IMG/VR virus record: IMGVR_UViG_3300012009_000091
Span: 103,070 to 167,069 of that record
Source: a virus
Direction: 5' to 3' (one strand)
DNA length: 64,000 nt
Shown here: in pieces, positions 1 through 64,000 of the stretch
How the letters are laid out: each line of letters opens with the position of its first letter
Numbering within the stretch: position 1 is the stretch's first letter
Position numbers and translations under genes: made by a program
Notes under the pieces: model-generated
Databases searched by the model: none
Told to the model about the DNA's origin: nothing
The model's input: the letters and a program-made list of their open reading frames with translations, nothing else

Positions 1-127
1 AATGCACAGAATGCGCCGGGACAGGAAAGCTAGTAACCGCTCACGATAGTGATTTGAACGCCGCACGAGACGAGCTACATGCGAGCGATGAGGACCCGGT
101 AGACATTCTCGAGAGAAGGGAGGGGGA

Positions 128-478
128 ATGTATAAAGACATGAAGAGTAAGATTCGAGAATTCGATGGGATTCCTGGGTCACCGGAACCCGGTAGACCAT
201 TTATGTTCAAAACCTCGTGCCTATACGCCAGAGGGAAAGACATTCTCGATATGCGCGACCATCCAAAGTGCCAAAGAGTTACATATAAAACGTTCCGAAA
301 ACATTGTTCACACGTTCTGAAGTGGGCAGAATTGATGGGGTATGACCGCAAGATTCCGCTCTCTCGAGAGGAAAATGCGGTGTTTTATAAATCGTTCTAT
401 TGTGGCCGGCCCTGCTACTACATAGAACATTCAAGGATAGAGTTCATATGGGTCAAAAAGCGCGCGTTGTTAAGATGA
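128..478 (+). CDS. hypothetical protein
   Basis: 116-aa ORF with a purine-rich RBS upstream. Confidence 0.6.
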   Translation: MYKDMKSKIREFDGIPGSPEPGRPFMFKTSCLYARGKDILDMRDHPKCQRVTYKTFRKHCSHVLKWAELMGYDRKIPLSREENAVFYKSFYCGRPCYYIEHSRIEFIWVKKRALLR

Positions 479-660
479 CCATGCCAACGGGTCTTGACGT
501 TGGCTAAACTAAAAGGAGGTCGTACAGCGAAAGACTGGTCTATACTCGTGATGAGATGAGTACAGATTCTCCCATCAAGACTCATCTCCCTGTAAGTACG
601 TGCCCGTTTCCCTCAGCCGTTACGGGCACGTGCTCATCCACACCTAGCTATAAATAGACA

Positions 661-951
661 ATGAACGACAAAGACTTAGAAGAGATTGCCGAGTGGTCTT
701 GCGTCGGCGTCGAGACCGCTACGCATGTTTTGAACCAGCAACAGCAAATGACATACACCACCTATGAGATCCCGGTTTATACAGGGAGACGGGCACGCAG
801 GGGCCTGACGCGTATGTGGGGGCTACCTAATGCATGTCCCCGGCTCGGAGAGCCGTTATTTGGGCGGAGTAGAGTCGTCTTCGTAGACGACGATCAAGAT
901 GGTCAGCCTATGGCCTATTGGGTGCCGGAAAACACAAAGGAGAAGACATGA
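661..951 (+). CDS. hypothetical protein
   Basis: 96-aa ORF, ATGA-coupled to the next gene. Confidence 0.55.
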   Translation: MNDKDLEEIAEWSCVGVETATHVLNQQQQMTYTTYEIPVYTGRRARRGLTRMWGLPNACPRLGEPLFGRSRVVFVDDDQDGQPMAYWVPENTKEKT

Positions 952-1550
952 ATAGAAATGACGAACTGTTCCCCACACCACGTGAATTGTTATTAATCGC
1001 GGACACCAGCTGCTGGGGCCTAGAACGCTTATGTCGTAATCTCGGATGTTCGGCGGACGAAGAATCCAGTTGGATACAAATTGTTCGGCTGGGTGTGAAT
1101 TTCAGCACAATCCAATTAAGCAAATGGTACGAATGGTTGAGGTTCGTGAATAACCGTGCATTTCGGCGGCCGATGTCGGAGGAAGATCGTCAACTCGTCC
1201 GTACTGCGCATCCGAAAGGAGAAGACGCGTGTCTGGCTCACGCGCAGGTGCGTGACTGGCCGCAAGAATTCGTGGCCGTTAACCTGGAGATCCCAATCGA
1301 TCTTCTGGTCGAGCTCGACTTTGAGGACTGGCATCAGCAAACATGGCACGACCGACTGGATGAGGTCGAGGGCCGTCCTGACCTGCTCACTCTCAGCGCT
1401 GCCTACCGTTTGCACACTGCAGACATGATCGATAACAGTGCCCTACGCTATATCGAGAATTTGGTCTGGAGTATCTCGGGACCTGCTGAATGGCGACAGC
1501 GAGTGCGCCAACGCCAATTCTCGGAACTAGGCAAAGGAGACCAGCCATGA
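948..1550 (+). CDS. hypothetical protein
   Basis: RBS AAAGGAG before ATG 948; ATGA overlaps at both ends. Confidence 0.65.
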   Translation: MNRNDELFPTPRELLLIADTSCWGLERLCRNLGCSADEESSWIQIVRLGVNFSTIQLSKWYEWLRFVNNRAFRRPMSEEDRQLVRTAHPKGEDACLAHAQVRDWPQEFVAVNLEIPIDLLVELDFEDWHQQTWHDRLDEVEGRPDLLTLSAAYRLHTADMIDNSALRYIENLVWSISGPAEWRQRVRQRQFSELGKGDQP

Positions 1551-2038
1551 TCCATAACGAGAACGAGTATCGTGAAGCGGTGCAGCGGCTTCACGAGGAG
1601 CAAGAGCGGCTCGCGGAACACCGCAAGCGCCTGGAGGAGACGGGTCTCGCTGCTGACGAAGTGAAGCGAGCGCTCGATCCGCTTCGTTCCTTCCACGAGC
1701 AGCTTTCCGAGGAAATAGAGAGCTACAAGCGCCTGAAGCGCGGAGAGATTGATGAACTCCTGAACCTCCACGGGCTCGGGACCGCGTTAGTGGCTCTACG
1801 TATTGCACTCGGGCTAACGCAACGCGAACTCGCCGAGCGCCTGGGTGTTCATGAGTCACAGGTATCGCGCAGTGAGCGCAATGAATACCGCGCGATCACT
1901 GTAGACCGCGCCAGCCGGATCCTCGATGCACTCGGCGTCGAGTTACGGCTTGTGTTCGATCAACCAATTATCCGATTGACGCAACGCCAGCCGGATGATG
2001 CAACGCCATCCGAATGGGGGCAAAAGAGGACTAGATGA
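1547..2038 (+). CDS. XRE-family HTH regulator (HigA-like antitoxin architecture)
   Basis: LVALRIALGLTQRELAERLGVHESQVSRSERNEY HTH_3 motif; N-terminal MIHNENEY coiled segment; RBS AAAGGAG. Confidence 0.85.
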   Translation: MIHNENEYREAVQRLHEEQERLAEHRKRLEETGLAADEVKRALDPLRSFHEQLSEEIESYKRLKRGEIDELLNLHGLGTALVALRIALGLTQRELAERLGVHESQVSRSERNEYRAITVDRASRILDALGVELRLVFDQPIIRLTQRQPDDATPSEWGQKRTR

Positions 2039-2493
2039 AAGGCAAAAAGTTCGCGAAAGACTGGATGGGGAAGATTGTTGAGGTCACTCGTACATTCAAC
2101 TTCAACCCCAGAAGTGGATATTCCAACCCGCTTGAAACACTTCGAGGAGAACATTTCGGTTGGATCCATGTGCTCGATGAGCCGATCGTGGGCTGGGTAG
2201 TTGGTTACACGTACCGGCGCCAAGGGCACACTACATTCTACCCCGAGGAAGGATATGAATGGCGAAGTAGAGGACGTTCTCAACTCGTTTACCTCGTGCG
2301 GCCTTGGCCGAGTGCAAAAACTATCGACGCTATGCCGGATAGCGTGATGTTGACTGATCTTGAACCATACGCATGGTACTACATGACGGAGTACCAGCGG
2401 CAAGAGGCCAGGAAAGACATGGCGCGCACCATGGAAGATCAGTGTAGAGACGGCCGGGGTCAATGGGCTTCGCTTGTAACAAAAAGGAAGTAA
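2035..2493 (+). CDS. hypothetical protein
   Basis: ATGA-coupled 152-aa ORF. Confidence 0.65.
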   Translation: MKGKKFAKDWMGKIVEVTRTFNFNPRSGYSNPLETLRGEHFGWIHVLDEPIVGWVVGYTYRRQGHTTFYPEEGYEWRSRGRSQLVYLVRPWPSAKTIDAMPDSVMLTDLEPYAWYYMTEYQRQEARKDMARTMEDQCRDGRGQWASLVTKRK

Positions 2494-2497
2494 GAAA

Positions 2498-2746
2498 ATG
2501 AAAGAAGGACCAGCAGTTCTCGGAGAACCATGCCCAGAATGCATGGGAGATGATTGGATTATCACAGCGACAATGATCAGTTGCCGTGCTTGTGGATCAA
2601 TGTGGGGACGGGTTAATGGACAGTGGATTGGTCCAGTTAGCCAAGATAAGATTGTGTACGCTCGTGAGCTAATAAGTAGACCTTACACAACCCTCGATCT
2701 GATTGTGTACGCACTTGGAAAAGAGAAGGCAGAAGATGGAGAATAA
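2498..2746 (+). CDS. Zn-ribbon hypothetical protein
   Basis: CPEC...CRAC motif. Confidence 0.6.
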   Translation: MKEGPAVLGEPCPECMGDDWIITATMISCRACGSMWGRVNGQWIGPVSQDKIVYARELISRPYTTLDLIVYALGKEKAEDGE

Positions 2747-3143
2747 ACAACGGCACAAGTGGACGGAACAAGAAGATGAAAGTCTCTTGGAAGTGATCGA
2801 GTCATTGCGCTCAGTCCAGGACCAATACCCGCACAAGAAAGATTTCTGGAACGGGGTAGCGGGGGGAATGGCGCATCTCTGCGGCCTCGTGGTCAGCGGG
2901 AATTCATGTCGCCATAGGTGGCGGAAGATCAAGCCCGTAGACAAGTGGGAAGAAGTGACCGAAATAGTAGATGCCCACGAGCTCATGTTGTCTGGAGACA
3001 TTGAACATGATCTCAAACTGCTGGCCCAGCTGATCAACAATCATCTGATTGATCTTCGGTTAGAGTTGGAAGCGGTACGCGTCAAAGTCGACTGGCTGGC
3101 TAAAGAACTCGGATACCACGAACATCATGAAGGAACAACATGA
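2736..3143 (+). CDS. Myb/SANT-like (RsfA-like) DNA-binding protein
   Basis: WTEQEDESLL...W..VA...SCRHRW Myb-type Trp pattern; C-terminal coiled coil. Confidence 0.7.
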   Translation: MENKQRHKWTEQEDESLLEVIESLRSVQDQYPHKKDFWNGVAGGMAHLCGLVVSGNSCRHRWRKIKPVDKWEEVTEIVDAHELMLSGDIEHDLKLLAQLINNHLIDLRLELEAVRVKVDWLAKELGYHEHHEGTT

Positions 3144-3721
3144 GACATAATCCACTAGAACACTGTTGGGATGAGATGTGTGGGCCTGGAAGGGGGTGGA
3201 CCTGGTCATGCAACTGTAACTGTCCTAGTTGTCGAAGCGCTGATGCCAGATCCTCAATCAGCAAAGAAGATGTTGAGCTCAATCGCGTTATGACGAAAGC
3301 CGCTGACATGGGTAAAGACCCGTTTGAAGCGGCTAAGACGTTCAAACAGTTAGTCCACGATCATTTGACGGATATTCGGATTCGGGCTGAGTTGGAAACG
3401 TTAGGTCTCGACGTCGACTGGATGGACAAAGATCCGTTTGGAGTGGCTAAGAAGACCCAAACTTTGGATGAGGTAAACGAGCAACAAAGGGCGGGAAAGG
3501 AAGAGAGAAAAGAGAGAGCAGAAGACCTTGGGGCGGCAGCGCCAATCGAGTTTCAGACTCGCTCCTTTTTCGTAGATGAACATCATCTAGCTCAGACACT
3601 AGTAGCAAGTTTGAGCAGAAATCGTCTACTCAACATCATCAAGGCCATTGAAAACAAGGTTAATGATAATGGTTTCACGAAAGCAATTCGTGATTGGATA
3701 GCCTACGAATACAGGTATTAG
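3140..3721 (+). CDS. hypothetical protein
   Basis: ATGA-coupled; Cys cluster; internal repeat MxKDPFxxAK. Confidence 0.6.
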   Translation: MRHNPLEHCWDEMCGPGRGWTWSCNCNCPSCRSADARSSISKEDVELNRVMTKAADMGKDPFEAAKTFKQLVHDHLTDIRIRAELETLGLDVDWMDKDPFGVAKKTQTLDEVNEQQRAGKEERKERAEDLGAAAPIEFQTRSFFVDEHHLAQTLVASLSRNRLLNIIKAIENKVNDNGFTKAIRDWIAYEYRY

Positions 3722-3786
3722 TGAAAACTCATATAAGTTTGTGTAATCACTAGATTAAAACTACGGAGGAGAAAACGGAAAGGAAT

Positions 3787-3966
3787 ATGAGTGTTGTGAC
3801 ACCTGACAAAGAAATGGAACTCGATGAGGCCATTGATCACGCCAAAGAGGCGGCACACCGACTAGCCAAAGAAGGCTGCGATGAATGTTCAAGAGAACAC
3901 GCACAATTGGCCGAGTGGCTGGAAGAACTACGTCGCCTCCGACAAGGACGAGAGGAGTGTGGATGA
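3787..3966 (+). CDS. small phage protein (59 aa, below track cutoff)
   Basis: MSVVTPDKEMELDEAIDHAKE...CDECSREHAQLAEWLEELRR; RBS; ATGA overlap with the next gene. Confidence 0.7.
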   Translation: MSVVTPDKEMELDEAIDHAKEAAHRLAKEGCDECSREHAQLAEWLEELRRLRQGREECG

Positions 3967-4187
3967 CTACATTGACGGTAACGCGGAAGGATCAAGAATG
4001 CGTCGTCTTGGTTCTTCCTTCTGGAAAGTACATCACTGTCCGCGTTTGTGCGCGGGTCAAAGGAGGAACACGGCTCGTTATTTCAGCGCCAGAAGATGTG
4101 CGAATTTGGCGTGAAGAAGTCCTCGTGAAAGCAACTGAACAACAGATGGAAGAATCATGCAAACTAATAGAAAACCCCAAGACCTAA
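3963..4187 (+). CDS. csrA: CsrA/RsmA-like RNA-binding protein
   Basis: MTTLTVTRKDQE...ITVRV...TRLVISAPEDVRIWREEV matches the CsrA pattern L.LTR..GE....I.V.V....VRIG..AP..V.I.REE; RBS GAGGAG. Confidence 0.7.
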   Translation: MTTLTVTRKDQECVVLVLPSGKYITVRVCARVKGGTRLVISAPEDVRIWREEVLVKATEQQMEESCKLIENPKT

Positions 4188-4372
4188 AGCCGCTGATTGA
4201 AGAGCAGTTACAAGAACTTCTGGACTGGGCTGAGTCCACAGATAACTGGGAACTTGTGGAATTGTCCACGTTGGCCCTTCAGGAAAATGAATTGGCGCAA
4301 AATATCTGTGCCGTATTCGTACAAACGCTTCGAGAGCGCTTGGAAAAGGAGAACATAGACGGTGAAGACTAA
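4157..4372 (+). CDS. hypothetical protein
   Basis: acidic helical 71-aa ORF in operon. Confidence 0.5.
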   Translation: MQTNRKPQDLKPLIEEQLQELLDWAESTDNWELVELSTLALQENELAQNICAVFVQTLRERLEKENIDGED

Positions 4373-4586
4373 GCTGTACATCCCCATTGAGTGTGGAATC
4401 AAAACCTGCGCTACGATGGAGGGCAAGATGTGCAAATACGTGCGCGTGAGGCGTCTCGGTACCGTATGGTATTGTGAGCTCTTCCCCAAAGGTGATCTGA
4501 AAACCACGGAGATCGAAGATCGGGGGTGGCTGTTACGCCATCCTCGGTGTATACAACAAGAACAGGAGGAAGAACGTGACATGTAA
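4362..4586 (+). CDS. Cys-rich hypothetical protein
   Basis: 74-aa ORF in operon. Confidence 0.55.
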   Translation: MKTKLYIPIECGIKTCATMEGKMCKYVRVRRLGTVWYCELFPKGDLKTTEIEDRGWLLRHPRCIQQEQEEERDM

Positions 4587-4809
4587 GCACACTCTATACG
4601 AGAGATCCAAGGACATGCCGTTCATGTACTGTGTGGCCGGCGAGAATTGTGACCCCGCTAGTCATGGTGGGTACAGCGTACGTTACACGTGTACAAAATG
4701 CGGTGCGACTCGCCTAGTCAACATCAACCAGACGTACATCGAAAAGTCCCCATGGGAACGGCCTTGTCAAGAAGGGGACAACGATAACTCACTCGGCCGT
4801 AGAAGCTAG
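4576..4809 (+). CDS. Zn-binding hypothetical protein
   Basis: CKH...CTKC; RBS GGAGG. Confidence 0.55.
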   Translation: MTCKHTLYERSKDMPFMYCVAGENCDPASHGGYSVRYTCTKCGATRLVNINQTYIEKSPWERPCQEGDNDNSLGRRS

Positions 4810-4823
4810 GAGGTCTACAATCG

Positions 4824-5789
4824 TTGATTGATGTTTATGGACCCGGTGTCCGCGAGTTAGCACGAAAAATCTGGCCATATGATAGGTCCGACGCCTTTGA
4901 CTATGAACACATTATCTGGGCAGCTGCATTGGTTTGTCGTGGACAGAACTGGATCATTATCTCGTTGAGGAACGGCTTCTTCGGTCCTCCACGAGATGTC
5001 CAGGATGTGTCGGATGCCCTCGGCCTGAGCCCTGAACATCTTCGAGCTGTTGAACACCAGCTGTATCATACGCTAAGAGTCTTCCTCGATGGGGACCCGA
5101 AACCGGGAGATCGGCCTGAGCCGATCAACCTCATCGAGGAAGACCGACATCGGTTAATGCGGAACAAGGATCTCCTTGCATGGCTGCAGATTGGAGAGAG
5201 CATCAAGGACCACTTTTTAGATCTAGGTATGCCTCACATTCGATTACCCAATCGACGGCGATGGATTCGCTATCGAAAAGTCGATGTAGAGCGCTGGCTT
5301 GCGAGATATAAAAAGCCTCGCCCTAAGCCACGGGCGAAAGGAGTGTTTGTGAGATTCACCGTACTGAAACCGCACTACAGAACGCAGCCCTGTAGATTCT
5401 GTGCAGAGATCAAAGAGCGTGGAGGAGATCTTCCATGCATACCTTTGTGCGATGGAACAGAGCAAGAGCAAATTGAACCGTATGTCAATTTCGCCTATGT
5501 GAATGCGTGTGATATTTTGGATATGATCGAGGAGTCGTACGACCATAACATCTATGGGCATTGGCCCTTGGACAAACTCCCCATAATTCGCCGCAAGATC
5601 ATTCACGCCATCAATGTGCCCGCAAATAGAGCACCCTATCTACGTGATCCCCATGTTGAAACCGGGGCTTCGGGAACGAAGTCGGTTATTGTCGGAACTT
5701 CCGAGGAAGCTGTTCTTCGACGGTTGTGGGATCTTTTGTCACTGGTGGACTGGGCTCAAGAGCATGGACGTGACCTTTACTATGGATAG
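4824..5789 (+). CDS. sigma70 region-4-like HTH + Xis/HTH_17-like fusion protein
   Basis: IISLRNGFFGPPRDVQDVSDALGLSPEHLRAVE resembles sigma r4; LMRNKDLLAWLQIG...IRYRKVDVERWL resembles HTH_17. Confidence 0.55.
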   Translation: MIDVYGPGVRELARKIWPYDRSDAFDYEHIIWAAALVCRGQNWIIISLRNGFFGPPRDVQDVSDALGLSPEHLRAVEHQLYHTLRVFLDGDPKPGDRPEPINLIEEDRHRLMRNKDLLAWLQIGESIKDHFLDLGMPHIRLPNRRRWIRYRKVDVERWLARYKKPRPKPRAKGVFVRFTVLKPHYRTQPCRFCAEIKERGGDLPCIPLCDGTEQEQIEPYVNFAYVNACDILDMIEESYDHNIYGHWPLDKLPIIRRKIIHAINVPANRAPYLRDPHVETGASGTKSVIVGTSEEAVLRRLWDLLSLVDWAQEHGRDLYYG

Positions 5790-6117
5790 AGAGATGAAAG
5801 AACAACTACAAAAAGCATTTCCAGCCGCTCAATTTGAGTCGGATGGAGAAGACGGGCTGGTATTGGTAGTCGATCAGATCCGACTGCGAGTCCAACGTGA
5901 TTCAACAGACGGATTCTACACGGTAGACATATTCCTCAATGCTGTAGCTGGTCAACAGCCTTTTCGGCTGTCCACTACGCGACCCGGAGAGCTCATAGAA
6001 GCTGTGCATTGTGCTCTGGCGTCGATACTGAGTTGGAACAGTCAGATCTGTACAATGTGTACGACGCTGCACAGCATTCTGTGTCCGGATCTTTATATGG
6101 ACCCCGCTGATCGCTAA
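5782..6117 (+). CDS. hypothetical protein
   Basis: ORF overlapping the end of the previous gene, followed by a terminator. Confidence 0.55.
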   Translation: MDREMKEQLQKAFPAAQFESDGEDGLVLVVDQIRLRVQRDSTDGFYTVDIFLNAVAGQQPFRLSTTRPGELIEAVHCALASILSWNSQICTMCTTLHSILCPDLYMDPADR

Positions 6118-6122
6118 GACAC

Positions 6123-6154
6123 GAAGACGGGAGGCCGCGCTCTCGTCTTCTTAG
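6123..6154 (+). terminator. intrinsic terminator
   Basis: GAAGACGGGAG/CTCTCGTCTTC stem followed by TTAG. Confidence 0.6.
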
Positions 6155-6240
6155 TATAAGGTCGCACGTTGTTCAGTCGTGTAAACCGCGATATACTCTC
6201 GCCATCCTCGTAGAGGGTCAAATTCATTTCGGAGGAATTC

Positions 6241-6954
6241 ATGTCGTATAGTGTTACGATCGTTGAAGGGATCATCGGCGTTGGAAAGAGTACTGTCAGC
6301 CAAGAGCTGGGCAAAGCGCTCGAAAAGATCTCGGAGAAACCGTCTTTGGTTCTTATGGAACCTGACGAGAAAGACAATGCCAATCCCTACTTGGTCGATT
6401 TTTACAAGAACCCCGCTCGATGGGCATTTACCATGCAAATCCACCTCCTGAGTCGAAGATACCAGATGCATGAACGAGCCCAATGGGCCTGTCTAGACGA
6501 AGCTGGCCATGTCGTCTTGGATCGTTCATACTTTGGAGATACTGCTTTCGCTCGTCTTCAGATCAAGAATGGAGATATGGAAGAACGCGAGTTCGAGACC
6601 TACACCAAGCTGTACCACAATATGCAGGCGCATGTTCTGAAGCCTACTGTCTGTCTTCGGTTGTTGGTGAGTCCAGAGACTGCCATCGAACGCATTAATC
6701 GGCGTCTTTTTGAACGCGAGGGACGACAATGTGAGTCCGGTATTACGATTCAGTATCTTCAAGATCTCGACGATGAGATCACCCACATGGCCAATGTTCT
6801 GCGTCAACAGGGTGTGCTGATCCTAGACGTCCCCTGGGATGTGGAGCGGGACAACGCCGATGCACGCGAGAAAGCCGTTCAGAGTCTTGCCCGACGTATC
6901 CACAGTTACCGGCCCGTTGATCCTTTTCTCGATCTTCACCGGAAAACCGTATGA
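6241..6954 (+). CDS. deoxynucleoside kinase (dNK family)
   Basis: VEGIIGVGKST P-loop, EP, FY.NP.RWAF..Q, LDRS, RINRR..R..E lid. Confidence 0.9.
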   Translation: MSYSVTIVEGIIGVGKSTVSQELGKALEKISEKPSLVLMEPDEKDNANPYLVDFYKNPARWAFTMQIHLLSRRYQMHERAQWACLDEAGHVVLDRSYFGDTAFARLQIKNGDMEEREFETYTKLYHNMQAHVLKPTVCLRLLVSPETAIERINRRLFEREGRQCESGITIQYLQDLDDEITHMANVLRQQGVLILDVPWDVERDNADAREKAVQSLARRIHSYRPVDPFLDLHRKTV

Positions 6955-7493
6955 GCAAAACGCATTCATTTACCGGGAGGGAGATTCGATTTGACCACCC
7001 CGAACAGATTGATGTTTGCATTGAAGACATTGCCCACTCCCTGTCGTTGATCTGCCGGTTCAATGGCCATTGCCACGAGTTCTATTCTGTAGCGCAACAT
7101 TCTGTATTCGTCAGTTCTCTACTTGATGATGAGCATGCGCTACCTGGCTTGATGCACGATGCTGCAGAGGCGTATATCGGGGACATCATTGTCCCTGTTC
7201 GAGAGACATTTGGCGCTCATCGAATCGATCAAGTGGAACAGGCGATAGCCTGGAGAATCCAGGAAGTGTTAGAGATTTCTGATTGGACCAATAATCCCGT
7301 TGTCTACGCCGCAGATAAGCAGATGTTGGCCATTGAGGTGCAATCGTTGATGCACTCTAACGCGTTGAATTGGCCAGATGTACGTAATGCTCGAGTAGAT
7401 CCAACACGTCAATGCCGGTCCTGGCATCCAACTCATGCTGAGCATCAATTTTTGATCAGGTACAAGCATTTGAAGTCAATCACAAGAGTATAG
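6951..7493 (+). CDS. HD-domain nucleotide phosphohydrolase (YfbR/YfdR-like)
   Basis: IEDIAHSLS..CRFNGH...FYSVAQHS...LMHDAAEAYIGD. Confidence 0.9.
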   Translation: MSKTHSFTGREIRFDHPEQIDVCIEDIAHSLSLICRFNGHCHEFYSVAQHSVFVSSLLDDEHALPGLMHDAAEAYIGDIIVPVRETFGAHRIDQVEQAIAWRIQEVLEISDWTNNPVVYAADKQMLAIEVQSLMHSNALNWPDVRNARVDPTRQCRSWHPTHAEHQFLIRYKHLKSITRV

Positions 7494-7641
7494 AGCAGTC
7501 TATGTTTATGCAGACGTGCCCAGTGCATAACTAGTTCTGAGAGCGAGGTCTGTTCCACGGATCTCGTCTTAGCGTCTGTTGCAGATGTCATTGAAGCCAG
7601 TGTACACTTTCGCTGAGTAGTTGTGGGACGCGGAGAATCAC

Positions 7642-8784
7642 ATGTCGTTGCCAGAGTTCTTATCCAGGAAGGTCGATTCGGAGTCCCTTGTTCAAAAACT
7701 AGCTCGAGCTGCTCGTACTTCAACACCGGTCTATCATGGATCTCCAGTTAGGGCTGATATACTTCAGCCCAGACTTGAACACGGTGATCCGATGGTTCCT
7801 GACGCGGTCTTCGCTTCCCCGTTTCGAGATTTTGCGCTCGCCTATGCTGGTCGAAAGTGGAGCGATCGTGATTTCAATCAGAGCATACGACGGAAGAGCG
7901 GACAACATGAAATGATCATGCGGGAGATGCGACCGAATGCTATCGAGGACACTTATAAGAATGTTCCAGGCTATCTCTATCATTTGGCGCCACAGGAATT
8001 CGAGCGAACACAGAGACCAGGATCTACATGGGAGGTCATCAGTACCAAACCTGTTAAACCGCTCCGCGTAGAAAGCGTAACAGATGTTCTTCAAGCATTA
8101 GAGAGTGAACCATCGGTTCGATTAGAGAGGTATGATCCTGGCCATCCTGATACTCGGGCCGCGATACGAAGAATGGTCGCCCGGATGAACGAGATGGAAG
8201 ATCCGTCCGAATATCGTGATTGGCGTTTGGAGGGGGCTCCGGATGAGATTCGTCGCCTCTTAGAGGAAGAGGAGGCACGGCTCAAGACGGCGAAAGCTCC
8301 TGTTATTCAAGCCACATCCTTGGACGATCTGCGAGATGCCCTGCAGCTCGAGCAAGATCAATGGGGTGATGTGGTATGTCCCAGTCCTCGGGATAAAGTT
8401 TTCGTGATCAAGGACAACGATGGTATCGTCGGTTCTGTACGAGTTAATACTAAACCGCGTGAAACTTGGGATGATGAAGCTGATAAAGTGATGTCGAAGC
8501 TGGACCCTCAAGTGTGGGTAACTTCTATTGTAGTCCGAAAGGATCGGCGAGGCGAAGGTGTCGGTACTGCTTTGCAGCAGAGCTTACAGCAGAAGTATGA
8601 CCGGATCGCTTTAGGGACAGGGGAGAGGTCTGACGAGTCAATGAAGCATCTGAGCAAGAGACTCGGATTCAAAAAGGTTCTGTTCCGAAACACAGGAGAT
8701 GTGAAAGACGTTCATTTCTGGGAACGGGACAAGACGGCTTCAATTATCAAAAGGGTTCTGTATTCCAAACTTCACGCCGTATGA
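7642..8784 (+). CDS. ADP-ribosyltransferase-like domain + GNAT acetyltransferase fusion
   Basis: N-terminal VYHGS...VFAS....ALAYA...E..S; C-terminal IVVRKDRRGEGVGTAL acetyl-CoA motif; RBS GGAG before ATG 7642. Confidence 0.6.
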   Translation: MSLPEFLSRKVDSESLVQKLARAARTSTPVYHGSPVRADILQPRLEHGDPMVPDAVFASPFRDFALAYAGRKWSDRDFNQSIRRKSGQHEMIMREMRPNAIEDTYKNVPGYLYHLAPQEFERTQRPGSTWEVISTKPVKPLRVESVTDVLQALESEPSVRLERYDPGHPDTRAAIRRMVARMNEMEDPSEYRDWRLEGAPDEIRRLLEEEEARLKTAKAPVIQATSLDDLRDALQLEQDQWGDVVCPSPRDKVFVIKDNDGIVGSVRVNTKPRETWDDEADKVMSKLDPQVWVTSIVVRKDRRGEGVGTALQQSLQQKYDRIALGTGERSDESMKHLSKRLGFKKVLFRNTGDVKDVHFWERDKTASIIKRVLYSKLHAV

Positions 8785-9035
8785 CGGCTTTTTTGTCTTC
8801 AACTATCGCTTTGATTTTGCTTCTTGGATCACGTGCTAGTTCTTTTCTGTCGCTTTCTGTGAATGGAGAGGCGTCTCTTGACTTTCCAAGTATAAGACCT
8901 AAACTAGCTCTTCCAGCTAGATACCAAGTGGGCTATTCAGCCCGATGAGACAGCTGGGGCTGAGATCACGATTTCCGATGGTGTGGAAAGAATCTCTAGC
9001 CCCAGCTGTCATAATTTTGAACAGAAGGAGGAAGA

Positions 9036-9302
9036 ATGCACGTGCTCATCCATTGTTTACACTGTCTCCAAGAGACGAGAGAGAATCCTCGAGAAGACGC
9101 ACGATTGGAGGTCGAACTCGAATTCGAAACTGGCGCCGATGTCGGAGTCTTGCACTTACGGTGTGTTCGATGCAACCGTTCGATCAGATCGTTTTCAACC
9201 GTTGTACCCTCGGAAATACGAGATCTACCAAATATGGCTGCGAATCCGTCCGACGGACAGGACGAAGAGGATGAGGGTAAACTAAAGAAGTATCTCAACT
9301 AG
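9036..9302 (+). CDS. Zn-ribbon hypothetical protein
   Basis: CLHC...CVRC; RBS AAGGAGG. Confidence 0.65.
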   Translation: MHVLIHCLHCLQETRENPREDARLEVELEFETGADVGVLHLRCVRCNRSIRSFSTVVPSEIRDLPNMAANPSDGQDEEDEGKLKKYLN

Positions 9303-9310
9303 GAGGTGAA

Positions 9311-9535
9311 GTGAATTTCGATGACCTGATGAGTCGAATCGAGCGACTTCAAGAACAGTGGCAAGCTGTCGAAGGTGATTACAAGCCCGCGAAGAAGCGA
9401 CGTCAGCGCTTGAGTAAGCGGATCTCCAGACTTCATGCTCAATTGAAGGATGGATTGGCAAATCAACAATTTGTCGATCAACAACGTTTCCATTCCATGG
9501 AAGAGAATCTCCGTTCACTGGGAGTGATCAGTTGA
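9311..9535 (+). CDS. coiled-coil hypothetical protein
   Basis: RBS AGGAGG, GTG start. Confidence 0.6.
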   Translation: MNFDDLMSRIERLQEQWQAVEGDYKPAKKRRQRLSKRISRLHAQLKDGLANQQFVDQQRFHSMEENLRSLGVIS

Positions 9536-9553
9536 ACATAGGAAGGTGACTAG

Positions 9554-11539
9554 ATGAAAGCTGAGGAGTACTTCGGGCCAGAAGGTCTTCTGTCAACAGC
9601 GTTCGATGGATACGAATACAGGGAGGGCCAAGAAGCGATGGCGCAGATGGTCTTGGACGCTATAAAAGACCGTCACCGCGTCATCATAGAAGCGGGAACA
9701 GGGACAGGGAAGACTCTGGCCTATTTGATTCCCGCCGCCGTGACGGGCTGTCGAACGGTTGTTTCGACCGCCACGAAAGCCCTCCAAGGTCAATTGATCA
9801 ACAGCGATGTTCCCAAAGTGCATGCCGCAGGGCTACCCCTCTCGGCTGCTGTTCTGAAGGGACGAGACAACTACGTCTGTAGACGTAAGCTTCGCCAGTG
9901 TCGAAAGAACCCGCCCATTTGGGCTAAGAAAGATGAGCGCTTGTGGAAGAAATTACAAGTGTGGGTACGTGACGACAAAGGATTTCGAGATCGTGCGACA
10001 TTCCCGTATCTAGGAGACGACGCATTGGAGTGGGCTGACGTAACTGTCAGTAGTCAGAACTGTTGGCGAAATACGTGTCCGCTTAAAGACGGGTGCTATG
10101 CCGACCAGGCCAGAGGTCGAGCGGCCTCGGCTCAAGTTCTGATCGTCAACCACCATCTTTTCTTTGCAGACTTGATGTTAAAGTCCGAAGGTGCGCCTGG
10201 GCTTCTTCACAATGTGGATTTCGTTGTGTTGGACGAAGCGCACAAGATGGAATCGGCAGCGACGGGCTTTTTTTCGATTGCTGTTTCCCATGCTCGAGTG
10301 AAGCGGCTAATCCGCTCTATCAATTCTCTCGTCCACACTTACCCTCCTGGTTTTAGAACCAAAATCCAGGAGATGCAAAAGGCTTCCGAAACCTTCTTCG
10401 AGCTGCTCTCAAAGGAAGTTCAAGATCGAGTTGGGAGTGGGTCAATTGAGTGGAGTCGAATTTGTGACGATCGCCTTGCTTCACTCAGTCAAGAGGGGCT
10501 AGAGCGAGTGGAAGAGGTGCATGTCCGGCTTCGAGATTTGAACAATTCGGACATTAAACAGTTCGATGACCCGCCGTTGACAGCGCAAAAGGTGTCATCT
10601 ATTTTGCGCACAAAGACGCAGCGTTTGATGGATGAGTGGGAGGACGTGCTCTGCGATGCGACGGACAATTACGTACAATACGTTCAAGGCCGTCAGTATG
10701 GAGCACGTCTGGTTTCCAGCCCAATCTGTCCGGGCGATGTTCTAGAGCAAGAGATGCTTCCGATCTATCCGGCCATGGCGTTTGTCAGCGCTACGTTGGT
10801 AGTAGGAGAGTCGTTCGATTATTTTCGTTCTCGGGCGGGACTGAGAGACTCGAGCTCTGCTCAAGAATATTGGGTTGAAAGTCCGTTCAACTACGAGAAA
10901 CAAGCAGCTACCTACGTGCCTACTGCCTTTCCGGTTCCTAGTAGCCGGGATTTCATTCCGAATGCCGCGGATGTCATTGAAGAGCTAGTCAAGATTACAG
11001 GGGGTCGGGCATTTGTTCTGTGTACCAGCTATCGGAATATGCACGGGCTGCATAAGGCGCTATCCAACCGGCTCCCTTATCAGATCTTGGTACAGGGAAA
11101 AATGGCGAAAGAAACGATTGTCAAGAAGTTCCAAGAGGAGCCGTCTGTTCTCTTTGCCACGGCCAGTTTTTGGGAAGGAGTCGATATTTCTGGTGAGGCG
11201 TTAAGTTTGGTTGTCATCGACAAGATCCCTTTTGCACCACACACCGATCCTCTCGTCAATGCTCGTGTCGAGCTTCTCAAGGCTGAAGGGAGAAATGCAT
11301 TCATGGAGTACCAAGTCCCGACGGCCGCACTGACTTTGAAGCAGGGATTTGGCCGTTTGATTCGTCGAAGAACGGATCGTGGCATAGTCGCTTTTCTCGA
11401 CACTCGTCTGTTGACCGGACATTACGCGGCACAGCTATGGGATGCGCTCCCTCTCTGTTCCGATTGTGAATCAATCGAACAGTTACAGGGGTGGTACCAC
11501 GATCCTGACAAGTGGATCGACAAGCTGTTGAAGATGTAA
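9554..11539 (+). CDS. dinG: DinG/YoaA-family ATP-dependent DNA helicase
   Basis: REGQ Q-motif, EAGTGTGKT, Fe-S Cys, DEAH, SATL, FWEGVD, KQGFGRLIR. Confidence 0.95.
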   Translation: MKAEEYFGPEGLLSTAFDGYEYREGQEAMAQMVLDAIKDRHRVIIEAGTGTGKTLAYLIPAAVTGCRTVVSTATKALQGQLINSDVPKVHAAGLPLSAAVLKGRDNYVCRRKLRQCRKNPPIWAKKDERLWKKLQVWVRDDKGFRDRATFPYLGDDALEWADVTVSSQNCWRNTCPLKDGCYADQARGRAASAQVLIVNHHLFFADLMLKSEGAPGLLHNVDFVVLDEAHKMESAATGFFSIAVSHARVKRLIRSINSLVHTYPPGFRTKIQEMQKASETFFELLSKEVQDRVGSGSIEWSRICDDRLASLSQEGLERVEEVHVRLRDLNNSDIKQFDDPPLTAQKVSSILRTKTQRLMDEWEDVLCDATDNYVQYVQGRQYGARLVSSPICPGDVLEQEMLPIYPAMAFVSATLVVGESFDYFRSRAGLRDSSSAQEYWVESPFNYEKQAATYVPTAFPVPSSRDFIPNAADVIEELVKITGGRAFVLCTSYRNMHGLHKALSNRLPYQILVQGKMAKETIVKKFQEEPSVLFATASFWEGVDISGEALSLVVIDKIPFAPHTDPLVNARVELLKAEGRNAFMEYQVPTAALTLKQGFGRLIRRRTDRGIVAFLDTRLLTGHYAAQLWDALPLCSDCESIEQLQGWYHDPDKWIDKLLKM

Positions 11540-11647
11540 TGTCAAGCCCCCAAAAGTGGGGACGTGTACTTGGTTCGGGATGTGCACACATCTGAATCAT
11601 TACGTTACAAAGAACTATGTGTTTTAAGGGACACATGTAAAAGGAGG

Positions 11648-11875
11648 ATGATCATGGGTTGGATCGGACCGACAGAAAGGGTTCAAGATTGTCTGAAGAC
11701 CCATGCAGATCGTGATGAGTACGGGCAATACATGATACGAGGGTCGCAAGTCGTATCGTTTTTGGGTGCCGGTGAAGAGTATGTTCTCGGAGACGGCACT
11801 GAAATTCGTGTTCAGGGAGAGTGGAAACCGATCATCCCGTTATTGTACGGCGGTATACGGGTAACAGTCATTTAG
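11648..11875 (+). CDS. hypothetical protein
   Basis: RBS AAGGAGG adjacent to ATG; start uncertain. Confidence 0.5.
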   Translation: MIMGWIGPTERVQDCLKTHADRDEYGQYMIRGSQVVSFLGAGEEYVLGDGTEIRVQGEWKPIIPLLYGGIRVTVI

Positions 11876-11883
11876 GAGGATCA

Positions 11884-12612
11884 ATGGACTTAAGCACAAT
11901 AGACACAAGCAAATTAGAGGCGATCGCAGACTTGCTTCAGCACCAGTTCAGCAAACTGTCTGACAAGTGGACCAAGTGCCAGTGGACCAAGAAGATGGGA
12001 ACCTTGGGTCTCATTGACCTGAAGAACAGGACGGCAGCTGATGTCTATGATCTGATTGTCGGGGCTCGATTTCGTGTCGAAAAACTTCTCTCTACCCTTG
12101 CCGATGCGGGGTACGAGTACAAACTTGTGGTATCTCTGGCTGATGCCGCAGAGTGGGAAAAATATGGGGAGCAAGTTGACGCTTACCTTCGAGATGTTGA
12201 GCGGAGAGCCTATGAGGCGGCGAGGTGTGCTGGAGAACTTATAGAAGGTATCCAGGACCGTGAACTTGCTTCTGCTTCCATAAAGGCGGCGGAAATTTTG
12301 AGACTGGAAAGTGTGCGTCCTTCGGGTCAGTTCGTTTGGAAGAAGTTCTGTCATACTGTCCAAGAGATCATTCGAGCACTTCAGAGAGGGTGGATACCGC
12401 GTTGGACAATTCGAACAGACGATCAACATGTCATTCTCGGAAATCGTCAAGAAGGAAACAGGTCGGAAGAGGTCTACACGGCCTATGAGTGGAATCGAAT
12501 GGAAGGAGGTTTTCCCAGTCCATGTAGTTGGACGATGAAGTTTGTGGGCGATACGGTTCAATGGCTGTTCAATGGCCAAATTCAAGTCGATCCGAAGGTC
12601 GAAGCAGTTTGA
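11884..12612 (+). CDS. hypothetical protein
   Basis: RBS AGGAGG before ATG 11884. Confidence 0.7.
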   Translation: MDLSTIDTSKLEAIADLLQHQFSKLSDKWTKCQWTKKMGTLGLIDLKNRTAADVYDLIVGARFRVEKLLSTLADAGYEYKLVVSLADAAEWEKYGEQVDAYLRDVERRAYEAARCAGELIEGIQDRELASASIKAAEILRLESVRPSGQFVWKKFCHTVQEIIRALQRGWIPRWTIRTDDQHVILGNRQEGNRSEEVYTAYEWNRMEGGFPSPCSWTMKFVGDTVQWLFNGQIQVDPKVEAV

Positions 12613-12761
12613 CTTGCGCTTCTATTTTCAGGAGCTCAGGGTTGTCGGCTTTTGTATAGAAGAGAGCGCTAAATAGCGCTCGTTCTTTTGGGGTCGCGTT
12701 CTGCGGCCCCTCTCTTTACCTTCGATTGTATAAGCAGGTATCACCACGACGAGGAGAAATT

Positions 12762-13142
12762 ATGCGACCGATTCCACAGTGTCTACCACGTTTCTTTTGT
12801 GTCAACATTCCATATTCTGTGCCTAAAGAAGAGATTCCGGACGAGTTTTGGGAGCCCGATCATCCATATCGGCAACCGATGGATATTTGGTTCTTCTTCG
12901 GTGGAGAGACACTGGAGACGGGCGAGAACGGAATACTGCTAACGCTCCAAGATCATACGACGAAGATTTGGCTGGCTCCGAAAAGCGAACTCTCAGAACA
13001 GGACGCCAAGTATGCTACTCACGCCATTGGAAACATTCTGTCGTCATTCGACTTCAACCATGAACACAAAATGGCGATGGCGGCCTATTTGACGGCGGAG
13101 TGGTTTGATCTCATACCGAAGGAGGAAGAGGAGATAGATTAG
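12762..13142 (+). CDS. hypothetical protein
   Basis: GTATAAG at 12728 and RBS GAGGAG precede ATG 12762. Confidence 0.7.
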   Translation: MRPIPQCLPRFFCVNIPYSVPKEEIPDEFWEPDHPYRQPMDIWFFFGGETLETGENGILLTLQDHTTKIWLAPKSELSEQDAKYATHAIGNILSSFDFNHEHKMAMAAYLTAEWFDLIPKEEEEID

Positions 13143-13375
13143 CGCCCTACTACATGCGGCTTCGGAGGTGCAGGCGGTTGTGGTGCTGCCTTTGATTTGA
13201 GTAAACTAGGGCCTGCCAAAGATCCGGCAACAGATCCTCCGATCGCTCCGATTTTGGGTGCTTTCTTCAACAAGGTCTTGCCCGCCAATCCTCCTGCCAT
13301 TCCCCCGATTAGTGATCCAAGCGCGCGCTTCTCTAGAGCTTGTCGCGCCAATTTGATGTACAGTGGGTTAACCAT
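13139..13375 (-). CDS. small Gly-rich putative virion protein
   Basis: RBS AGGAGG; KLA/EKRA motif followed by Gly-zipper segments. Confidence 0.6.
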   Translation of the reverse strand: MVNPLYIKLARQALEKRALGSLIGGMAGGLAGKTLLKKAPKIGAIGGSVAGSLAGPSLLKSKAAPQPPAPPKPHVVGR

Positions 13376-13436
13376 AATTCCGACCTCCTATCGGGATTAT
13401 AATATACTGAGCACATGACGTATACAAGAGGAGAAC

Positions 13437-13661
13437 ATGAAAGTACAACTACATCCGGTCGAGACACGCGTGGTCTGTCCGGTTTGTGTTCGCGAGATTC
13501 CGAATCCTGATCATACCGGAACAGTTTGGACTGAGTACGACTTAACTCGCACCAATGGCGCGTTCTACTGTGAGGTCTGTCGGACTCGATTCACCGAAGT
13601 TCACGTATCCATCGATATGAAGGATCAAGCAGAACATCCTTATTCCGAAGAGAACAGGTAG
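13437..13661 (+). CDS. Zn-ribbon protein
   Basis: CPVC...CEVC; RBS GAGGAG. Confidence 0.65.
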   Translation: MKVQLHPVETRVVCPVCVREIPNPDHTGTVWTEYDLTRTNGAFYCEVCRTRFTEVHVSIDMKDQAEHPYSEENR

Positions 13662-13683
13662 TCAATCAAGAACCAACTTACAA

Positions 13684-13720
13684 GAGTGCGCAGAGGGAAA
13701 CTGCGTACTCTTTCTTTAGC
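13684..13720 (+). terminator. intrinsic terminator
   Basis: GAGTGCGCAG/CTGCGTACTC stem followed by TTTCTTTAG. Confidence 0.65.
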
Positions 13721-13798
13721 TCGTGTGTAAATTGTTTACACAGGCAACTGCGCTATCTAGAATTAGCGGTGGATTTTACATAACTACGGAGGACCCCC

Positions 13799-14764
13799 AT
13801 GAGTGACACTATCCCTTACGGATTTGATTTGGACAGCGCCGTTGATTACAACCAACGTAGAGCAAAGGCTTTAGGTTGGTACGACGCCATCCCTGATCAT
13901 GCTGTTTCAGACCATCCGTGTTTCTTTCATGATCCGGTAGAGGGGAACAATGAAGAGAAGAGGAGGTTTGCCCTCGAGGTTCTCAACTTCCAGAGAAAGG
14001 CTTTCTCAGACACAGCCGAACATGACGGCAAACTGGGACAGGATACGTGGACCCGTTTGCTACAGATCTTTGACAATGTAGACGATGCAGAGAGCTTTGT
14101 TCTCTGGAGTGGCCGGCGATTTGCCACTCCTGAGGCGCACGTGATCTCCTTTGAAGAGTCGAATGGATTCGATCTCCATCGTGCTGGCAATTTCTCTCGG
14201 CGCCCAACGGATATCCGCCTGATTGTCCTCCACTGGGGAGGAAGCACTGTTCATAATCTATATCGCTACTTCAATACTCCTGAACGAGATTTGTCGACTC
14301 ATTTCGGCATTGGCCCGATAGGCGCGTACCAGTTTCTTGATCTCAAACATCGAGCATGGCATGCAGGGTATGTCAATGACTACGCTGTAGGTGTAGATAT
14401 TTGTCAACAGCCGACTATTGAGTATCGCGACTACTATTGTCGCCGCCAAGATTATGACGTTTCGGTTGTACAGAACCCAACGGATCGGGGGAGGACAAAA
14501 ATCTTGTCGCTGGACGTTGCTATTTGCGATCAGACGTGTTGGTTGGTCCTTGAGCTATGTAGAGTCTTGAATATTCCATTGAGGGCTCCTAGAGGCGCTG
14601 ACGGGCTCTCAGAGGACGGGCCGATTTGGCATGGAACTTTCGATCGCGATGTTCTCGATAGTGGTCAGTTCCAAGGTGTAGTGGGTCATCATCATGTCAA
14701 AGAGACGAAGTGGGATATGGCCTGTTGGTGGGATATGATTTTCAAGGGTACAGAACTTAGTTAG
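13799..14764 (+). CDS. N-acetylmuramoyl-L-alanine amidase (Amidase_2), probable endolysin
   Basis: IVLHW...STHFGI...AWHAG..N..AVGVDI...GHHH; upstream FQ..DGKLGQDTW PG-binding-like motif. Confidence 0.85.
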   Translation: MSDTIPYGFDLDSAVDYNQRRAKALGWYDAIPDHAVSDHPCFFHDPVEGNNEEKRRFALEVLNFQRKAFSDTAEHDGKLGQDTWTRLLQIFDNVDDAESFVLWSGRRFATPEAHVISFEESNGFDLHRAGNFSRRPTDIRLIVLHWGGSTVHNLYRYFNTPERDLSTHFGIGPIGAYQFLDLKHRAWHAGYVNDYAVGVDICQQPTIEYRDYYCRRQDYDVSVVQNPTDRGRTKILSLDVAICDQTCWLVLELCRVLNIPLRAPRGADGLSEDGPIWHGTFDRDVLDSGQFQGVVGHHHVKETKWDMACWWDMIFKGTELS

Positions 14765-14939
14765 CTTTGTCCACCTTCTCTACTGCCTCCATTATCTCGT
14801 CTTCCTCTCAAAAGTACGTATAAGCAAGCATACTCGCGTGTCCTTCCGTTCGTTAAGAGAATTGGGATAACGGAGACATCGAATGTCCAGTGCGCGGCAA
14901 AGAGTGGCGTACTATAACTGAGAAGACAAGGAGAAGTAC

Positions 14940-15848
14940 ATGATTAATGACAAGAAGATCTGTTTCTATCACAAGGTAGATCCTGACGGCTGGTGTTCGG
15001 CTGCGATTCTCTATGACTACTGGGGTCGTCGGGATCACGTGTTCTACGGTATTAACCATGGAGACAGATTTCCGTGGGCGCGTATTGACTCGGAAACCGA
15101 GGTCTGGATGCTGGATTTCAGCCTGTCTATTAGCGGTATGATTCGTCTTGCCGAGAAGTGTAAGAGGCTCGTGTGGGTAGACCACCACAAAACGACGCTG
15201 GAAGACAAGCACATCTATGAACCGGGATTCGAGGGCCTGCAACGAGAAGGAGATGCCGGGTGTGAACTACTCTGGGAATTCCTTTACGGCGACGAAGAAA
15301 TGCCGCAAGCCGTGCACCTCATTGGGCGTTATGACGTTTGGAAATGGCATGACGTTCCTGGGTCGCTCGAGTTCACGACAGGACTGCGTAGCAGAGAATG
15401 GGCTTCTCGACCCAAAGACTCTTTTTGGACGGCGCTAATCTCTTCTGAACACCCCGGTCACAATAGTATCGTGAACCACTACATTGAAGATGGAAAACTT
15501 CTACTCAAGTGTCGGAATCGTGACTGGCGGATATACGTTTTGGGACACGCATTTGCTACTACGCTTATCTTGCCGAACAAGTTTGCAGAGTACTCAGTGG
15601 TCGCCTGTAACCGGGGCGGAGTAAACAGCCAGTTCTTTGACTTCAGAGAACTCGAATCCCTGTTTCACTACGTTGATTTTGCAGTGAATTTTGCGTGGAA
15701 ACGCGGACAGTGGAAAGTCGGGCTCTGGAAACCTGATTGGATTGACAACGATATTCACTGCGGAGACATTGCCAAAACCTTCGGCGGTGGCGGGCACGAA
15801 GGAGCCGCGGGTTTCCGGTGTAAGTCCTTACCATTCGAGATCGTCTGA
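14940..15848 (+). CDS. DHH/DHHA1 phosphoesterase
   Basis: YH..D.DG, LDFS, VDHHKT, GGGGHEGAAGF. Confidence 0.9.
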   Translation: MINDKKICFYHKVDPDGWCSAAILYDYWGRRDHVFYGINHGDRFPWARIDSETEVWMLDFSLSISGMIRLAEKCKRLVWVDHHKTTLEDKHIYEPGFEGLQREGDAGCELLWEFLYGDEEMPQAVHLIGRYDVWKWHDVPGSLEFTTGLRSREWASRPKDSFWTALISSEHPGHNSIVNHYIEDGKLLLKCRNRDWRIYVLGHAFATTLILPNKFAEYSVVACNRGGVNSQFFDFRELESLFHYVDFAVNFAWKRGQWKVGLWKPDWIDNDIHCGDIAKTFGGGGHEGAAGFRCKSLPFEIV

Positions 15849-15881
15849 TAACTCTGACACAGCAGTAATAGGAGAAACAAC

Positions 15882-16934
15882 ATGAACGTACATTTCATCT
15901 ACAAGCCGCGCAGTGGAGACCGAGTTTTTGCCATGCGACCGACTCCCGGAATCGCGGTCGTCAAATATGACAACGGCTGCCGGCATGCGGCCGGTGGAAT
16001 TTTGCTCGGGTGGGATGCCGCCCAACCAGGCGAATGGTGGAGGTCCACCGCAAAAGCGGTGGTCAGTGCCGTGGTGGAGTGCTGCGGCGGCCTTGCTTGG
16101 GACGAGCAAGGAACGATCTGGATGATCATCCCGGAGAATGGTGCAGACACCGCCCTACGCCTTATCGAGGAAATCAGGGAGATCGATGTGTCTGGCCAGA
16201 GCGCTGGGTGGCTTGGCAATCGAGTGCGTCTCGGCTTGTGGGTAGAAATCGTCGGTACCCGTCTCGGGTGGGCGGCCGATAGCGGGCCAGCTCCAGTCAC
16301 TCGCCGTCGACACGATGACGGCAAGTGGGAATACATCGCCCGCCCCCCCGGGGCGGTGGTGGTCTGGACGGCTCCGTGGGCGTCCGAGGATGCCTGCGAG
16401 GAGGTCGAGGCGGAGGTCGAGGCGGAGGCGGAGGTCGAGGCGGAGGCGTTGGTCGTTACTCCGACCCTGTTGGAGATGGCGGGCGGAATAAACCTCTGCG
16501 GGCATCATGCCTACGTCACAATCGACATCCTGCATGATCTGCTGTCCCGAGGCATCAATCTCCGGGGCGCAATCCGTGTCTTGCGCGTCGACGCATCCAC
16601 TCCGCAGGAGTGGCGCGATCGCGCTCGAGCCGAAGACGCGGTAATCCGCGAAGCGAGAGAGGACGGCCTCCGGGTTTCCCCGGAACATCTTGCTGCCCAC
16701 CCTGATATCTGCTGGACGGTGGGCACGATACGATCTGAACTGGCCAAAGCTCCGTCCAGCGACGGACTGATCGGCTGCCAGGAGGTCGAGGCGGCGGCGA
16801 ACATTATGCGCGAGGATCGAGTCCGGGCGGTGACGGTCCTGGCACTGCATCAGTGCCAGTCGTACGCCACGTGGGTCGAGCACGCCATCCATGGAATGGC
16901 CGATCTCGCGGCTCCCATGCCAGAAAGGTGGTAG
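15882..16934 (+). CDS. hypothetical protein, paralog A
   Basis: N-terminus nearly identical to the next gene; EVEAEVEAEAEVEAEA linker. Confidence 0.8.
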   Translation: MNVHFIYKPRSGDRVFAMRPTPGIAVVKYDNGCRHAAGGILLGWDAAQPGEWWRSTAKAVVSAVVECCGGLAWDEQGTIWMIIPENGADTALRLIEEIREIDVSGQSAGWLGNRVRLGLWVEIVGTRLGWAADSGPAPVTRRRHDDGKWEYIARPPGAVVVWTAPWASEDACEEVEAEVEAEAEVEAEALVVTPTLLEMAGGINLCGHHAYVTIDILHDLLSRGINLRGAIRVLRVDASTPQEWRDRARAEDAVIREAREDGLRVSPEHLAAHPDICWTVGTIRSELAKAPSSDGLIGCQEVEAAANIMREDRVRAVTVLALHQCQSYATWVEHAIHGMADLAAPMPERW

Positions 16935-16976
16935 GCATGATGTCGCCCAAAGGTAACATAAATAAGGAGACAAAGC

Positions 16977-18650
16977 ATGAATGTACACTTCATTTACAAG
17001 CCTCGTAGCGGAGATCGAGTTTTTGCCATGCGACCGACTCCCGGAATCGCGGTCGTGCAGTACGATAATGGGTGCCTGCATGTGGCAGGCGGCTCGTTGC
17101 TCGCGTTTGAGACAGCAGTTCCCGGTAGTTGGTGGCGGGACAAAGCACGGAAATTGTTTTCGACCGTAGTGCTGTATACCGGTGGAGTTGCATGGGACGA
17201 CCGGGGCAAGGTGTCTGTGGTTCTCCCGGAATTTACGGCGCCGGTCGTACTCGACATCGCGGAAGCGGCTGAGGCCATGGAAGACAATGCACCAGGCTGG
17301 TTTGCTAACCGGGCACGTCTTGGAATGTGGTATGAAATCATATCCCAGCGTGTGGAGTGCGGCTTAAATGTTTATGAATGGGCGCCTGTGACGCGTCGTG
17401 AGGTAGACGGAAAGTGGGCATATACTGCGAAGCTACCTGGATCCGACGCTCATTGGACAGCCCCCTGGCCGTCTGATGACGCTGACTGCTCTGAGACGAC
17501 GTCGGTGTCGGATACGGAAGACACCGAGGACGTGCCCCGCGTGCCCGAAGACATAGCCGAAGAGAAGACCCTGGGCGTCAAGAGGGGAACGATTTTGACC
17601 GTGACCCCGACCCATCTTCTTGGCCTGAGCAACCTCGATTTTAGAGGAACTTTTACATACGTGGATATAGATACTCTACGAGACATTGAACACGAAGATT
17701 GGGGGAATGATTCCGTCATTCGAGCCCTGTACCAAGATGCGAATACCCCGCGGGAATGGTTGACGCGGGCGCGAGCCGAGGACCAAGTGATTCGACGGGC
17801 TCTCGACGACGGGCTTCGAGTAACTCCGAAGCATTTGGCTCGACACCCGGATATTTGCTGGGATGAAGAGCTCATCGAAAAAGAATATCGGCAGGCAGGA
17901 GGGTCTTCTGACGGTCTGATCGGGCGGCCTGAAGTACGGCAGGCACTTTTGTCGGAAAGCGAATCTGATTCCGCCATCAGGGCTTTGAAACTAGAAAAAT
18001 GCCTGCCTACCGTTGAGGGGGTCGAGTGGCAAGAACAAGCCATCCACACAATGGCGAATCAAAAATCTGGCTGTGAGAACTGTGCTCAGTCGACCTCTGA
18101 AGACAATGACGCTGGCAACAAAGAGAAGAAGGACTTGAAAAACATTGCGGGCGAACTCATTTTGAAAATGACGCCAACCCATTTCAATAAAGTGTGTGAT
18201 CGTGATTTGCGGGGGAGTCATGCATATGTGACGGTAGACATTCTAGAAGAAATCGCGTGTACGGCTCTGCCGTCTGATGTGCTCACGAGAAAGGATTGGT
18301 TGCCCCGCGCGGGAATCGAAGACCAGGTGATAAACCAAGTTCAAAATAGCGGACTCCGAGTTACTTTGGACCATTTGTTCCGCAATCCAATTATCCGGTG
18401 CTATTGGGATGATGATGACGAAGACGAACAATTGGCCGCGATCTCGCGCGTTAATAGGAGCCCGGATGGCCTGATCGGTATTCCGGAGGTGTTTCAGACA
18501 CGCCTCAGTGAAGCCAACCGCACGAAAGTTCTCGAGGCTTTGAAGCTGGAACAGAGTCCGGGTAACGCTGAGCAGGTGAGGTGGATCGAGCAAGCTATCT
18601 GCGAGATGGCGGACTTTATTGAGCAAAAAGTCATTGAGGAGAAGAAATGA
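16977..18650 (+). CDS. hypothetical protein, paralog B (C-terminal domain duplicated)
   Basis: two copies of the TPT...AYVTxDIL...RAxxED.VI...GLRV...DGLIG.PEV domain. Confidence 0.8.
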   Translation: MNVHFIYKPRSGDRVFAMRPTPGIAVVQYDNGCLHVAGGSLLAFETAVPGSWWRDKARKLFSTVVLYTGGVAWDDRGKVSVVLPEFTAPVVLDIAEAAEAMEDNAPGWFANRARLGMWYEIISQRVECGLNVYEWAPVTRREVDGKWAYTAKLPGSDAHWTAPWPSDDADCSETTSVSDTEDTEDVPRVPEDIAEEKTLGVKRGTILTVTPTHLLGLSNLDFRGTFTYVDIDTLRDIEHEDWGNDSVIRALYQDANTPREWLTRARAEDQVIRRALDDGLRVTPKHLARHPDICWDEELIEKEYRQAGGSSDGLIGRPEVRQALLSESESDSAIRALKLEKCLPTVEGVEWQEQAIHTMANQKSGCENCAQSTSEDNDAGNKEKKDLKNIAGELILKMTPTHFNKVCDRDLRGSHAYVTVDILEEIACTALPSDVLTRKDWLPRAGIEDQVINQVQNSGLRVTLDHLFRNPIIRCYWDDDDEDEQLAAISRVNRSPDGLIGIPEVFQTRLSEANRTKVLEALKLEQSPGNAEQVRWIEQAICEMADFIEQKVIEEKK

Positions 18651-19357
18651 TTCAAGAATCGTACGATAGTGGACTACGCAACTTCTCATATACGCATTTT
18701 GCGGGTGTGAATTTGAGAGGCGCGAATCTACCGGGTGCCAATTTCACGGGGGCCACACTCACGTATGTGAACTTCGTGGGTGCGTACCTACCGAATACCA
18801 ATTTCACGAGTGCTAATCTCTCGAATGCGGATTTTACGGGGGCCAGGCTCACAGGTGCCCGTCTTTCTGGCACTAACTTCACGGATGCCGTGTTAATACA
18901 TACCGCGTTCAAAAATGCTAATCTCGTGGGTGCTAACTTCACGGGTGCCACGCTCACGAACACGAGTCTCATAGGAGTCGATTTTAAGGATACCGTACTC
19001 ACAGGTACCTGCCTCGACCCGGCGGCGATTGTTCCGCCTCTCACCGATGAAGAGATTCTTGCCGCTGGTCTAGAAATAGACGGTGAGTGGGTATGCGGGT
19101 GGAGGACAGAGAGATCAAGAATCGCAGGAGGCACAAAGTACGTTCCGCGCACAGAGCCGTATGTGGCTCCCATCTTCAGCGTGGATCAATACACTTCCTG
19201 CCATCCTGGCATCTACTTGGCTGATCGTAAGTGGCTTGCTGACCATTATGGGAAACACGAGCCCGTTGTCCGCTGTCGTTGCAGACGTGATGAACTACTT
19301 CACTCCGGATATAAGTGGAGGGCAAAAAGACTCTGGATCGAGGCGGAGAAAGAATGA
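18647..19357 (+). CDS. pentapeptide-repeat protein 1 with conserved C-terminal domain
   Basis: A(N/D)(L/F)xx repeats; C-terminal GWRTE...CHPGIYLA...KWRAKRLWIE. Confidence 0.9.
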   Translation: MIQESYDSGLRNFSYTHFAGVNLRGANLPGANFTGATLTYVNFVGAYLPNTNFTSANLSNADFTGARLTGARLSGTNFTDAVLIHTAFKNANLVGANFTGATLTNTSLIGVDFKDTVLTGTCLDPAAIVPPLTDEEILAAGLEIDGEWVCGWRTERSRIAGGTKYVPRTEPYVAPIFSVDQYTSCHPGIYLADRKWLADHYGKHEPVVRCRCRRDELLHSGYKWRAKRLWIEAEKE

Positions 19358-19983
19358 CTATTCAGGAAGAGTACGATAGAGGGCGACGAGATTTCAGGGA
19401 CCTTGATCTCAAGGACGCTGATCTCACAAGCGCTTATCTCGTTAGCGCAGAACTCATGGGCGCGACATTCACGAGAGCATTTCTCAGATATGCTGATCTC
19501 ACGGGCGCGAATTTCACAGATACTGATCTCACAGGCGCGCAGCTTGAACATTCAAAACTCGCGGATGCCGACTTCACAGGAGCAATTCTCACGAATACAA
19601 ATCTCATGGGAACTAGGCTCACGGGTACCGTACTCACAGATACCTGTCTCGACCCGGAAGCAATTATCCCGTCTCTCATCGATGAAGAGATTATGGCCGC
19701 TGGTCTAGAAATGGATGGAGAGTGGGTATATGGGTGGAGGACAGAACAATCACAATTCGTAGGAAGCACAAAGTACGTTCCGAGAGAGGAACCGTATATT
19801 GCCCACGTCTTCAGTGTAGACCAAAATACTCCTTGTCACCCTGGAATTTATCTGGCTAGTCACGGGTGGCTTGATTACCACTACAAGAGGAGAAAACCTA
19901 TTGTCCGCTGTCACTGCAAAAGAGATGAGTTGATTCATGCCGGAGACAAATGGCGGGCAAAAAGACTCTGGATCGAGGAGTAG
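19354..19983 (+). CDS. pentapeptide-repeat protein 2
   Basis: same architecture; ATGA-coupled. Confidence 0.9.
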   Translation: MTIQEEYDRGRRDFRDLDLKDADLTSAYLVSAELMGATFTRAFLRYADLTGANFTDTDLTGAQLEHSKLADADFTGAILTNTNLMGTRLTGTVLTDTCLDPEAIIPSLIDEEIMAAGLEMDGEWVYGWRTEQSQFVGSTKYVPREEPYIAHVFSVDQNTPCHPGIYLASHGWLDYHYKRRKPIVRCHCKRDELIHAGDKWRAKRLWIEE

Positions 19984-19988
19984 AAAGA

Positions 19989-20681
19989 ATGACTATTCAG
20001 GAAGAGTATGATGAGGGGAGACGCAATTTCTCGTATATGCGTTTAGAACACGCATTCCTGAGAGGCGCAAATCTATCGGGTGCAGATTTCACGCATACCG
20101 ATCTCACGGATGCCATGTTCACGGATGCGGACCTCACGGATGCGAACTTCATGAATACACGTTTGATAAACACGATCTTCAAACGTGTTACGCTCACGAA
20201 CGCGGATTTCAGGGGTGCGGACTTAAATGGCGCAATCCTCGTAAGTACAAACTTCACGGGAGTCAATCTCACGGATGCGGACTTCGGGGGTACGCACTTG
20301 AGGGACATAATTTTCACACGCGCCACGCTCACACGTACCTGTTTCGATCCGGAGGCAAGTATCCCGACTCTCACCGATGAAGAGATTCTTGCCGCTGGTC
20401 TAGAAATGGATGGAGAGTGGGTATATGGGTGGAGGACAGAATGGTCGTCTATAAAGCAGGAGAAGTATGTTCCGTGTAAAGAGCCGTATGTGGCACCCGT
20501 CTTCAGCGTGAGTCAAAATACTCCTTGCCACCCTGGAATCTATCTGGCTGATCGTAAGTGGCTCGTGAGAGAGTACGGAAAGTACGTACCTGTTGTTCGC
20601 TGTCGTTGTAAACGATACGAATTAATTCACGCCGGAGATCAGTGGAGGGCAAAGAGACTCTGGATTGAGGAGGAGAGATGA
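19989..20681 (+). CDS. pentapeptide-repeat protein 3
   Basis: same architecture. Confidence 0.9.
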   Translation: MTIQEEYDEGRRNFSYMRLEHAFLRGANLSGADFTHTDLTDAMFTDADLTDANFMNTRLINTIFKRVTLTNADFRGADLNGAILVSTNFTGVNLTDADFGGTHLRDIIFTRATLTRTCFDPEASIPTLTDEEILAAGLEMDGEWVYGWRTEWSSIKQEKYVPCKEPYVAPVFSVSQNTPCHPGIYLADRKWLVREYGKYVPVVRCRCKRYELIHAGDQWRAKRLWIEEER

Positions 20682-20800
20682 GTATTCAGGGTGAGTACGA
20701 TAGAGGGCGACGAAATTTCACGGGCGCCTGTCTTGATCGGCGGTGGCGGCATCTTCACCCGCCAACGAATAGATGATTCTGGACTGAGGAGGAGAAATGA
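20678..20800 (+). pseudogene. internally deleted relic of a pentapeptide-repeat gene
   Basis: MSIQGEYDRGRRNFTGACLD... stop at 20776, then in-frame FWTEEEK* matching the family terminus LWIEEE. Confidence 0.75.
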
Positions 20801-21603
20801 ACATTCAAGAGGAGTACAACGAGGGAAGACGAGACTTCTCGTATATGCGTTTAGAAGGCGTAAATTTGAAAGGCGCAAATCTATTGGGTGCAGATTTCAC
20901 GAATGCCGATTTCACGAATGCCGATTTCACAAATGCCGATTTCACGGGTGCCTACTTCAATGGTGCGTACTTAAAAGACGCGATTTTCACCCGCGCCATT
21001 CTCGATGATGCGGACTTCACGGCTGCGTACTTACACGGCGCAGTTCTCACGAAAACGAATTCCAAGAGCGCGAATTTCAACAGCGCGAACCTCGAGAATT
21101 CGACGATCAACGAAGCTAAGTTCAGACATTCTGAACTTGTGGGTACAGATCTTGAAAATGCGAATCTTGAGGGAACAGATTTCACGGGTGCCGACCTCAC
21201 GTGGGCCAATCTCATAAAGGCGAATTTCACGGGTGCCATACTCGATGGCACCTGTATCGATCCGGCAGCACCATTACCGCCTCTCACCGATGAGGAGATT
21301 CTTGTTGCTGGCCTATACCCAGAAGGTGAGTGGGTGTATGGGTGGCGAACAGAGATGTCGGCTATGAAGTGCGAGAAATATGTGCCGAGAGAGGAGCCGT
21401 ATGTGGCTCCCGTCTTCAGCGTGGATCAGAGAACTCCTTGTCACCCTGGAATCTATCTGGCTAGCCGCAAGTGGTTAATCGAGGCCCGCTGGGATCTTGT
21501 TGTTCGCTGTCGCTGCAGGCGTGATGAGCTGGTTCACGCCGGAGACAAATGGCGGGCAAAAAGACTCTGGATTGAGGAGGGGAGAAATGAATATTCAAGA
21601 TGA
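20797..21603 (+). CDS. pentapeptide-repeat protein 4
   Basis: includes a 15-nt tandem (ADFTN)x3. Confidence 0.9.
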   Translation: MNIQEEYNEGRRDFSYMRLEGVNLKGANLLGADFTNADFTNADFTNADFTGAYFNGAYLKDAIFTRAILDDADFTAAYLHGAVLTKTNSKSANFNSANLENSTINEAKFRHSELVGTDLENANLEGTDFTGADLTWANLIKANFTGAILDGTCIDPAAPLPPLTDEEILVAGLYPEGEWVYGWRTEMSAMKCEKYVPREEPYVAPVFSVDQRTPCHPGIYLASRKWLIEARWDLVVRCRCRRDELVHAGDKWRAKRLWIEEGRNEYSR

Positions 21604-22438
21604 ATACGACAATGGACGGCAAGATTTCAAGGGCCTTGATCTAACGGGTACGTTTCTCGTTGACGCGGAGCTCAAGCGCGCCGATTTCACGGACGCGAAT
21701 TTCACGGACGCTGATCTCACAGGTGTGTGTCTCAACCAGGCAACCTTGATGGGCGCGACATTCACGAGAGTACTTCTCAGATATGCTGATCTCGTGGACG
21801 CGAACTTCGCGAAAGCTGATCTCACGGGCGCGCGTCTTTATCGCGCCGACCTCACGGGTGCCACGCTCACGAATGCGACGCTCACGGACGCGAATTTCAC
21901 GGATGCGAGTCTTGCACGTGCCACGTTAGCGGGTGTCGTTCTCGCGAGCACAAATCTATCGTATGTGTCCTTTATGGATGCTGATCTCACGGACGCCGAC
22001 TTCACAGGAGCAATTCTCGCGAATACAAATCTCATGGGAACTAGGCTCACGGGTGCTGTGTTCACGAGTACCTGTCTCGACCCGGAAGCAATTATCCCGT
22101 CTCTCACGGACAAGGAGATTTTTGCCGCTGGATTGCAGCCGGTAGGTGAGTGGGTGTATGGGTGGAGGACAGAGAGATCAAAAATCGCGGGAGACACAAA
22201 GTACGTTCTGAGAGAGGAGCCGTATGTGGCGCCTGTCTTCAGCGTGAGCCAGAATACTCCTTGCCACCCCGGGATCTACTTGGCTAGTCGCAAATGGCTT
22301 GCTGACCATTATGGGAAACACGAGCCCGTTGTCCGCTGTCACTGCAAAAGAGATGAGTTGATTCATGCCGGAGACAAATGGCGGACAAGAAGACTTTGGA
22401 TTGAGGAGAATCAGACATGGGAGCACAGTCGTTCATAG
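21587..22438 (+). CDS. pentapeptide-repeat protein 5
   Basis: same architecture; start MNIQDEY. Confidence 0.9.
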   Translation: MNIQDEYDNGRQDFKGLDLTGTFLVDAELKRADFTDANFTDADLTGVCLNQATLMGATFTRVLLRYADLVDANFAKADLTGARLYRADLTGATLTNATLTDANFTDASLARATLAGVVLASTNLSYVSFMDADLTDADFTGAILANTNLMGTRLTGAVFTSTCLDPEAIIPSLTDKEIFAAGLQPVGEWVYGWRTERSKIAGDTKYVLREEPYVAPVFSVSQNTPCHPGIYLASRKWLADHYGKHEPVVRCHCKRDELIHAGDKWRTRRLWIEENQTWEHSRS

Positions 22439-22734
22439 TAGAAATTTGGGCGCGCTCGGAACACCAGGCGTTTAGAAAGGCTCGAGAAGATGCGCACTGG
22501 GAACATGGACAAGGAGGGTATACGGGGTCCATCGCCGAGAAAAATCGGTTCCAAATGGTTTGGACCTCCCCTGAAGAGGAACCGGTCGACTTGGCAGAAA
22601 AACTTCTTGAAGATGATGATTCCGAATTCAGCAAGTGGGGTCCAGCTGGGTGCATTATGACTCCGCATAAACGGGTAATAGACAGCGGTAGAACCGAGTA
22701 CAAGTACCTGTTTTTCGGGTGGGCGTCATGCTGA
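22417..22734 (+). CDS. hypothetical phage protein
   Basis: HGQGGYTGSIAEK...KWGPAGC...YLFFGWASC. Confidence 0.7.
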   Translation: MGAQSFIVEIWARSEHQAFRKAREDAHWEHGQGGYTGSIAEKNRFQMVWTSPEEEPVDLAEKLLEDDDSEFSKWGPAGCIMTPHKRVIDSGRTEYKYLFFGWASC

Positions 22735-22979
22735 AAACCGTAATGGAAAGATTGACGCCTGAGTCCCGTGCAAACGTGTTATGCACAGGATGTAGCTGGA
22801 TTATTCGGGAGCGGGGGGCAGAGCATCTACCTGACCATTGCCCTCAATGCGAAAAAGAGAGGTTAGAGTCAGATTGGGAAGGGCTGGCCAGGTACGATGC
22901 AGCTCGCCGCCTCTTCCAGGACTTCTGTGAGATCTATGCTCCAGATTGTGCTGAACCTACGAGAGAAAGAGGAGAATGA
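22728..22979 (+). CDS. Zn-ribbon hypothetical protein
   Basis: CTGC...CPQC. Confidence 0.6.
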   Translation: MLKTVMERLTPESRANVLCTGCSWIIRERGAEHLPDHCPQCEKERLESDWEGLARYDAARRLFQDFCEIYAPDCAEPTRERGE

Positions 22980-23788
22980 GTACAAATAAAAATTGTCCAG
23001 AAGGGTTTGTTTTGATCAACGCGGGACGGTTTACGATGGGATCGCCGAGTAGTGAACTGTATCGATACGACGACGAGGACCAACACGGGGTACTGATCAC
23101 TCGAGACTTCTATTTACAGGCGACGCCGGTGACACAAGGTCAATGGCGAAGAGTAATGGGAACTAACCCATCGCCATTCACGAGCTGCGGCAACGTGTAC
23201 CCGGTAGAGAGGGTGAACTGGTACGAGGCATTGGCGTACTTGAATGCACTATCAGAGTCAGAGGGGCTAGAGCCGTATTATTGCCTGACGGGCTGTCGAG
23301 GGGTATTGGGCTATAACTACGAATGCGACGAAGTGAAGACAAAAGGATTGGAGTGCGAAGGATACCGTTTGCCGACGGAAGCCGAGTGGGAGTACGCGGC
23401 GCGAGCAGGCACGGAGACGGCTTACTACAGCGGAGAGAACAGAGCGGCATGGAGCGGCTCGGACCCAAACCTGGAGCGGATAGGGTGGTACTATGGAAAC
23501 TCGAAGAACAGATCCCATCCAGTCGCGTGCAAAGAACCAAACTCTTGGGGTTTATACGATATGCTGGGGAATGTGTGTGATTGGGTGTGGGATTGGTATG
23601 GAGAATATCCTAGCTGTTCCGTGACAGACCCAGAAGGGCCGGAAACGGGCAAGTATCGAGTATTTCGAGGGGGCGGCTGGTGTAACGGCGCTCAGTACGT
23701 CCGGTCTGCGACTCGCCTCAGGCATGACCCTGCGGCCCGCAGCATCTTCCTCGGCCTGCGGCCCGCTAGAACAGTAAAATCTAGCTAG
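22976..23788 (+). CDS. FGE-sulfatase (SUMF1/CLec-fold) domain protein 1
   Basis: FTMGS, PVT.GQW, YRLPTEAEWEYAARAG, N.WGLYDMLGNV, RGGGW, GLRPAR. Confidence 0.9.
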   Translation: MSTNKNCPEGFVLINAGRFTMGSPSSELYRYDDEDQHGVLITRDFYLQATPVTQGQWRRVMGTNPSPFTSCGNVYPVERVNWYEALAYLNALSESEGLEPYYCLTGCRGVLGYNYECDEVKTKGLECEGYRLPTEAEWEYAARAGTETAYYSGENRAAWSGSDPNLERIGWYYGNSKNRSHPVACKEPNSWGLYDMLGNVCDWVWDWYGEYPSCSVTDPEGPETGKYRVFRGGGWCNGAQYVRSATRLRHDPAARSIFLGLRPARTVKSS

Positions 23789-23802
23789 GACAGGAGAGAA
23801 GA

Positions 23803-24645
23803 ATGATTACGGCCGAAAATTGTCCGGAAGGATTCGTTTTGATCAAAGCAGGGCAGTTTACGATGGGTTCACTGCCAAGTGAGCAGCATCGCGGTAGTGA
23901 CGAAACCAAACACCTGGTGGAGATCACACGGGATTTCTATTTGCAGACGACGCCGGTGACGCGGGGCCAGTGGCACCACTTGATAGGGAACAACCCATCG
24001 TATTTCACGCAGGGCGGCGACGAGTGCCCTGTGGAAAGCGTGAACTGGTATGAGGCATTGAGCTATCTGAATGCGTTGTCGGAGTCAGAGGGGTTAGAAC
24101 CGTATTATCGCCTGACGGGCTGTCGAGGAGTGTTGGGTTGGGGCTGCGGAGGTGGGGGGTATTATCCTGATGGCTATGTATGCTACAGCGTAGAGTCAAA
24201 AGGGTTGGATTGCGAAGGGTACCGTTTGCCGACGGAAGCCGAGTGGGAATATGCGGCGCGCGCGGGATCCTTGACGGCTTACTACAGTGGCGGGAACATT
24301 AAAGATTTAAGCCGCACAGATCCGAATCTGGCGCAGATAGGGTGGTATTACAAGAACTCGAAGAACAAAGTTCATCCAGTCGCGTGCAAAGAACCAAATG
24401 CCTGGGGTCTGTACGACATGCTGGGGAATGTGTTTGAGTGGGTGTGGGACCGGTATGATTATTATTACCCCTCTGAACCCGTTACGGACCCAGAGGGGCC
24501 AGGAACTGGTGCCCGCCGAGTGTACCGGGGAGGCAGCTGGATCAGCAAGGCGCCGCGTGCTCGGTCTGCTGCTCGCGGCTGGGTTGGCCCTATATACCGC
24601 AGCAACGTCATCGGCTTTCGGGCTGCCAGGACGGTAAAATACTAG
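23803..24645 (+). CDS. FGE-sulfatase (SUMF1/CLec-fold) domain protein 2
   Basis: tandem paralog; RGGSW...GFRAAR terminus. Confidence 0.9.
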   Translation: MITAENCPEGFVLIKAGQFTMGSLPSEQHRGSDETKHLVEITRDFYLQTTPVTRGQWHHLIGNNPSYFTQGGDECPVESVNWYEALSYLNALSESEGLEPYYRLTGCRGVLGWGCGGGGYYPDGYVCYSVESKGLDCEGYRLPTEAEWEYAARAGSLTAYYSGGNIKDLSRTDPNLAQIGWYYKNSKNKVHPVACKEPNAWGLYDMLGNVFEWVWDRYDYYYPSEPVTDPEGPGTGARRVYRGGSWISKAPRARSAARGWVGPIYRSNVIGFRAARTVKY

Positions 24646-24706
24646 AAAAAGATAGCGCCGTCCTAGATCCTGTGCGGCAGCTCGACCCGTAACTTGGAGA
24701 TAGATC

Positions 24707-25741
24707 ATGATCACGCGGCTGGACCTCACGGACTTTACCCTCTTCGCCCGGGCGGACTTCCAGTTCGGTGCCCTCAACGTAATCCACGGAGCCAACAGCA
24801 GCGGCAAGACCCATTTGCTCAAGCTGGCCTATTGCGTGACCTCCGCGATTACGCCACGTCCGAACGAACCCGTGTCCGGTCAACCAACCAAGACCAGGCT
24901 CGAACCCGCGCTCGGAGCCAAGCTCGCCGCGGTATTTCGGCCCGACCAGGGCAAAGTCGGGCGCCTCACCCGACGGGTGCAGAGAACGAAGAGGTCCGAG
25001 GTTCGGGTCACGCTCAAGGATGCAGGGAACCTCAACTTCTCATTCAGCACCCGAAGTGACCGTGCCGTCGCCACGTCGGAGGTTCCGACGGCTTGGCTCG
25101 ATCAGGCGCCGATCTACTTCCCTACACGTGAGCTTCTGTCTGTGTACCCGGGATTCGTCAGCCTGTATGAGACTCAGGCTGTCCCGTTCGACGAGACGTG
25201 GCGGGATACCTGCCTGCTCCTGGGGGCACCCATCGCGAGAGGTCCGAAGAAGCGTGAGATCGCCGAGCTTCTTCAGCCTCTGGAAGAGGCTATCGGATGC
25301 AGAGCGGTGCTCGAAGGAGACCGCTTCTTTCTGCAGATGCAGCAGCCCAACGCCAAGGTCGAGGCGGATCTCGTCGCTGAGGGGTACCGGAAGCTCTCGA
25401 TGGTGGCCAGGCTCATCGCGAACGGCAGTCTCGATGACAGAGGCTACCTGTTCTGGGACGAGCCGGCGGCGAATCTGAACGCTCGCCTCGTGCGAAAGCT
25501 GGCGCCACTGTTCATCGATCTCGCCGATGGAGGTGTGCAGGTGTTTGTCGCGACGCACAGCCGCTTTCTGATGCGAGAAATCGAGATCGAACGCGCATCT
25601 CGGAAGAAAAAGGCCAGCGTGCGCTACATAGGGCTGCATCCATCGTCTGGTGGGGTCGAAGTCGCCCAGGGCCAAAGTGTGGGCGACTCAGGAGACATCA
25701 CCGGGAACGGGATCGACACCCGGGGCCTAAAGTGCTATTAA
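24707..25741 (+). CDS. AAA_15/AAA_21-type (ABC/SMC-like) ATPase
   Basis: GANSSGKT Walker A, AEGYRK signature, FWDEP Walker B, VATHS H-loop; GC-rich. Confidence 0.85.
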   Translation: MITRLDLTDFTLFARADFQFGALNVIHGANSSGKTHLLKLAYCVTSAITPRPNEPVSGQPTKTRLEPALGAKLAAVFRPDQGKVGRLTRRVQRTKRSEVRVTLKDAGNLNFSFSTRSDRAVATSEVPTAWLDQAPIYFPTRELLSVYPGFVSLYETQAVPFDETWRDTCLLLGAPIARGPKKREIAELLQPLEEAIGCRAVLEGDRFFLQMQQPNAKVEADLVAEGYRKLSMVARLIANGSLDDRGYLFWDEPAANLNARLVRKLAPLFIDLADGGVQVFVATHSRFLMREIEIERASRKKKASVRYIGLHPSSGGVEVAQGQSVGDSGDITGNGIDTRGLKCY

Positions 25742-25753
25742 CAATTGAGTCGT

Positions 25754-25804
25754 GATGGGGAGTCCGTGGGATGTTCCACGGACTCCCCACTATCCATTCT
25801 TTTT
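25754..25804 (+). terminator. intrinsic terminator
   Basis: TGGGGAGTCCGTGG/CCACGGACTCCCCA stem, T-run downstream. Confidence 0.65.
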
Positions 25805-25830
25805 ATGTGTGGGAAAGGAGGTTATGTATT

Positions 25831-26412
25831 ATGCAGAAGTCGATCACGCTGCTGTCTGTTTTCTTGTCTCTGTCTTTGTTTATGCTGTCCAGTGCGTCGG
25901 CCGAAGGCGACAGTGAGCCCGGTGACGGTAATCGGACTCTAGTCGAGGAGTGTACTGCGCTGTGCGGTGAGTACGAGGCGGCAACGATTGACATCGATGC
26001 CGCTGGTAATCTGGTGGCCTGTACCTGTGACGTCACTGACCCGAGTAGGGTGTGTTGCACTCAAGGTACTTCTGTGCCGTGTGGTGATGCCTGTATTCCA
26101 GAAGGCAGAACCTGTAGCCATGTTGAAGATGGACGAGCCAGTTACTGTGATATCGAGATCTCGGGGCCTAATGTCGAGTATGCTGCCGAATGCGCTGTGC
26201 CCTGTTCTCCGTACACAGTTGGGACCTTGAAGTTGGGGACTGACGGCGCGCTAGTGGCTTGTGGGTGTCATGTTAGTTCTTTGGCCCCGGTTTGTTGTAC
26301 GCCGGGGACGTCGCGTCCTTGTGGCGACGCCTGTATCTCGCCAGACCATAATTGTCAGCGTCCCACCGGCAGGGCGATGTTCTGCGATCCCGACACAGAA
26401 CAAGAAGAATAG
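25831..26412 (+). CDS. secreted Cys-rich protein with two internal repeats
   Basis: signal peptide ending SASA-EG; 2x C..C...G.LVAC.C...VCCT.GTS.PCGDACI....C. Confidence 0.75.
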   Translation: MQKSITLLSVFLSLSLFMLSSASAEGDSEPGDGNRTLVEECTALCGEYEAATIDIDAAGNLVACTCDVTDPSRVCCTQGTSVPCGDACIPEGRTCSHVEDGRASYCDIEISGPNVEYAAECAVPCSPYTVGTLKLGTDGALVACGCHVSSLAPVCCTPGTSRPCGDACISPDHNCQRPTGRAMFCDPDTEQEE

Positions 26413-26593
26413 TAAGCCTATCCGCTCTCCTCACTCCTCTTCACATCTAAGACAATTCAGCCCTTTATCTCATATAAGTCTGGTACACAGGTGAGAACGG
26501 TTCTCACCATTCGCTAACTGGGTGTTGTGCACGCGCACGCGCGCGCGCCTCACCCCCATCAAAGACGCCAAGCGCGTCGGAGAGGATAAGAGC

Positions 26594-26896
26594 ATGAAAT
26601 TCAAGATGGACAATGGGACGGTGATCGACACACGACTCAGCCGCCGCACGTGGGAGGAAGACAGTTTTTGGGACGGAAGCAACCACATCTCGGTGGCTAC
26701 CGGGAGCCAGTTCGACCACCAGCAGCTGTATGAATCGAGGCGAGGCCGCTACTACCTACGGCATTGGTCCAACTGGCAAGGAACCCGTGACCACGTAGAG
26801 TGGGTGTCCCCGGAAGAGGCAGCTCGTTGGCTTATTGCCAACGAACATGAGCTTCCCGAAGAGCTTGTCCAATTCGAGGATGAGATCGTCGAATAG
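26594..26896 (+). CDS. hypothetical protein
   Basis: RBS GAGGA; ATATAAG motif variant at 26472. Confidence 0.65.
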   Translation: MKFKMDNGTVIDTRLSRRTWEEDSFWDGSNHISVATGSQFDHQQLYESRRGRYYLRHWSNWQGTRDHVEWVSPEEAARWLIANEHELPEELVQFEDEIVE

Positions 26897-26973
26897 GTTC
26901 AAAACTGTAATACACACTGGGTGTGATTCACTCACCCGGTGTTTCGTTCATTCCGAACTCTTCAGGAGCCAAT

Positions 26974-27309
26974 ATGAACTCTGAAAACAACACCGAGGCC
27001 GAAGCCGTGGTGTCCAAGCTTCAAGACGAGGTGCAGATTCGCAGGCTCGGCTTGCGACAGTACAAGGTGCCTGTTTGCGATCCAAGGCTGCCTATCGAAT
27101 TGTCTGGGAGGTGCCCACAGTGCGAAAACATCGTGACCCTCGCTATGTACCGTAGCTGGATCACGAAAACGTGGATGGTTGCGGCCCATAGCGGGTCGGA
27201 CCACTGGGAAGAACGGGATCTACAATGCCCCTACTGTGGACGCTTCGTGAACATAGAGTTCCGGGTCGAAGTCGACATCGTGACACGAGAGAAGGAGCAG
27301 AGCCTATGA
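26974..27309 (+). CDS. Zn-finger hypothetical protein
   Basis: CPQC...CPYC; RBS CAGGAG. Confidence 0.65.
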   Translation: MNSENNTEAEAVVSKLQDEVQIRRLGLRQYKVPVCDPRLPIELSGRCPQCENIVTLAMYRSWITKTWMVAAHSGSDHWEERDLQCPYCGRFVNIEFRVEVDIVTREKEQSL

Positions 27310-27407
27310 AGCAGCGGAATGAGAAGTGTCCTCGTGCAGTCTAGCCACGGGGACCCGATGGAAACTGATTCGTCGATGTTTAGACGGTCATACGTAGAGG
27401 AAAAAAA

Positions 27408-27620
27408 ATGGACTCAATTGAAGAACCCGAACCCGGCATTGATGTCGGACAAACAGAAATCAAGAAGGAGACAGTGCGAGCGATTCTGGTCGAGATCGAG
27501 GGTACAGAAATGTGGTTCCCGAAATCTCAGATCCACGACGACTCGGAGATCTGGCAAGAAGGGGATGTAGGTCATCTCTACGTCACAGAGTGGCTAGCTA
27601 AGAAGAGGGGTTTTGCTTGA
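27408..27620 (+). CDS. small phage protein
   Basis: ET.RAILV......WFPKSQI...VTEWLAKKRG. Confidence 0.7.
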   Translation: MDSIEEPEPGIDVGQTEIKKETVRAILVEIEGTEMWFPKSQIHDDSEIWQEGDVGHLYVTEWLAKKRGFA

Positions 27621-27885
27621 TCTGACTTACTAACACAGCGAGCGCGTATCCGGGTACAAGCAAGCAAGCGGTTTTTCTGTACTTGCTTTCAGGTGATGTG
27701 TACTTTTTACGCGCTCTCTTCTTTCCCTCTGAGGTACCATACCCCTTCGGGGTTTTGTCCAGTTTATGAGCCTGTTGGGTGGCGGTTGCAAACGCCACCT
27801 GACGGGCTTTTTCTGGTCCGTAGGTTCCAGATCTATTGAGACTTTTTTCGATCCGTCGCGCTCGATCATGAATCCAAGCTGGCAT
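27598..27885 (-). CDS. basic putative virion protein
   Basis: RBS GGAGGTG; MPAWIHDRA...AFATATQQ...KTA. Confidence 0.6.
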   Translation of the reverse strand: MPAWIHDRARRIEKSLNRSGTYGPEKARQVAFATATQQAHKLDKTPKGYGTSEGKKRARKKYTSPESKYRKTACLLVPGYALAVLVSQIKQNPSS

Positions 27886-27926
27886 GAGATCACCTCCAGT
27901 AAGAAGATAGCAATAGGAGCGAGACT

Positions 27927-28178
27927 ATGGCAATAAGAACGATGTGCATCAATTGTGCACAGCAGTGGCCCCTACACTCAAGCAGGGATTTCCAAATGAA
28001 AGGGGTAGCGATTGTTCACTGTCCGATGTGTGACCAACTTGAGCCGGTGGAGTCAGTCGATCGTAAAGTCTTGGAAGATATCGCTGCTGGATGTTCTACT
28101 GTCGAAGAGTTTGCTGTTGCGCTGGAAGATTTCGGACTCATCATGGAGATACTATGTCCCACAAGATCGAACAGGTGA
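27927..28178 (+). CDS. Zn-ribbon hypothetical protein
   Basis: CINC...CPMC; RBS AGGAG. Confidence 0.6.
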   Translation: MAIRTMCINCAQQWPLHSSRDFQMKGVAIVHCPMCDQLEPVESVDRKVLEDIAAGCSTVEEFAVALEDFGLIMEILCPTRSNR

Positions 28179-28414
28179 AGCGGCTTTTACAGGAGTCGCT
28201 GGCGAAGATCAACACATTAGAAAAGCAGATCAACAATCTCATTCAGGCGTACACACAAGTGATGCTGCATGGAGGGGCGGATCCAGACCAGTTGATCGAC
28301 GATCTTTATTTTTTACTGACCTATGAAGTGCCGGGAGAGCCGTCTCCGATGGTTCGGGAAACAATTCAGGCCATCGTCCGAGCAATACAAGAAATACAAC
28401 AGGAGGACCATTGA
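28154..28414 (+). CDS. hypothetical protein
   Basis: RBS GGAG; coupled to the ligase gene. Confidence 0.6.
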   Translation: MSHKIEQVKRLLQESLAKINTLEKQINNLIQAYTQVMLHGGADPDQLIDDLYFLLTYEVPGEPSPMVRETIQAIVRAIQEIQQEDH

Positions 28415-30321
28415 TGGATGTCGAACAATTGGTGCAAAAGATTCAGTACCATCGAGTGAAGTATTGGGCAGGCGAACCCGTGATTTCCGATACAGAGTTC
28501 GATCGGCTCGTCGAACAGCTACGGGAACTCGATCCCAACAATGTCATCCTGAATGAGATCGGGGTGGGGTTCATCGAAGGCCGACGGAAAGTGACTCATG
28601 AAATGCCTATGCTGTCTCTCCAGAAGTGCTACACAGTTGAGGACCTGTTGCGGTGGCGTAACAAGCTGTCGGATCCTGATTTGATTGTTAGCCCGAAGAT
28701 TGACGGTCTAGCTGTGGCGTTGCGTTACCGCAGTGGGACGTATGTTCAAGCCATCACTCGTGGAGATGGGCTAGTTGGGGATGACATCACGGAAAATATG
28801 CGGTTCGTGTCTGGCGTCGCTATGCATATTGATGAAGTTCAGGATATCGAAATCCGGGGCGAAGTGTTTATTCCTCGATCTGTTTTCGAGAACCTGTTTG
28901 CAGAGGAGTATAGCAACCCGCGAAATCTCGCGGTAGGTGCATTGAAACGCGACAACGCCAAAGAGACAGCGAAATTCTACTTGGTTTTTCAGGCCTATGA
29001 TGTTCTGGGAAAAGAGTTTTCTTTCGAGACGACCAAGTTCGACTGGCTGGCTTCAGTCAATTGCGTACCAGTTCCGGTAGAACTCGTTACGTCAGAAAAG
29101 GAGATCCGCGCTTTCCTTTTGACAACGCCTGATCAGTACCTTTATGAGATAGATGGCTTTGTGTTCAAAATTGCGAAGTGCTCTCTTCAGAAAGAGCTCG
29201 GCGCTACACGACATCATCCTCGTGGATCAATGGCGTACAAGCTTCAGGGGGATACCGGTGTGTCGTCAGTCAAGGCAATAGAGTGGCAAGTCGGCCGTAC
29301 AGGGGTGCTGACACCGGTCGCTCAGATCAAGACGATTACACTCTCTGGTGCAGTAATCAACCGAGTTAGTTTGCACAACACCAGTATCATGCGAGAGCTG
29401 GACAGCGATCTCCGGCTCTTGAATGCTTCGGTTCAAATTACGCGGCGCGGCGGGGTGATTCCCTATATCGAAAAGATGTTGACCCCTGGGGAGCCTCTTC
29501 AGGTCCCTCTGTATTGTCCGGAATGCAACGGCATCACATTCTTCGCAGACAGGGACCTGCTGTATGCAGAACACGCAATCGATTGTGCTCCGATTCTCTT
29601 GGGGACTCTGCAGCACTTCCTCAAGGTTCTTCGAGTCAAAGGATTCGGTCCTGCGATTTTGGAATCGTTGATTGAAGGCGAGTTCATTCAAACACCTGCA
29701 GACCTCTTGGGATTGACGGAAGACGACTTGCTATCCGTTGATCGGATAGGCGGAAAGCAGGCGAAGAAGCTTCTCGCTCGACTTCAAGAGGTGCGGCAGG
29801 TCCCTTTGTCAACTTTCCTCGTAGCACTAGGGATTCCCAATCTTGGGATTCAGCTCGCTTCGACATTGGCTGACCGCTACCCAACTTTGGGGGATTTGGC
29901 CAAAGCTAAAGAAGAAGATCTCCTTCAATTGCCTGGGGTAGGTGAGGTGGGATGCCGGATCGTCCAAGAGTGGCTTCCAGCTAAGAAGTACCTTATTCAG
30001 GACTTACTTAGACATATCCAAATCGAAGAAAATGTAAAGGACGAGGAGCCGATTGGGTCACTTCCCCTTGCAAACAAGTCTTTCTTGTTCACCGGTAAGC
30101 TACAGTACGCTACTCGATCTAGCGCTGAAGAGATTATCAAAAATCTCGGTGGGTCAATTGTATCTGCTGTGACTCGCAATTTAGACTATCTTGTAGTCGG
30201 AGAAACGTCTGGAGAAAGTGCCAAGCTCAAGCGAGCTCGAATGGTTCAGAGTGCTAAAGGAGCTCTTGAAATCATTGATGAGGATCAGTTTGCGCTTCTC
30301 GTTGGGAAGCGCAACCTGTAG
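28414..30321 (+). CDS. ligA: NAD-dependent DNA ligase
   Basis: PMLSLQK, KIDG, TRGDG, EIRGEV, NPRN, WQVGRTG, HhH repeats, C-terminal BRCT. Confidence 0.97.
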   Translation: MDVEQLVQKIQYHRVKYWAGEPVISDTEFDRLVEQLRELDPNNVILNEIGVGFIEGRRKVTHEMPMLSLQKCYTVEDLLRWRNKLSDPDLIVSPKIDGLAVALRYRSGTYVQAITRGDGLVGDDITENMRFVSGVAMHIDEVQDIEIRGEVFIPRSVFENLFAEEYSNPRNLAVGALKRDNAKETAKFYLVFQAYDVLGKEFSFETTKFDWLASVNCVPVPVELVTSEKEIRAFLLTTPDQYLYEIDGFVFKIAKCSLQKELGATRHHPRGSMAYKLQGDTGVSSVKAIEWQVGRTGVLTPVAQIKTITLSGAVINRVSLHNTSIMRELDSDLRLLNASVQITRRGGVIPYIEKMLTPGEPLQVPLYCPECNGITFFADRDLLYAEHAIDCAPILLGTLQHFLKVLRVKGFGPAILESLIEGEFIQTPADLLGLTEDDLLSVDRIGGKQAKKLLARLQEVRQVPLSTFLVALGIPNLGIQLASTLADRYPTLGDLAKAKEEDLLQLPGVGEVGCRIVQEWLPAKKYLIQDLLRHIQIEENVKDEEPIGSLPLANKSFLFTGKLQYATRSSAEEIIKNLGGSIVSAVTRNLDYLVVGETSGESAKLKRARMVQSAKGALEIIDEDQFALLVGKRNL

Positions 30322-30325
30322 TCAG

Positions 30326-30352
30326 AAAGCCCTCCTGGAGAGGGCTTTTTTA
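30326..30352 (+). terminator. intrinsic terminator after ligA
   Basis: AAAGCCCTC/GAGGGCTTT followed by TTTAG. Confidence 0.75.
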
Positions 30353-30357
30353 GGTAG

Positions 30358-30455
30358 GCTAAAAGAAGAGTACAAATAGAATTGACTCTTCTTTTACGAA
30401 ATAGAACGTCTCAATCCCCATCTGAACGGGGCACGTAGACTAGCCTTTCTCGTTA
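30358..30455 (-). ncRNA. candidate ~100-nt small RNA
   Basis: GTATAAG motif at 30460-30466 (minus); terminator AAAAGAAGAGT/ACTCTTCTTTT+AG; no ORF between them. Confidence 0.45.
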
Positions 30456-30611
30456 CTTACTTATACCTATTTCCAACGCAAAATGCACCCGCATTCTTGA
30501 CGATCACTTTGTCTCTAGAGGACAATCAAATTGCGGTGAGTACGTTCTGGTCCTCCAGTACTCGTCGTCAGGAGCCCTTGGCCCAGGGCTCCTAACTTCC
30601 TTGCATTGATG

Positions 30612-30646
30612 TTAAAAAGGAAGGGGCCTGACGATCCAGGCCCCTT
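30612..30646 (-). terminator. intrinsic terminator of the island operon
   Basis: AAGGGGCCTG/CAGGCCCCTT stem then CCTTTTT on minus. Confidence 0.7.
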
Positions 30647-30692
30647 GGGTTTGAGTGCAGAAGATGACTAGCCTTCTGCACTCGAGACGACC

Positions 30693-31091
30693 TTAGAGCC
30701 ACCAGTCGCCGCGGTATACGCGGATTTCCTGGCGCTCTTCGGCCTCTTCCTCTTCCTCTGTGTCGGTCCACTTTGAGGCCGTCCAGTACTGGTTCGGTTT
30801 CCACCGAACCTGGACGGTCTCGTGAACCTCTTCTTCCTCTTCCTCTTCCACCACCCACCAAGGTTGGTGGCGGTCGAGGACCCGAACCCAGTCCTGGATG
30901 CTTCGGGCCTCGAGCTCACGCGCCACGCGCGTAACGTGCTCGAGTTCCGCAGTCTGGACCAGACCTATCTGATGTAGGTCTTGCGCGATGCAGGACGCGT
31001 CGCGCAACAAGTCCATTCCGTGCATCCAGGCCCGGATACGCCGGGCGCTGATGACCTTGACCTCCCGTCGGTCGGTTACCGTGATATGCAC
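30693..31091 (-). CDS. hypothetical protein with poly-Glu tracts
   Basis: 132-aa ORF overlapping the end of the upstream gene. Confidence 0.6.
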   Translation of the reverse strand: MHITVTDRREVKVISARRIRAWMHGMDLLRDASCIAQDLHQIGLVQTAELEHVTRVARELEARSIQDWVRVLDRHQPWWVVEEEEEEEVHETVQVRWKPNQYWTASKWTDTEEEEEAEERQEIRVYRGDWWL

Positions 31092-32797
31092 AGTAACTCC
31101 CCCAACGAAGGGGTCAGCCCCTCAAGGCGCTTGGGCATCATCTCGTCGTTGAGATGTGCTCGACGCTCATACGCGTCGTCGAAGATCGTTACGGGCACCC
31201 CGTAACGATCTTCTAGCTCCCCCTGATGAGCTGAGTCATCCCAGGGCCGGGTAACCACGAAGAGACGGACGACTACCATCTCCTCGCTTCTCCAGCCCTC
31301 GGGCCCGGACTCTGTTCGCCCGTATCCCCGCACCTCTCCGATCACTCGTGCGTGGTCGGAGAGGCAATTAATGCCCCACTCCGCGTGAAGCCCGCCCACG
31401 TTTCGCACGCGTGCGGACTCCGGGAAGTGGTGGGCGACCATTACCGGCCGCTCCCAAGCAGTTCCCTGCTGGGGGCTCAGTAATATATCGTCAACCAGAT
31501 TCCACACACGCCAACCGACAAGGGACCCGTCTTCCGGGTCCTCTTTTGGGCGTGCAGCACGGATCTCTCTTTCCCTGACGTCCATGGACGTCAGCAGAGA
31601 ATACCATGCTTTATGGATCTGTGGGCGCAGGGAGCGGATCAGATGCCCTCGCTGGGCCCGGACCAACTTGGCGCGCCGCGCCCTTGAACTTCTGGCCCCC
31701 AGCAGAGGGTCTGATCGGAAGGCACCCGACTCAAGGCGATCTCGCCTCGTCCGCTGCGCGTTCATGGTTTCAGCCATGAACGCCACCAAGTCCTTTACGG
31801 TCTTGATGGCGGCCGTGTGCGTCCTTGGGCTGTTTACCGCCCAGGCCACCCACGATCGAGGCGAGGCATACGCCTCGGCTGCCTCGTGGCATATCTTCTC
31901 CAGGCTTACGGGACCGGCGTCCAGCGTCCAAACGAGGCCGCTTTGCGACCACCATTTGGGGTGAAGGCCGCACTGTTTTATGGTGCGAACCTCTTCGACC
32001 CCGATTCGTAGTCTGATTTTGCCCTTGTCATAGGCAACTTTTACGTCGCCATTGACTATTGCAGTCATCAACTTATCGTCGGGGTCCACCCACCGGAACC
32101 ATTTCAGCCACTTTCGGGCGGGCACGAGTGCCTGCTCTAACTGTGGCCGAATCGGCTGGAGACGCACCCACTCTGCGTGGAGACGCTCCAGCCGTGCCCA
32201 GAGACTCTCATCGTTCGGGCATACCAATTCGTCCCAGACGGCGCGGAGGAATGCGCCGCTCATCCGGGACAGCCGCTTCAACCACACGGTCTTAGTGTCG
32301 TGTGGGAGCGGCATAGGCTCACGCGCCCGGAGTTTCCTGCTCAGGCGCAGGATCGCCCGCACGCGCGTGCGGTTTCCGGGCCAGATGGGGCGTTCTGGCA
32401 GCATCGAGGCTAACGCCTTCGGATACTGCTCTGCCTTGATGCCAAGGCAGAACGCCCTGATCGCGGCTGAAGGGTCACAAGTGTACGGTGACCCCAACCG
32501 CGATGAACGCTGTTGAGTGGCGAGCCAATAGGCCACCCACTCATCCCACTTTTGGATGAGTCGGTTTGGCGGCAGCAGATTCCATCCTGCTTTCGCCAAA
32601 GCCCAGTCCACGCGATCCGCCGACCGGATTATCCCCAAACCTCGGAGCACGATCCGACCGTAGTCGGATGCGCTCTTGATTTTTCGGGCGGGCTTTGGGG
32701 AATAGCGCGCTCGAAAGGCCTCAGCGACAGTCCAGTCGCCGACTAGCCAATCCGCCTCTTCCTGGCGGAGCCAGGCGGCGGATGGAGTTGCACTCAT
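31076..32797 (-). CDS. hypothetical protein; C-terminal GWR...GLHA...VIGEV.G.G...GWR domain
   Basis: 573 aa; RBS AAGGAGGAG; GC-rich. Confidence 0.75.
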   Translation of the reverse strand: MSATPSAAWLRQEEADWLVGDWTVAEAFRARYSPKPARKIKSASDYGRIVLRGLGIIRSADRVDWALAKAGWNLLPPNRLIQKWDEWVAYWLATQQRSSRLGSPYTCDPSAAIRAFCLGIKAEQYPKALASMLPERPIWPGNRTRVRAILRLSRKLRAREPMPLPHDTKTVWLKRLSRMSGAFLRAVWDELVCPNDESLWARLERLHAEWVRLQPIRPQLEQALVPARKWLKWFRWVDPDDKLMTAIVNGDVKVAYDKGKIRLRIGVEEVRTIKQCGLHPKWWSQSGLVWTLDAGPVSLEKICHEAAEAYASPRSWVAWAVNSPRTHTAAIKTVKDLVAFMAETMNAQRTRRDRLESGAFRSDPLLGARSSRARRAKLVRAQRGHLIRSLRPQIHKAWYSLLTSMDVREREIRAARPKEDPEDGSLVGWRVWNLVDDILLSPQQGTAWERPVMVAHHFPESARVRNVGGLHAEWGINCLSDHARVIGEVRGYGRTESGPEGWRSEEMVVVRLFVVTRPWDDSAHQGELEDRYGVPVTIFDDAYERRAHLNDEMMPKRLEGLTPSLGELLCISR

Positions 32798-32889
32798 TTG
32801 TGCTCCTCCTTGGGCGCTTTTGCGCCCAGTTTTTGTCTTCGTTTGATACGTATCCCGTTTATACCAAACGTATCCCTCGTCTCACTACC

Positions 32890-33600
32890 GGGGCTTTGAG
32901 TGTGCCTCCACACTCCCACGTGAAACTCGATTGCGCGAGGTAGGACCATCCTATCCTCTGCAGGTCAGCTTCGTGGCCGATAGCTTCCGAGTATGCTGAT
33001 GATTGACCTGATTCACAGTGTCCAATTGTGAATCGCCATCAGCCGAAATGGGCGTGGCCAGCCCTCATGCAGTAAATTAGTGATCCGGCTTTATTGGGCT
33101 CCGGATTACGTTCTGCATATTGTTTCGTCACTGTGGTGCCACTTTCCACAGCTGTTTCTAGGGCAAGCTTCATCACTAGCTTGCAAGGATGCCTGACAGT
33201 GGACTACTGTCAGACTTTCAGAAGGCTTCTCATCTCATTACTAGAAGCAGGCTAGACTCCGTTCATGTAGACAAGTCGCATCTGTCCTTCTGATAGATCC
33301 GGTGATGTCGACTCTATTCAGAAGGCTCTACACTTCTATAAAGACGGGGGGTTAGTCATCCCCCCGGATGTTGCATCTGGGATGCCTCCCATAAACCTTG
33401 TAGGAAGTCCTACAAAGCTTACGGGAGGCACGCCCCCTTTCGGGGGCGCCTCCTTCTTCCTCATGCCCCAAAGGGGCATCTTGTGCAGCGGTGTCAGAAG
33501 CGCCTTACTGCTTCTGGCCTACTGCTTTGGGACAGCGACCTTTGTTCCGCCTCCCTGGGTGCGTAACCACCCGTCCCCCGTTTTAACGGGGGAGTTTGCC
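32890..33600. ncRNA. long hairpin-dense non-coding tract A (candidate large structured RNA)
   Basis: about 18 consecutive stems, no credible ORF; 22-bp stem at 33383-33430 has 3 G-U pairs on minus; GAAA loop on minus at 33431-33448. Confidence 0.6.
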
Positions 33601-33622
33601 TGTGTCGCGTCATCATCGAGCT

Positions 33623-33907
33623 CTACGCGGACGCCACAGGGGACCAATCCCCTGCGGCGAACAGGACCCCAAAAGGGATCCCGGGAGCCCAAATGAGGAG
33701 GCTGCCATCCGTAAGGATGGCGAGCTCCTCCTCGCCGGGCTCCTCTGCCGGCAATCTGCCGGCAGAGTAGAGCATCTCGATGATCAGCTGAGACGCGTAC
33801 TGATAACTCAGCCGCATCTCATCGCTGAACGCGACCTGTGAGAACGCCACTGGGTGGCACTCCCCACAGGTCGCGATTTCAACGATCGCGATCTCAAGAT
33901 TTTTCAT
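33623..33907 (-). CDS. hypothetical protein
   Basis: RBS GGAGG before MKNLEI; CGEC motif. Confidence 0.55.
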   Translation of the reverse strand: MKNLEIAIVEIATCGECHPVAFSQVAFSDEMRLSYQYASQLIIEMLYSAGRLPAEEPGEEELAILTDGSLLIWAPGIPFGVLFAAGDWSPVASA

Positions 33908-34007
33908 GTTCCTCCCGAACATGAGTTTCGTCCCTCACGCGGAACGGCGGATCGGGCGTATTATAGGGCCGCCCAATCTTCTACCCTCTGCGGCATAGCC
34001 GCATATA

Positions 34008-34103
34008 TGCAAGCCCTGGGAATCGAACCCAGGCGACGTTTGTCGCGTCCTTGGCTTGCGGTATGGGATATTGAGTCCCATCAATGCAACTGGGCAGGTC
34101 TGC
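34008..34103 (-). tRNA. tRNA-like element (non-canonical or pseudo-tRNA)
   Basis: T-arm CTGGG-TTCGATT-CCCAG and 7-bp acceptor GCAAGCC/GGCTTGC-A; no normal D-arm; upstream TGGGA-CTCAATA-TCCCA hairpin (CAA). Confidence 0.45.
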
Positions 34104-34423
34104 ATATTCCTTCTACTAGGCCTTGGGAGTGGGGTGGCGCTTTTCACAGCCTCTCGTGACCATATGGTCAACCGCCTGCTCCGTACCGTTCGATTACTCA
34201 ACACGACACGCTACTTTCGTGTTGAGGGCAACTTTTTCTGACGGGGTATTGCCAAGGTCCCCCATTACGCACCCACACCAAGTTACCCCCATTTTCGCTC
34301 AGGATTTCTCTGAACTTAGGGCCCTGGGCCTTTTGGCCTATACTTGTCTTCAGCTGTTAGGGATAGCTGTTAACCAGGGTTGATGGGATGGTTATACTTG
34401 CCGCCGAATATAGTCGGCGGCGG

Positions 34424-35587
34424 CTATGTTGGGTCGACGGCGATGACCGTCCCCAGCTTCATAGCCGGGGAATGGGTCATCGCCACCGTCGCCCCCACCC
34501 CTGGCTGGTAACAGGCCAGCCACGGCGTATTGTGGTACGCCATGGCTAGACTGATCGTCAGCCAATTGGGGCCTCGTCCACTTAGGACGATCCCCATTCC
34601 CGGCTGCACAGCCGGGGGGGTGACGTCGTTCAGATCGTCGACGGAGAATACTCCGCCGACGATCTCAAACGTGACGACGGCGAACTCGTCCCTCTCCTCA
34701 ACGGAGAAGGACAAGTTCGCCCCAGAGCCTTCAGATGAAGGCTCTTGACACCCGATTGGGACTGTGCCCAATCGGGGGTCGTTCACGCTTGCGGCTGCCG
34801 GGTGGCAGCCGTGAACGACGGACAGACCCAACCACGCGGGGCTGGGTCCGTCAAAAACGACGTGGTCGTCGGCCCCGAAGCCCCACCCACGGAGGGTGGT
34901 GTCGATTTTGGGAAGGTCTGTGCCTTCCCAATTGATCGACGAAACCACCCTGCCGTTGGGCAGGGTCTTCGTTATCGGAGCTTTTCCCAGCAGCTCTGAG
35001 AGCTGCTGGGTGGTGATGGTGGTGTCCATCGCCGTCTCCAGTGTCCCGGCGCTGAAATCGCACCGGGACAAGACCCGCTGGGCCAGTCTTTGCATTACTG
35101 GCCCAGCGTTGACCGTTCCCCGGTGAAGCCCGACAACCGTCCCCTCTAGAGGGTGGGTGTCGGGGGAGACGGTCTCCTCTCCGGCTAGCCGGCTTTTTAG
35201 GAGGGCTATACACCGTAGCCCGAGGTCTTCCCCAAAACGCCGCCACTCGTCCATAGCTTCGTCTTTTGACGAAAGTACTACGAACGCGTCACAACGCTTG
35301 AAAATTTCCTCGTTCTGTGGTGTAATTCGTCCCCCCACATCGACCAGTGTCAGAGGTAGGCCGACATTCTCCAATCCTGTCAGGACATAGTCCATGAATG
35401 AATTGGAAAAGTCGCCCTTACGTCTGATACGCTGGACGAGTTCTTGGGGGGCCGAATTGGCCCACGTACCTTCCCCGTCCGGACAAGCCCGGAACAAGAA
35501 GGTACCTTCCCGTGGAAGCAATTGCTTCAGGGAAGCGAAAAACACCGACTTTCCGGAATGAGGAGGACCGCAGATGATTACTTTCAT
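34424..35587 (-). CDS. csx3: P-loop NTPase fused to two Csx3/Crn3 (CRISPR ring nuclease-like) domains
   Basis: GPPHSGKS, ACPDGEG.W, LVDVGG; Csx3 motifs HGCHPAA...DPRLG and GIVLSGRGPNWL...YH..PWLACY.P..G..V..THS. Confidence 0.8.
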   Translation of the reverse strand: MKVIICGPPHSGKSVFFASLKQLLPREGTFLFRACPDGEGTWANSAPQELVQRIRRKGDFSNSFMDYVLTGLENVGLPLTLVDVGGRITPQNEEIFKRCDAFVVLSSKDEAMDEWRRFGEDLGLRCIALLKSRLAGEETVSPDTHPLEGTVVGLHRGTVNAGPVMQRLAQRVLSRCDFSAGTLETAMDTTITTQQLSELLGKAPITKTLPNGRVVSSINWEGTDLPKIDTTLRGWGFGADDHVVFDGPSPAWLGLSVVHGCHPAAASVNDPRLGTVPIGCQEPSSEGSGANLSFSVEERDEFAVVTFEIVGGVFSVDDLNDVTPPAVQPGMGIVLSGRGPNWLTISLAMAYHNTPWLACYQPGVGATVAMTHSPAMKLGTVIAVDPT

Positions 35588-35589
35588 CC

Positions 35590-36485
35590 TACTCCTCTCA
35601 CCAGAGAGTCATTTGCGCTCTACTCTTTCTGCTTGCACCCTACTGCAAGTGGAAATTTCAAGCTCCTGGGAAGACCTCCCAGTCGGGCAATTGACGAAAA
35701 TTGTTTTTACGTGACGCTCGTCAATTTGGTGCGTCACTATAAATACGCGGTTCTCGCCGCGTAAATAAAAATGGTTTAGCATCTGGTCAGGTAGGAAAGA
35801 CCAGGGATCATCAGGAAGATGATCTCCGCAAAGGACTTGCGGACCGTGCCCCGAGGATCGGGGTCTTTACAGAACTCATCCAGCATGTTGCATGCTGGGC
35901 AACCTACAAGGCGGACCGGGTTCTGATTCCAGTCCGACAGGAGTGCATTACGCTGCACAAACGACCACCATAACCTGGCAGTGGAGTCCGGAAATTCGCT
36001 TCCGGAACGGGTGGATCTTACCGAGTAACCACCATCTCGGCCCATGTTTAATGCTATTGGGGTGCAGGGACCTCTACGCGAGGTTGGCGGTGTAGATTTA
36101 GCTCTACACGAACTGATACTTGGTATTTTAGTCTGTAGTACCTTCAGACTATCCAGCTATGGCACTGGATGGCCAACAATCTAAGCCTGATTGCCCAAGG
36201 CAGCTCTTACCCAGAACTTGGGGAGTTCATACCCAGAACTCATAGGGCCTCCCATTGTAAAGGCGGGGTTGGTGCGCCTGCTCGTATAACTCCCTGAGCA
36301 AGGGGTTGGCACTTGGTAATCTGCCTTAGTGCCAGAGGCAGTTCATAACCCTGAACGGGGGCCTCCCATTGTAAAGGCGGGGTTGGTGCGCCTGGGGAAT
36401 ATTCGTGTGCCGAAGGGTGCGCGGTTGGGATCGGTGTTCTCCTTTTGGAGCCGATGTGCGCAAGTGGCACGTGGTAAGTTCCCTT
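35590..36485. ncRNA. long hairpin-dense non-coding tract C (candidate large structured RNA or leader)
   Basis: more than 20 short stems, pseudoknot, 36-nt repeat pair; GTATAAG promoter at 36491 on minus. Confidence 0.6.
36245..36394. repeat. perfect 36-nt direct repeat x2
   Basis: GGGCCTCCCATTGTAAAGGCGGGGTTGGTGCGCCTG at 36245-36280 and 36359-36394. Confidence 0.95.
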
Positions 36486-36490
36486 AAATA

Positions 36491-36497
36491 CTTATAC
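36491..36497 (-). promoter_or_regulatory. GTATAAG phage promoter motif (one of at least 17 copies)
   Basis: recurrent motif, typically 22-37 nt upstream of start codons. Confidence 0.7.
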
Positions 36498-36517
36498 TTA
36501 TCAGAGTCTTTATGGAT

Positions 36518-36572
36518 ACTAAAAGTTCAGGGTGGAGGTTTACAGAAGTTCCCAGATGCCACCCTGAACTTT
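36518..36572 (-). terminator. intrinsic terminator
   Basis: AAAGTTCAGGGTGG/CCACCCTGAACTTT followed by TTAG on minus. Confidence 0.7.
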
Positions 36573-36574
36573 GA

Positions 36575-36781
36575 CTAACGGCGGTTTTTACGCCGCCGGC
36601 GTCGTCGTCGGGAATTGTTTTCGGAGTGCGCATCCTCCCGACTCAAACGCGCACCCTCTTCTCGAAGTGCTTGGCGCTCCTCTGCCCAGAGGTCGCGCGC
36701 CGGTCCCCGCCGGACCGCGTCGATCACGGCAGGGGCGGCGTGCTTCGCCAGGGCGAGAAGCGCCTTCTTCTTTAGAGACAT
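36575..36781 (-). CDS. small basic protein with Arg tail
   Basis: GTATAAG at 36811, RBS AAGGAGG, own terminator. Confidence 0.7.
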   Translation of the reverse strand: MSLKKKALLALAKHAAPAVIDAVRRGPARDLWAEERQALREEGARLSREDAHSENNSRRRRRRRKNRR

Positions 36782-36811
36782 TTAACCTCCTTGGGTTGTC
36801 TCGTTAGATAC

Positions 36812-37519
36812 TTATACGTTTTGCCAACGAACGCCGGCAACTTGATGATCGTTTACATGTTGTGCCTTGAGTTCACATTGTACGCCGTAGAACGTTGCAG
36901 GACATTGATGGATAGAGGGGTCAAAACACGCCCGGCAGCGAGGCTCATAGATGTCCTCGGCACCCGGAAGAATCCGTTCGGAGGAGATTATCGTGCGGTG
37001 ATTGTAGATCGCTTGTTTTCCGCAGACACAGCACTGTGCGTACTTCATGAAGATTGTGTCTGCTACAGCCATCAATCGTAGAATAGGAAAGAAAGGCTGT
37101 CCTATGTAATCGGACATAAGTCCGACAACATAGACGTTGATACCAAGATGGTTCACTAGTGACATACAGACGTTCACTAGATCTTTGGGGAACATGTGCG
37201 CTTCTTCAATAGCGATGGTATTCACGGAAATGGCTCGTTCCATCTCCATGACGCATTTTGGTATTTGGAGTGGGTGTTCGAGTGGGATAGCTTTCCGAAC
37301 ACGTCCGTTGTGTGTTCGGATGACGTCTTGTCCGTCTCTAACATCCTTCTGGGGCTTGAAGATGGGTATGGCTCTATCTTCGAGGCTGTCGAACAGTAAT
37401 TCGGTTTTCCCTCCCCACATGGTGCCTGTGATTACGGTAAGTATTCCTGGAGTCCGCGTAGACGGTTCATCCATGTTGGATGAATCATTGGACTTTCCAT
37501 TTCCTCGCTCTCGGTCCAT
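36812..37519 (-). CDS. tdk: thymidine kinase (type II)
   Basis: GTMWGGKT, IEEAHMF, GL.SDY.GQPF, CCVCG, YEPRCRAC. Confidence 0.92.
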   Translation of the reverse strand: MDRERGNGKSNDSSNMDEPSTRTPGILTVITGTMWGGKTELLFDSLEDRAIPIFKPQKDVRDGQDVIRTHNGRVRKAIPLEHPLQIPKCVMEMERAISVNTIAIEEAHMFPKDLVNVCMSLVNHLGINVYVVGLMSDYIGQPFFPILRLMAVADTIFMKYAQCCVCGKQAIYNHRTIISSERILPGAEDIYEPRCRACFDPSIHQCPATFYGVQCELKAQHVNDHQVAGVRWQNV

Positions 37520-37791
37520 TGTACCTCCGTCTCATTATAACTGATTATGGGATAATTCTCCTTGTCGGGCGTGGCTAGAAAGTACAATAGCCTCTGATTA
37601 CACTCATCAAGTTTTCTGAGGAGAAATTCGCGCTGCTCCCTAAAATCAGCGCGATCTTCCGCATAGCGTTCTTCTAGCCTTTTGTAGTAGACGGTGGCGC
37701 CTCCCCAAACAGCACTTGCAACGACGCCTACAATTCCAAGTACAATGAGACTCTGCTTTCGGGTAACGCTCACAGGTTTTGGTGCTGTCAT
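37432..37791 (-). CDS. membrane protein
   Basis: one TM helix then coiled coil; RBS AGGAG. Confidence 0.55.
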   Translation of the reverse strand: MTAPKPVSVTRKQSLIVLGIVGVVASAVWGGATVYYKRLEERYAEDRADFREQREFLLRKLDECNQRLLYFLATPDKENYPIISYNETEVQWTESEEMESPMIHPTWMNRLRGLQEYLP

Positions 37792-37826
37792 GGGGAGGCT
37801 CCTAGATTTTTGGGAAAGTCGGCTGA

Positions 37827-38615
37827 TTAGTTTTGGAGCGAAGTGGCGAGATTTGGTGGCCCGTTCTGATTCATCAGTTTCTCGATAGCTCCCTCCACAT
37901 ATGCATTTACAGCGCGCGGAAGGAGACCCCCGTCAATGACCTCCACATTCCCTCCTTGATTCTGGAGAGTGGTTGCGAGCTGTCTGTACACGTCCTCAAC
38001 TTCTGTGAGGAACTCGATGTTCTCGTACTTCTCGAACTTCTCTCCCCCTCGTGCATCAATTCGATCCATCGCTACTTTCGGTTCCATCGCCAAGAAGATG
38101 GTGAGATCGGGGAAGGGCGCAAATTGATTGAGTTGGTAAATCCAGTCAATGTTCAACCCGGCAGCTGCATCATAGGCTAAACCGCTCATCACGTAGCGGT
38201 CACAGACCACAGACTTTCCGCTGGTCAAGATCGGGTTGATCTCAGTGAGATAATGATGCAGTCGGTCTGCAGCGAAGAGGAGTGCAAAGATTCGGTTGTC
38301 GGGAGCTTCTTCTTCTCCCATGAGCACCTGCTGAATTATCGACCCTACAGGTCCGTCGGTCGGTTCGGATGTGAAGTGTGTTTCATGGTATCGATCTGAC
38401 ATGAACGCCGATGCATGAACTGCTTGAGTGGTCGTACCAGCCCCGTCGATCCCTTCGACGGCAATCAACTTTCCCCTCGGTGGGGCGTTCGGATCTTTCT
38501 TTTTCTCGATCCTTAACTGGCCAGAGGATTCCATTTTGAGAATGACAGTTCCCTCGGGAGTATCAATTTCGACAAACGGTGTCTCAGTGTCGATTCCTTC
38601 GCCTCTAATTTTCAT
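37827..38615 (-). CDS. tmk: thymidylate kinase
   Basis: EGIDGAGTTTQ, EP, LLFAADR..H, CDRY..S..AY, PDLTIFL; RBS AGGAGG before ATG 38615. Confidence 0.92.
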   Translation of the reverse strand: MKIRGEGIDTETPFVEIDTPEGTVILKMESSGQLRIEKKKDPNAPPRGKLIAVEGIDGAGTTTQAVHASAFMSDRYHETHFTSEPTDGPVGSIIQQVLMGEEEAPDNRIFALLFAADRLHHYLTEINPILTSGKSVVCDRYVMSGLAYDAAAGLNIDWIYQLNQFAPFPDLTIFLAMEPKVAMDRIDARGGEKFEKYENIEFLTEVEDVYRQLATTLQNQGGNVEVIDGGLLPRAVNAYVEGAIEKLMNQNGPPNLATSLQN

Positions 38616-38625
38616 GTAGGTCCTC

Positions 38626-38895
38626 CTAGAATGGAAGTAAAGAGATGTAGTCCATCTCATCGCATGTATGGATCGGCAGATCCTCATAGCCCAGAGGACA
38701 ATAACCGATCCGAAGATAGACAAACTCCCCGAGAATGTTCCAGATCAACATAGCCCAGTGACGGTACGTCTCGGCTGTGTTGCTAATCCATAATCGGTCG
38801 TCTGTCTGGTCGACGCAATAGCCTGCTTCTCGAAGTCCGTGCGCTACGGTGTCTAGACGATCTGGAGCACACGGTAGCTCAACGAGAACGTTCAT
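38626..38895 (-). CDS. hypothetical protein
   Basis: ATGA-coupled 89-aa ORF. Confidence 0.55.
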   Translation of the reverse strand: MNVLVELPCAPDRLDTVAHGLREAGYCVDQTDDRLWISNTAETYRHWAMLIWNILGEFVYLRIGYCPLGYEDLPIHTCDEMDYISLLPF

Positions 38896-39497
38896 ATTTC
38901 GAGTCCATAGAGGTGGTAAATGTGAAAGATTGCCCCCGCTGGGGCGTGTAAAAAAGCGACTCGATCGTTGAGAAAATTACACGGGTAGTCAGTCTGCTCT
39001 TCGTTGTTTTGAATCACCAGTCGATCGGAGCTCATGATCATGTACGTGAGGGAGTCATACTCCACACCAGGTGGGAGTGTTTTTCGATCACGTAACCCGA
39101 GATCTCGATCTCGAGGTAGGAGTCCGCACAACCAGCGGTCGGTATCACGGGTAGGTTCCTGGACCAGTTGAATCTGATACACCAGCATCATCTGGGTATA
39201 GCCGAGTCGGGGTCGTCCGGTAAACCACAGACTGTGGTCGGCGTCCTCGCGAGCGCCAAAAATGATGTAATCTGATTGTGGATCCCAGATACATTTTTTT
39301 GCGTTGGCTGTCTCTCGAGTCCAGTCCGAGAACTTATTCGGGTTGAGAAGGAGGGGTTGTCCGATTTGATCGTAAATCACATTGGCCTTGGCCCACTGTT
39401 TCGGCACCAAGAGCTGTAGATCGCGGTGAACCGTCAATGTTCCTGCTGTCGATTGTGGTGGACTGATATAGGCTCGACGTTTGTCTAACAGGTGCAT
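38892..39497 (-). CDS. hypothetical protein
   Basis: 201-aa ORF in operon. Confidence 0.6.
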   Translation of the reverse strand: MHLLDKRRAYISPPQSTAGTLTVHRDLQLLVPKQWAKANVIYDQIGQPLLLNPNKFSDWTRETANAKKCIWDPQSDYIIFGAREDADHSLWFTGRPRLGYTQMMLVYQIQLVQEPTRDTDRWLCGLLPRDRDLGLRDRKTLPPGVEYDSLTYMIMSSDRLVIQNNEEQTDYPCNFLNDRVAFLHAPAGAIFHIYHLYGLEI

Positions 39498-39500
39498 GGC

Positions 39501-40055
39501 TTATACCGCAGATAACCAACAACGAGAATCGCTACTGACACCGACTTGTAGATCGTCATAGCCGCCGTCCGCTTTCCCTACAAGTGCAAGATGGAAATCT
39601 GCGGCCATATCGCTTAGCAAGATCGCCGCACTTCGGGAATGCGTAGTCTGTGCAGTAGAGGCAGCGACTGTATCCGTTAGGTCTGTGTAGTCTGCAGATA
39701 CAACGTTCCCTTCTCCGACCTGTTTGGTGTCAGGAACGACCATCCACTTGGACAGACCCGTACCTCCGTTTCCGTTGTCGATCCCTTGGGAACGCCATTC
39801 GAGGAACAGCTCCCATGAGTAAGGAGTTGTGATCCATGTTGGCAGAACGATGGCAATCTCTTTCTGGACGAGGAGTTCGGCAGACCCAACGGTTGCACCA
39901 GGAGTCCAGATCGTTGTAGGGTCCGCGGTCATACATCCAAGTGTATTGCCAGGCCAGAGATATCGAGGAGCTCCAAACACAATAGTGTCTCCCTCAACGG
40001 CGGAGACACCATTAACCGTGAGCCGTGTCCCGATACCGTTGATGATGATGTTCAT
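39501..40055 (-). CDS. putative virion protein
   Basis: G/T/V-rich beta-type composition. Confidence 0.55.
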   Translation of the reverse strand: MNIIINGIGTRLTVNGVSAVEGDTIVFGAPRYLWPGNTLGCMTADPTTIWTPGATVGSAELLVQKEIAIVLPTWITTPYSWELFLEWRSQGIDNGNGGTGLSKWMVVPDTKQVGEGNVVSADYTDLTDTVAASTAQTTHSRSAAILLSDMAADFHLALVGKADGGYDDLQVGVSSDSRCWLSAV

Positions 40056-40498
40056 TAGATCAGCTCAGAGTTGTAGGCCCATTTGCGGTAGACCAAATAA
40101 ACATCGAAGTCTATTAATGTCCCCGAAGACCCGTCAAGGTGCATATTGATCTCTTCTCCGTTGGCGATCACCGTACCGACCGTTCCCCCATCAGCGGCGA
40201 TTTGTTTGCCCAGTGCATCGATCCGTTCTCGATCCCCTTCAGTCGAGTCAATGATGAGCTGATTATCACTGTTCCCGCCTTTGATGGCAATCGAACTCAG
40301 ATCCACCGTTGTGGCTCCTCGAGATCGAACGACAGTCCCTAGAAGACTGATATCTCCACTGGCTGTTGCCAGAAGTACCGGCGTGGCGGTGTTGTTGGCA
40401 ACATTCACCCTTACCGGTCCAAAAACTTGTACTGCTCCCGGCATGGTCGCAAGAAATGGTCCGTTGTACATAACGCCCTCCGTTGAAGTCCATCTCAT
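40055..40498 (-). CDS. putative virion protein
   Basis: G/T/V-rich; RBS GAGG; TAATG coupling. Confidence 0.55.
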   Translation of the reverse strand: MRWTSTEGVMYNGPFLATMPGAVQVFGPVRVNVANNTATPVLLATASGDISLLGTVVRSRGATTVDLSSIAIKGGNSDNQLIIDSTEGDRERIDALGKQIAADGGTVGTVIANGEEINMHLDGSSGTLIDFDVYLVYRKWAYNSELI

Positions 40499-40578
40499 AG
40501 TACCGCCTCTCGGGTACCCGAAGCAACCGGATCCAACACCCTCTTCACAGCGCCTGCTCTCTATATCTTCCCGTGTGT

Positions 40579-40778
40579 TTCTATACCTGTCTATACCTGT
40601 CTATACACACGTATTTTCCTTTAGTTTTCTTTCTGCCCTAAGCGAGATAGACACGGGAGCCTGAAGCTCCCGTGTCCATTGTCTCGCGATTGGGCAGATT
40701 ATCTTCTATTTCTTTCTTTATTTATTATATATAGTTGTCTGTCTAGACCTGTCTAGGCCTGTCTATACCTGTCTATAG
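40579..40778. repeat. 10-bp iteron-like repeats flanking a long hairpin and an AT-rich tract
   Basis: CTATACCTGT x2+ at 40581-40606; GTCTA(G/T)(A/G)CCT x3+ at 40741-40777; hairpin 40632-40698. Confidence 0.75.
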
Positions 40779-40920
40779 GGAGTGGATTCATATGAGCTAA
40801 GTTGTATTGATCGCATTGCGATCTAGATCATCTCGACTTGTCTTCTGAATCAACTTTGATTATGGTACGCGTTCTATGCTTCGTGGTATAAGTCGCTGCA
40901 TTCAAAACCATGGAGGTTAT

Positions 40921-41637
40921 ATGAACAAGAGAGGTATTCTGATGGACCGGAACGATCAACCATCGACATTCTGGTTCTATCTATTGATCGTGCTGATTTT
41001 TCTCGTGGTACTTCTAGCCGCCAAGTCTGTAAGGTCAGAGACATATGCACCATTCTGTCCTGAGATCTACCTGGAGTGTCCTGATCGAGATTTCTCTCAG
41101 TCCCGGAATCTCTGGCATCTCCTTGAGGAGAGCGGAGCAGAAAATTGGGAGATCGCAGGTCTTCGAGCCATTACCAACAATCTTGATTCCAAAGATCCGT
41201 TAGATGTGGTCCGTACAGATTGCGGCTCTTCTGGTTGGGCACACAGACGACCAAATGACGGGTGTGATGGATTCAGTATGGGGATTTGTTCCGAACACGA
41301 ATGCCCATATCACGATCAGGAGTGGAGGGACTGGGTTCTAGCTCTATTGATGTGGGACATGGAACAAAATCAGAGCCAGCTTCAGCTACATAAGTGGCGG
41401 CAGATCATGGATCTTGCTATCAATCGAGCCCCTCGTCGATGTCGACATAGAACTCGATGTATGATCTCTCTGGTAGCAATTGCTAATTCAATCCCCAGCC
41501 ATGCGGCTGGAATTGGTTGGCAGACCGAGTGGGATCCAGAAGCTATGATGAATGAATACGTTCAACGTCGTCCAACTCGACATCGACAACGTCGAGTGAG
41601 TAGAGTAAGAGAACAGTGGGCTCTACAAGAGGATTGA
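40921..41637 (+). CDS. membrane-anchored or secreted protein
   Basis: GTATAAG at 40886, RBS GGAGG, N-terminal TM helix. Confidence 0.65.
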   Translation: MNKRGILMDRNDQPSTFWFYLLIVLIFLVVLLAAKSVRSETYAPFCPEIYLECPDRDFSQSRNLWHLLEESGAENWEIAGLRAITNNLDSKDPLDVVRTDCGSSGWAHRRPNDGCDGFSMGICSEHECPYHDQEWRDWVLALLMWDMEQNQSQLQLHKWRQIMDLAINRAPRRCRHRTRCMISLVAIANSIPSHAAGIGWQTEWDPEAMMNEYVQRRPTRHRQRRVSRVREQWALQED

Positions 41638-41638
41638 A

Positions 41639-42127
41639 ATGACAACAGGACCATCGACACATGACAACATCATTCCACGAGGTGCTTTTGGGCGTATTCC
41701 CTGGACAGGGAAGGCCATGCTTCATCGTCAGTGGAATCCGATCAGAACGGTGGTCTCTGGTAATGAGGATCCTACCCCAATCAAAGTCCTTGCGGACAAT
41801 GGAGGGTGGGATCCTCTTCCAGATTCACTCAGCATGATCAAAGCCGCTAGCGAAGTCGAGATTATTGTTAGCCACCGAAATCTTGGTCTGAATGGATTGA
41901 TTCCGGGATCTCCTAGTTGGAAAGGATTGCTTTGGATTTTTGGCGGAGAACCGGAGCGACATGGTTCAGATCAACGGATGTGGACTAAAGCAAACTGTCC
42001 TATTTGGGAGAGGACTGGAGGCGAAACTTTCGCGGAACGTTTTGACGTGGCTGCATACTCCTACATCATGTTTCAGATCTACGAGGTCAGTATAGGTGAG
42101 GTAGAACTTCTCGTTCGTCCGACCTAA
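41639..42127 (+). CDS. putative virion protein
   Basis: distant similarity to the next gene (W.G.LW..G, C.., F.I). Confidence 0.55.
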   Translation: MTTGPSTHDNIIPRGAFGRIPWTGKAMLHRQWNPIRTVVSGNEDPTPIKVLADNGGWDPLPDSLSMIKAASEVEIIVSHRNLGLNGLIPGSPSWKGLLWIFGGEPERHGSDQRMWTKANCPIWERTGGETFAERFDVAAYSYIMFQIYEVSIGEVELLVRPT

Positions 42128-42189
42128 AATAGGTCGGCTAATTGACCGGTTCTTTTAGAACATAGTATTTTAGTCCTGAGGAGGACGAC

Positions 42190-42675
42190 ATGGCCTTTAT
42201 CGATACCGGATTGACGCATCCAGATCAGTTGATGAAAGGGTCTGCACATGACCCTCGTCGGGTCTCTATATATAATCGGTGGGTGGAGTGGCCTGCATGG
42301 AGAAACAACAGTGGAGCTGATGTGTATCCACATACATTGGCATATCCCGCTGATTATCCCCCTGATGGCACTTCTTGGGATGGTCGAATCGTCGACATTC
42401 GGGGGTGTGACCATTTGGTCATCGCGGTAACTGGAGAAGTACTAAACGCTTCCGGGATAATCACGAATGTAACAGCTTGGGAGGGAGAGCTGTGGGTAAT
42501 GGCAGGGCCTCCTGATGTAGCTCAGTGGTGTCTAGTACCTGGATCTGAAACGGGAGCAATGGCGGGTAAGACCTACTACAAGGTCACTGAAGTTCCCGGC
42601 GCTTGGTTTGCGATGTTTCGGATTTCTTCTAGAACAGGCACTGGGGTCATGAAAATTGGACTGCGTCAACTGTAA
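42190..42675 (+). CDS. putative virion protein
   Basis: RBS GAGGAGG; sigma70-like promoter upstream. Confidence 0.65.
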   Translation: MAFIDTGLTHPDQLMKGSAHDPRRVSIYNRWVEWPAWRNNSGADVYPHTLAYPADYPPDGTSWDGRIVDIRGCDHLVIAVTGEVLNASGIITNVTAWEGELWVMAGPPDVAQWCLVPGSETGAMAGKTYYKVTEVPGAWFAMFRISSRTGTGVMKIGLRQL

Positions 42676-43017
42676 TGCCGATCTGGGGTGGAATATGTGG
42701 TCAGTGCGCTACTGGAGGGAGCGTTGGAATTGTCTTCCTCAAGTACAGCGCTTTAGTGACCGCTAACATTCCCGCGGGGACCAACGTGACGGGTGCTGGA
42801 GTAGCACCCAATTTGGATGTGCAGCTGGGAAACTACCTCTCAGTTGACTTTGAGGATGACGTCAACGTGTATTTGAATGGGCAGCTGCTTGAAAATGGGC
42901 CTAACGCAGGCACGCCTGATGAATGTTTATCCCGGAGACAGTCCCGCTAACGGTGACCTGAAATTCGAGTACAGGCTCAAGCAGAATGACGTCATCACGA
43001 TGATCATCTGGAGCTAG
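42675..43017 (+). CDS. putative virion protein, frameshifted near 42921
   Basis: ...VYLNGQLLENG.. continues in the +1 frame as NVYPGDSPANGDLKFEYRLKQNDVITMIIWS*. Confidence 0.55.
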
Positions 43018-43035
43018 AGCTCATAGAGGAGGACC

Positions 43036-43671
43036 ATGGGAACGGAAAAGTCACTAGTACGGATGTCCGTCTTGAAAGAAGATCTTGAGAGGCTGACAGA
43101 CGGCAGACAAGCGGCTATCACGGAACGTTGGAAGATGGAGGGAGGGGCCAGTGCATGTGATTCCTTCATCGCCAATATCCAAGGGTTGCAGATGAGGGCC
43201 CAGAAGCAAGCTGAATCGGAAGGCTGGAGTTTGGAGCGTTTGTCATTCGTCAAGCGTTATCTTCAGATGGCCATTGAGGTTTCTCAAGAGATGAAGCGCG
43301 CGTCTATGATTCGATACAATCAGTATCAGGGTCAAGTACAGGCGTATGAATCATTGATTCACGATACTCGGTCGAAGTTCGAGTTCGAGGATGCGAAAAC
43401 TCGAGGAGAAGTGCAAGCTGATGGTGACCGGCAAGTAGGAGAACATCCTGGACCTACATTGGCTCAGCAGCGACGAGCAGAAGCTGAGGCGTTGGAAGAG
43501 CCGGAGAAGCCGATAGAGACTGACCCTTCGGATTTGACGTGTGTCTGCGGCAAAGTGTGTAAGTCGATCGGCGGGTTGAAGCGGCATCAACGGGCGTGTA
43601 GTATGGTTGTTCAGGAGAAGTCGGAGAGCCACGATGCCGAGGACACCAGACAGATGTCCGGGAGCGAGTGA
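43036..43671 (+). CDS. coiled-coil protein with C-terminal Zn finger
   Basis: CVCGKVCKSIGGLKRHQRAC; RBS GAGGAGG. Confidence 0.7.
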   Translation: MGTEKSLVRMSVLKEDLERLTDGRQAAITERWKMEGGASACDSFIANIQGLQMRAQKQAESEGWSLERLSFVKRYLQMAIEVSQEMKRASMIRYNQYQGQVQAYESLIHDTRSKFEFEDAKTRGEVQADGDRQVGEHPGPTLAQQRRAEAEALEEPEKPIETDPSDLTCVCGKVCKSIGGLKRHQRACSMVVQEKSESHDAEDTRQMSGSE

Positions 43672-44128
43672 CGAAGAGGGCATCTTCTTTGAAGTCGCAT
43701 CCAGTCCTACCCAAAATGGAGAGCTCCGGTATACCGGTACCGGTCTTTTCTTTCGTCATGATGACACAAACTACGATCTTCTAATCGATGAGACGGGACT
43801 GTCTGAGTCCCAACATGCTCTCCTCCGCCAGTTGATTCATTTTCTCGATAGTGGACCTGGTGATGGGTTCGCCTCTGGTCATGAGGAAGTCTATGCGTAT
43901 GACGGCATCAAGCTGACGTCTGCGATTTGGTACACGGACAATACACACTCGACTAAGTTGTATGAGCTGGTCTATACCTACAGTGGAATCTTGGTAGCCA
44001 CTGAGACGGCCAAGATGTATGATAGTGATGGGTCGACGGTATTGGCTCAAGCAGTCGATACCTATTCGTACTCGGGAGTTTTCCCGACAAAACGTGTGCG
44101 TGTAATTACGGTTCGATCTCGGATATGA
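43634..44128 (+). CDS. putative virion or tail protein
   Basis: MPRTPDR start; repeated Y.YSG beta motifs. Confidence 0.6.
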   Translation: MPRTPDRCPGASDEEGIFFEVASSPTQNGELRYTGTGLFFRHDDTNYDLLIDETGLSESQHALLRQLIHFLDSGPGDGFASGHEEVYAYDGIKLTSAIWYTDNTHSTKLYELVYTYSGILVATETAKMYDSDGSTVLAQAVDTYSYSGVFPTKRVRVITVRSRI

Positions 44129-44164
44129 AGATGCTCGCCCATATTTCGGCGAAGAGGTGATCTA

Positions 44165-44575
44165 GTGGCGATTCGGGTTAATGGGCAGAAAGTAGCCGGT
44201 ACGCTAGGGATCATCATCAACGGTGTCGAACTGTCGGTTGAGGCAGGATCTGGAGCAGCATTTTACAGTGTGCTAGCAGATCCGCCTGACATTACTCCGG
44301 GAGAGCCGGACACTCTCCGAGAAGCATTCTCCGCGGTATTACCGCAGCGGTCGGTTGATGATTTGCCTGACGCACTGTCTAAGACAGTGCGTACAGTATT
44401 CTTATCGACTGGGATGGATGTACACGCGGTCGATAGTCCGCTGTCCGATAGTCCGATGCCGACTGTCGAAACGTTGACTTTTCTGTTGCCGAGTAACACG
44501 GTGTATTATCTAGATGATTCTCCCATAGAGACGGTGGATAGTCTAGCGGCTAGCTTGCCGACGCCGTTTGTGTGA
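44165..44575 (+). CDS. putative virion protein
   Basis: GTG start with RBS GAGGTG. Confidence 0.55.
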   Translation: MAIRVNGQKVAGTLGIIINGVELSVEAGSGAAFYSVLADPPDITPGEPDTLREAFSAVLPQRSVDDLPDALSKTVRTVFLSTGMDVHAVDSPLSDSPMPTVETLTFLLPSNTVYYLDDSPIETVDSLAASLPTPFV

Positions 44576-44582
44576 GTTTGAT

Positions 44583-45671
44583 ATGACTGCTTTTACGCCT
44601 CAAGTAGGGCGCATCTTTATTGATCCCAGTTTGTATCCTTCTGGGACCAATAATCAGGCCCTCTATCAGATCCCCAAATTAGAGGATATTGCAGACGTAT
44701 TGGTCACTCTTTCGGCTGGGTGGGCTGAACCGTGGACTCGTGTCTATACGGGTGGCGGTTACTACACACACCAGAAACATACTGTTTTAGAGAGAGCAAA
44801 CGGAAGCAATAAATCTCAGATTATCCTTGCTTATGCGACATCAACTTCCTACATCAGGAGTCCCAATCAAGTAGAAGTGTGGCCGTCGAGTTATGGTTTT
44901 TGGTTGGCTTACAAATCTTCTTTATCTGGGGCGAACATTGACTACGCTGCGTTGGATCCGGAGTATGATGACAGTTTCATCTCGAGCGGAAATGCATTTC
45001 GATTTGCTCACGCGATGGATTCGTCGGTGGAGCATTTCTATAATCAGGAGTGGTATTTCGTTTGGTTAGCCGAAGAGTCTAGTCGGCGTGTAGTATTGAT
45101 CTGCGAACGACCACTTCATTCGATTGGGTCCATTTTGATCATGGGAGAGGATGTGATTAGCGACCCATACAATGTGGGGACAGGTAAGTGGCGGGGTGAT
45201 GGTGATATTTCTCATCCGGAACCAGATGTATATCCAGAGCTCTTTTTGGGGTATTCTCGTGGTGCTGAAGGAAATTGGTATCCACTTGCGTCACGCGTTA
45301 ATACCCTCCAGTGGTACGGTACTGATCATGAGGTGAACTGGAGAGGAACCTCGTCTGGAGGTATTACTGTGCGTGAAGACCTATTGGGACCGAGTCCGTC
45401 TTCAGCACCTCCATATCACCGAGAAGCTATGATGATCTACGACAACCCGGAACGTAGACATGGGACTGTGTGGTCTGGATATGATGCGAGTGCTCCAGAT
45501 ACACCCGTGTCTGGAAATACTCTCAAAGGCTTGGTCGATCCCGATTTTGTCTCACTTGCCGCTCGAAGTGCATTTAGCACCTATGAGCTCTTGAATGGGG
45601 GAGACTTTTTGCATATCAAAGACGGGTTGTGTGTTGGGTGGGATCCTGCTCTCGGCTCAATGCCCACATAG
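44583..45671 (+). CDS. putative tail or receptor-binding paralog 1
   Basis: shares F.P.V..I.ID, L..IAD.LV, WTRV, WLA, KG..D.D, LH..DG..VGWD...G..PT with the next two genes. Confidence 0.7.
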   Translation: MTAFTPQVGRIFIDPSLYPSGTNNQALYQIPKLEDIADVLVTLSAGWAEPWTRVYTGGGYYTHQKHTVLERANGSNKSQIILAYATSTSYIRSPNQVEVWPSSYGFWLAYKSSLSGANIDYAALDPEYDDSFISSGNAFRFAHAMDSSVEHFYNQEWYFVWLAEESSRRVVLICERPLHSIGSILIMGEDVISDPYNVGTGKWRGDGDISHPEPDVYPELFLGYSRGAEGNWYPLASRVNTLQWYGTDHEVNWRGTSSGGITVREDLLGPSPSSAPPYHREAMMIYDNPERRHGTVWSGYDASAPDTPVSGNTLKGLVDPDFVSLAARSAFSTYELLNGGDFLHIKDGLCVGWDPALGSMPT

Positions 45672-45679
45672 GAGATGAG

Positions 45680-46717
45680 ATGGCTACCAATTTTGCCCCA
45701 TCTGTAGGCCGTGTATACATTGATCCAACTTCGTATCCTAACGGATCGAGTATTGAGCAACAGTTCCAAAGTCCTAAGCTCAACGATATTGCAGATGCGC
45801 TCGTTAACACAGGAGAAGGGTGGACCCGCGTTAATACGGTTGGGTATAGTTCTTACATGTGTTACACCATGTTGGAGCGTCTTTCCGGTTCTGATGTCGC
45901 GCAGATCGTGTTAGCGTATACGCAGAGTACTAGCTACATCAGCAGCAATAATTCCTTTTCGCAGGTCAGCACGAGTTACCTACTGTGGATCTGTTATAAG
46001 CCGTCTACGGTTGTGGCTACGCTCGATGATACCGGGTCCACTACTCCGTACCATAGTAATTTTTGTTCGGACGGTAATAGTTTCTTGCTTGCGCCTGTTC
46101 AATATGAGGGCGCGTTTCATGATAACGATTTTCACTTCATGTGGTTGGCGGATGGGGAGCGTGTGGTTCTTGTCGCAGAAAAGCCGCTACATTATCCGAT
46201 CGGTGTTGCGGCGTTTGGCCCTGATTTGATTGATACGTTCTACAATGTTGGCACTGCCAATTGGCAGGGGTCTGGAGACATCGCTCACCCGCAACCTGAT
46301 ACGCAGGCAGAACTGTTCTACGTTCGGTGTTATCCCTCGATGACCCCCGGTCAAGACTATCCGACATCGTTGCAGTGGTACAAAACGGATGGTGTCTGGA
46401 ATGGAACATATGGAGAGGGGGCTGCTGTTCGCGGAGAGTGGATTCAGAATGTTACCCCGAATGGCGTTCAGCCATTCATCCGAGAGCCTATTATCGTTTA
46501 TAAGTCTGAATACGGAGCTGTGTGGCCGGATACAGGTGGTGTTGATGGGAACGGTCTCAAGGGCAGCATAGATATGGACTTCCTTTCTGCTGTCAACGCT
46601 GGGCCGAATTCTGCGAACTTGAAGAGTTACCAGCGTCTAAGCAGCGGAGAATTGCTGCACGTTTCAGACGGTTTGTGTGTGGGGTGGGACGCGATGTTCG
46701 GCCCTGTGCCTACGTAG
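45680..46717 (+). CDS. putative tail or receptor-binding paralog 2
   Basis: paralog of the flanking genes. Confidence 0.7.
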   Translation: MATNFAPSVGRVYIDPTSYPNGSSIEQQFQSPKLNDIADALVNTGEGWTRVNTVGYSSYMCYTMLERLSGSDVAQIVLAYTQSTSYISSNNSFSQVSTSYLLWICYKPSTVVATLDDTGSTTPYHSNFCSDGNSFLLAPVQYEGAFHDNDFHFMWLADGERVVLVAEKPLHYPIGVAAFGPDLIDTFYNVGTANWQGSGDIAHPQPDTQAELFYVRCYPSMTPGQDYPTSLQWYKTDGVWNGTYGEGAAVRGEWIQNVTPNGVQPFIREPIIVYKSEYGAVWPDTGGVDGNGLKGSIDMDFLSAVNAGPNSANLKSYQRLSSGELLHVSDGLCVGWDAMFGPVPT

Positions 46718-46725
46718 GAGAGGTC

Positions 46726-47712
46726 ATGGCTACCGATTTCGCGCCATCTGTTGATACCATCATCATCGATATCGCCACATATGGGTCTCTTAGTACAGGC
46801 GCTGACCAACAGGATAAGCTCGAGGCGTTGGCAGATACCTTAGTTGGGATGGGAGAAGGGTGGACCCGGGTGGCCAGTTCGGATTTTAACGGGGTCAATC
46901 AAGGGTGGTTTGTTGTTCTGCAGCACGGTGCTGGTCCAATCTATACTCAGATTTGTCTGGCGTATTGTAACGCTCTATCGGATTTTGACGGGAACAATCT
47001 TGGCGGCCAATACAAGCCAAGCAACGGCTTGTATATTGCTTACAAGACGTCTACATCCGGTGCGAATTTCGACTACTCTACAGATGATCCGAACGGGTCG
47101 ACGTTCATCTCCGATGCCAACAGTTTCAAGTTTGTCTTGTGTCATGATCAGGGTACAGCTTTCCACAATAACGATTGGAAGTTCACGTGGTTGGCAGACG
47201 CGTCGCAAGTCGTCCTGGCGGCCAGCGACTCGTTGATGGTGCCTAATGGACTTTCGATCATGAGCGAAACGGCCATCGACGAGTATTACAACTCGGGGGA
47301 CACTCGACCCGAACTTCAGCTCAATTGGAGTACTACGGATATGACTCCGGGTGTCGACACGACTCACGGTCATCAGTTTTATCGGTACAACGACGGCACA
47401 ATGATTTCGTCGCACGGTTCAATTTGTAATGGGCTGGCGTGTCATGCGGAGATCATGACGAGTCAGTGTAACCCTGTGGAACCTTGGTTCGTCCAAAAGT
47501 TAGCGGTATGGAATGATGCCGTTGGCTCGTGTAATAATACAGGGTCAGGAGACAATTCGATCAAGGGGAACATCAACATGGACCTCCTGTCATTTATCAA
47601 TCACCATAATTTGGTTGATTGGCAGCAGATTGATTCCGGGAACAATTTGCACATTCATGACGGGATCATGGTTGGGTATGACCCGACAAACGGGCCTGTT
47701 CCGACGTCCTAG
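46726..47712 (+). CDS. putative tail or receptor-binding paralog 3
   Basis: paralog of the preceding genes. Confidence 0.7.
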   Translation: MATDFAPSVDTIIIDIATYGSLSTGADQQDKLEALADTLVGMGEGWTRVASSDFNGVNQGWFVVLQHGAGPIYTQICLAYCNALSDFDGNNLGGQYKPSNGLYIAYKTSTSGANFDYSTDDPNGSTFISDANSFKFVLCHDQGTAFHNNDWKFTWLADASQVVLAASDSLMVPNGLSIMSETAIDEYYNSGDTRPELQLNWSTTDMTPGVDTTHGHQFYRYNDGTMISSHGSICNGLACHAEIMTSQCNPVEPWFVQKLAVWNDAVGSCNNTGSGDNSIKGNINMDLLSFINHHNLVDWQQIDSGNNLHIHDGIMVGYDPTNGPVPTS

Positions 47713-47801
47713 ATCGGTAGATTGCAGGTTGTCTGATTTTCCACTTCTGCGGTATCATTCTACTGAGAAGGGGTGAAAACCTACAGAAGCGGGAGAACGA
47801 C

Positions 47802-48599
47802 ATGAGCGATGAGAAGAAAAAACCAGGGTCGATGGTCATTCGACGTCCCCGCAATACTTGGTCTGAGGATATGGCTGAAACCGTACCGACGTCTCAGCCC
47901 ATCCCAGGTGTTCACGATGTTGGGGATGACACGCCTCCGGAAGTTCCTGTTCTCAGACGAACAGTCGGTGATGTCGATACAAATAGCGTGGTTATCCATA
48001 ATGTGTCTGTGATCGCTCCTGGCCGCGATCTGATGAATGCGCTCAAGCTTATGCCCGTCACTTTGCAGTATCACTACATTTCTCCAGTGAAGGATGGGTT
48101 CGTCGAGCGCGCATTGAAGACTCGGCCTTCAGTCGTAGTGGTTTGTTCTGACGGGTGTTCGGTCATTTCCGGCCATCGAATTTGCGAGGCGGTTAAAGGC
48201 TCTTCGAATACTCCTGTGGTGTTCGTGAATAATGGAGAACTCCCACCGAACTTTTCACATGAGCCCTTCGCTGATGTAGATGTGCTGTACCCTACCAATT
48301 TCGAAGAGCGATTCAATCTTGTCGTCGAATTGGCTCGAATCGCGTACAATGTTCCTGTTCCCAGTGTTCGTGTAGGACCTAGTCCAGCGGAAGTGAAATT
48401 TGTCAAGTATAGGAGCCGAACATGGGCTTTCATCGGGATACCATTCACATCTATCGTATCAGGCGCAATAGCTTTGTGGCTGACGAACGACCCAGAGTTG
48501 GCAGCGCAATTTGCGCTGATTATGGGTTTCGTTATAACCGGGACAGCAGTCAGTCCACGCTTGATCGAAAAGATTATCGAAAAGTGGGTTGGGCGCTGA
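47802..48599 (+). CDS. degenerate receiver-like domain with two C-terminal TM helices
   Basis: RPSVVVV...ISGHRICEAVK..SNTPVVFV pattern; no canonical phospho-Asp. Confidence 0.5.
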   Translation: MSDEKKKPGSMVIRRPRNTWSEDMAETVPTSQPIPGVHDVGDDTPPEVPVLRRTVGDVDTNSVVIHNVSVIAPGRDLMNALKLMPVTLQYHYISPVKDGFVERALKTRPSVVVVCSDGCSVISGHRICEAVKGSSNTPVVFVNNGELPPNFSHEPFADVDVLYPTNFEERFNLVVELARIAYNVPVPSVRVGPSPAEVKFVKYRSRTWAFIGIPFTSIVSGAIALWLTNDPELAAQFALIMGFVITGTAVSPRLIEKIIEKWVGR

Positions 48600-48756
48600 T
48601 CATATTGTTGTGGGTGCTCATGGTTCTGTTTTTTGCAGGGTGTATGGTGGTGTCTTTTATCTAGGGGTGCTGTTGTACGCCTTCTGCATCTCCGGTATTC
48701 TCTACCAAAACGCCCTTCGGGGCAGTGTGAAAATCTCTACCATTTAGGAGGACCGT

Positions 48757-49191
48757 ATGGCTGATTTCGGAATGACCTTGTTATCGTACTTGCTTCCTGT
48801 CATCGCGGCTGTGTTGACTGGGCTCATTTCTTGGGGGCTTTCCAAGCTTTTCAAGAAGTGGGGGATCGACTTGGATCTCACCAAAGACGCGACTGTTCGA
48901 TCTGCGATTCGGACGGCGATCAGTGGCGCTGAAGAGTGGTCTGAGAGGAAGCTCAAGATCGAAGGGAAGAAGCCAGAGGGTGCCGAGAAGGCCAAGTGGG
49001 TACATGCTCAAGTATCTCGTATGTGGCCAAAACTTTTGCCTAACGATCTCGACGGCATGATCGATGAGGAGCTCTCCCTCATGTCTGGAGTCGGGGCCAC
49101 CGGGGATCGAGTTATCGGCGCGCGGCTCTATCCGCCTGTGGGGGCGCTTGATGGGAAGATGCCACTTAATGAGACTACGGTAGAACAATGA
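48757..49191 (+). CDS. holin (LL-H-like)
   Basis: single N-terminal TM, AI..AEE...G.EK motif, directly before the spanins. Confidence 0.7.
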   Translation: MADFGMTLLSYLLPVIAAVLTGLISWGLSKLFKKWGIDLDLTKDATVRSAIRTAISGAEEWSERKLKIEGKKPEGAEKAKWVHAQVSRMWPKLLPNDLDGMIDEELSLMSGVGATGDRVIGARLYPPVGALDGKMPLNETTVEQ

Positions 49192-49592
49192 CGGTCACCG
49201 CTGCTATTCTGGCTATTGTGGCCGCTCTTCTTCCGCTCTTCGTGAAATGGCTTAATACAAAAATGGAGGAGAAGCCGGATGGACTTTCCACCCTCGCTCG
49301 ATTCCATGCACAAGAAATCCGCGACCTTTCTACCGCTATGGAGTCTGGTACTGCTACTGACGTGGCTTTTGTTTGGGCTCGGCATGATCGGATGTTGCTC
49401 GACGCCGGTTTGTCCCCCTCTCGATCCGGAGGTGGTGGTAGTCGACAACTCCGAGATCTCAAAGAACTCCGACGGGACGTACACAGTCACCGTTGGGTGG
49501 ATGTTGCGTCGCCTCGAGTACGAACAGAGTCTCCTCGCCGCACTCGGGCGCTGCGAAGAGGGGATGCAGTGAGTATTCCAATTTTGGATTGA
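49188..49592 (+). CDS. Rz-like inner-membrane spanin
   Basis: N-terminal TM; hosts an embedded lipoprotein ORF. Confidence 0.55.
   Translation: MTVTAAILAIVAALLPLFVKWLNTKMEEKPDGLSTLARFHAQEIRDLSTAMESGTATDVAFVWARHDRMLLDAGLSPSRSGGGGSRQLRDLKELRRDVHSHRWVDVASPRVRTESPRRTRALRRGDAVSIPILD
49306..49572 (+). CDS. Rz1-like outer-membrane lipoprotein spanin (embedded, +1 frame)
   Basis: MHKK-hydrophobic-MIG/C lipobox; Pro-rich; late Cys. Confidence 0.65.
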   Translation: MHKKSATFLPLWSLVLLLTWLLFGLGMIGCCSTPVCPPLDPEVVVVDNSEISKNSDGTYTVTVGWMLRRLEYEQSLLAALGRCEEGMQ

Positions 49593-49596
49593 GTGC

Positions 49597-50979
49597 ATGC
49601 CTGAAGAATATGATCCTAGACTTGATGAGGCTCCCCCTTCGGCGGCTGAAATTGCAACGTTGACCGGGTTAGGCGCGGCATCGATTGCCGCGCCCTATAC
49701 TTCACAGTTTACGCGAGCTGTTCACCATTTGGGGTCGCTTGAATCGGACAAACGTTTGACCAGCAAACTAATACGTCGTCTAGAGGATGCGGCAGACGTG
49801 GCCCGCGGTACTGTGACGCGTTTTTCAGATCTACCGCCTGGCGGTGAGTTTACTGCTACGGGGCTTAACATTTCCCCTAAAGGGGTGAAGGTATTTTCTC
49901 CATATGTGGAGGTTTCTTCTTATACTCCTCCGTTTACGGTGGCCCATGAATTAGGTCACGCCCAGCAGGGAAAATCAAAAGCTCGCATTCTGCTTTCCGG
50001 CTTGTTGAAAAGCAGATTCATGAAGTATGCGCCGGCCTTTGGGGCGGCGGTGGCAGATCCTGATTCTGTCGAAGGTAAATATATCGTTCCTGGTCTAGGG
50101 ATCGCTCGTGGAGTACATACATTAGGCGATGAAGCCGGTGCGTGGGTGCGGGGAAGAAATATCCTTCGTCGGGCCGGATTACCGACAAAAGGATTAGCTC
50201 GGTCAGCGTCTGGGGCGTTGCTGTCGTATTTGCCACAGATGGTGGCGGCCGGATCGATCCCTCTTGCTATTCGAGCTATCAAGAAACGATTGGCTGGAGG
50301 TGGAGGACGCGCTGAAGAACCCTTGAAAGAGGCGGCCCGCAAACTCGACGGCAAGTATCGTTTTCAAGGTTTTCCGATTTCCATTGAAACCGCGAAGGGG
50401 GCCACTCGTTCGGGTATCGATAAAGACGGTCGTGAATGGTCCGTCAAGATGAACTGTGATTATGGCTATATCCGAGGGACGGAAGGGTATGATGGAGAAC
50501 ATCTCGATGTTTTCATCGGTCCCCACGAAGATTCCATCTCGGTGTTTGTGGTCCGGCAGATTCATCCGGACACGAAGAAGTTCGACGAGGACAAAGTGTT
50601 GCTTGGGTTCAAGTCCCAAGAGAAAGCGCTCAAGACCTATCTCGGCAACTATGATCGGAAAGATCATGTAGACGGGATTCGGGAGATCCCCCTCGACGCT
50701 TTCCGTGCTATGATTAAAGTGCACAAGGGGAAAAAATTGACTGACACCGACACGATCCAAAAGGTCGCCCAGTTTCTCCTTCCCGGATTCCGTATTGTTC
50801 TAGCGGCTGAGAACGCGAGTGCACCTCGGTTAAGCGGGGGGTTGAAAGGAACTACCGGCAAGAAACCGAAACCACCCGCGATGAATCTCACACAGGGCAG
50901 TATCAGTGTTCCTGGTATGCGAACCGGATCCACAGCGACTGACACCAACTTGATGCCGAAGATCCGCTCCGATTCTTAG
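49597..50979 (+). CDS. Zn-metallopeptidase-like + inorganic pyrophosphatase-like (InPase) fusion
   Basis: AHELGHA...DEAGAW; ISIE..KG..RSG.D..G..W...M..DYGYIRGT.G.DGEHLDVFIGP...FDEDKVLLGF. Confidence 0.75.
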   Translation: MPEEYDPRLDEAPPSAAEIATLTGLGAASIAAPYTSQFTRAVHHLGSLESDKRLTSKLIRRLEDAADVARGTVTRFSDLPPGGEFTATGLNISPKGVKVFSPYVEVSSYTPPFTVAHELGHAQQGKSKARILLSGLLKSRFMKYAPAFGAAVADPDSVEGKYIVPGLGIARGVHTLGDEAGAWVRGRNILRRAGLPTKGLARSASGALLSYLPQMVAAGSIPLAIRAIKKRLAGGGGRAEEPLKEAARKLDGKYRFQGFPISIETAKGATRSGIDKDGREWSVKMNCDYGYIRGTEGYDGEHLDVFIGPHEDSISVFVVRQIHPDTKKFDEDKVLLGFKSQEKALKTYLGNYDRKDHVDGIREIPLDAFRAMIKVHKGKKLTDTDTIQKVAQFLLPGFRIVLAAENASAPRLSGGLKGTTGKKPKPPAMNLTQGSISVPGMRTGSTATDTNLMPKIRSDS

Positions 50980-51079
50980 TTCACCAGAGTTCCCTCTGTA
51001 CTTTTCATATCAGCTCCTCTATAGTTGCGAAGTCAGTATAAGCTGACACATACATGTGTAACTATATAGGAGAAGAACA

Positions 51080-52099
51080 ATGTCAGCACTGTTGGATTCC
51101 ATGTTTTGGGTCGCCGAAGACGGCGAACCGTGGCATAAGGAAGGAACCCGAATTGAGTATCGAGTCACTACTGGAAAGGAGGCACAGAAACTCGCAGGCT
51201 GTGAATGGGGTGTAGAGTTGCGGCCACTCTACTTTCAATCTAGTCTCAGCATTTCACGACAGGCGGCAGATGGGAGTCAGTATGAAGAGCGGCAGCTAGT
51301 CGAAACTGACCAATGCGCGGTCATTCGGACCGACACGGAGGGGTATTTGGCAACTGTCGGCCGGAAGTTTGAACCGCTGCAGAACGATGAATTCTTTTCG
51401 CTGATGGATGAGATCGTTGGGCAAGAAGAGGCGGACTATCGAACAGCTGGATCTCTGAAAGGAGGCCGCGTCGTGTGGGTCTTGGCGTCTCTACCTGGTT
51501 ATCTCAAGGTCGGCAAAGATGATCACATCGCTCAGTTTCTTCTGGCGTCTAATGCGCATGACGGGTCCCAGTCGTATCGCATCAACCCGACCACAGTGCG
51601 GGTGGTGTGTAACAATACGCTCACCATGGCAAATTCTATTGCAGATCAAACAGAGGCCAACGGGGGCGTGAGTGTGCAGCGGTTCTGGCATACGTCTGGA
51701 TTGCAGAAGAGAGCTTGGGACTACGCCAAAGCTATGGCTCAGATTCGAGTCTTGTTCAAGAAGTCCGAGGAGGTCTATCAGGAGCTCGCCCAGTGTGAAG
51801 TGAACCAAGAGGATGTAGACAACTTCTTGGAGGACGTCTTCCCGATTCCCGAGGATGCCAAGCGTCCGACGCGCATGTTGAACATGCGCGAGTCGGTGCT
51901 TCACAAGTTCGAGGGCGCTGGATTGGGATCTGATCTCATTACAGCTCGAGGAACCGCATGGGGACTTTACAATGCTCTTGCCGAGTTCGTGGATCATGAT
52001 CGTGGCAATAGTGTGGATCAACGACAGTACAACTCGTGGTTTGGTACTGGCGCTTCCATGAAGGAGCGCGGTTTCATTCACGTCGCCAATTGGCTGTAG
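51080..52099 (+). CDS. DUF932-family phage/plasmid protein
   Basis: PWH..G, PLQN.E.F, TAGSLKGGR.VW, NAHDGS, RVVCNNTL, GTAWGLYNA..E..DH. Confidence 0.88.
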   Translation: MSALLDSMFWVAEDGEPWHKEGTRIEYRVTTGKEAQKLAGCEWGVELRPLYFQSSLSISRQAADGSQYEERQLVETDQCAVIRTDTEGYLATVGRKFEPLQNDEFFSLMDEIVGQEEADYRTAGSLKGGRVVWVLASLPGYLKVGKDDHIAQFLLASNAHDGSQSYRINPTTVRVVCNNTLTMANSIADQTEANGGVSVQRFWHTSGLQKRAWDYAKAMAQIRVLFKKSEEVYQELAQCEVNQEDVDNFLEDVFPIPEDAKRPTRMLNMRESVLHKFEGAGLGSDLITARGTAWGLYNALAEFVDHDRGNSVDQRQYNSWFGTGASMKERGFIHVANWL

Positions 52100-52300
52100 A
52101 CCCTAAGTGCGCATTTCTGCGCACAACTCCTTAGTTCATAACAGGAGCTCCGCTAGGAGTTTCTGTTAGCTTACGTAGGCTAAAAAAGTGAGCACGGTTC
52201 TCTAGGCTGATATGGATGAAGGCCAGTATAGAACTTCTTACCGCATACTAAAAATACGCGGGTCCGACTTACTCCTTTTGTCTCGCCGCGTACTGTAGAG

Positions 52301-52456
52301 TTATGGAGTAGACTTCTTCCGGCCGCCGTTCTGCGCTCGCAAGCGCATGCGGCGGCCGGCTCGCCAATCCTCGACGGCCTCTCGGCCGTGTCGGATCAGG
52401 AGCCCAGCCGCCACACCGCTTGCAAACGCAACGGTGGCGGTGATGAACAGTATCAT
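52301..52456 (-). CDS. 51-aa membrane peptide with basic tail (below track cutoff)
   Basis: MILFITATVAFASGVAAGLLIRHGRE...RKKSTP; GTATAAG at 52479 and RBS GGAGG. Confidence 0.6.
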   Translation of the reverse strand: MILFITATVAFASGVAAGLLIRHGREAVEDWRAGRRMRLRAQNGGRKKSTP

Positions 52457-52658
52457 GTTTCCTCCGTTTCTCTAATTACTTATACAGGATACTAAAAAAC
52501 GGGTGATTTCGTTCCCTTCATTGCGTATCCTTGATTCCGGTTCGACTCTCGAACTCTCCTCACAACTCTTGAGTTGGTTTTGGCAACAAGAGTCCTCACG
52601 GACTTCTTAATACCCTTGACGGGTCAACGGGAATCACCCGCTCGATCTCTCAACTGTC

Positions 52659-52850
52659 CTACAGATCAAGCCAGTTCTTGGCCCGATTGATCCGCCCTCC
52701 GGTTCGGCATCTGTCTTTCTGGCGGCTTGCTTTCACCTTACGCGATGCTTTTTGGGTCTTGTACTCAGACTTCAGCTTCCTCAGTGCAGCATCGGTCCGC
52801 TGTTGAACGACTTTCGCTTCTGCCCGACGGGTTTTTCGCGATCTTGCCAT
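52659..52850 (-). CDS. small basic protein
   Basis: GTATAAG at 52884 and RBS GGAG; K/R-rich. Confidence 0.6.
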   Translation of the reverse strand: MARSRKTRRAEAKVVQQRTDAALRKLKSEYKTQKASRKVKASRQKDRCRTGGRINRAKNWLDL

Positions 52851-52957
52851 TGGTTTCTCCGTTAGGTAGTTTCCGATCAAATACTTATACCTATGAAATC
52901 ATTAATTTTTTAGTTCAAATTCATGGTATAAGACGGAGCTGTCATAAAGGAGGAAAT

Positions 52958-53578
52958 ATGAAGCTCATAATTTACACTGATGGAAGTTGCTACCCAAACC
53001 CCGGGCCTGGTGGAGGGTGGGGTGCAGTGATAACCACGCCTGATCATGCTATTTTGGCCTGTGGTCGAACTGCATCCGGATTCGGCTCAGTGATGATGCC
53101 GATGAAAGATGACCCAACTCCACGAATGCTCACCACCAATAATCGGCAAGAATTGATGGGCATCTTGATGGCGCTGAGACTGTTAGAGGCAGAAGGTCAT
53201 CATATCTGGGTTTGGTCGGATTCAGAATGGGCCGTCAATTCGATTTCTGGGAAATATCGATCCAACAAAAACAAGGATCTGCTCGACCAAATTCGGATGG
53301 AAATCAAGCGATTAGGTACAGCTCATTGTAAATTTCGTCATATCAAAGGACATGCAGGTCACCCACTTAATGAGCTGGCTGATAGGTTGGCTGGAAAAGG
53401 GCTACAAGCGGTAGACAGTCTCAAGATTGAGGACGGTAGGTGGCTAGATGATGAACATCAGAGGTTAATAGAAGTCGTTGGTTTTCTTCCCCAAGATATT
53501 TCGGATGGAGGAGGATCTTCGCGAGCCTCCTCCACCCTAGTGACATACCATCACACACTTCGGATCAGTTTTCGTTAG
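52958..53578 (+). CDS. rnhA: ribonuclease HI
   Basis: IYTDGSC..NPGPGG, TNNRQEL, SDSEW, HIKGHAGHPLNELADRLA. Confidence 0.92.
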   Translation: MKLIIYTDGSCYPNPGPGGGWGAVITTPDHAILACGRTASGFGSVMMPMKDDPTPRMLTTNNRQELMGILMALRLLEAEGHHIWVWSDSEWAVNSISGKYRSNKNKDLLDQIRMEIKRLGTAHCKFRHIKGHAGHPLNELADRLAGKGLQAVDSLKIEDGRWLDDEHQRLIEVVGFLPQDISDGGGSSRASSTLVTYHHTLRISFR

Positions 53579-54339
53579 TCGTAGTCGTCTCGGGAGGTAT
53601 AGACCTCCCGAGCGACATTGATCTCGTCTTTTTGGAAGCCTGCTTGTTTTAGCTCTCGCGGAAGATTGACGTGTCCGTACTCATCGATGGACAGATTGAT
53701 CTCAGTTGCGGCGATGTCTGTTCTCGGATTGGCTACACGTACTTTCAGCGACTTTCTTGTATCGTCTAGGACGACAAGGGCGCGATCATCTTCTTTGGCT
53801 GCATGTGGAATCCCTCTTTTTAGTCCTCTCTCGTTCATCATACGCATGACCAGTGTCGCTGTATCTGCAGAGCGGTATCTTGTTCTCATCTTCTGTAGAA
53901 GTGTTTGGATTTCATGCCACCGTTCCAGGCCGTCTTTTTTGGTGAGTAGGGCGTCCAGCGTGTCGATGACCAATAGATCGTAGGATTTTCTTTGTGCAGC
54001 GCGGAGAGCTCTCTCCATCCCGTCCAGATCAATCGTTCGGGCTACGTTGATGGTGCTCAAATTCAAATCCGCGCGGCGCATGAGTTCGAGATCCAACATG
54101 ACGGTAGCGATGATCCCGATTGTCTGATGGCGCTGTTGCGCTGTTCGCAGTGCAGCGAGGAGGAGCCGTTCTGGATCACTCCCCGCGGCAAAGTAAATGG
54201 TCGTGATTTGTCCTCTGAGATACCCTCCGTTTAGTGCTGTGTCCAAGGCGACGCTTCCTGTCTGAAAGTAGCTTGGCTTAGCGCGTTTGGTTTTTCTCCA
54301 CCTTTTAGCTTCTTCGGCTTGACGTCGGAGCGACTTCAT
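53575..54339 (-). CDS. degenerate RecA-like protein
   Basis: TGSVALDTALNGGYLRGQITTIY...DLLVIDTLDAL; Walker A lost (AAGSDPER). Confidence 0.75.
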   Translation of the reverse strand: MKSLRRQAEEAKRWRKTKRAKPSYFQTGSVALDTALNGGYLRGQITTIYFAAGSDPERLLLAALRTAQQRHQTIGIIATVMLDLELMRRADLNLSTINVARTIDLDGMERALRAAQRKSYDLLVIDTLDALLTKKDGLERWHEIQTLLQKMRTRYRSADTATLVMRMMNERGLKRGIPHAAKEDDRALVVLDDTRKSLKVRVANPRTDIAATEINLSIDEYGHVNLPRELKQAGFQKDEINVAREVYTSRDDYD

Positions 54340-54863
54340 AAGTCTTCCTCCTCGAATCCATATTCAAACAATGCTTGACGCAGCTTTCGGTTCTCTAGGT
54401 CCAACTGCTTATTACGCGCAAGGAGCTCAGCGATCTTCTTTGATGCTGTGGCGTGTGAGACAGAATCGATGTGACATATTGGACAGGGCGTGTCTGCTTT
54501 CTGTCGGTCATACCAGACCAAATTACACCAGCCTTCGTCGGCATCTATGAGCATGTATTCCCGGTCCATTAAAGCAAGTGTGTCTGCAATAAAGTACAGC
54601 CAAGATTCGTTTTCGCCAATGCGATCTACTAGTGCATCTGTGATAATGTCTGGGGTCATGTTCAATACATCATCGAGCTGTTGTTCGATCCCCGTAGCAA
54701 TCCGATGTAGGATGGAGATCAGTTTCTTGCGTGAGATCTTCTCCGGTTCTTTTTGTAACAGGCGAATAAGGCTTTTTAGCCGACGGAGTTCGGATCCCTC
54801 ATGGTTCAAATCGCTCGAGATCTGCTTTAGCACCTCCCGCGCGAAGTCTGTGGTCGATATCAT
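54336..54863 (-). CDS. hypothetical protein
   Basis: GTATAAG at 54891 and RBS AAGGAGG. Confidence 0.7.
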   Translation of the reverse strand: MISTTDFAREVLKQISSDLNHEGSELRRLKSLIRLLQKEPEKISRKKLISILHRIATGIEQQLDDVLNMTPDIITDALVDRIGENESWLYFIADTLALMDREYMLIDADEGWCNLVWYDRQKADTPCPICHIDSVSHATASKKIAELLARNKQLDLENRKLRQALFEYGFEEEDL

Positions 54864-54900
54864 AGCAACCTCCTTCGTATTTGTTGTGCTCTTATACAGG

Positions 54901-55310
54901 CTAAAAACGACGCCACTGGACCGTCACGGTGTTGTGTTCGCCCGGTCCCGGCTCCTCCAGTAACCGGAGGAGATGAGACCGGTTACTATTGCAACCGGGG
55001 TCGGCATTCACGTGAGCTCTCCCTCCCCCCGAATGGGGTTGTCCACTCACCACCATGGGCGTCATTTCTTGTGACAATTCTGTACGGTGTACACCAGCCC
55101 CGCGTTAGCGGGTGCTTCACCTTAGCTGGTGCTACCTCTCCGAGCGTACTTCAGTCTAGGGAGCTGTGGACGTTTCCGTCCGGTCCCCATTACCTTTCCT
55201 ACTAGGTACGGAAGGTCTGACTCCGTACAGGTTTGCAAGATCGAACGCTCACGACACGACACTTCGCAGTGCAACTCCCGGATTACGGTATCTGGAAGTT
55301 TTCGATCTCT
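54901..55310 (-). ncRNA. candidate ~410-nt structured ncRNA
   Basis: promoter motif at 55317-55323, TTTTTAG end, GNRA-capped and nested stems. Confidence 0.6.
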
Positions 55311-55705
55311 CATTTACTTATACCTACGAGATTCAACACTTTCCCGACTCTCCTGGACATGCGACTGCTGTGGGTTTCTTCAAGTCCGGCGGCTAGAGCT
55401 CGAGCTTCTAGATCGAGGATTGAATCGCCGAACTCGATCAGGAATTCTTCGGGTCCGATGATCTCTCCAGTATTCTCGCTCTCTAGTTGTCTTTGTGTGC
55501 GCACTTGGTCTATCCTGAGTTGGTACTGGACTAGTGTCCGTACGATTCGTGCTGCAACAAGGTCCGGTAGGACAGACAACGCAGTCGGACATGCGATGAG
55601 CGCATCTCCCACGAGTTGACGAGTGAATACCTCTTGTTTGATCTCCTGGCCGTAGTTCTTGTTGGCGCGATTCATCACATACTGTTTCAAATCGTCTTTC
55701 GTCAT
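55310..55705 (-). CDS. hypothetical protein
   Basis: RBS CAGGAG before MTKDDL. Confidence 0.6.
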   Translation of the reverse strand: MTKDDLKQYVMNRANKNYGQEIKQEVFTRQLVGDALIACPTALSVLPDLVAARIVRTLVQYQLRIDQVRTQRQLESENTGEIIGPEEFLIEFGDSILDLEARALAAGLEETHSSRMSRRVGKVLNLVGISK

Positions 55706-55732
55706 TCCCTTCTCCTGTGGTAGGTTGTGAAT

Positions 55733-56035
55733 ATGGACGCTTCCTTCTTCCAAGATCCGACCATTCGTGATTTCATCGCTCGTGACATTCAACAAGCGGG
55801 CGATGAAGCCACGATGGTCAAGAGTGCAGGTTTTCTCGGCCCAGCTTTGATGGTCGGTGGTTTGGGCGGTCTCTTATACGCCGGAGCGAAAGGGCTCAAG
55901 GGGGTGCGTAAAGCATCTCCTCCTGGTCAGCGCTGGCGTCAGCTTCGTCGTCGAGCGCTTGTGACGGGCCACCCAAGAGCTGGACGTCCACCAACTCCCA
56001 AGGCTGACCCCACTTTGTCTCCAAGGCGGATCTAA
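55733..56035 (+). CDS. small putative virion protein
   Basis: MVKSA then a Gly-rich hydrophobic segment; overlaps the tail of a convergent ORF. Confidence 0.5.
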   Translation: MDASFFQDPTIRDFIARDIQQAGDEATMVKSAGFLGPALMVGGLGGLLYAGAKGLKGVRKASPPGQRWRQLRRRALVTGHPRAGRPPTPKADPTLSPRRI

Positions 56036-56534
56036 TCTTTTTAGGCAGATCTTTCATTCGAGGTTGTGGTTCGTCATACAACTTGTCGACGAGGCCGTAC
56101 AGTCGAAGTTGATCGGATACGATGGCTTTCCCTACTTCTGCAACGACTATTCGTGCATCACATCCACCACTGTGCAGCCTGATTACTAGTCGACTTCCTA
56201 AGCACCAAAGCCCTCGTATTTCTTTCGCAAGCTTGTAGTCATAACGCAATGCGAAGTCATTACTTGAGCTGAAGTGATATGCAAGGATCGGGGTTGGGGC
56301 TGCTTTGTTGTTGATCAAGACGTCGAGAAACCACGCATCGTCGTAGAGCGCCCACTCGAGTTCTAGCTCTTTGTCTTGTAGGGTGTTGTAAACGAGTGTG
56401 GAGTATCCTCGTAGGTCGAAGTAGCCGTCGATCAGAATGATTGGATTGCGTGTGATCAAAAGTTGTCGGTATCCCCACTCTATGGTGGCGGAAGGTGTAC
56501 CGTGCTGTTGTAGATAAGACACAACTGACTCCAT
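55896..56534 (-). CDS. hypothetical protein
   Basis: GTATAAG at 56565 and RBS AAGGAGG. Confidence 0.65.
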   Translation of the reverse strand: MESVVSYLQQHGTPSATIEWGYRQLLITRNPIILIDGYFDLRGYSTLVYNTLQDKELELEWALYDDAWFLDVLINNKAAPTPILAYHFSSSNDFALRYDYKLAKEIRGLWCLGSRLVIRLHSGGCDARIVVAEVGKAIVSDQLRLYGLVDKLYDEPQPRMKDLPKKIRSALETKWGQPWELVDVQLLGGPSQALDDEADASADQEEMLYAPP

Positions 56535-56574
56535 AAAGTCCTCCTTCTCTAGGTTCTGTGCGGTCTTATACGAC

Positions 56575-57701
56575 TTAGGAGGGCTGGAAGATGATCGCGG
56601 TCTGTGTCTCTTGTTCGAGAGCGTGTTTCATGTCAGCAATGGACGATTCTTCCTTGTCGGCGAGATTCTCAGCGATTTTGATGAAGTTTTTCAGGGCTTT
56701 CTCAGCACTCTTGAGCAGCGCCGTTCCTCCCTCTGATGTGAGGTCTCCACCGGCCATTCCAGCGCGGCAGAGGGCGATTGTCTTCAGAATGTCTAGAAGT
56801 TGTCTATGGTGACTGATCAAGGCCATGAAGATCTTCTGTAGGCCAGTGATATTCGGCACGCCGATGTGCGTGTCATAGAACACGCAAGCCCGCGCCCACC
56901 CATCGGGCGTGCCTATGATTTTTTTATTTCTTGTCCTACGAACTGAGCATCGCTGACTGTGCGTCGTACTCGTTGCTCGAACCACGTGATGTTGACCATG
57001 ATCAAGTCTACGATGGCTGGGTTCTTCTGGAGGATCCATTGCAGACGTTTCTCAAAGAGTGTTCCAATGCTTTTCCAATCGCGGGAAAAGGCATTTGGAA
57101 GTTCGTTTGGGATATTCGAATCTCCGGGAATCTCGTTGTCGATTCTTTGAACTGTCAGGGCGTAGAGTAAGAATAGCCGGAGCTTCATCTTGGTGGTGGA
57201 CGTCATCGTATGCCCTACGATCTCGAAAATCCACCGATCGACTAAGGTGACTAATGTGGTTGGGATGGTACGAAGGACCAGTTTGATTTTGCCGGCGAAA
57301 AGGGGGACTTCTTGTTCTGCGAAGTCGTCCCACAGAAGTCGCGTTACGTCAATCGGTTCGAGCGACGCTTCGATTTTCGATCTCAACTGTTTGTTGTCTT
57401 CGAGGATTGGATCCAGATCTTTTAGTTTGGATCCTGCGTTGCCAACCATAGCAGCGATTCGGGAGGCGGTTTTGACTTCCTCTTCCGTTGCCGGTTGTAC
57501 GCTAGGGTTGGGGATTTCTTTCTTCTCTTCCTCTTTTGACTCCTCTACAGGAGTGAGGGGGTCTGCGTCGATCTCCTCTCCGCGGGCGATACGTGCTTGA
57601 CGATCGGCCTCTTCGGGAGTGTAGCCTCCGCTGAGTTTTTGGTTCTCAGAGTATCCGGCCCCGATACCCCGCTGTAACCGATCTTGAATTCTTGTTGACA
57701 T
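56575..57701 (-). CDS. tail assembly chaperone-like G/GT pair with -1 frameshift
   Basis: ORF 57701-56913 ends ATA AAA AAA TCA TAG; the -1 frame reads KKIIGTPDGWARAC... to 56575. Confidence 0.65.
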
Positions 57702-57772
57702 GGGTTCTCCTATTGTTGGTCCTCTGATAGTACGTTATCTTACAGAAGGACGGTACATTATCGAGGTCGATT

Positions 57773-58081
57773 ATGGAAATCGCAAGTATCATTCACGATC
57801 GAATTCGTCGAATGTTAGAGAAGACCGCGGCGCCCCGGTCACGGTTGTCAACGCGGGCGCTATTGCAACATGGAAAGGATATCTATGGAGGTCCGGTGTC
57901 TGCTTCGGGATTGGTGCCTGGTCCGGCTAGTCTGATTGATCCTAGATCGTCTGGTTCTCTGACACGGCGATTGTGGTCCTGGACCGGTCCGACTAGTGCT
58001 GACTCCGCAGGTCCAAGCACCGTCTCTTCTGGTCTTTTGGAGAGACTTCGTAATCGGACTTCTAAGGGTTCTGCAAGCTAA
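57773..58081 (+). CDS. small putative virion protein
   Basis: RBS GAGG; LEKTAA motif. Confidence 0.5.
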   Translation: MEIASIIHDRIRRMLEKTAAPRSRLSTRALLQHGKDIYGGPVSASGLVPGPASLIDPRSSGSLTRRLWSWTGPTSADSAGPSTVSSGLLERLRNRTSKGSAS

Positions 58082-58210
58082 GAAGAACTGGCTGAGGTGA
58101 TGTCGGATGACGTCACCTGGCTCAGCCAGTTCAAGAGATAGGATGTCTGTGCCGGCGATGTGATGCGAGCCCGCCGCCAGTTTGGGCGACGAACCTGCAC
58201 GTAGGGCAGG

Positions 58211-58885
58211 TTAGCGGCGGGACCGCTTCTTCCTGCTCTTCTTCCGGCTCTTCCTCCGGCCCTCGTCCCGGTCCTCGTCCCGGCGGTCGTTCCGCCGGTC
58301 GACAGCACTCTCTAACCTTTCGACCTGTTTGGCCGTCTCCGTGGCGCTCTGGAACGCCTTGGCCAGGTTGGACTGGCCCAGGCCCACGCTCTCGGCGTGG
58401 GCCCTCAGGTGCTCCCCCTGCGTAGCCACCTCCTGGTGGATGTTTGCCAGGAGGGCCTTCTTGGCATCATCACTCTCCTGCTGTCCCAGGAGGTTGAGAT
58501 GCGCCTCCAGACGGTCATGGGCCTTCTGGAGGGTCGTCAGGCCGTCATTGGACGACCCTAAGCGGGTAAATTCCTGCGTTAGCAGGAGCACCCGCTCCGT
58601 CACCAGGTCTGGCATGGCCTCGACGTGCCCCCGGAGGGCCGCCGTCTCGCAGAGGATATCCTCTGCGAGATCATCGAGGTCGTCTACCTTATGGCGGACG
58701 TCCCCGATGACCAACCGGTTCCAGATCGCCAGGCCGACGCCGGCGGCGCTTGTCACGGCGCCGCCGATGAGCAGGCCCTTGTCGAGCCCGCTCAGTTTTG
58801 TGGTTTGGCCTTGCGGCCGGAGGTTTGTTGCTTCGACACTCTCCCCTGCGGAGGGGAGAGCTGTGACGTTGTTAGGATTTCCCAT
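58211..58885 (-). CDS. TM + coiled-coil protein with basic tail
   Basis: RBS AAAGGAG; GC-rich. Confidence 0.7.
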   Translation of the reverse strand: MGNPNNVTALPSAGESVEATNLRPQGQTTKLSGLDKGLLIGGAVTSAAGVGLAIWNRLVIGDVRHKVDDLDDLAEDILCETAALRGHVEAMPDLVTERVLLLTQEFTRLGSSNDGLTTLQKAHDRLEAHLNLLGQQESDDAKKALLANIHQEVATQGEHLRAHAESVGLGQSNLAKAFQSATETAKQVERLESAVDRRNDRRDEDRDEGRRKSRKKSRKKRSRR

Positions 58886-58903
58886 CTTCTTTTTCTCCTT
58901 TGT

Positions 58904-59233
58904 TCACTTCGCCAAGTTGGCGAAGCGATTCTCCAGTTGACGTCTCGACGCGTCGAACTCGTCTCTGAGCTGCTCCCAGCGACGTCTCGACGCGTCTAAC
59001 TCTTCTTGGATGGCCCGGAGAGCCTTGTCGATCTCCTCGGACCATCCTTCTAATTCTTTGACTCGGCTGCGGGTCCCCCCGTTGGACACAAGGGCCCAAA
59101 TGGAGAACCCGACAGCCCCAACACTGGCCATCAGGGCTACTCCTGATGACCAGCCCATTTCTGCGGCGTCGTACGCCGGACGGTGCGGTGGTTGGTGCAC
59201 CACAACGACCGGTCCGCCGCCGTCTTGTTCCAT
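58904..59233 (-). CDS. TM + coiled-coil protein
   Basis: RBS GGAGGAG; GTATAAG at 59301; repeat E.DASRR x2. Confidence 0.7.
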   Translation of the reverse strand: MEQDGGGPVVVVHQPPHRPAYDAAEMGWSSGVALMASVGAVGFSIWALVSNGGTRSRVKELEGWSEEIDKALRAIQEELDASRRRWEQLRDEFDASRRQLENRFANLAK

Positions 59234-59365
59234 AGGCTCCTCCGCGTATGGTAAGTTTTGGTTATGCTACTAAAAATATTTAGCAGCGCGTCTCTACCCA
59301 CTTATACGGCGAAAGACGAAAAACTTCTTGACATTGGCAAGTTTGATAGATTAGGTTTTGCTTTG

Positions 59366-59578
59366 ATGAAGCTGATGGGAATTACTGAGGCAGCGGCCAA
59401 ATTGAATCTCAGCCCCTCGACATTGAGACGGTTAGAGAAGTTGGGTCAGGTTTCGCCCGGTAGAACGCCCGGCGGCCATCGACGGTATACAGAAGAGCAG
59501 CTGGAAGATCTGCGAGTGTATTTGGAGAAGAAAACGCTTCGTCGATCTGTGTTTCGTGGAGTCACACTAGGAGATTGA
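59366..59578 (+). CDS. MerR-type HTH protein
   Basis: GITEAAAKLNLSPSTLRRLE..G...RTPGGHRRY; TTGACA-18-TAGGTT upstream. Confidence 0.8.
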   Translation: MKLMGITEAAAKLNLSPSTLRRLEKLGQVSPGRTPGGHRRYTEEQLEDLRVYLEKKTLRRSVFRGVTLGD

Positions 59579-59579
59579 T

Positions 59580-60419
59580 GTGAAAGGAGATCAGAATATT
59601 CCAGGTGTTCCACCTCCTGGCGTGTCACGAGAAGTTGATTCGCAAACAGGTAGATATGAACAAATCAGTCGGCGGGGGAGTTCCTTTAGCCAAGCACGGG
59701 AGGCGATTGAAATGACAGACGATCAACATCTAAAAGGCGGGCGACGAAGACGGCAGAAGCCCGTAGACCCCCAACGTCAACAGCGGCGGAAACGTCCCCG
59801 ACAGAGCCCCCACCCCCGTAAACAGCAGAAGCGGGTGCAGCGACAACAGCGCGAAGAGCCGCAGCGACCGCCGCGTGAAGAGCCGACATTAGTCCATCGG
59901 CCCCAACATCGAAAATCGGATCTCTTGGTATCCAGATCTTCTACTGCCCACCGACCTCGCTCTGGTCAAGGCGGAGACACTGTTGCTCTTCCTCCGCGGC
60001 GTCGGTCGGGAATGCGTACGTCGTACGCGTTCATCAACGGTGTGGACGGTCGAGAGTTTCAGTTCAAAAAGATGAGCTCGGAGTCCAAGACGGCGGAGGC
60101 GACCAACTACGATTTGGGCATGATGAGTTTGATCGCGTTGGTCCAAATCGCTCGAGGTGCAGATCCGGTGGACGTCCTCCGAGCTTTCAAACTCCGCATC
60201 GTGGATGAGAATGGTCAGGTCTTTTTTGACTTCCGCGATTTGGAAGAAGCGCCGGATCAAGATGCCCCCTTCTACGAAGAAGGCGAAGAAGAGTACGAAG
60301 AGTATGATGCTGTTGTGGACGACCTCTACGCGGAAGAGGCTTATGACAGTGACTACGATAGATATGATGACTACGACGACGACGACTACTATGAAGGGGC
60401 AGGCGGCGTAGGCTATTAG
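59580..60419 (+). CDS. hypothetical protein (R/Q-rich N-terminus, D/E/Y-rich tail)
   Basis: 279-aa ORF. Confidence 0.65.
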   Translation: MKGDQNIPGVPPPGVSREVDSQTGRYEQISRRGSSFSQAREAIEMTDDQHLKGGRRRRQKPVDPQRQQRRKRPRQSPHPRKQQKRVQRQQREEPQRPPREEPTLVHRPQHRKSDLLVSRSSTAHRPRSGQGGDTVALPPRRRSGMRTSYAFINGVDGREFQFKKMSSESKTAEATNYDLGMMSLIALVQIARGADPVDVLRAFKLRIVDENGQVFFDFRDLEEAPDQDAPFYEEGEEEYEEYDAVVDDLYAEEAYDSDYDRYDDYDDDDYYEGAGGVGY

Positions 60420-60430
60420 AGGGAGGACGC

Positions 60431-60670
60431 ATGCTGCAAGTCAATACGGAAGGCATCAAAGTTGAAAGCCACAGTGTGGATGTCGACATTCCCTGGATCG
60501 CGCTGGTTACAGCGGGGGCAGTCGTAGGCCGCGTAATCCAATTCTTCGGGCGGACCTCTCGACGGGACAGGCGTTCGGAGATTCGTGAGGAGAGGCAGCG
60601 ATGGCGTCAAGAGTATGAAAGTATTCTAGACGAGATCCGAACGCAGCGGTCAATAGCCCGTGATTGCTGA
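60431..60670 (+). CDS. small membrane protein
   Basis: RBS GGAGG; TM helix. Confidence 0.6.
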   Translation: MLQVNTEGIKVESHSVDVDIPWIALVTAGAVVGRVIQFFGRTSRRDRRSEIREERQRWRQEYESILDEIRTQRSIARDC

Positions 60671-61449
60671 TGGCTAAGAAAACACGCAAGCAGAGAAATC
60701 GCCCGCGCAGGCGGGTGCCTTATAAAACAGGGCGAGCGGTAGTTTCACAGGATTCTTCGGCGCAATCCGGGACTATTCTGGATGATCGGTCCAGACGGGT
60801 GGGTCAATTTGCACTGAGTGACGGTGTATTTGATCTGGATACTGCTCTACAATCTGCTCAAGAACTTGCGTCCACTGCGCAACAGCAGCAGTGGGAAATT
60901 CGAGCTATCTTTGCTCTTCGCCGGCAAGATTCCCCTGTTCGAGGTGCGATAATCAAACCGATTCGCCAAGTCGGGCTGTTCTTGTTCAAGCCTCGAGGGT
61001 TGACAATCGATGTCGCTGAAGACGTGATTCATCGTCTCGGGTTCGAGGAGGCAGATATGCGTCTCCGAGAAGCGCGTGATGATGCAGGACGCGTTGTCAA
61101 AGATAAGTCGGTCATTTTTGTGGTTGAAGATCCTGCTGGTACAACGGGTGTGTCGACTATCAATCGGAATACTCTCGTTCGCCATCTGTTGAGCATGTGG
61201 AGAAAACCTCCAGTCAACACCAATGGGATCATACAGCTCTGGTACGATCGGATTAATATTCGACTTTCTCGCGCTGATCTGATGAAGACGTCCGCACGCG
61301 ATACTCTTTTTGGACACTTGCAGCATGTCCTCGAGTTGATGAAGCAAGGGTTTCGATACGATCCGTGGGCTGGAGATCAACCGAAAGAGGGTCAACTTCG
61401 GAGAGTTAACGAACAGGGGTTCGGGCCATGGGTGAAGGATCGACAGTAG
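60670..61449 (+). CDS. hypothetical protein
   Basis: TGATG coupling. Confidence 0.65.
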   Translation: MAKKTRKQRNRPRRRVPYKTGRAVVSQDSSAQSGTILDDRSRRVGQFALSDGVFDLDTALQSAQELASTAQQQQWEIRAIFALRRQDSPVRGAIIKPIRQVGLFLFKPRGLTIDVAEDVIHRLGFEEADMRLREARDDAGRVVKDKSVIFVVEDPAGTTGVSTINRNTLVRHLLSMWRKPPVNTNGIIQLWYDRINIRLSRADLMKTSARDTLFGHLQHVLELMKQGFRYDPWAGDQPKEGQLRRVNEQGFGPWVKDRQ

Positions 61450-61685
61450 TTATCCGGGTGGATGCACGAGAGAAGACTCCCGAAGAGCTGCTCATCGCGT
61501 TCAATCCGATCGTGGATCGATTTAGTCAGTGGATGTCTCAACACACCATCGTACCGCAACCGTTGATCCGTAGTGAACGAGAACTCATTCGCCAGTTTTT
61601 ACTCTGGCTATCCGGAGATGGTCATGCAGAAGACCAACCAAGTTCGGAAGATCAAGACCCCTCTCTCCAAGTCTCAGATTCTTGA
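61428..61685 (+). CDS. hypothetical protein
   Basis: 85-aa ORF in operon. Confidence 0.5.
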   Translation: MGEGSTVVIRVDAREKTPEELLIAFNPIVDRFSQWMSQHTIVPQPLIRSERELIRQFLLWLSGDGHAEDQPSSEDQDPSLQVSDS

Positions 61686-62013
61686 GGCGTCTAAGTATCG
61701 CCTGTATCTCTTGGTCAAAGACGCTGTTGTACAACACGCTGATGATGGAGGCGCTATTCTTCCAGCGGGTCGGATGATCCATCTGTTAGATCCTCAGGCT
61801 CCTGAGCTGGAGGACGAATATCTCGCGCTCGAGCTCTATATTGATACTCCACAATACTGCGATCCTCGTTCCGGTCTTCCCGAGGGGGTAACTCACGCCC
61901 AAAACGGTGGGCGAGGGTTCCGTCTTCTCCCAGTTCCACTTGGACAAGAACAGGAGTGGCTGCGGGTCGCTTCTGAGAAGTATCACGCCAAAGATTCTTC
62001 TGTCTCTAAATAG
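61618..62013 (+). CDS. hypothetical protein
   Basis: ORF in operon; start uncertain. Confidence 0.55.
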   Translation: MVMQKTNQVRKIKTPLSKSQILEASKYRLYLLVKDAVVQHADDGGAILPAGRMIHLLDPQAPELEDEYLALELYIDTPQYCDPRSGLPEGVTHAQNGGRGFRLLPVPLGQEQEWLRVASEKYHAKDSSVSK

Positions 62014-62101
62014 ACCCTTCCATACAGTTCCCTCTTCCCGCTTGATGGATTGTGTTGTACCGGCGATACTGTAAGCGGTCCTCTGCCGGAGCAATTTCAT
62101 C

Positions 62102-64000
62102 ATGATGGACAGTCAAGATATCAACGCGATCCTCGACGGCCAACAAGACGAGATGTGGGGAATGTCCGGTATGGGCGCATCTCCGTCGTATGGAGAGGAG
62201 TTCTCTGCCTCCGCTATGAGCGGCGTTGCGGAGATCGGCTTGCCGGCTATGGGATTTGGGGCAGCTGTTACTGGCTGGTCGGCTGCAACCCGCATGGGAG
62301 TCGATCCTGCTTTCGGAGCTCCTCGAGCTGGCTGGCGAATGGGGTCCAAAGTGGCCAAAACCTTTCGTGCGGGGGCCATTGCAAAAACTGCGTTGAGTGG
62401 AGCGGGCCTAGCTGTTGGTATGTTTACTGGCATACTGCCTGGGCTTGCTCTTGACGCTGCTGTGCGCGGGGTAGGTGGAAACATAATTGAGGGGGCTCAA
62501 TCCTATACGGCTACCAATCGATTTATGCAGCAGCTCGGTAATGAAACCGCTGGCTTTGGTGGACAATCCATTCTGGGAGTCGGAGGCGCCGCTTTTCAGA
62601 ACGCACAAGAGTGGACTCTTGAGCATGGGGCCGACGCGATGTCCAGTATGGGGGAAAGTACTGGTTTAGGGACGCAAGGCATTATGCAGATGGGCGGAGA
62701 GATGGCTACCAGCGGAATGCTGGGTGAGGTTCGCAATCCGCAAGAGTTCCTCTCTAAGTTCCGTGAGAAGCTTGGTCAAGTTCGTGAGGTGTCTCGTACT
62801 TTAGACATCTCTCTGCAAGAAGCAACGGCAGTGATGCAGCAGCTTCAAGATGCTGGCATTTCATCCGAAGGGCAGGTCGGCTTGAGTACGCGTGCGGGTG
62901 CAATTTCGGGGCTGACAGGTCAATCACTCGACGTTGTTATGGGCGCTGGTATGGAGGGGGTTCAAATGGGCGCCCAACTGGGCATAGGGGCGGACCGGTC
63001 TTTTCAGGTCGGGATGCAGAATCTCAGTTCGTCGTCTGTCATGTCTGGATTGGGGGCGATTGATCCGCGTACATTGGCTCGTTATGGGGGCGCTACGGGT
63101 CTTGCCCAACAAATGACTCAGATCGATCTGCAGATGGGTATGACCCACGGAGGTCAAGAACTCATCTCGCGGCTTGTCAATGAAGAGGGTTCTGGTTTCG
63201 ATTTTGCGCGTATGGGGACCGCGCGGGGAGGAGAACGTCCTGGGAGTCGGCGAGACATTGACCCGTACGCGATGGCCGATCTTCAAGAGGACTTTCTCGA
63301 TAACCAACGGGGCATTGTTCTGGGACGTATCTCGCAGCTGCGAGGAGAGTACACGGACGATAAGGAGTTCCATCGAGCTCAATATAGCTTTCTGCGAGAG
63401 ATGGGTATTGACGATCCACAGATGCAACAGGCCTACCTCCAAAATCTCCGATCTGCACCGACTATGGATCTGTTAGAAACGGGCCAACAGATCGAGAGTG
63501 ACGAGCAGATGGCCGCTGAGATACGGTCTCAAGCGCGTCAGGCGTTTAGTCGCGTATTTTCGGATATGGGTGATTGGATCAATGAAGCCATCTCTCAGCC
63601 CATCCAAGAGTTTGGCCGGACGATGGCCCGAACATTCGAGGAAGCTGGACAGGCCATCAGTGAGGCGTATAGCGGACGGCCTGATAGTCCTACTGGGATG
63701 ATTGCTCCGGATGTAGCTGCTCTACAAGAATATGGCCGCGGCGTATGGATGGGGAATTTCGATCAAGGATATTCTCGAATGGAGATCGCCGATTTTATGG
63801 AAGGCGGCGGCGCATTTGGTACGTTCCAAGAAGAAGATCGTCGAGGGTTTTTTAGTCGAAGTGGTTTGTTGGCAACGGAAGATAATCGCCTCGCGGCTTG
63901 GGCAGTAGAGCAGGAATCAGAAGGTCGGTTGGATTTGAGTGGGATGGGAATTCGAACAGCTCGGACAGAGGCACAGCGTCGCCGTCTTGAAGATCGTGGA
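62102..64000 (+). CDS. tape-measure-like protein (5' partial, runs off the window; absent from the ORF track)
   Basis: translated by hand: MMDSQDINAILDGQQDEMWGMSG...; G/A/M/Q-rich helical; no stop in the part I translated, and the track omits it, consistent with no in-window stop. Confidence 0.7.
   Translation, partial: MMDSQDINAILDGQQDEMWGMSGMGASPSYGEEFSASAMSGVAEIGLPAMGFGAAVTGWSAATRMGVDPAFGAPRAGWRMGSKVAKTFRAGAIAKTALSGAGLAVGMFTGILPGLALDAAVRGVGGNIIEGAQSYTATNRFMQQLGNETAGFGGQSILGVGGAAFQNAQEWTLEHGADAMSSMGESTGLGTQGIMQMGGEMATSGMLGEVRNPQEFLSKFREKLGQVREVSRTLDISLQEATAVMQQLQDAGISSEGQVGLSTRAGAISGLTGQSLDVVMGAGMEGVQMGAQLGIGADRSFQVGMQNLSSSSVMSGLGAIDPRTLARYGGATGLAQQMTQIDLQMGMTHGGQELISRLVNEEGSGFDFARMGTARGGERPGSRRDIDPYAMADLQEDFLDNQRGIVLGRISQLRGEYTDDKEFHRAQYSFLREMGIDDPQMQQAYLQNLRSAPTMDLLETGQQIESDEQMAAEIRSQARQAFSRVFSDMGDWINEAISQPIQEFGRTMARTFEEAGQAISEAYSGRPDSPTGMIAPDVAALQEYGRGVWMGNFDQGYSRMEIADFMEGGGAFGTFQEEDRRGFFSRSGLLATEDNRLAAWAVEQESEGRLDLSGMGIRTARTEAQRRRLEDRG

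What the first reader, a model, noticed from the sequence alone, without database searches (positions are those of the whole stretch)
35590..36485. Tract C: ~900-nt structured RNA between the GTATAAG promoter and the csx3 fusion
Seen: more than 20 short stems (e.g. CCAGCATG/CATGCTGG, TCCGGAA/TTCCGGA, GTGTAGA/TCTACAC, TAGTCTG/CAGACTA, ATCCAG/CTGGAT, TGGCACT/AGTGCCA). A terminator-like TACGCGG/CCGCGTA+TTTATAG (minus, about 35737-35763) has the same stem as the terminator at 52255-52292. The ATG-TTG-CAT triloop hairpin core recurs in tract A (33368) and here (35885). Inference: either a stand-alone ~750-nt RNA ending at about 35737, or a giant attenuating leader controlling csx3.
Basis: partly seen in the sequence, partly recalled or inferred. 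Interest (0 to 1): 0.75.

Follow-up and report, generated by a model that had tools for sequence, protein, structure and literature searches.

The report
Hairpin-rich non-coding stretch before csx3
A 0.9-kb gene-free, hairpin-packed stretch in a 167-kb phage is real and probably transcribed, but the same dense hairpins fill a whole 6-kb block, including its protein-coding genes, so it reads better as the untranslated head of an unusually tightly folded transcript than as one large RNA machine.

Summary
Window 35590-36485 has 14 perfect hairpins of 6 bp or more, against 1.8 +/- 1.4 in shuffles, and folds better than shuffles on both strands (z -6.1 and -5.3). It is non-coding: no codon periodicity, no Shine-Dalgarno-led ORF, no protein or Rfam match. 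A phage-type promoter motif sits at 36484-36497, and a hairpin with a T-rich tail at 35737-35763 has a near-twin at 52255-52292.

The reading as one discrete 900-nt structured RNA is only partly supported. Hairpin density is a property of a GC-raised island at about 30.2-36.6 kb. It is strongest inside coding genes: against synonymous-codon shuffles, csx3 scores z -15 to -19, orf573 -14.6 and orf99 -7.8, while ligase, TMK and helicase score -2.3 to +0.3. The middle of the tract (36000-36400) shows no excess folding.

That middle part holds the one sequence-specific element: two identical 36-nt repeats, each followed by a related small hairpin, just behind the promoter. AAA-Csx3 genes in several uncultured bacteria are hyper-folded in the same way.

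No relatives of the tract and no RNA data exist, so transcription, ends and function are inferred. Best reading: an untranslated leader or leaky-terminated RNA of a hyper-structured csx3 transcription unit.

The parts
36484..36497 (-). Promoter-like 14-mer (GTATAAG core, extended). It is the same extended form as at 36804-36817 in front of orf68, and the core plus 3 bases recurs at 52881-52890.
   Evidence: (D6). GTATAAG is followed by SD + start + ORF of 40 aa or more within 70 nt in 18 of 32 copies, against 11.7% of random positions. This copy is not.
36395..36483 (-). First ~90 nt of the presumed transcript. It forms a nested three-stem fold that buries an SD-like AAGGAG. No start codon follows that SD-like site, and the only nearby start, a GTG at 36470 (orf76), lies upstream of it behind a weak SD-like AAGGGA.
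   Evidence: -26.5 kcal/mol, z -3.4, 1 of 200 shuffles as good. for the sequence and ORFs.
36359..36394 (-). Copy 1 of the exact 36-nt direct repeat. On the minus strand it holds a boxA-like CGCCTTTACAA.
   Evidence: 2 exact copies, 0 expected by chance, none elsewhere in the window; none in the genome; none in IMG/VR or JGI metagenome contigs.
36341..36356 (-). Small hairpin of the GTTC-loop-GAAC type, starting 2 nt after repeat copy 1.
   Evidence: The motif GTTCNGGGT...GAAC or GAGC occurs three times here. The one other match to the search pattern in the 167-kb genome (window -23661) is not such a hairpin.
36245..36280 (-). Copy 2 of the exact 36-nt repeat, with 114-nt start-to-start spacing.
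   Evidence: the 61-nt repeat alignment is 87% identical, that is 36/36 in the core and about 17/25 in the flank.
36202..36241 (-). Two more hairpins of the same GTTC...GAAC type after repeat copy 2. The second has a U-G pair only on the minus-strand RNA.
35783..36170 (.). Run of nine unrelated perfect hairpins (stems 6-8 bp, loops 3-10 nt), several back to back. This is the most hairpin-dense part of the tract.
   Evidence: 22.8 per kb. They are perfect Watson-Crick palindromes, so the strand cannot be told. Excess folding is about -13 kcal per 200 nt on both strands.
35737..35763 (-). Terminator-like hairpin (7-bp stem, 6-nt loop) followed by an interrupted T-run. It is a sequence twin of 52255-52292, which closes a 51-codon unit.
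   Evidence: z -3.3. A sigma-70-like -35/-10 pair overlaps it.
35588..35736 (-). Last ~150 nt before csx3. It holds two more perfect hairpins and the GAGGAG Shine-Dalgarno of csx3. No GTATAAG motif lies here.
34424..35587 (-). AAA-2xCsx3 (Crn3) fusion gene, the downstream cistron. Its coding sequence is itself hyper-folded.
   Evidence: Pfam, NCBIfam, PADLOC AAA-Csx3; z -15.4 and -19.4 against synonymous-codon shuffles.
30200..36600 (-). Hyper-structured island with GC up to 0.62 in its coding parts (about 0.50-0.53 in tract C, against about 0.50 for the phage) that contains the tract. It holds orf132, orf573, tract A, orf99, tract B, csx3 and tract C.
   Evidence: Excess folding is -10 to -48 kcal per 200 nt, against a genome background of -1.8 +/- 5.1.

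Best explanation
Tract C is a true non-coding stretch. It is most likely transcribed leftward from the phage-type promoter motif at 36484-36497, as the untranslated head of the csx3 transcription unit. A hairpin terminator with a broken T-run at 35737-35763 would stop part of the polymerases, giving an RNA of about 735 nt, and let the rest run into csx3 (inferred).

Its hairpins are not the architecture of one large folded RNA. They are the same generic, mutually unrelated short hairpins that saturate the whole ~6.4-kb island. In the coding genes, synonymous sites have been recruited to make the sense RNA fold far beyond chance (shown). What is selected therefore seems to be RNA that is double-stranded almost everywhere. 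The likely purpose is resistance to single-strand-specific RNases or to RNA-guided targeting while an anti-type-III ring nuclease is being made, or simply long RNA life (inferred).

The only sequence-specific element in the tract is the tandem pair of identical 36-nt repeats, each followed by a GTTC...GAAC hairpin, right behind the promoter. It is probably a protein-binding site. By position and by a boxA-like core it resembles a nut- or put-type antitermination signal, which would let polymerase pass the hairpin field (speculative).
For: Non-coding: period-3 z 0.7 against 6-30 for csx3, orf573, orf99, TK, TMK and ligase. Coding scores are negative. There is no SD before orf89 or orf57, while real genes here carry a GGAG-type SD. 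The 89-aa ORF has no relative among 1.84 billion representatives. There is no Pfam or PHROG hit at E up to 1, and no alternative code opens the tract.

Promoter: GTATAAG precedes SD + start + ORF in 18 of 32 copies against 11.7% at random positions. The extended 14-mer is shared with the orf68 promoter.

Terminator: the hairpin is stable (z -3.3) and is the twin of an element that closes a 51-codon unit.

Island-wide hairpins. Against synonymous shuffles, csx3 scores -15.4/-19.4, orf573 -14.6 and orf99 -7.8, versus ligase -0.8, TMK +0.3 and helicase -2.3.

RNA level: the sense strand holds more of the excess than the antisense strand in 9 of 9 hyper-folded genes (ratio 1.10-1.78) and over the island (-682 against -539 kcal).

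Link to the gene family: AAA-Csx3 genes of L005, L007, L008, L009, L011 and L014 score z -9.5 to -14.8, while their flanking genes score -3.3 to +2.6. A second hyper-folded, GC-rich block in the phage is a MYG1/UPF0160 gene, a family I take from general knowledge, not checked here, to be DHH-type phosphoesterases.

Repeats: the 36-nt core is 36/36 identical while the flank is about 68% identical. The repeat units are not themselves folded (z -0.4 and +1.3), which fits a single-stranded or DNA binding site.
Against: Transcription could not be observed, so promoter use, RNA ends and read-through are inferred from motifs only. Inside tract C the excess folding shows no strand bias (plus -58, minus -53 kcal). 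No stem carries a G-U pair that would name the RNA strand, apart from one in the third small hairpin.

The island may have internal promoters: a TATAAT before orf99 and a GTATAAA before orf573, and a sigma-70-like pair overlaps the terminator. So csx3 may not depend on the tract at all. A 0.9-kb leader is costly for a phage. The nut-like reading rests on an 11-base resemblance found after the fact and on arginine-rich small proteins with no family match. The RNase-resistance idea has not been tested. Earlier notes of this scan report GC-rich hairpin-rich islets with no CRISPR link, so the cause may be more general.
Confidence: 0.45

Rival explanations
1. Stand-alone ~735-nt non-coding RNA with its own job, running from the promoter at 36497 to the terminator at 35737. 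It could be a decoy or sponge for host RNases or for the type III complex, working beside the Csx3 enzyme.
For: The promoter-without-gene plus terminator punctuation matches the phage's small units at 52.3-52.9 kb. The terminator twin there does end a unit. There is published precedent for RNA partners of an anti-type-III protein: the AcrIIIA1-associated t(m)RNA fragments that bind RNase R (PMC11662646). Two further non-coding hairpin tracts lie in the same island, and one contains a tRNA-like minihelix.
Against: The T-run of the terminator is interrupted. There is no Rfam match. The three tracts share no sequence. The hairpins are generic and no denser than in the neighbouring coding RNA. No conservation can be shown.
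Confidence: 0.2
2. Non-functional or weakly functional spacer DNA. It would have been acquired with the island or left by gene decay, with its perfect palindromes produced by a mutational process such as template switching at quasi-palindromes, rather than by selection on an RNA.
For: The hairpins in the tract are perfect Watson-Crick palindromes with no G-U pairs and no strand bias, as a DNA-level process would give. There are no relatives and no family. The middle of the tract is unfolded.
Against: Phage genomes rarely keep 0.9 kb of junk. A promoter motif of the phage's own type sits exactly at its head. The 36-nt repeats are 100% identical while their flanks have diverged, which argues for constraint. 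In the coding genes the excess is larger on the sense strand, which argues for selection on RNA in the same island.
Confidence: 0.12
3. Ligand-sensing attenuator or riboswitch-like leader, for example one that senses cA4 or another nucleotide signal and gates read-through into csx3.
For: A terminator-like hairpin lies 150 nt before csx3. Two tandem similar units lie behind the promoter, which recalls tandem aptamers.
Against: The tandem units fold no better than shuffles on either strand. No riboswitch family matches even at E up to 5. No anti-terminator alternative pairing was found. No homologous leaders exist to show a conserved aptamer. Upstream regions of cellular csx3 homologues share no sequence with the tract.
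Confidence: 0.06
4. The tract hides one or more small protein genes: orf76 at 36240-36470, which starts 27 nt after the promoter motif, orf89 at 35776-36045, or orf57 at 35609-35782.
For: The distance from promoter to the GTG of orf76 (27 nt) is in the range of real units (22-45 nt). A weak SD-like AAGGGA precedes it. Both 36-nt repeats are in frame in orf76. Earlier notes of this scan judged some hairpin-rich GC islets to be orphan small genes.
Against: There is no codon periodicity, while the 300-nt orf99 gives z 6.0. Coding scores are negative. orf89 and orf57 have no SD. orf89 has no relative in 1.84 billion representatives. The homologous flank after repeat 2 lies outside orf76, so the duplication is not a protein repeat. 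The repeats are identical at the DNA level.
Confidence: 0.07
5. A DNA-level or CRISPR-mimic element. The two 36-nt repeats would be a mini-CRISPR array or solitary-repeat RNA anti-CRISPR, or iterons or operators of a replication or recombination site.
For: The repeats are 36 nt, a typical CRISPR repeat length, and lie next to a CRISPR-associated gene. They are exact copies.
Against: The spacer would be 78 nt, about twice the usual length. Neither repeat end looks like a known repeat end, which is my reading and not a test. The repeat core is absent from IMG/VR and from 241 million JGI metagenome records. There is no GC-skew turn at the site on the genome scale. No replication or recombinase gene lies nearby.
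Confidence: 0.06

Closest known systems
nut sites of lambdoid phages (boxA + boxB hairpin, read by arginine-rich N proteins) and put sites of HK022
   Same: The position is right behind a promoter and ahead of terminator-like hairpins. The element occurs in tandem copies. An unpaired conserved block contains a boxA-like core and is followed, 2-4 nt after the repeat ends (about 12-14 nt after the core), by a small hairpin. Small arginine-rich proteins are encoded nearby (orf68, and the 63-codon ORF at 52659-52850).
   Different: The boxA match needs two gaps. The hairpin loops are not GNRA-like pentaloops. The arginine-rich proteins match no N family. No function has been shown.
Large 'ornate' bacterial and phage RNAs (GOLLD, ROOL, OLE, raiA)
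   Same: It is a long non-coding stretch in a phage with strong predicted folding.
   Different: There is no Rfam match at gathering score or at E up to 5. No conserved multi-branch architecture can be shown. The folding is a string of local hairpins that continues into coding genes.
RNA anti-CRISPRs and solitary repeat units, and virus-borne mini-CRISPR arrays
   Same: Exact 36-nt repeats lie beside a counter-defence-type gene in a phage.
   Different: The spacing is 78 nt. No matching CRISPR repeat was found anywhere searched. The flanks of the repeats are themselves homologous, as in a tandem duplication.
AcrIIIA1 with its associated t(m)RNA fragments (PMC11662646)
   Same: It is a phage counter-measure to type III CRISPR that pairs a protein with structured RNA. 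A tRNA-like minihelix lies in the same island (tract B).
   Different: The protein is unrelated. Those RNAs are host or phage t(m)RNA fragments, not a dedicated 0.9-kb tract.
Genomes of single-stranded RNA phages (MS2, Q-beta), where coding RNA is folded throughout
   Same: Coding sequence and dense secondary structure are superimposed, and the structure is visible against synonymous shuffles.
   Different: Here it is a 6-kb part of a DNA phage, plus cellular AAA-Csx3 units, not an RNA genome.

Membership tests
Any Rfam family (riboswitches, introns, GOLLD/ROOL/OLE, sRNAs) | Covariance-model score at or above the family's gathering score | tested here: not met
   0 matches in the whole window; in 32700-36900 at E up to 5 there are only five weak hits, none inside 35590-36485.
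Intrinsic (factor-independent) terminator | GC-rich stem-loop directly followed by a run of U on the transcribed strand | tested here: inconclusive
   The 7-bp stem with 5 G-C pairs and a 6-nt loop is met. The tail is T-T-T-A-T-A-G, an interrupted run, whereas the twin at 52255 has five T.
CRISPR array, mini-array or solitary-repeat RNA anti-CRISPR | Repeats of 23-50 nt separated by spacers of similar length | tested here: not met
   Two 36-nt repeats are separated by 78 nt, with no third copy.
CRISPR array, mini-array or solitary-repeat RNA anti-CRISPR | Repeat matches the CRISPR repeat of a host or of other elements | tested here: inconclusive
   There is no exact match of the repeat or of its 25-nt core in IMG/VR or JGI metagenome contigs.
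Lambda-type nut site | boxA consensus followed by a boxB hairpin that binds an N-family protein | tested here: inconclusive
   A boxA-like 11-mer lies in both repeats and a hairpin begins 2-4 nt after each repeat, about 12-14 nt after the 11-mer. The loops differ from known boxB. Nearby arginine-rich ORFs have no N-family hit.
Riboswitch or ligand-sensing attenuator | Conserved aptamer fold with alternative terminator and anti-terminator pairing | tested here: not met
   The candidate tandem units fold no better than shuffles. There is no family match. Conservation cannot be tested for lack of relatives.
Protein-coding gene | Codon periodicity, ribosome-binding site, relatives | tested here: not met
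   Period-3 z is 0.7. Coding scores are negative. There are no homologues or families.
AAA-Csx3 (Crn3 ring nuclease fusion), the downstream gene | P-loop domain plus Csx3 domain scoring above curated cut-offs | tested here: met
   Pfam Cas_csx3 88.5 bits against a cut-off of 21. NCBIfam TIGR02579 89.9 against 55.4. PADLOC AAA-Csx3 at 1.8e-67 over the full length. 868 homologues.

The most novel reading that the evidence does not exclude
The island, and AAA-Csx3 units in several uncultured bacteria, may be 'armoured' transcription units. Their RNAs would have been selected, down to synonymous sites and GC content, to be double-stranded almost throughout. The ring nuclease that switches off cyclic-oligoadenylate signalling could then still be made while single-strand-specific collateral RNases (Csm6/Csx1-type) are active. 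In this reading tract C is the untranslated part: a tandem protein-binding, nut-like signal that lets polymerase cross the hairpin field, plus hairpin RNA that may also act as a nuclease decoy.
Probability: 0.15. Interest if true: 0.85.

Novelty: new variant of a known kind. Interest (0 to 1): 0.55.

Why it matters
Taken alone, the tract is an uncharacterised phage leader or non-coding RNA with no relatives. That is of moderate interest and cannot be tested by comparison at present.

The checks turned up something broader. Selection for RNA folding overrides synonymous-codon choice (z to -19) in a phage counter-defence island. It appears again in AAA-Csx3 units of several bacterial lineages, while flanking genes are ordinary. 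If this reflects protection of ring-nuclease mRNA from the RNases it must switch off, it would be a new layer in type III CRISPR conflict. It would also give a simple rule for spotting such genes.

In addition, no Crn3/Csx3 was found in 28,114 cultured phage genomes (PMC12409355), so a phage-borne AAA-Csx3 is unusual in itself.

Tried and rejected
- **Known RNA families:** none matched, and none lies upstream of csx3 in nine homologous loci. No tRNA or tmRNA was found.
- **Relatives of the tract:**
  - No match in the phage collection by blastn.
  - No match to the repeat in IMG/VR or to the repeat core in JGI metagenomes.
  - No look-alike in earlier windows of this scan.
- **Relatives of the phage:**
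  - The helicase and csx3 found no IMG/VR relative.
  - The nearest thymidine kinase is 64% identical, on a 1-kb contig.
- **Expression:** no RNA holder is listed among the sequencing runs. Three DNA runs of one microbial-mat sample hold the stretch.
- **Alternative genetic codes:** none opens the tract.
- **Upstream regions of cellular csx3 homologues:** several are also ORF-poor for 0.6-2 kb, but they share no sequence with the tract. I dropped the idea of a conserved leader RNA.
- **Replication origin:** genome-wide cumulative GC skew has no turn here.
- **Paralogy among tracts A, B and C:** none.
- **Target of the 36-nt repeat inside the phage genome:** nothing longer than a 12-mer.
- **orf573 function:** no family in Pfam, PHROGs, NCBIfam or PADLOC, and only a poor Atlas model.
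- **My hexamer coding model:** it proved weak, since it failed to score the thymidine kinase gene, so it is used only as minor support.
- **G-U against A-C counts at stem ends:** too few to decide the strand (10 against 4 island-wide, none in the tract).

Full report
**Setting.** The window is bases 103070-167069 of a complete 167,069-bp phage record with 55-bp terminal repeats. It was assembled from a microbial-mat metagenome. Tract C (35590-36485) lies between two minus-strand units. Downstream is an AAA-2xCsx3 fusion gene at 34424-35587, confirmed by Pfam, NCBIfam and PADLOC. Upstream are a 68-codon ORF (36575-36781) and thymidine kinase (36812-37519).

- Counting perfect hairpins with loops of 3-12 nt, the tract has 27 with stems of 5 bp or more and 14 with 6 bp or more.
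- In 300 dinucleotide shuffles the means are 7.3 +/- 2.6 and 1.8 +/- 1.4, and no shuffle exceeded 6 for stems of 6 bp or more.
- The whole tract folds better than shuffles on either strand, with z -6.1 (minus) and -5.3 (plus).
- The hairpin at 35744-35763 with its T-rich tail is stable (z -3.3). It shares 10 + 11 bases with an element at 52255-52292. That element closes a promoter-SD-51-codon-ORF unit.

**Is it non-coding?** Yes, on several independent counts.
- There is no codon periodicity (z 0.7). csx3, orf573, TMK, ligase, TK and even the 300-nt orf99 give z 6-30.
- The three largest ORFs (89, 76 and 57 aa) have negative coding scores.
- orf89 and orf57 lack the strong GGAG-type ribosome site that real genes of this phage carry.
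- The 89-aa ORF has only itself as a match among 1.84 billion representatives.
- No stop-to-stop frame matches Pfam or PHROGs at E up to 1.
- No reassigned stop codon opens the tract.

**Is it transcribed?** This can only be inferred.
- GTATAAG behaves as a promoter element. Of its 32 copies, 18 are followed within 70 nt by SD + start codon + ORF of 40 aa or more, against 11.7% of random positions.
- The copy at 36491-36497 belongs to an extended 14-mer shared with the promoter of orf68. No gene start follows it.
- From it to the terminator-like hairpin is about 735 nt, and csx3 starts 150 nt further on.
- No GTATAAG lies between. A sigma-70-like pair overlaps the terminator, and promoter-like hexamers precede other island genes. 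So csx3 may or may not depend on this promoter.
- No RNA run holds the sequence.

**The main correction.** The hairpins are not a property of the tract.
- Perfect hairpins run at 5-10 per 500 nt from about 30.3 to 36.3 kb, against about 1.5 elsewhere. They include stems of 9-15 bp inside the reading frames of csx3 and orf573.
- Excess folding energy per 200 nt is -1.8 +/- 5.1 kcal over the first 86 kb of the genome.
- In the island it is -10 to -48 kcal. It peaks inside orf99 and csx3 and is weakest (-1 to -3) in the middle of tract C.
- Shuffling synonymous codons, which keeps protein and codon usage, gives these z-scores:

| Gene | z |
|---|---|
| csx3 | -15.4 and -19.4 (two runs) |
| orf573 | -14.6 |
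| orf99 | -7.8 |
| orf132 | -4.7 |
| thymidine kinase | -4.5 |
| ligase | -0.8 |
| TMK | +0.3 |
| helicase | -2.3 |

- A second such block in the phage is a GC-rich MYG1/UPF0160 gene.
- In all nine hyper-folded genes tested, the sense strand holds more of the excess than the antisense strand, with ratios of 1.10-1.78. This points to selection on the mRNA rather than on the DNA.

**The same trait elsewhere.**
- The nearest homologues of the fusion protein are cellular, at 55-61% identity, and include a Bipolaricaulota genome.
- AAA-Csx3 genes of L005, L007, L008, L009, L011 and L014 are hyper-folded (z -9.5 to -14.8). Several of these are Patescibacteria or Saccharibacteria. The genes are also richer in GC than their loci.
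- L002, L012, L013, L015 and L027 are not hyper-folded.
- In these loci the trait covers csx3 and some co-oriented neighbours (z -10.4) but not the flanking genes (z -3.3 to +2.6).
- Earlier notes of this scan describe GC-rich, hairpin-rich islets in similar genomes, one of them next to a TrmB-like regulator as in L002, L007 and L009. Those notes left the trait unexplained.

**What is specific to tract C.**
- Two exact 36-nt repeats lie 114 nt apart, at 36245-36280 and 36359-36394. They sit just behind a 90-nt 5' fold (z -3.4).
- Their flanks are homologous but diverged: the alignment is 61 nt at 87% identity, that is 36/36 in the core and about 17/25 beside it. The 36-mer is therefore held constant, or is homogenised.
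- Each repeat is followed by a small GTTC-loop-GAAC hairpin. There are three such hairpins here. Only one other place in the genome matches the search pattern, and it is not such a hairpin.
- The repeat units fold no better than shuffles, so the repeat is more likely a binding site than a structure.
- On the minus strand it contains an 11-mer resembling boxA. orf68 ends in RRRRRRRKNRR, and a 63-codon ORF at 52659-52850 begins MARSRKTRRAEAK. Both recall arginine-rich RNA-binding peptides, but neither has family support.
- The nut-like antitermination reading is therefore a lead, not a finding.
- A weak extra lead is that GTTC[T/A]G recurs three times within 190 nt upstream of the closest csx3 homologue (L086/L087).

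**Verdict.**
- The tract is a real, probably transcribed, non-coding stretch bounded by the phage's own punctuation.
- The inference of one large structured RNA or giant attenuator is weakened, because the folding signal is generic and island-wide, is strongest in coding RNA, and is absent from the promoter-proximal 400 nt.
- The most likely role is the untranslated leader of a hyper-structured csx3 unit, with a leaky terminator and a tandem protein-binding element.
- A stand-alone decoy RNA, spacer DNA shaped by a palindrome-making mutational process, small genes, a riboswitch and a CRISPR mimic remain as lesser rivals.
- None can be settled without RNA data or relatives.

Noticed in passing
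window 30200-36600: The whole GC-raised island is hyper-folded, including the coding genes orf132, orf573, orf99 and csx3. Synonymous-shuffle z-scores range from -4.7 to -19, and the excess is larger on the sense strand.
   Followed up: yes
L085:1622-2608 (genome 100121-101107, just left of the window): A second GC-rich (0.6), hairpin-dense block is a MYG1/UPF0160 gene (Pfam 2.9e-75). If, as I recall but did not check, this family is a DHH-type phosphoesterase, it is a possible second signal-degrading counter-defence gene.
   Followed up: partly
L005, L007, L008, L009, L011, L014 (csx3 at about 5001-6190 in most): Cellular AAA-Csx3 genes, several in Patescibacteria or Saccharibacteria, are hyper-folded and GC-raised relative to their flanking genes. 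L002, L012, L013, L015 and L027 are not.
   Followed up: partly
window 34009-34059 (minus), tract B: tRNA-like minihelix with a 7-bp acceptor-like stem, a 5-bp hairpin and a T-arm with a GGTTCGATTCC-type loop. It has no D or anticodon arm. Ensemble frequency is 0.87 and z is -4.2. There is a weak Rfam tRNA-Sec hit (E 1.8), and ARAGORN does not call it.
   Followed up: partly
window 36575-36781 (minus) and 52659-52850 (minus): Two small basic ORFs behind GTATAAG promoters carry arginine-rich stretches, one C-terminal and one N-terminal and lambda-N-like. Neither has a family match.
   Followed up: partly
window 52250-52890 (minus): Two compact units of promoter, SD, small ORF (63 and 51 codons) and hairpin terminator. 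The terminators here, and the one at 36510-36577, are followed by a shared T-run plus AGTAT, directly before the next GTATAAG.
   Followed up: partly
window 30326-30466 (minus): A GTATAAG promoter motif at the left edge of the island has no ORF behind it. It points at the 3' end of the ligase gene and is followed by strong hairpins. It may give a ~140-nt small or antisense RNA. Other gene-less copies lie at window -12115, -11924 and 55879.
   Followed up: no
window 57700-59300: Another local peak of perfect hairpins, up to 13 per 900 nt. It was not examined.
   Followed up: no
L086:575-690 and L087:1966-2081: GTTC[T/A]G occurs three times within 190 nt upstream of the closest csx3 homologue (61% identity), echoing the GTTC...GAAC hairpins of tract C. 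It may be a shared regulator site, or chance.
   Followed up: partly
L002:4017-5351 and L014:4956-6236: Antisense ORFs of 426-444 codons span the whole csx3 gene in two homologous loci.
   Followed up: no
window 34424-35587: A survey of 28,114 cultured phage genomes reported AcrIII-1, Csx20 and Csx16 as the ring nucleases found, with no Crn3/Csx3 among them (PMC12409355). My IMG/VR scan with a family alignment also found no other viral copy. A phage-borne AAA-Csx3 therefore seems rare.
   Followed up: partly

What the first reader, a model, noticed from the sequence alone, without database searches (positions are those of the whole stretch)
54901..55323. Stand-alone ~410-nt ncRNA gene with its own promoter and terminator
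Seen on minus: GTATAAG (55323-55317), then nested domains. AGATCGAA/TTCGATCT encloses AACTTCC/GGGAGTT and CACT-GCGA-AGTG. CTGTACGG/CCGTACAG encloses GGACG-GAAA-CGTCC and CACCAGCT/GGCTGGTG. GACGCC/GGCGTC encloses CCGGTTGC/GTAACCGG and CTCCTCC/GGAGGAG and is followed by TTTTTAG. GNRA loops and G-U pairs favour minus. I did not see tmRNA or RNase P hallmarks.
Basis: partly seen in the sequence, partly recalled or inferred. Interest (0 to 1): 0.7.

Follow-up and report, generated by a model that had tools for sequence, protein, structure and literature searches.

The report
New 408-nt structured phage RNA gene
An uncultured 167-kb phage from microbial mats carries a gene for a roughly 408-nucleotide, three-domain folded RNA that matches no known RNA family, is kept in at least two other related phage lineages, and has no known function.

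Summary
Window 54903-55311 (minus strand) is an ORF-free gap in a 167-kb phage with direct terminal repeats. It folds better than shuffles (z -4.4). No reading frame in it is conserved.

A related phage contig (L002) keeps the element. All 126 pairs of a joint consensus fold stay paired, 9 through changes on both sides, and one hairpin tip gains 25 nt. A much more distant relative (L010; neighbouring protein 35% identical) still matches a covariance model of the central domain. Its closing helix is almost entirely re-coded but still paired.

GTATAAG copies sit directly before and after the element. The motif is enriched about 6-fold, runs with gene direction, and precedes an RBS plus ORF far more often than random positions do (p 2e-10). 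So the element looks like its own transcription unit.

Rfam 15 and ARAGORN give no significant match. This excludes detectable membership of group I/II introns, RNase P RNA, tmRNA, GOLLD, ROOL, OLE and pRNA.

I read it as a new, rare family of phage-encoded structured ncRNA. It most likely acts in trans as a stable protein-binding RNA, but function and transcription are not shown. The GNRA loops are not conserved.

The parts
55317..55323 (-). Promoter-like motif P1 (GTATAAG), inside the last codons of the upstream ORF. The predicted transcript start about 7 nt downstream coincides with the first base pair of helix H1.
   Evidence: Motif enrichment and orientation. Association with RBS plus ORF, p 1.7e-10. 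Identical in L002 at 1220-1226.
54903..55311 (-). The structured RNA, about 408 nt, with 17 helices in three domains
   Evidence: Fold z -4.43. Consensus fold with L002: 126 pairs, none broken, 9 changed on both sides. Helix coordinates.
55235..55311 (-). Domain 1: four-way junction of H1 (closing), H2, H3 and H4
   Evidence: H1 and H2 each carry one two-sided and several wobble-compatible changes in L002. This part is missing from the L010-type contigs, which start just downstream of it.
55080..55230 (-). Domain 2, the conserved core. H5 is the closing helix with a retained A-A mismatch. H6 encloses H7 and H8(H9). H10(H11) follows. Conserved unpaired bases: 55219-55217, H7 loop 55203-55196, junction 55156-55143, and 55133.
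   Evidence: Model R1 hits L010 at 17.9 bits, E 0.0065. With three distinct sequences, 15 of 48 pairs change on both sides and 95% of cells pair, against 34-49% when partners are slid.
54903..55069 (-). Domain 3, variable. H12 and H13 are long-range closing helices; H14(H15) and H16(H17) are the branches. H15 carries a 25-nt tip insertion in L002. The whole domain is about 70 nt shorter in L010.
54903..54907 (-). Run of five U right after the 3' strand of H12: a possible termination point
   Evidence: Sequence. The same arrangement occurs in L002. U-run-then-promoter cassettes recur in this genome and in L010. Not called by the simple terminator scan.
54891..54897 (-). Promoter-like motif P2 (GTATAAG) serving the downstream two-gene operon, 27 nt before its RBS and ATG
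   Evidence: Present at the same relative place in L002 (1675) and L010 (262).
55310..55795 (-). Upstream ORF, 161 aa, no known family. It ends with its own stop codon, which overlaps the start of the RNA.
   Evidence: 84% aa identity in L002. Only its own cluster was found among 1.84 billion representatives.
54336..54863 (-). Downstream ORF, 175 aa, helical with a coiled-coil C-terminus. It follows the RNA in all three lineages.
   Evidence: Identity to the window's protein is 71% (L002) and 35% (L010).
53575..54339 (-). RecA-like / DUF7125 protein, 254 aa, overlapping the end of the previous gene by 4 nt. It is part of the conserved neighbourhood.
   Evidence: Pfam RecA 1.4e-06. DUF7125 precomputed. 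59% identical in L010.

Best explanation
This is a genuine, previously undescribed gene for a structured non-coding RNA of about 408 nt. It is carried by a rare clade of large uncultured phages.

Inferred route: a phage-specific promoter element (GTATAAG, with G where sigma-70 promoters have an almost invariant T) starts transcription at about 55310. That is exactly where the first helix begins. The transcript folds end to end into three domains. It probably stops at the five-U run that follows the long-range closing stem of domain 3. A second copy of the promoter element then drives the next operon independently.

Domain 2 is the functional core. Its helices are kept by covariation even in a relative whose neighbouring protein is only 35% identical. 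Its junction and loop bases stay unchanged, while peripheral hairpins (H9, H11, H15, H17) grow, shrink or vanish. That pattern is typical of RNAs that present a fixed three-dimensional site to a partner.

My committed reading is a stable, trans-acting RNA made together with the replication and recombination genes. I think it works by binding one or more proteins, as scaffold or decoy. The candidate partners are the always-adjacent 175-aa coiled-coil protein and the RecA-like DUF7125 protein.

Shown here: conserved structure, absence of coding, the motif statistics, and the lack of any Rfam relative.

Inferred only: transcription, the transcript ends, action in trans, and the protein partner. 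I put about 0.85 on 'real structured ncRNA of a new family' and about 0.3 on the specific trans-acting, protein-binding mechanism.
For: - **Fold:** z -4.43 on the minus strand against -2.51 on the plus strand.
- **L002 homologue:** 81% nt identity across the RNA, against 70-73% for two of the three neighbouring genes compared (the upstream ORF is 84%), with indels of 1, 2 and 25 nt. A joint fold has 126 pairs, 0 broken, 9 changed on both sides and 18 on one side in wobble-compatible fashion. Slid controls pair only 37-44%.
- **Non-circular test:** using the MFE fold of one sequence alone, the minus strand scores 29 kept / 13 broken and 27 / 7. The plus strand scores 18 / 15 and 17 / 19.
- **Distant homologue L010:** model R1 scores 17.9 bits, E 0.0065. 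H5 is re-coded at 5 of 10 pairs while the internal A-A mismatch is kept. 15 of 48 pairs change on both sides.
- **No conserved ORF and no RBS**.
- **Promoter motif evidence**.
- **Single copy in the genome**.
- **No Rfam or ARAGORN match** in any of three homologues or in any single domain.
Against: - Only three distinct sequences exist, one of them truncated at the 5' end, so covariation cannot be given a proper phylogeny-aware significance.
- The consensus structures were derived from, or fitted to, the same sequences.
- No RNA run holds the locus, so neither expression nor transcript ends are shown.
- The terminator is atypical and was not called by the consensus scan. In L010 the U-run is 5 nt from the stem, so read-through into the downstream operon is possible.
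- No partner protein is identified. All neighbours lack known families.
Confidence: 0.75

Rival explanations
1. Cis-acting leader. The folded RNA is the 5' part of a longer transcript that reads through the U-run into the 175-aa / DUF7125 operon and controls it. Possible modes are a ligand- or protein-responsive terminator, or a processive antitermination element of the HK022 put type.
For: The order RNA, then 175-aa gene, then DUF7125 gene is kept in all three lineages, down to 35% protein identity. The closing stem H12 plus U-run is the last structural element, so its formation could be regulated. The terminator is non-canonical and weaker in L010.
Against: A separate copy of the promoter motif lies between the RNA and the operon in all three lineages, 22-30 nt before the RBS. 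The operon therefore does not need the upstream transcript. No alternative anti-terminator pairing is conserved. 408 nt with 17 helices is far larger than known leaders of this type. There is no riboswitch match in Rfam.
Confidence: 0.15
2. Self-splicing or self-cleaving element: a group I or group II intron, or another large ribozyme or mobile RNA, lying between two genes.
For: The size and nested multi-domain architecture resemble small group I introns, and phages often carry them. There is a weak sub-threshold match of 54994-55050 to the group II domain V/VI model (15.6 bits against a gathering score of 40, E 0.6).
Against: There is no match to the group I model at E up to 10 in any homologue or domain. 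The upstream ORF ends with its own conserved stop, and the downstream gene has its own promoter motif, RBS and ATG, so no gene is interrupted. The hairpin that gave the weak group II score carries a 25-nt insertion in L002, which a domain V would not tolerate. The 5' end lacks the group II consensus. Self-cleavage as such is not excluded.
Confidence: 0.05
3. DNA-level or transcript-end element: a replication origin or primer-RNA region, a packaging site, or merely a long structured 3' UTR and terminator of the upstream gene.
For: The locus lies among replication and recombination genes, with an RNase H gene 1.3 kb away. P1 sits inside the end of the upstream ORF, so read-through from that gene would also make this RNA.
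Against: About 23 pairs are G-U in at least one sequence and would be A-C mismatches on the other strand or in DNA hairpins. Strand asymmetry is seen in the kept-pair test. There are no iterons, no AT-rich unwinding stretch and no local GC-skew change. Conserved junction bases and variable hairpin lengths are not expected of a plain terminator.
Confidence: 0.04
4. Coding: one of the short ORFs in the gap (63 aa at 55122-55313, or 58 aa at 54901-55077) is the product.
For: Both ORFs exist in the window.
Against: Neither has an RBS. The 63-aa ATG lies only 4 nt after the promoter motif. In L002 a 2-nt deletion and further indels shift the frames, and no equivalent ORF is found. Substitutions are compensatory in helices rather than synonymous.
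Confidence: 0.01

Closest known systems
Large 'ornate' bacterial and phage RNAs of unknown function (GOLLD, ROOL, OLE, raiA; Rfam families; cryo-EM work in bioRxiv 10.1101/2024.12.08.627333)
   Same: It is an RNA of several hundred nucleotides with many helices in several domains. It has conserved junctions and variable peripheral hairpins, is encoded as its own unit, often sits on phage or prophage DNA, and has no known biochemical function.
   Different: There is no sequence or structure match to any of their covariance models. It is smaller than GOLLD, ROOL and OLE. It is not next to tRNA genes. It is known from only three phage lineages. Multimeric cage formation has not been tested.
phi29 pRNA (packaging RNA)
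   Same: Both are stand-alone, phage-encoded, structured RNAs made from their own promoter, and pRNA works as part of a protein machine. That is the kind of mechanism proposed here.
   Different: pRNA is about 174 nt and belongs to small phi29-like phages. There is no Rfam match, and the neighbours here are not packaging genes.
Group I self-splicing introns of phages
   Same: Similar size (about 400 nt), nested domains, and a phage location.
   Different: No model match, no interrupted gene, and a promoter motif directly upstream.
Candidate structured RNAs of viruses (Fremin et al. 2023, PMC10690425)
   Same: Both are intergenic phage RNA motifs supported by covariation, most without a known function.
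   Different: The examples that paper highlights are about 76-86 nt; this one is about 408 nt with three domains. That screen needs clusters of intergenic regions, and I found only one copy of this element in IMG/VR. Whether it is in their set could not be checked.

Membership tests
Group I intron (Rfam RF00028) | Match to the family covariance model | tested here: not met
   No hit at E up to 10 on the window locus, on each domain alone, or on L002 and L012.
Group I intron (Rfam RF00028) | Interrupts a gene whose two exons form one reading frame | tested here: not met
   The upstream ORF has its own stop, conserved in L002. The downstream gene has its own promoter motif, RBS and ATG.
Group II intron (Rfam RF00029, domains V/VI) | Domain V hairpin of fixed size scoring above the gathering threshold, and a 5' GUGYG end | tested here: not met
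   15.6 bits against a gathering score of 40, E 0.6. The same hairpin has a 25-nt insertion in L002. The 5' end does not fit the consensus.
RNase P RNA (bacterial A/B, archaeal) | Match to the family models; 5' and 3' ends paired in P1 around the whole molecule | tested here: not met
   No Rfam hit. The comparative fold has three successive domains with no helix joining the two ends.
tmRNA | tRNA-like domain plus a tag reading frame | tested here: not met
   ARAGORN finds no tRNA or tmRNA in the window. No Rfam hit.
GOLLD / ROOL / OLE / HEARO / raiA / pRNA | Match to the respective Rfam covariance models | tested here: not met
   cmscan of all 4227 Rfam 15 families gave nothing at gathering scores and nothing relevant at E up to 10.
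Intrinsic (Rho-independent) terminator | GC-rich stem directly followed by a U-run | tested here: inconclusive
   The consensus scan finds none on the minus strand. However, the 6-bp GC-rich part of H12 (54914-54909) is followed after one G by five U, and the stem closes a 170-nt domain rather than a short loop. In L010 the U-run is 5 nt from the stem.
Phage promoter class marked by GTATAAG | Over-represented, co-oriented with genes, at a fixed short distance before RBS and start codon, and conserved in relatives | tested here: met
   19 copies in the window against 3.0 expected. 32 in the genome, 28 of them between 90 and 162 kb. 15 of 32 sites precede RBS plus ORF within 60 nt, against 6% of random positions. 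Six copies in the 7-kb L010. Promoter activity itself cannot be tested with these tools.
Sigma-70 promoter | -35 and -10 hexamers with 16-18 nt spacing | tested here: not met
   No site found in 54300-56000. The motif has G at the position of the conserved last T of the -10 hexamer (sequence).

The most novel reading that the evidence does not exclude
The element founds a new class of large phage RNAs whose conserved domain-2 core is an active site. It could be a ribozyme, or the RNA subunit of a ribonucleoprotein formed with the always-adjacent coiled-coil protein and the ATPase-dead RecA-like DUF7125 protein. It would act in phage DNA replication or recombination, or against a host defence.
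Probability: 0.2. Interest if true: 0.85.

Novelty: new variant of a known kind. Interest (0 to 1): 0.62.

Why it matters
Structured RNAs of several hundred nucleotides with no relative in Rfam are rare. Past examples (RNase P RNA, group I/II introns, OLE, GOLLD, ROOL) each led to new biochemistry or new RNA architecture.

This one is compact enough for chemical probing and cryo-EM. It has a clearly bounded gene and a conserved core with variable periphery, which makes a ready-made mutational map. It also sits in a fixed neighbourhood with two uncharacterised proteins that could be tested as partners.

It further shows that large uncultured phages from microbial mats can carry dedicated RNA genes driven by a phage-specific promoter class.

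The limits are that it is known from only three lineages and has no expression data.

Tried and rejected
**Homologue searches that gave nothing or only chance hits**
- blastn against 50,697 phage records.
- Protein-anchored scans of IMG/VR with the three neighbouring proteins, the helicase and a RecA-like alignment.
- Four DNA-pattern scans of viral, metagenome and genome collections. Hits L005-L009 and L015 were shown to be chance by blastn, by the covariance model or by their coding context.
- An exhaustive HMMER search with the upstream ORF found only its own cluster.
- Earlier notes of this scan held no look-alike sequence.

**Expression**
- No RNA holder is listed among public runs.
- Logan contigs of the source sample are identical to the window, so they give no variants.

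**Neighbour function**
- Pfam, PHROGs and the protein atlas gave no usable family for the 161-aa and 175-aa proteins.
- AlphaFold2 on the 175-aa protein with a 3-sequence alignment gave pLDDT 46, too poor for a fold search.

**Ideas considered and dropped**
- By eye, short stretches resemble RNase P conserved regions and the 23S sarcin-ricin loop. No rRNA or RNase P model scores, and the stretch in question is paired in helix H6.
- A tRNA-like reading of the four-way junction in domain 1: ARAGORN is negative, and arm lengths and missing linkers do not fit.
- A replication origin: no GC-skew change, and I saw no iterons (no repeat search was run).
- Rad, the anti-retron factor of T5-like phages, is a protein, not an RNA.

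Full report
**Setting**

The window is bases 103070-167069 of a 167,069-bp virus record with direct terminal repeats. Identical contigs occur in microbial-mat metagenomes. Its helicase is only 33% identical to the best cultured relative, Bacillus phage SP-15, so this is a deeply novel large phage.

The finding lies in a block of minus-strand genes, in the 446-nt gap between ORF 55310-55795 (161 aa) and ORF 54336-54863 (175 aa).

**Observation**

The minus strand folds to -172 kcal/mol, z = -4.43, with no shuffle as good. The plus strand gives z = -2.51. Short ORFs exist in the gap (63 and 58 aa), but they have no RBS.

**Homologues**

The neighbouring proteins are near-orphans, and they led to two further lineages.

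- **L002/L003** (a JGI metagenome and a Logan assembly). The 161-, 175- and 212-aa neighbours are 84, 71 and 70% identical.
- **L010/L012/L013/L014** (four assemblies). The RecA-like protein is 59% identical and the 175-aa protein only 35%.

All other searches of phage, viral, metagenome and genome collections gave only chance matches.

**Structure is conserved, coding is not**

Window and L002 are 81% identical over the RNA. They differ by indels of 1, 2 and 25 nt, the last at the tip of one hairpin. The flanking genes are 84%, 70% and 73% identical at the nucleotide level. The 63-aa frame is not kept in L002.

A joint consensus fold has 126 pairs in 17 helices. None is broken in either sequence, 9 changed on both sides, and 18 changed on one side in wobble-compatible fashion. 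When the 3' partners are slid by 1-3 columns, only 37-44% of cells pair.

That fold was derived from the same two sequences, so I repeated the test without circularity. I folded one sequence alone and asked how the other's substitutions fare.

| Fold taken from | Minus strand (kept / broken) | Plus strand (kept / broken) |
|---|---|---|
| Window alone | 29 / 13 | 18 / 15 |
| L002 alone | 27 / 7 | 17 / 19 |

(All.) About 23 pairs are G-U in at least one sequence. The RNA is therefore read from the minus strand.

**The distant relative**

A covariance model of domain 2 was built from the window and L002 only. It finds L010:21-149 at 17.9 bits, E 0.0065.

In that alignment the closing helix H5 is re-coded at five of ten pairs while an internal A-A mismatch is retained. 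H8 is kept as a short hairpin without the H9 extension. H10 is a plain hairpin without the 12-nt bulge and H11.

Over three distinct sequences, 15 of 48 pairs change on both sides and 95% of cells pair, against 34-49% in slid controls. That alignment is fitted to the model, so it leans towards it.

Several unpaired bases stay the same in all three lineages. These are three bases after H5, the H7 loop, the 5' strand of H8 (55188-55185), the 14-nt junction between H8 and H6, and the 3' strand of H6.

Domain 3 keeps its two long-range closing helices with different sequences, but it is about 70 nt shorter.

Domain 1 cannot be assessed in L010. Three independent assemblies all begin at the same base just upstream of domain 2.

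**Architecture in window coordinates**

| Domain | Coordinates | Content |
|---|---|---|
| 1 | 55311-55235 | Four-way junction H1-H4 |
| 2 | 55230-55080 | H5 closing; H6 enclosing H7 and H8(H9); H10(H11) |
| 3 | 55069-54903 | H12, H13 closing; H14(H15); H16(H17) |

The small hairpin at 54998-54979 does not (4 of 8 pairs broken), and the next is only partly kept. One long hairpin, H17, explains the substitutions better.

The GNRA loops are not conserved.

**Transcription signals**

GTATAAG occurs 19 times in the window against 3.0 expected. It occurs 32 times in the genome, 28 of them between 90 and 162 kb, and nearly always on the strand of the local genes.

Fifteen of the 32 copies are followed within 60 nt by an RBS and the start of an ORF of at least 50 aa. 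Only 6% of random positions are (p 1.7e-10). The distant L010 has six copies in 7 kb in the same positions relative to genes.

No sigma-70-type promoter is found near the locus. The motif has G where sigma-70 promoters keep T, which suggests phage-specific recognition; this is an inference.

One copy ends 6 nt before the first base of H1. A second lies 5 nt after the U-run and 27 nt before the RBS of the next gene. Both are conserved in L002, and the second also in L010. The RNA thus looks like a self-contained unit.

The stop signal is less clear. H12 followed by five U resembles a terminator, but it closes a 170-nt domain and is not called by the scan. In L010 the U-run is 5 nt away from the stem.

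**What it is not**

Rfam 15 gives nothing at gathering thresholds over the whole window. It gives nothing meaningful at E up to 10 on the locus, on each domain alone, or on the homologous contigs.

The best score is 15.6 bits for the group II domain V/VI model, against a threshold of 40. That score falls on a hairpin that carries the 25-nt insertion in L002. ARAGORN finds no tRNA or tmRNA.

No gene is interrupted, which argues against an intron. There is no skew change to suggest an origin. The element is single-copy in the genome.

**Mechanism**

The pattern is an invariant junction core, helices maintained by covariation, and freely varying peripheral hairpins. This is what is seen in RNAs that present a fixed three-dimensional site.

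The RNA shares its promoter class with replication and recombination genes. In all three lineages it is followed by the same two-gene operon: a 175-aa coiled-coil protein and a RecA-like DUF7125 protein.

I therefore favour a stable, trans-acting, protein-binding RNA (scaffold or decoy). The neighbouring proteins are the first candidates for partners.

This step is inference. The neighbours have no informative family, and the 175-aa protein could not be modelled.

The main rival is a cis-acting leader of that operon. The intervening promoter copy weakens this rival but does not exclude it.

**Novelty and verdict**

This is a real feature and a new RNA family by every test available here. It is of the same general kind as the orphan large structured RNAs of bacteria and phages. 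Published screens of phage structured RNAs highlight mostly far smaller motifs (PMC10690425).

Confidence is high that it is a structured non-coding RNA. It is moderate that it is an independent transcript, and low for any specific function.

Noticed in passing
whole genome; window 6154, 8890, 12728, 14818, 30466, 36497, 36817, 39506, 40886, 49925, 51036, 52485, 52890, 52926, 54897, 55323, 55879, 56571, 59307: GTATAAG behaves as a phage-specific promoter element. There are 32 copies, 28 of them within 90-162 kb of the genome, co-oriented with genes, and it is conserved in the distant relative L010. Several copies (36497-, 30466-, 8890+, 49925-) have no RBS plus ORF within about 110 nt and may drive other non-coding transcripts.
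   Followed up: partly
L010:1, L012:1, L014:1 (L013 starts 40 nt further in): Contigs of the L010-type phage from three independent assemblies (ENA, Logan, JGI) all begin at exactly the same base, just 5' of RNA domain 2. This points to a repeat boundary, a hypervariable segment or a genome end at that spot. Domain 1 and the upstream gene of this lineage are therefore unknown.
   Followed up: no
window 52497-52545 (-) and L010:2636-2690 (+): A block of about 50 nt ending in a U-run just before another GTATAAG copy is conserved at the nucleotide level between the window and the distant L010. This is more than expected given 35-59% protein identity. It could be a small RNA, a terminator or the end of a small ORF.
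   Followed up: no
window 53575-54339 (-): A RecA-like protein (Pfam RecA 1.4e-06; DUF7125) forms an overlapping operon with the 175-aa coiled-coil protein. It is conserved next to the RNA in all lineages.
   Followed up: partly
window 34424-35587 (-): A 387-aa protein has a clear Csx3 domain match (2.6e-25, two stretches). The domain-2 model of the present RNA finds no copy there.
   Followed up: partly
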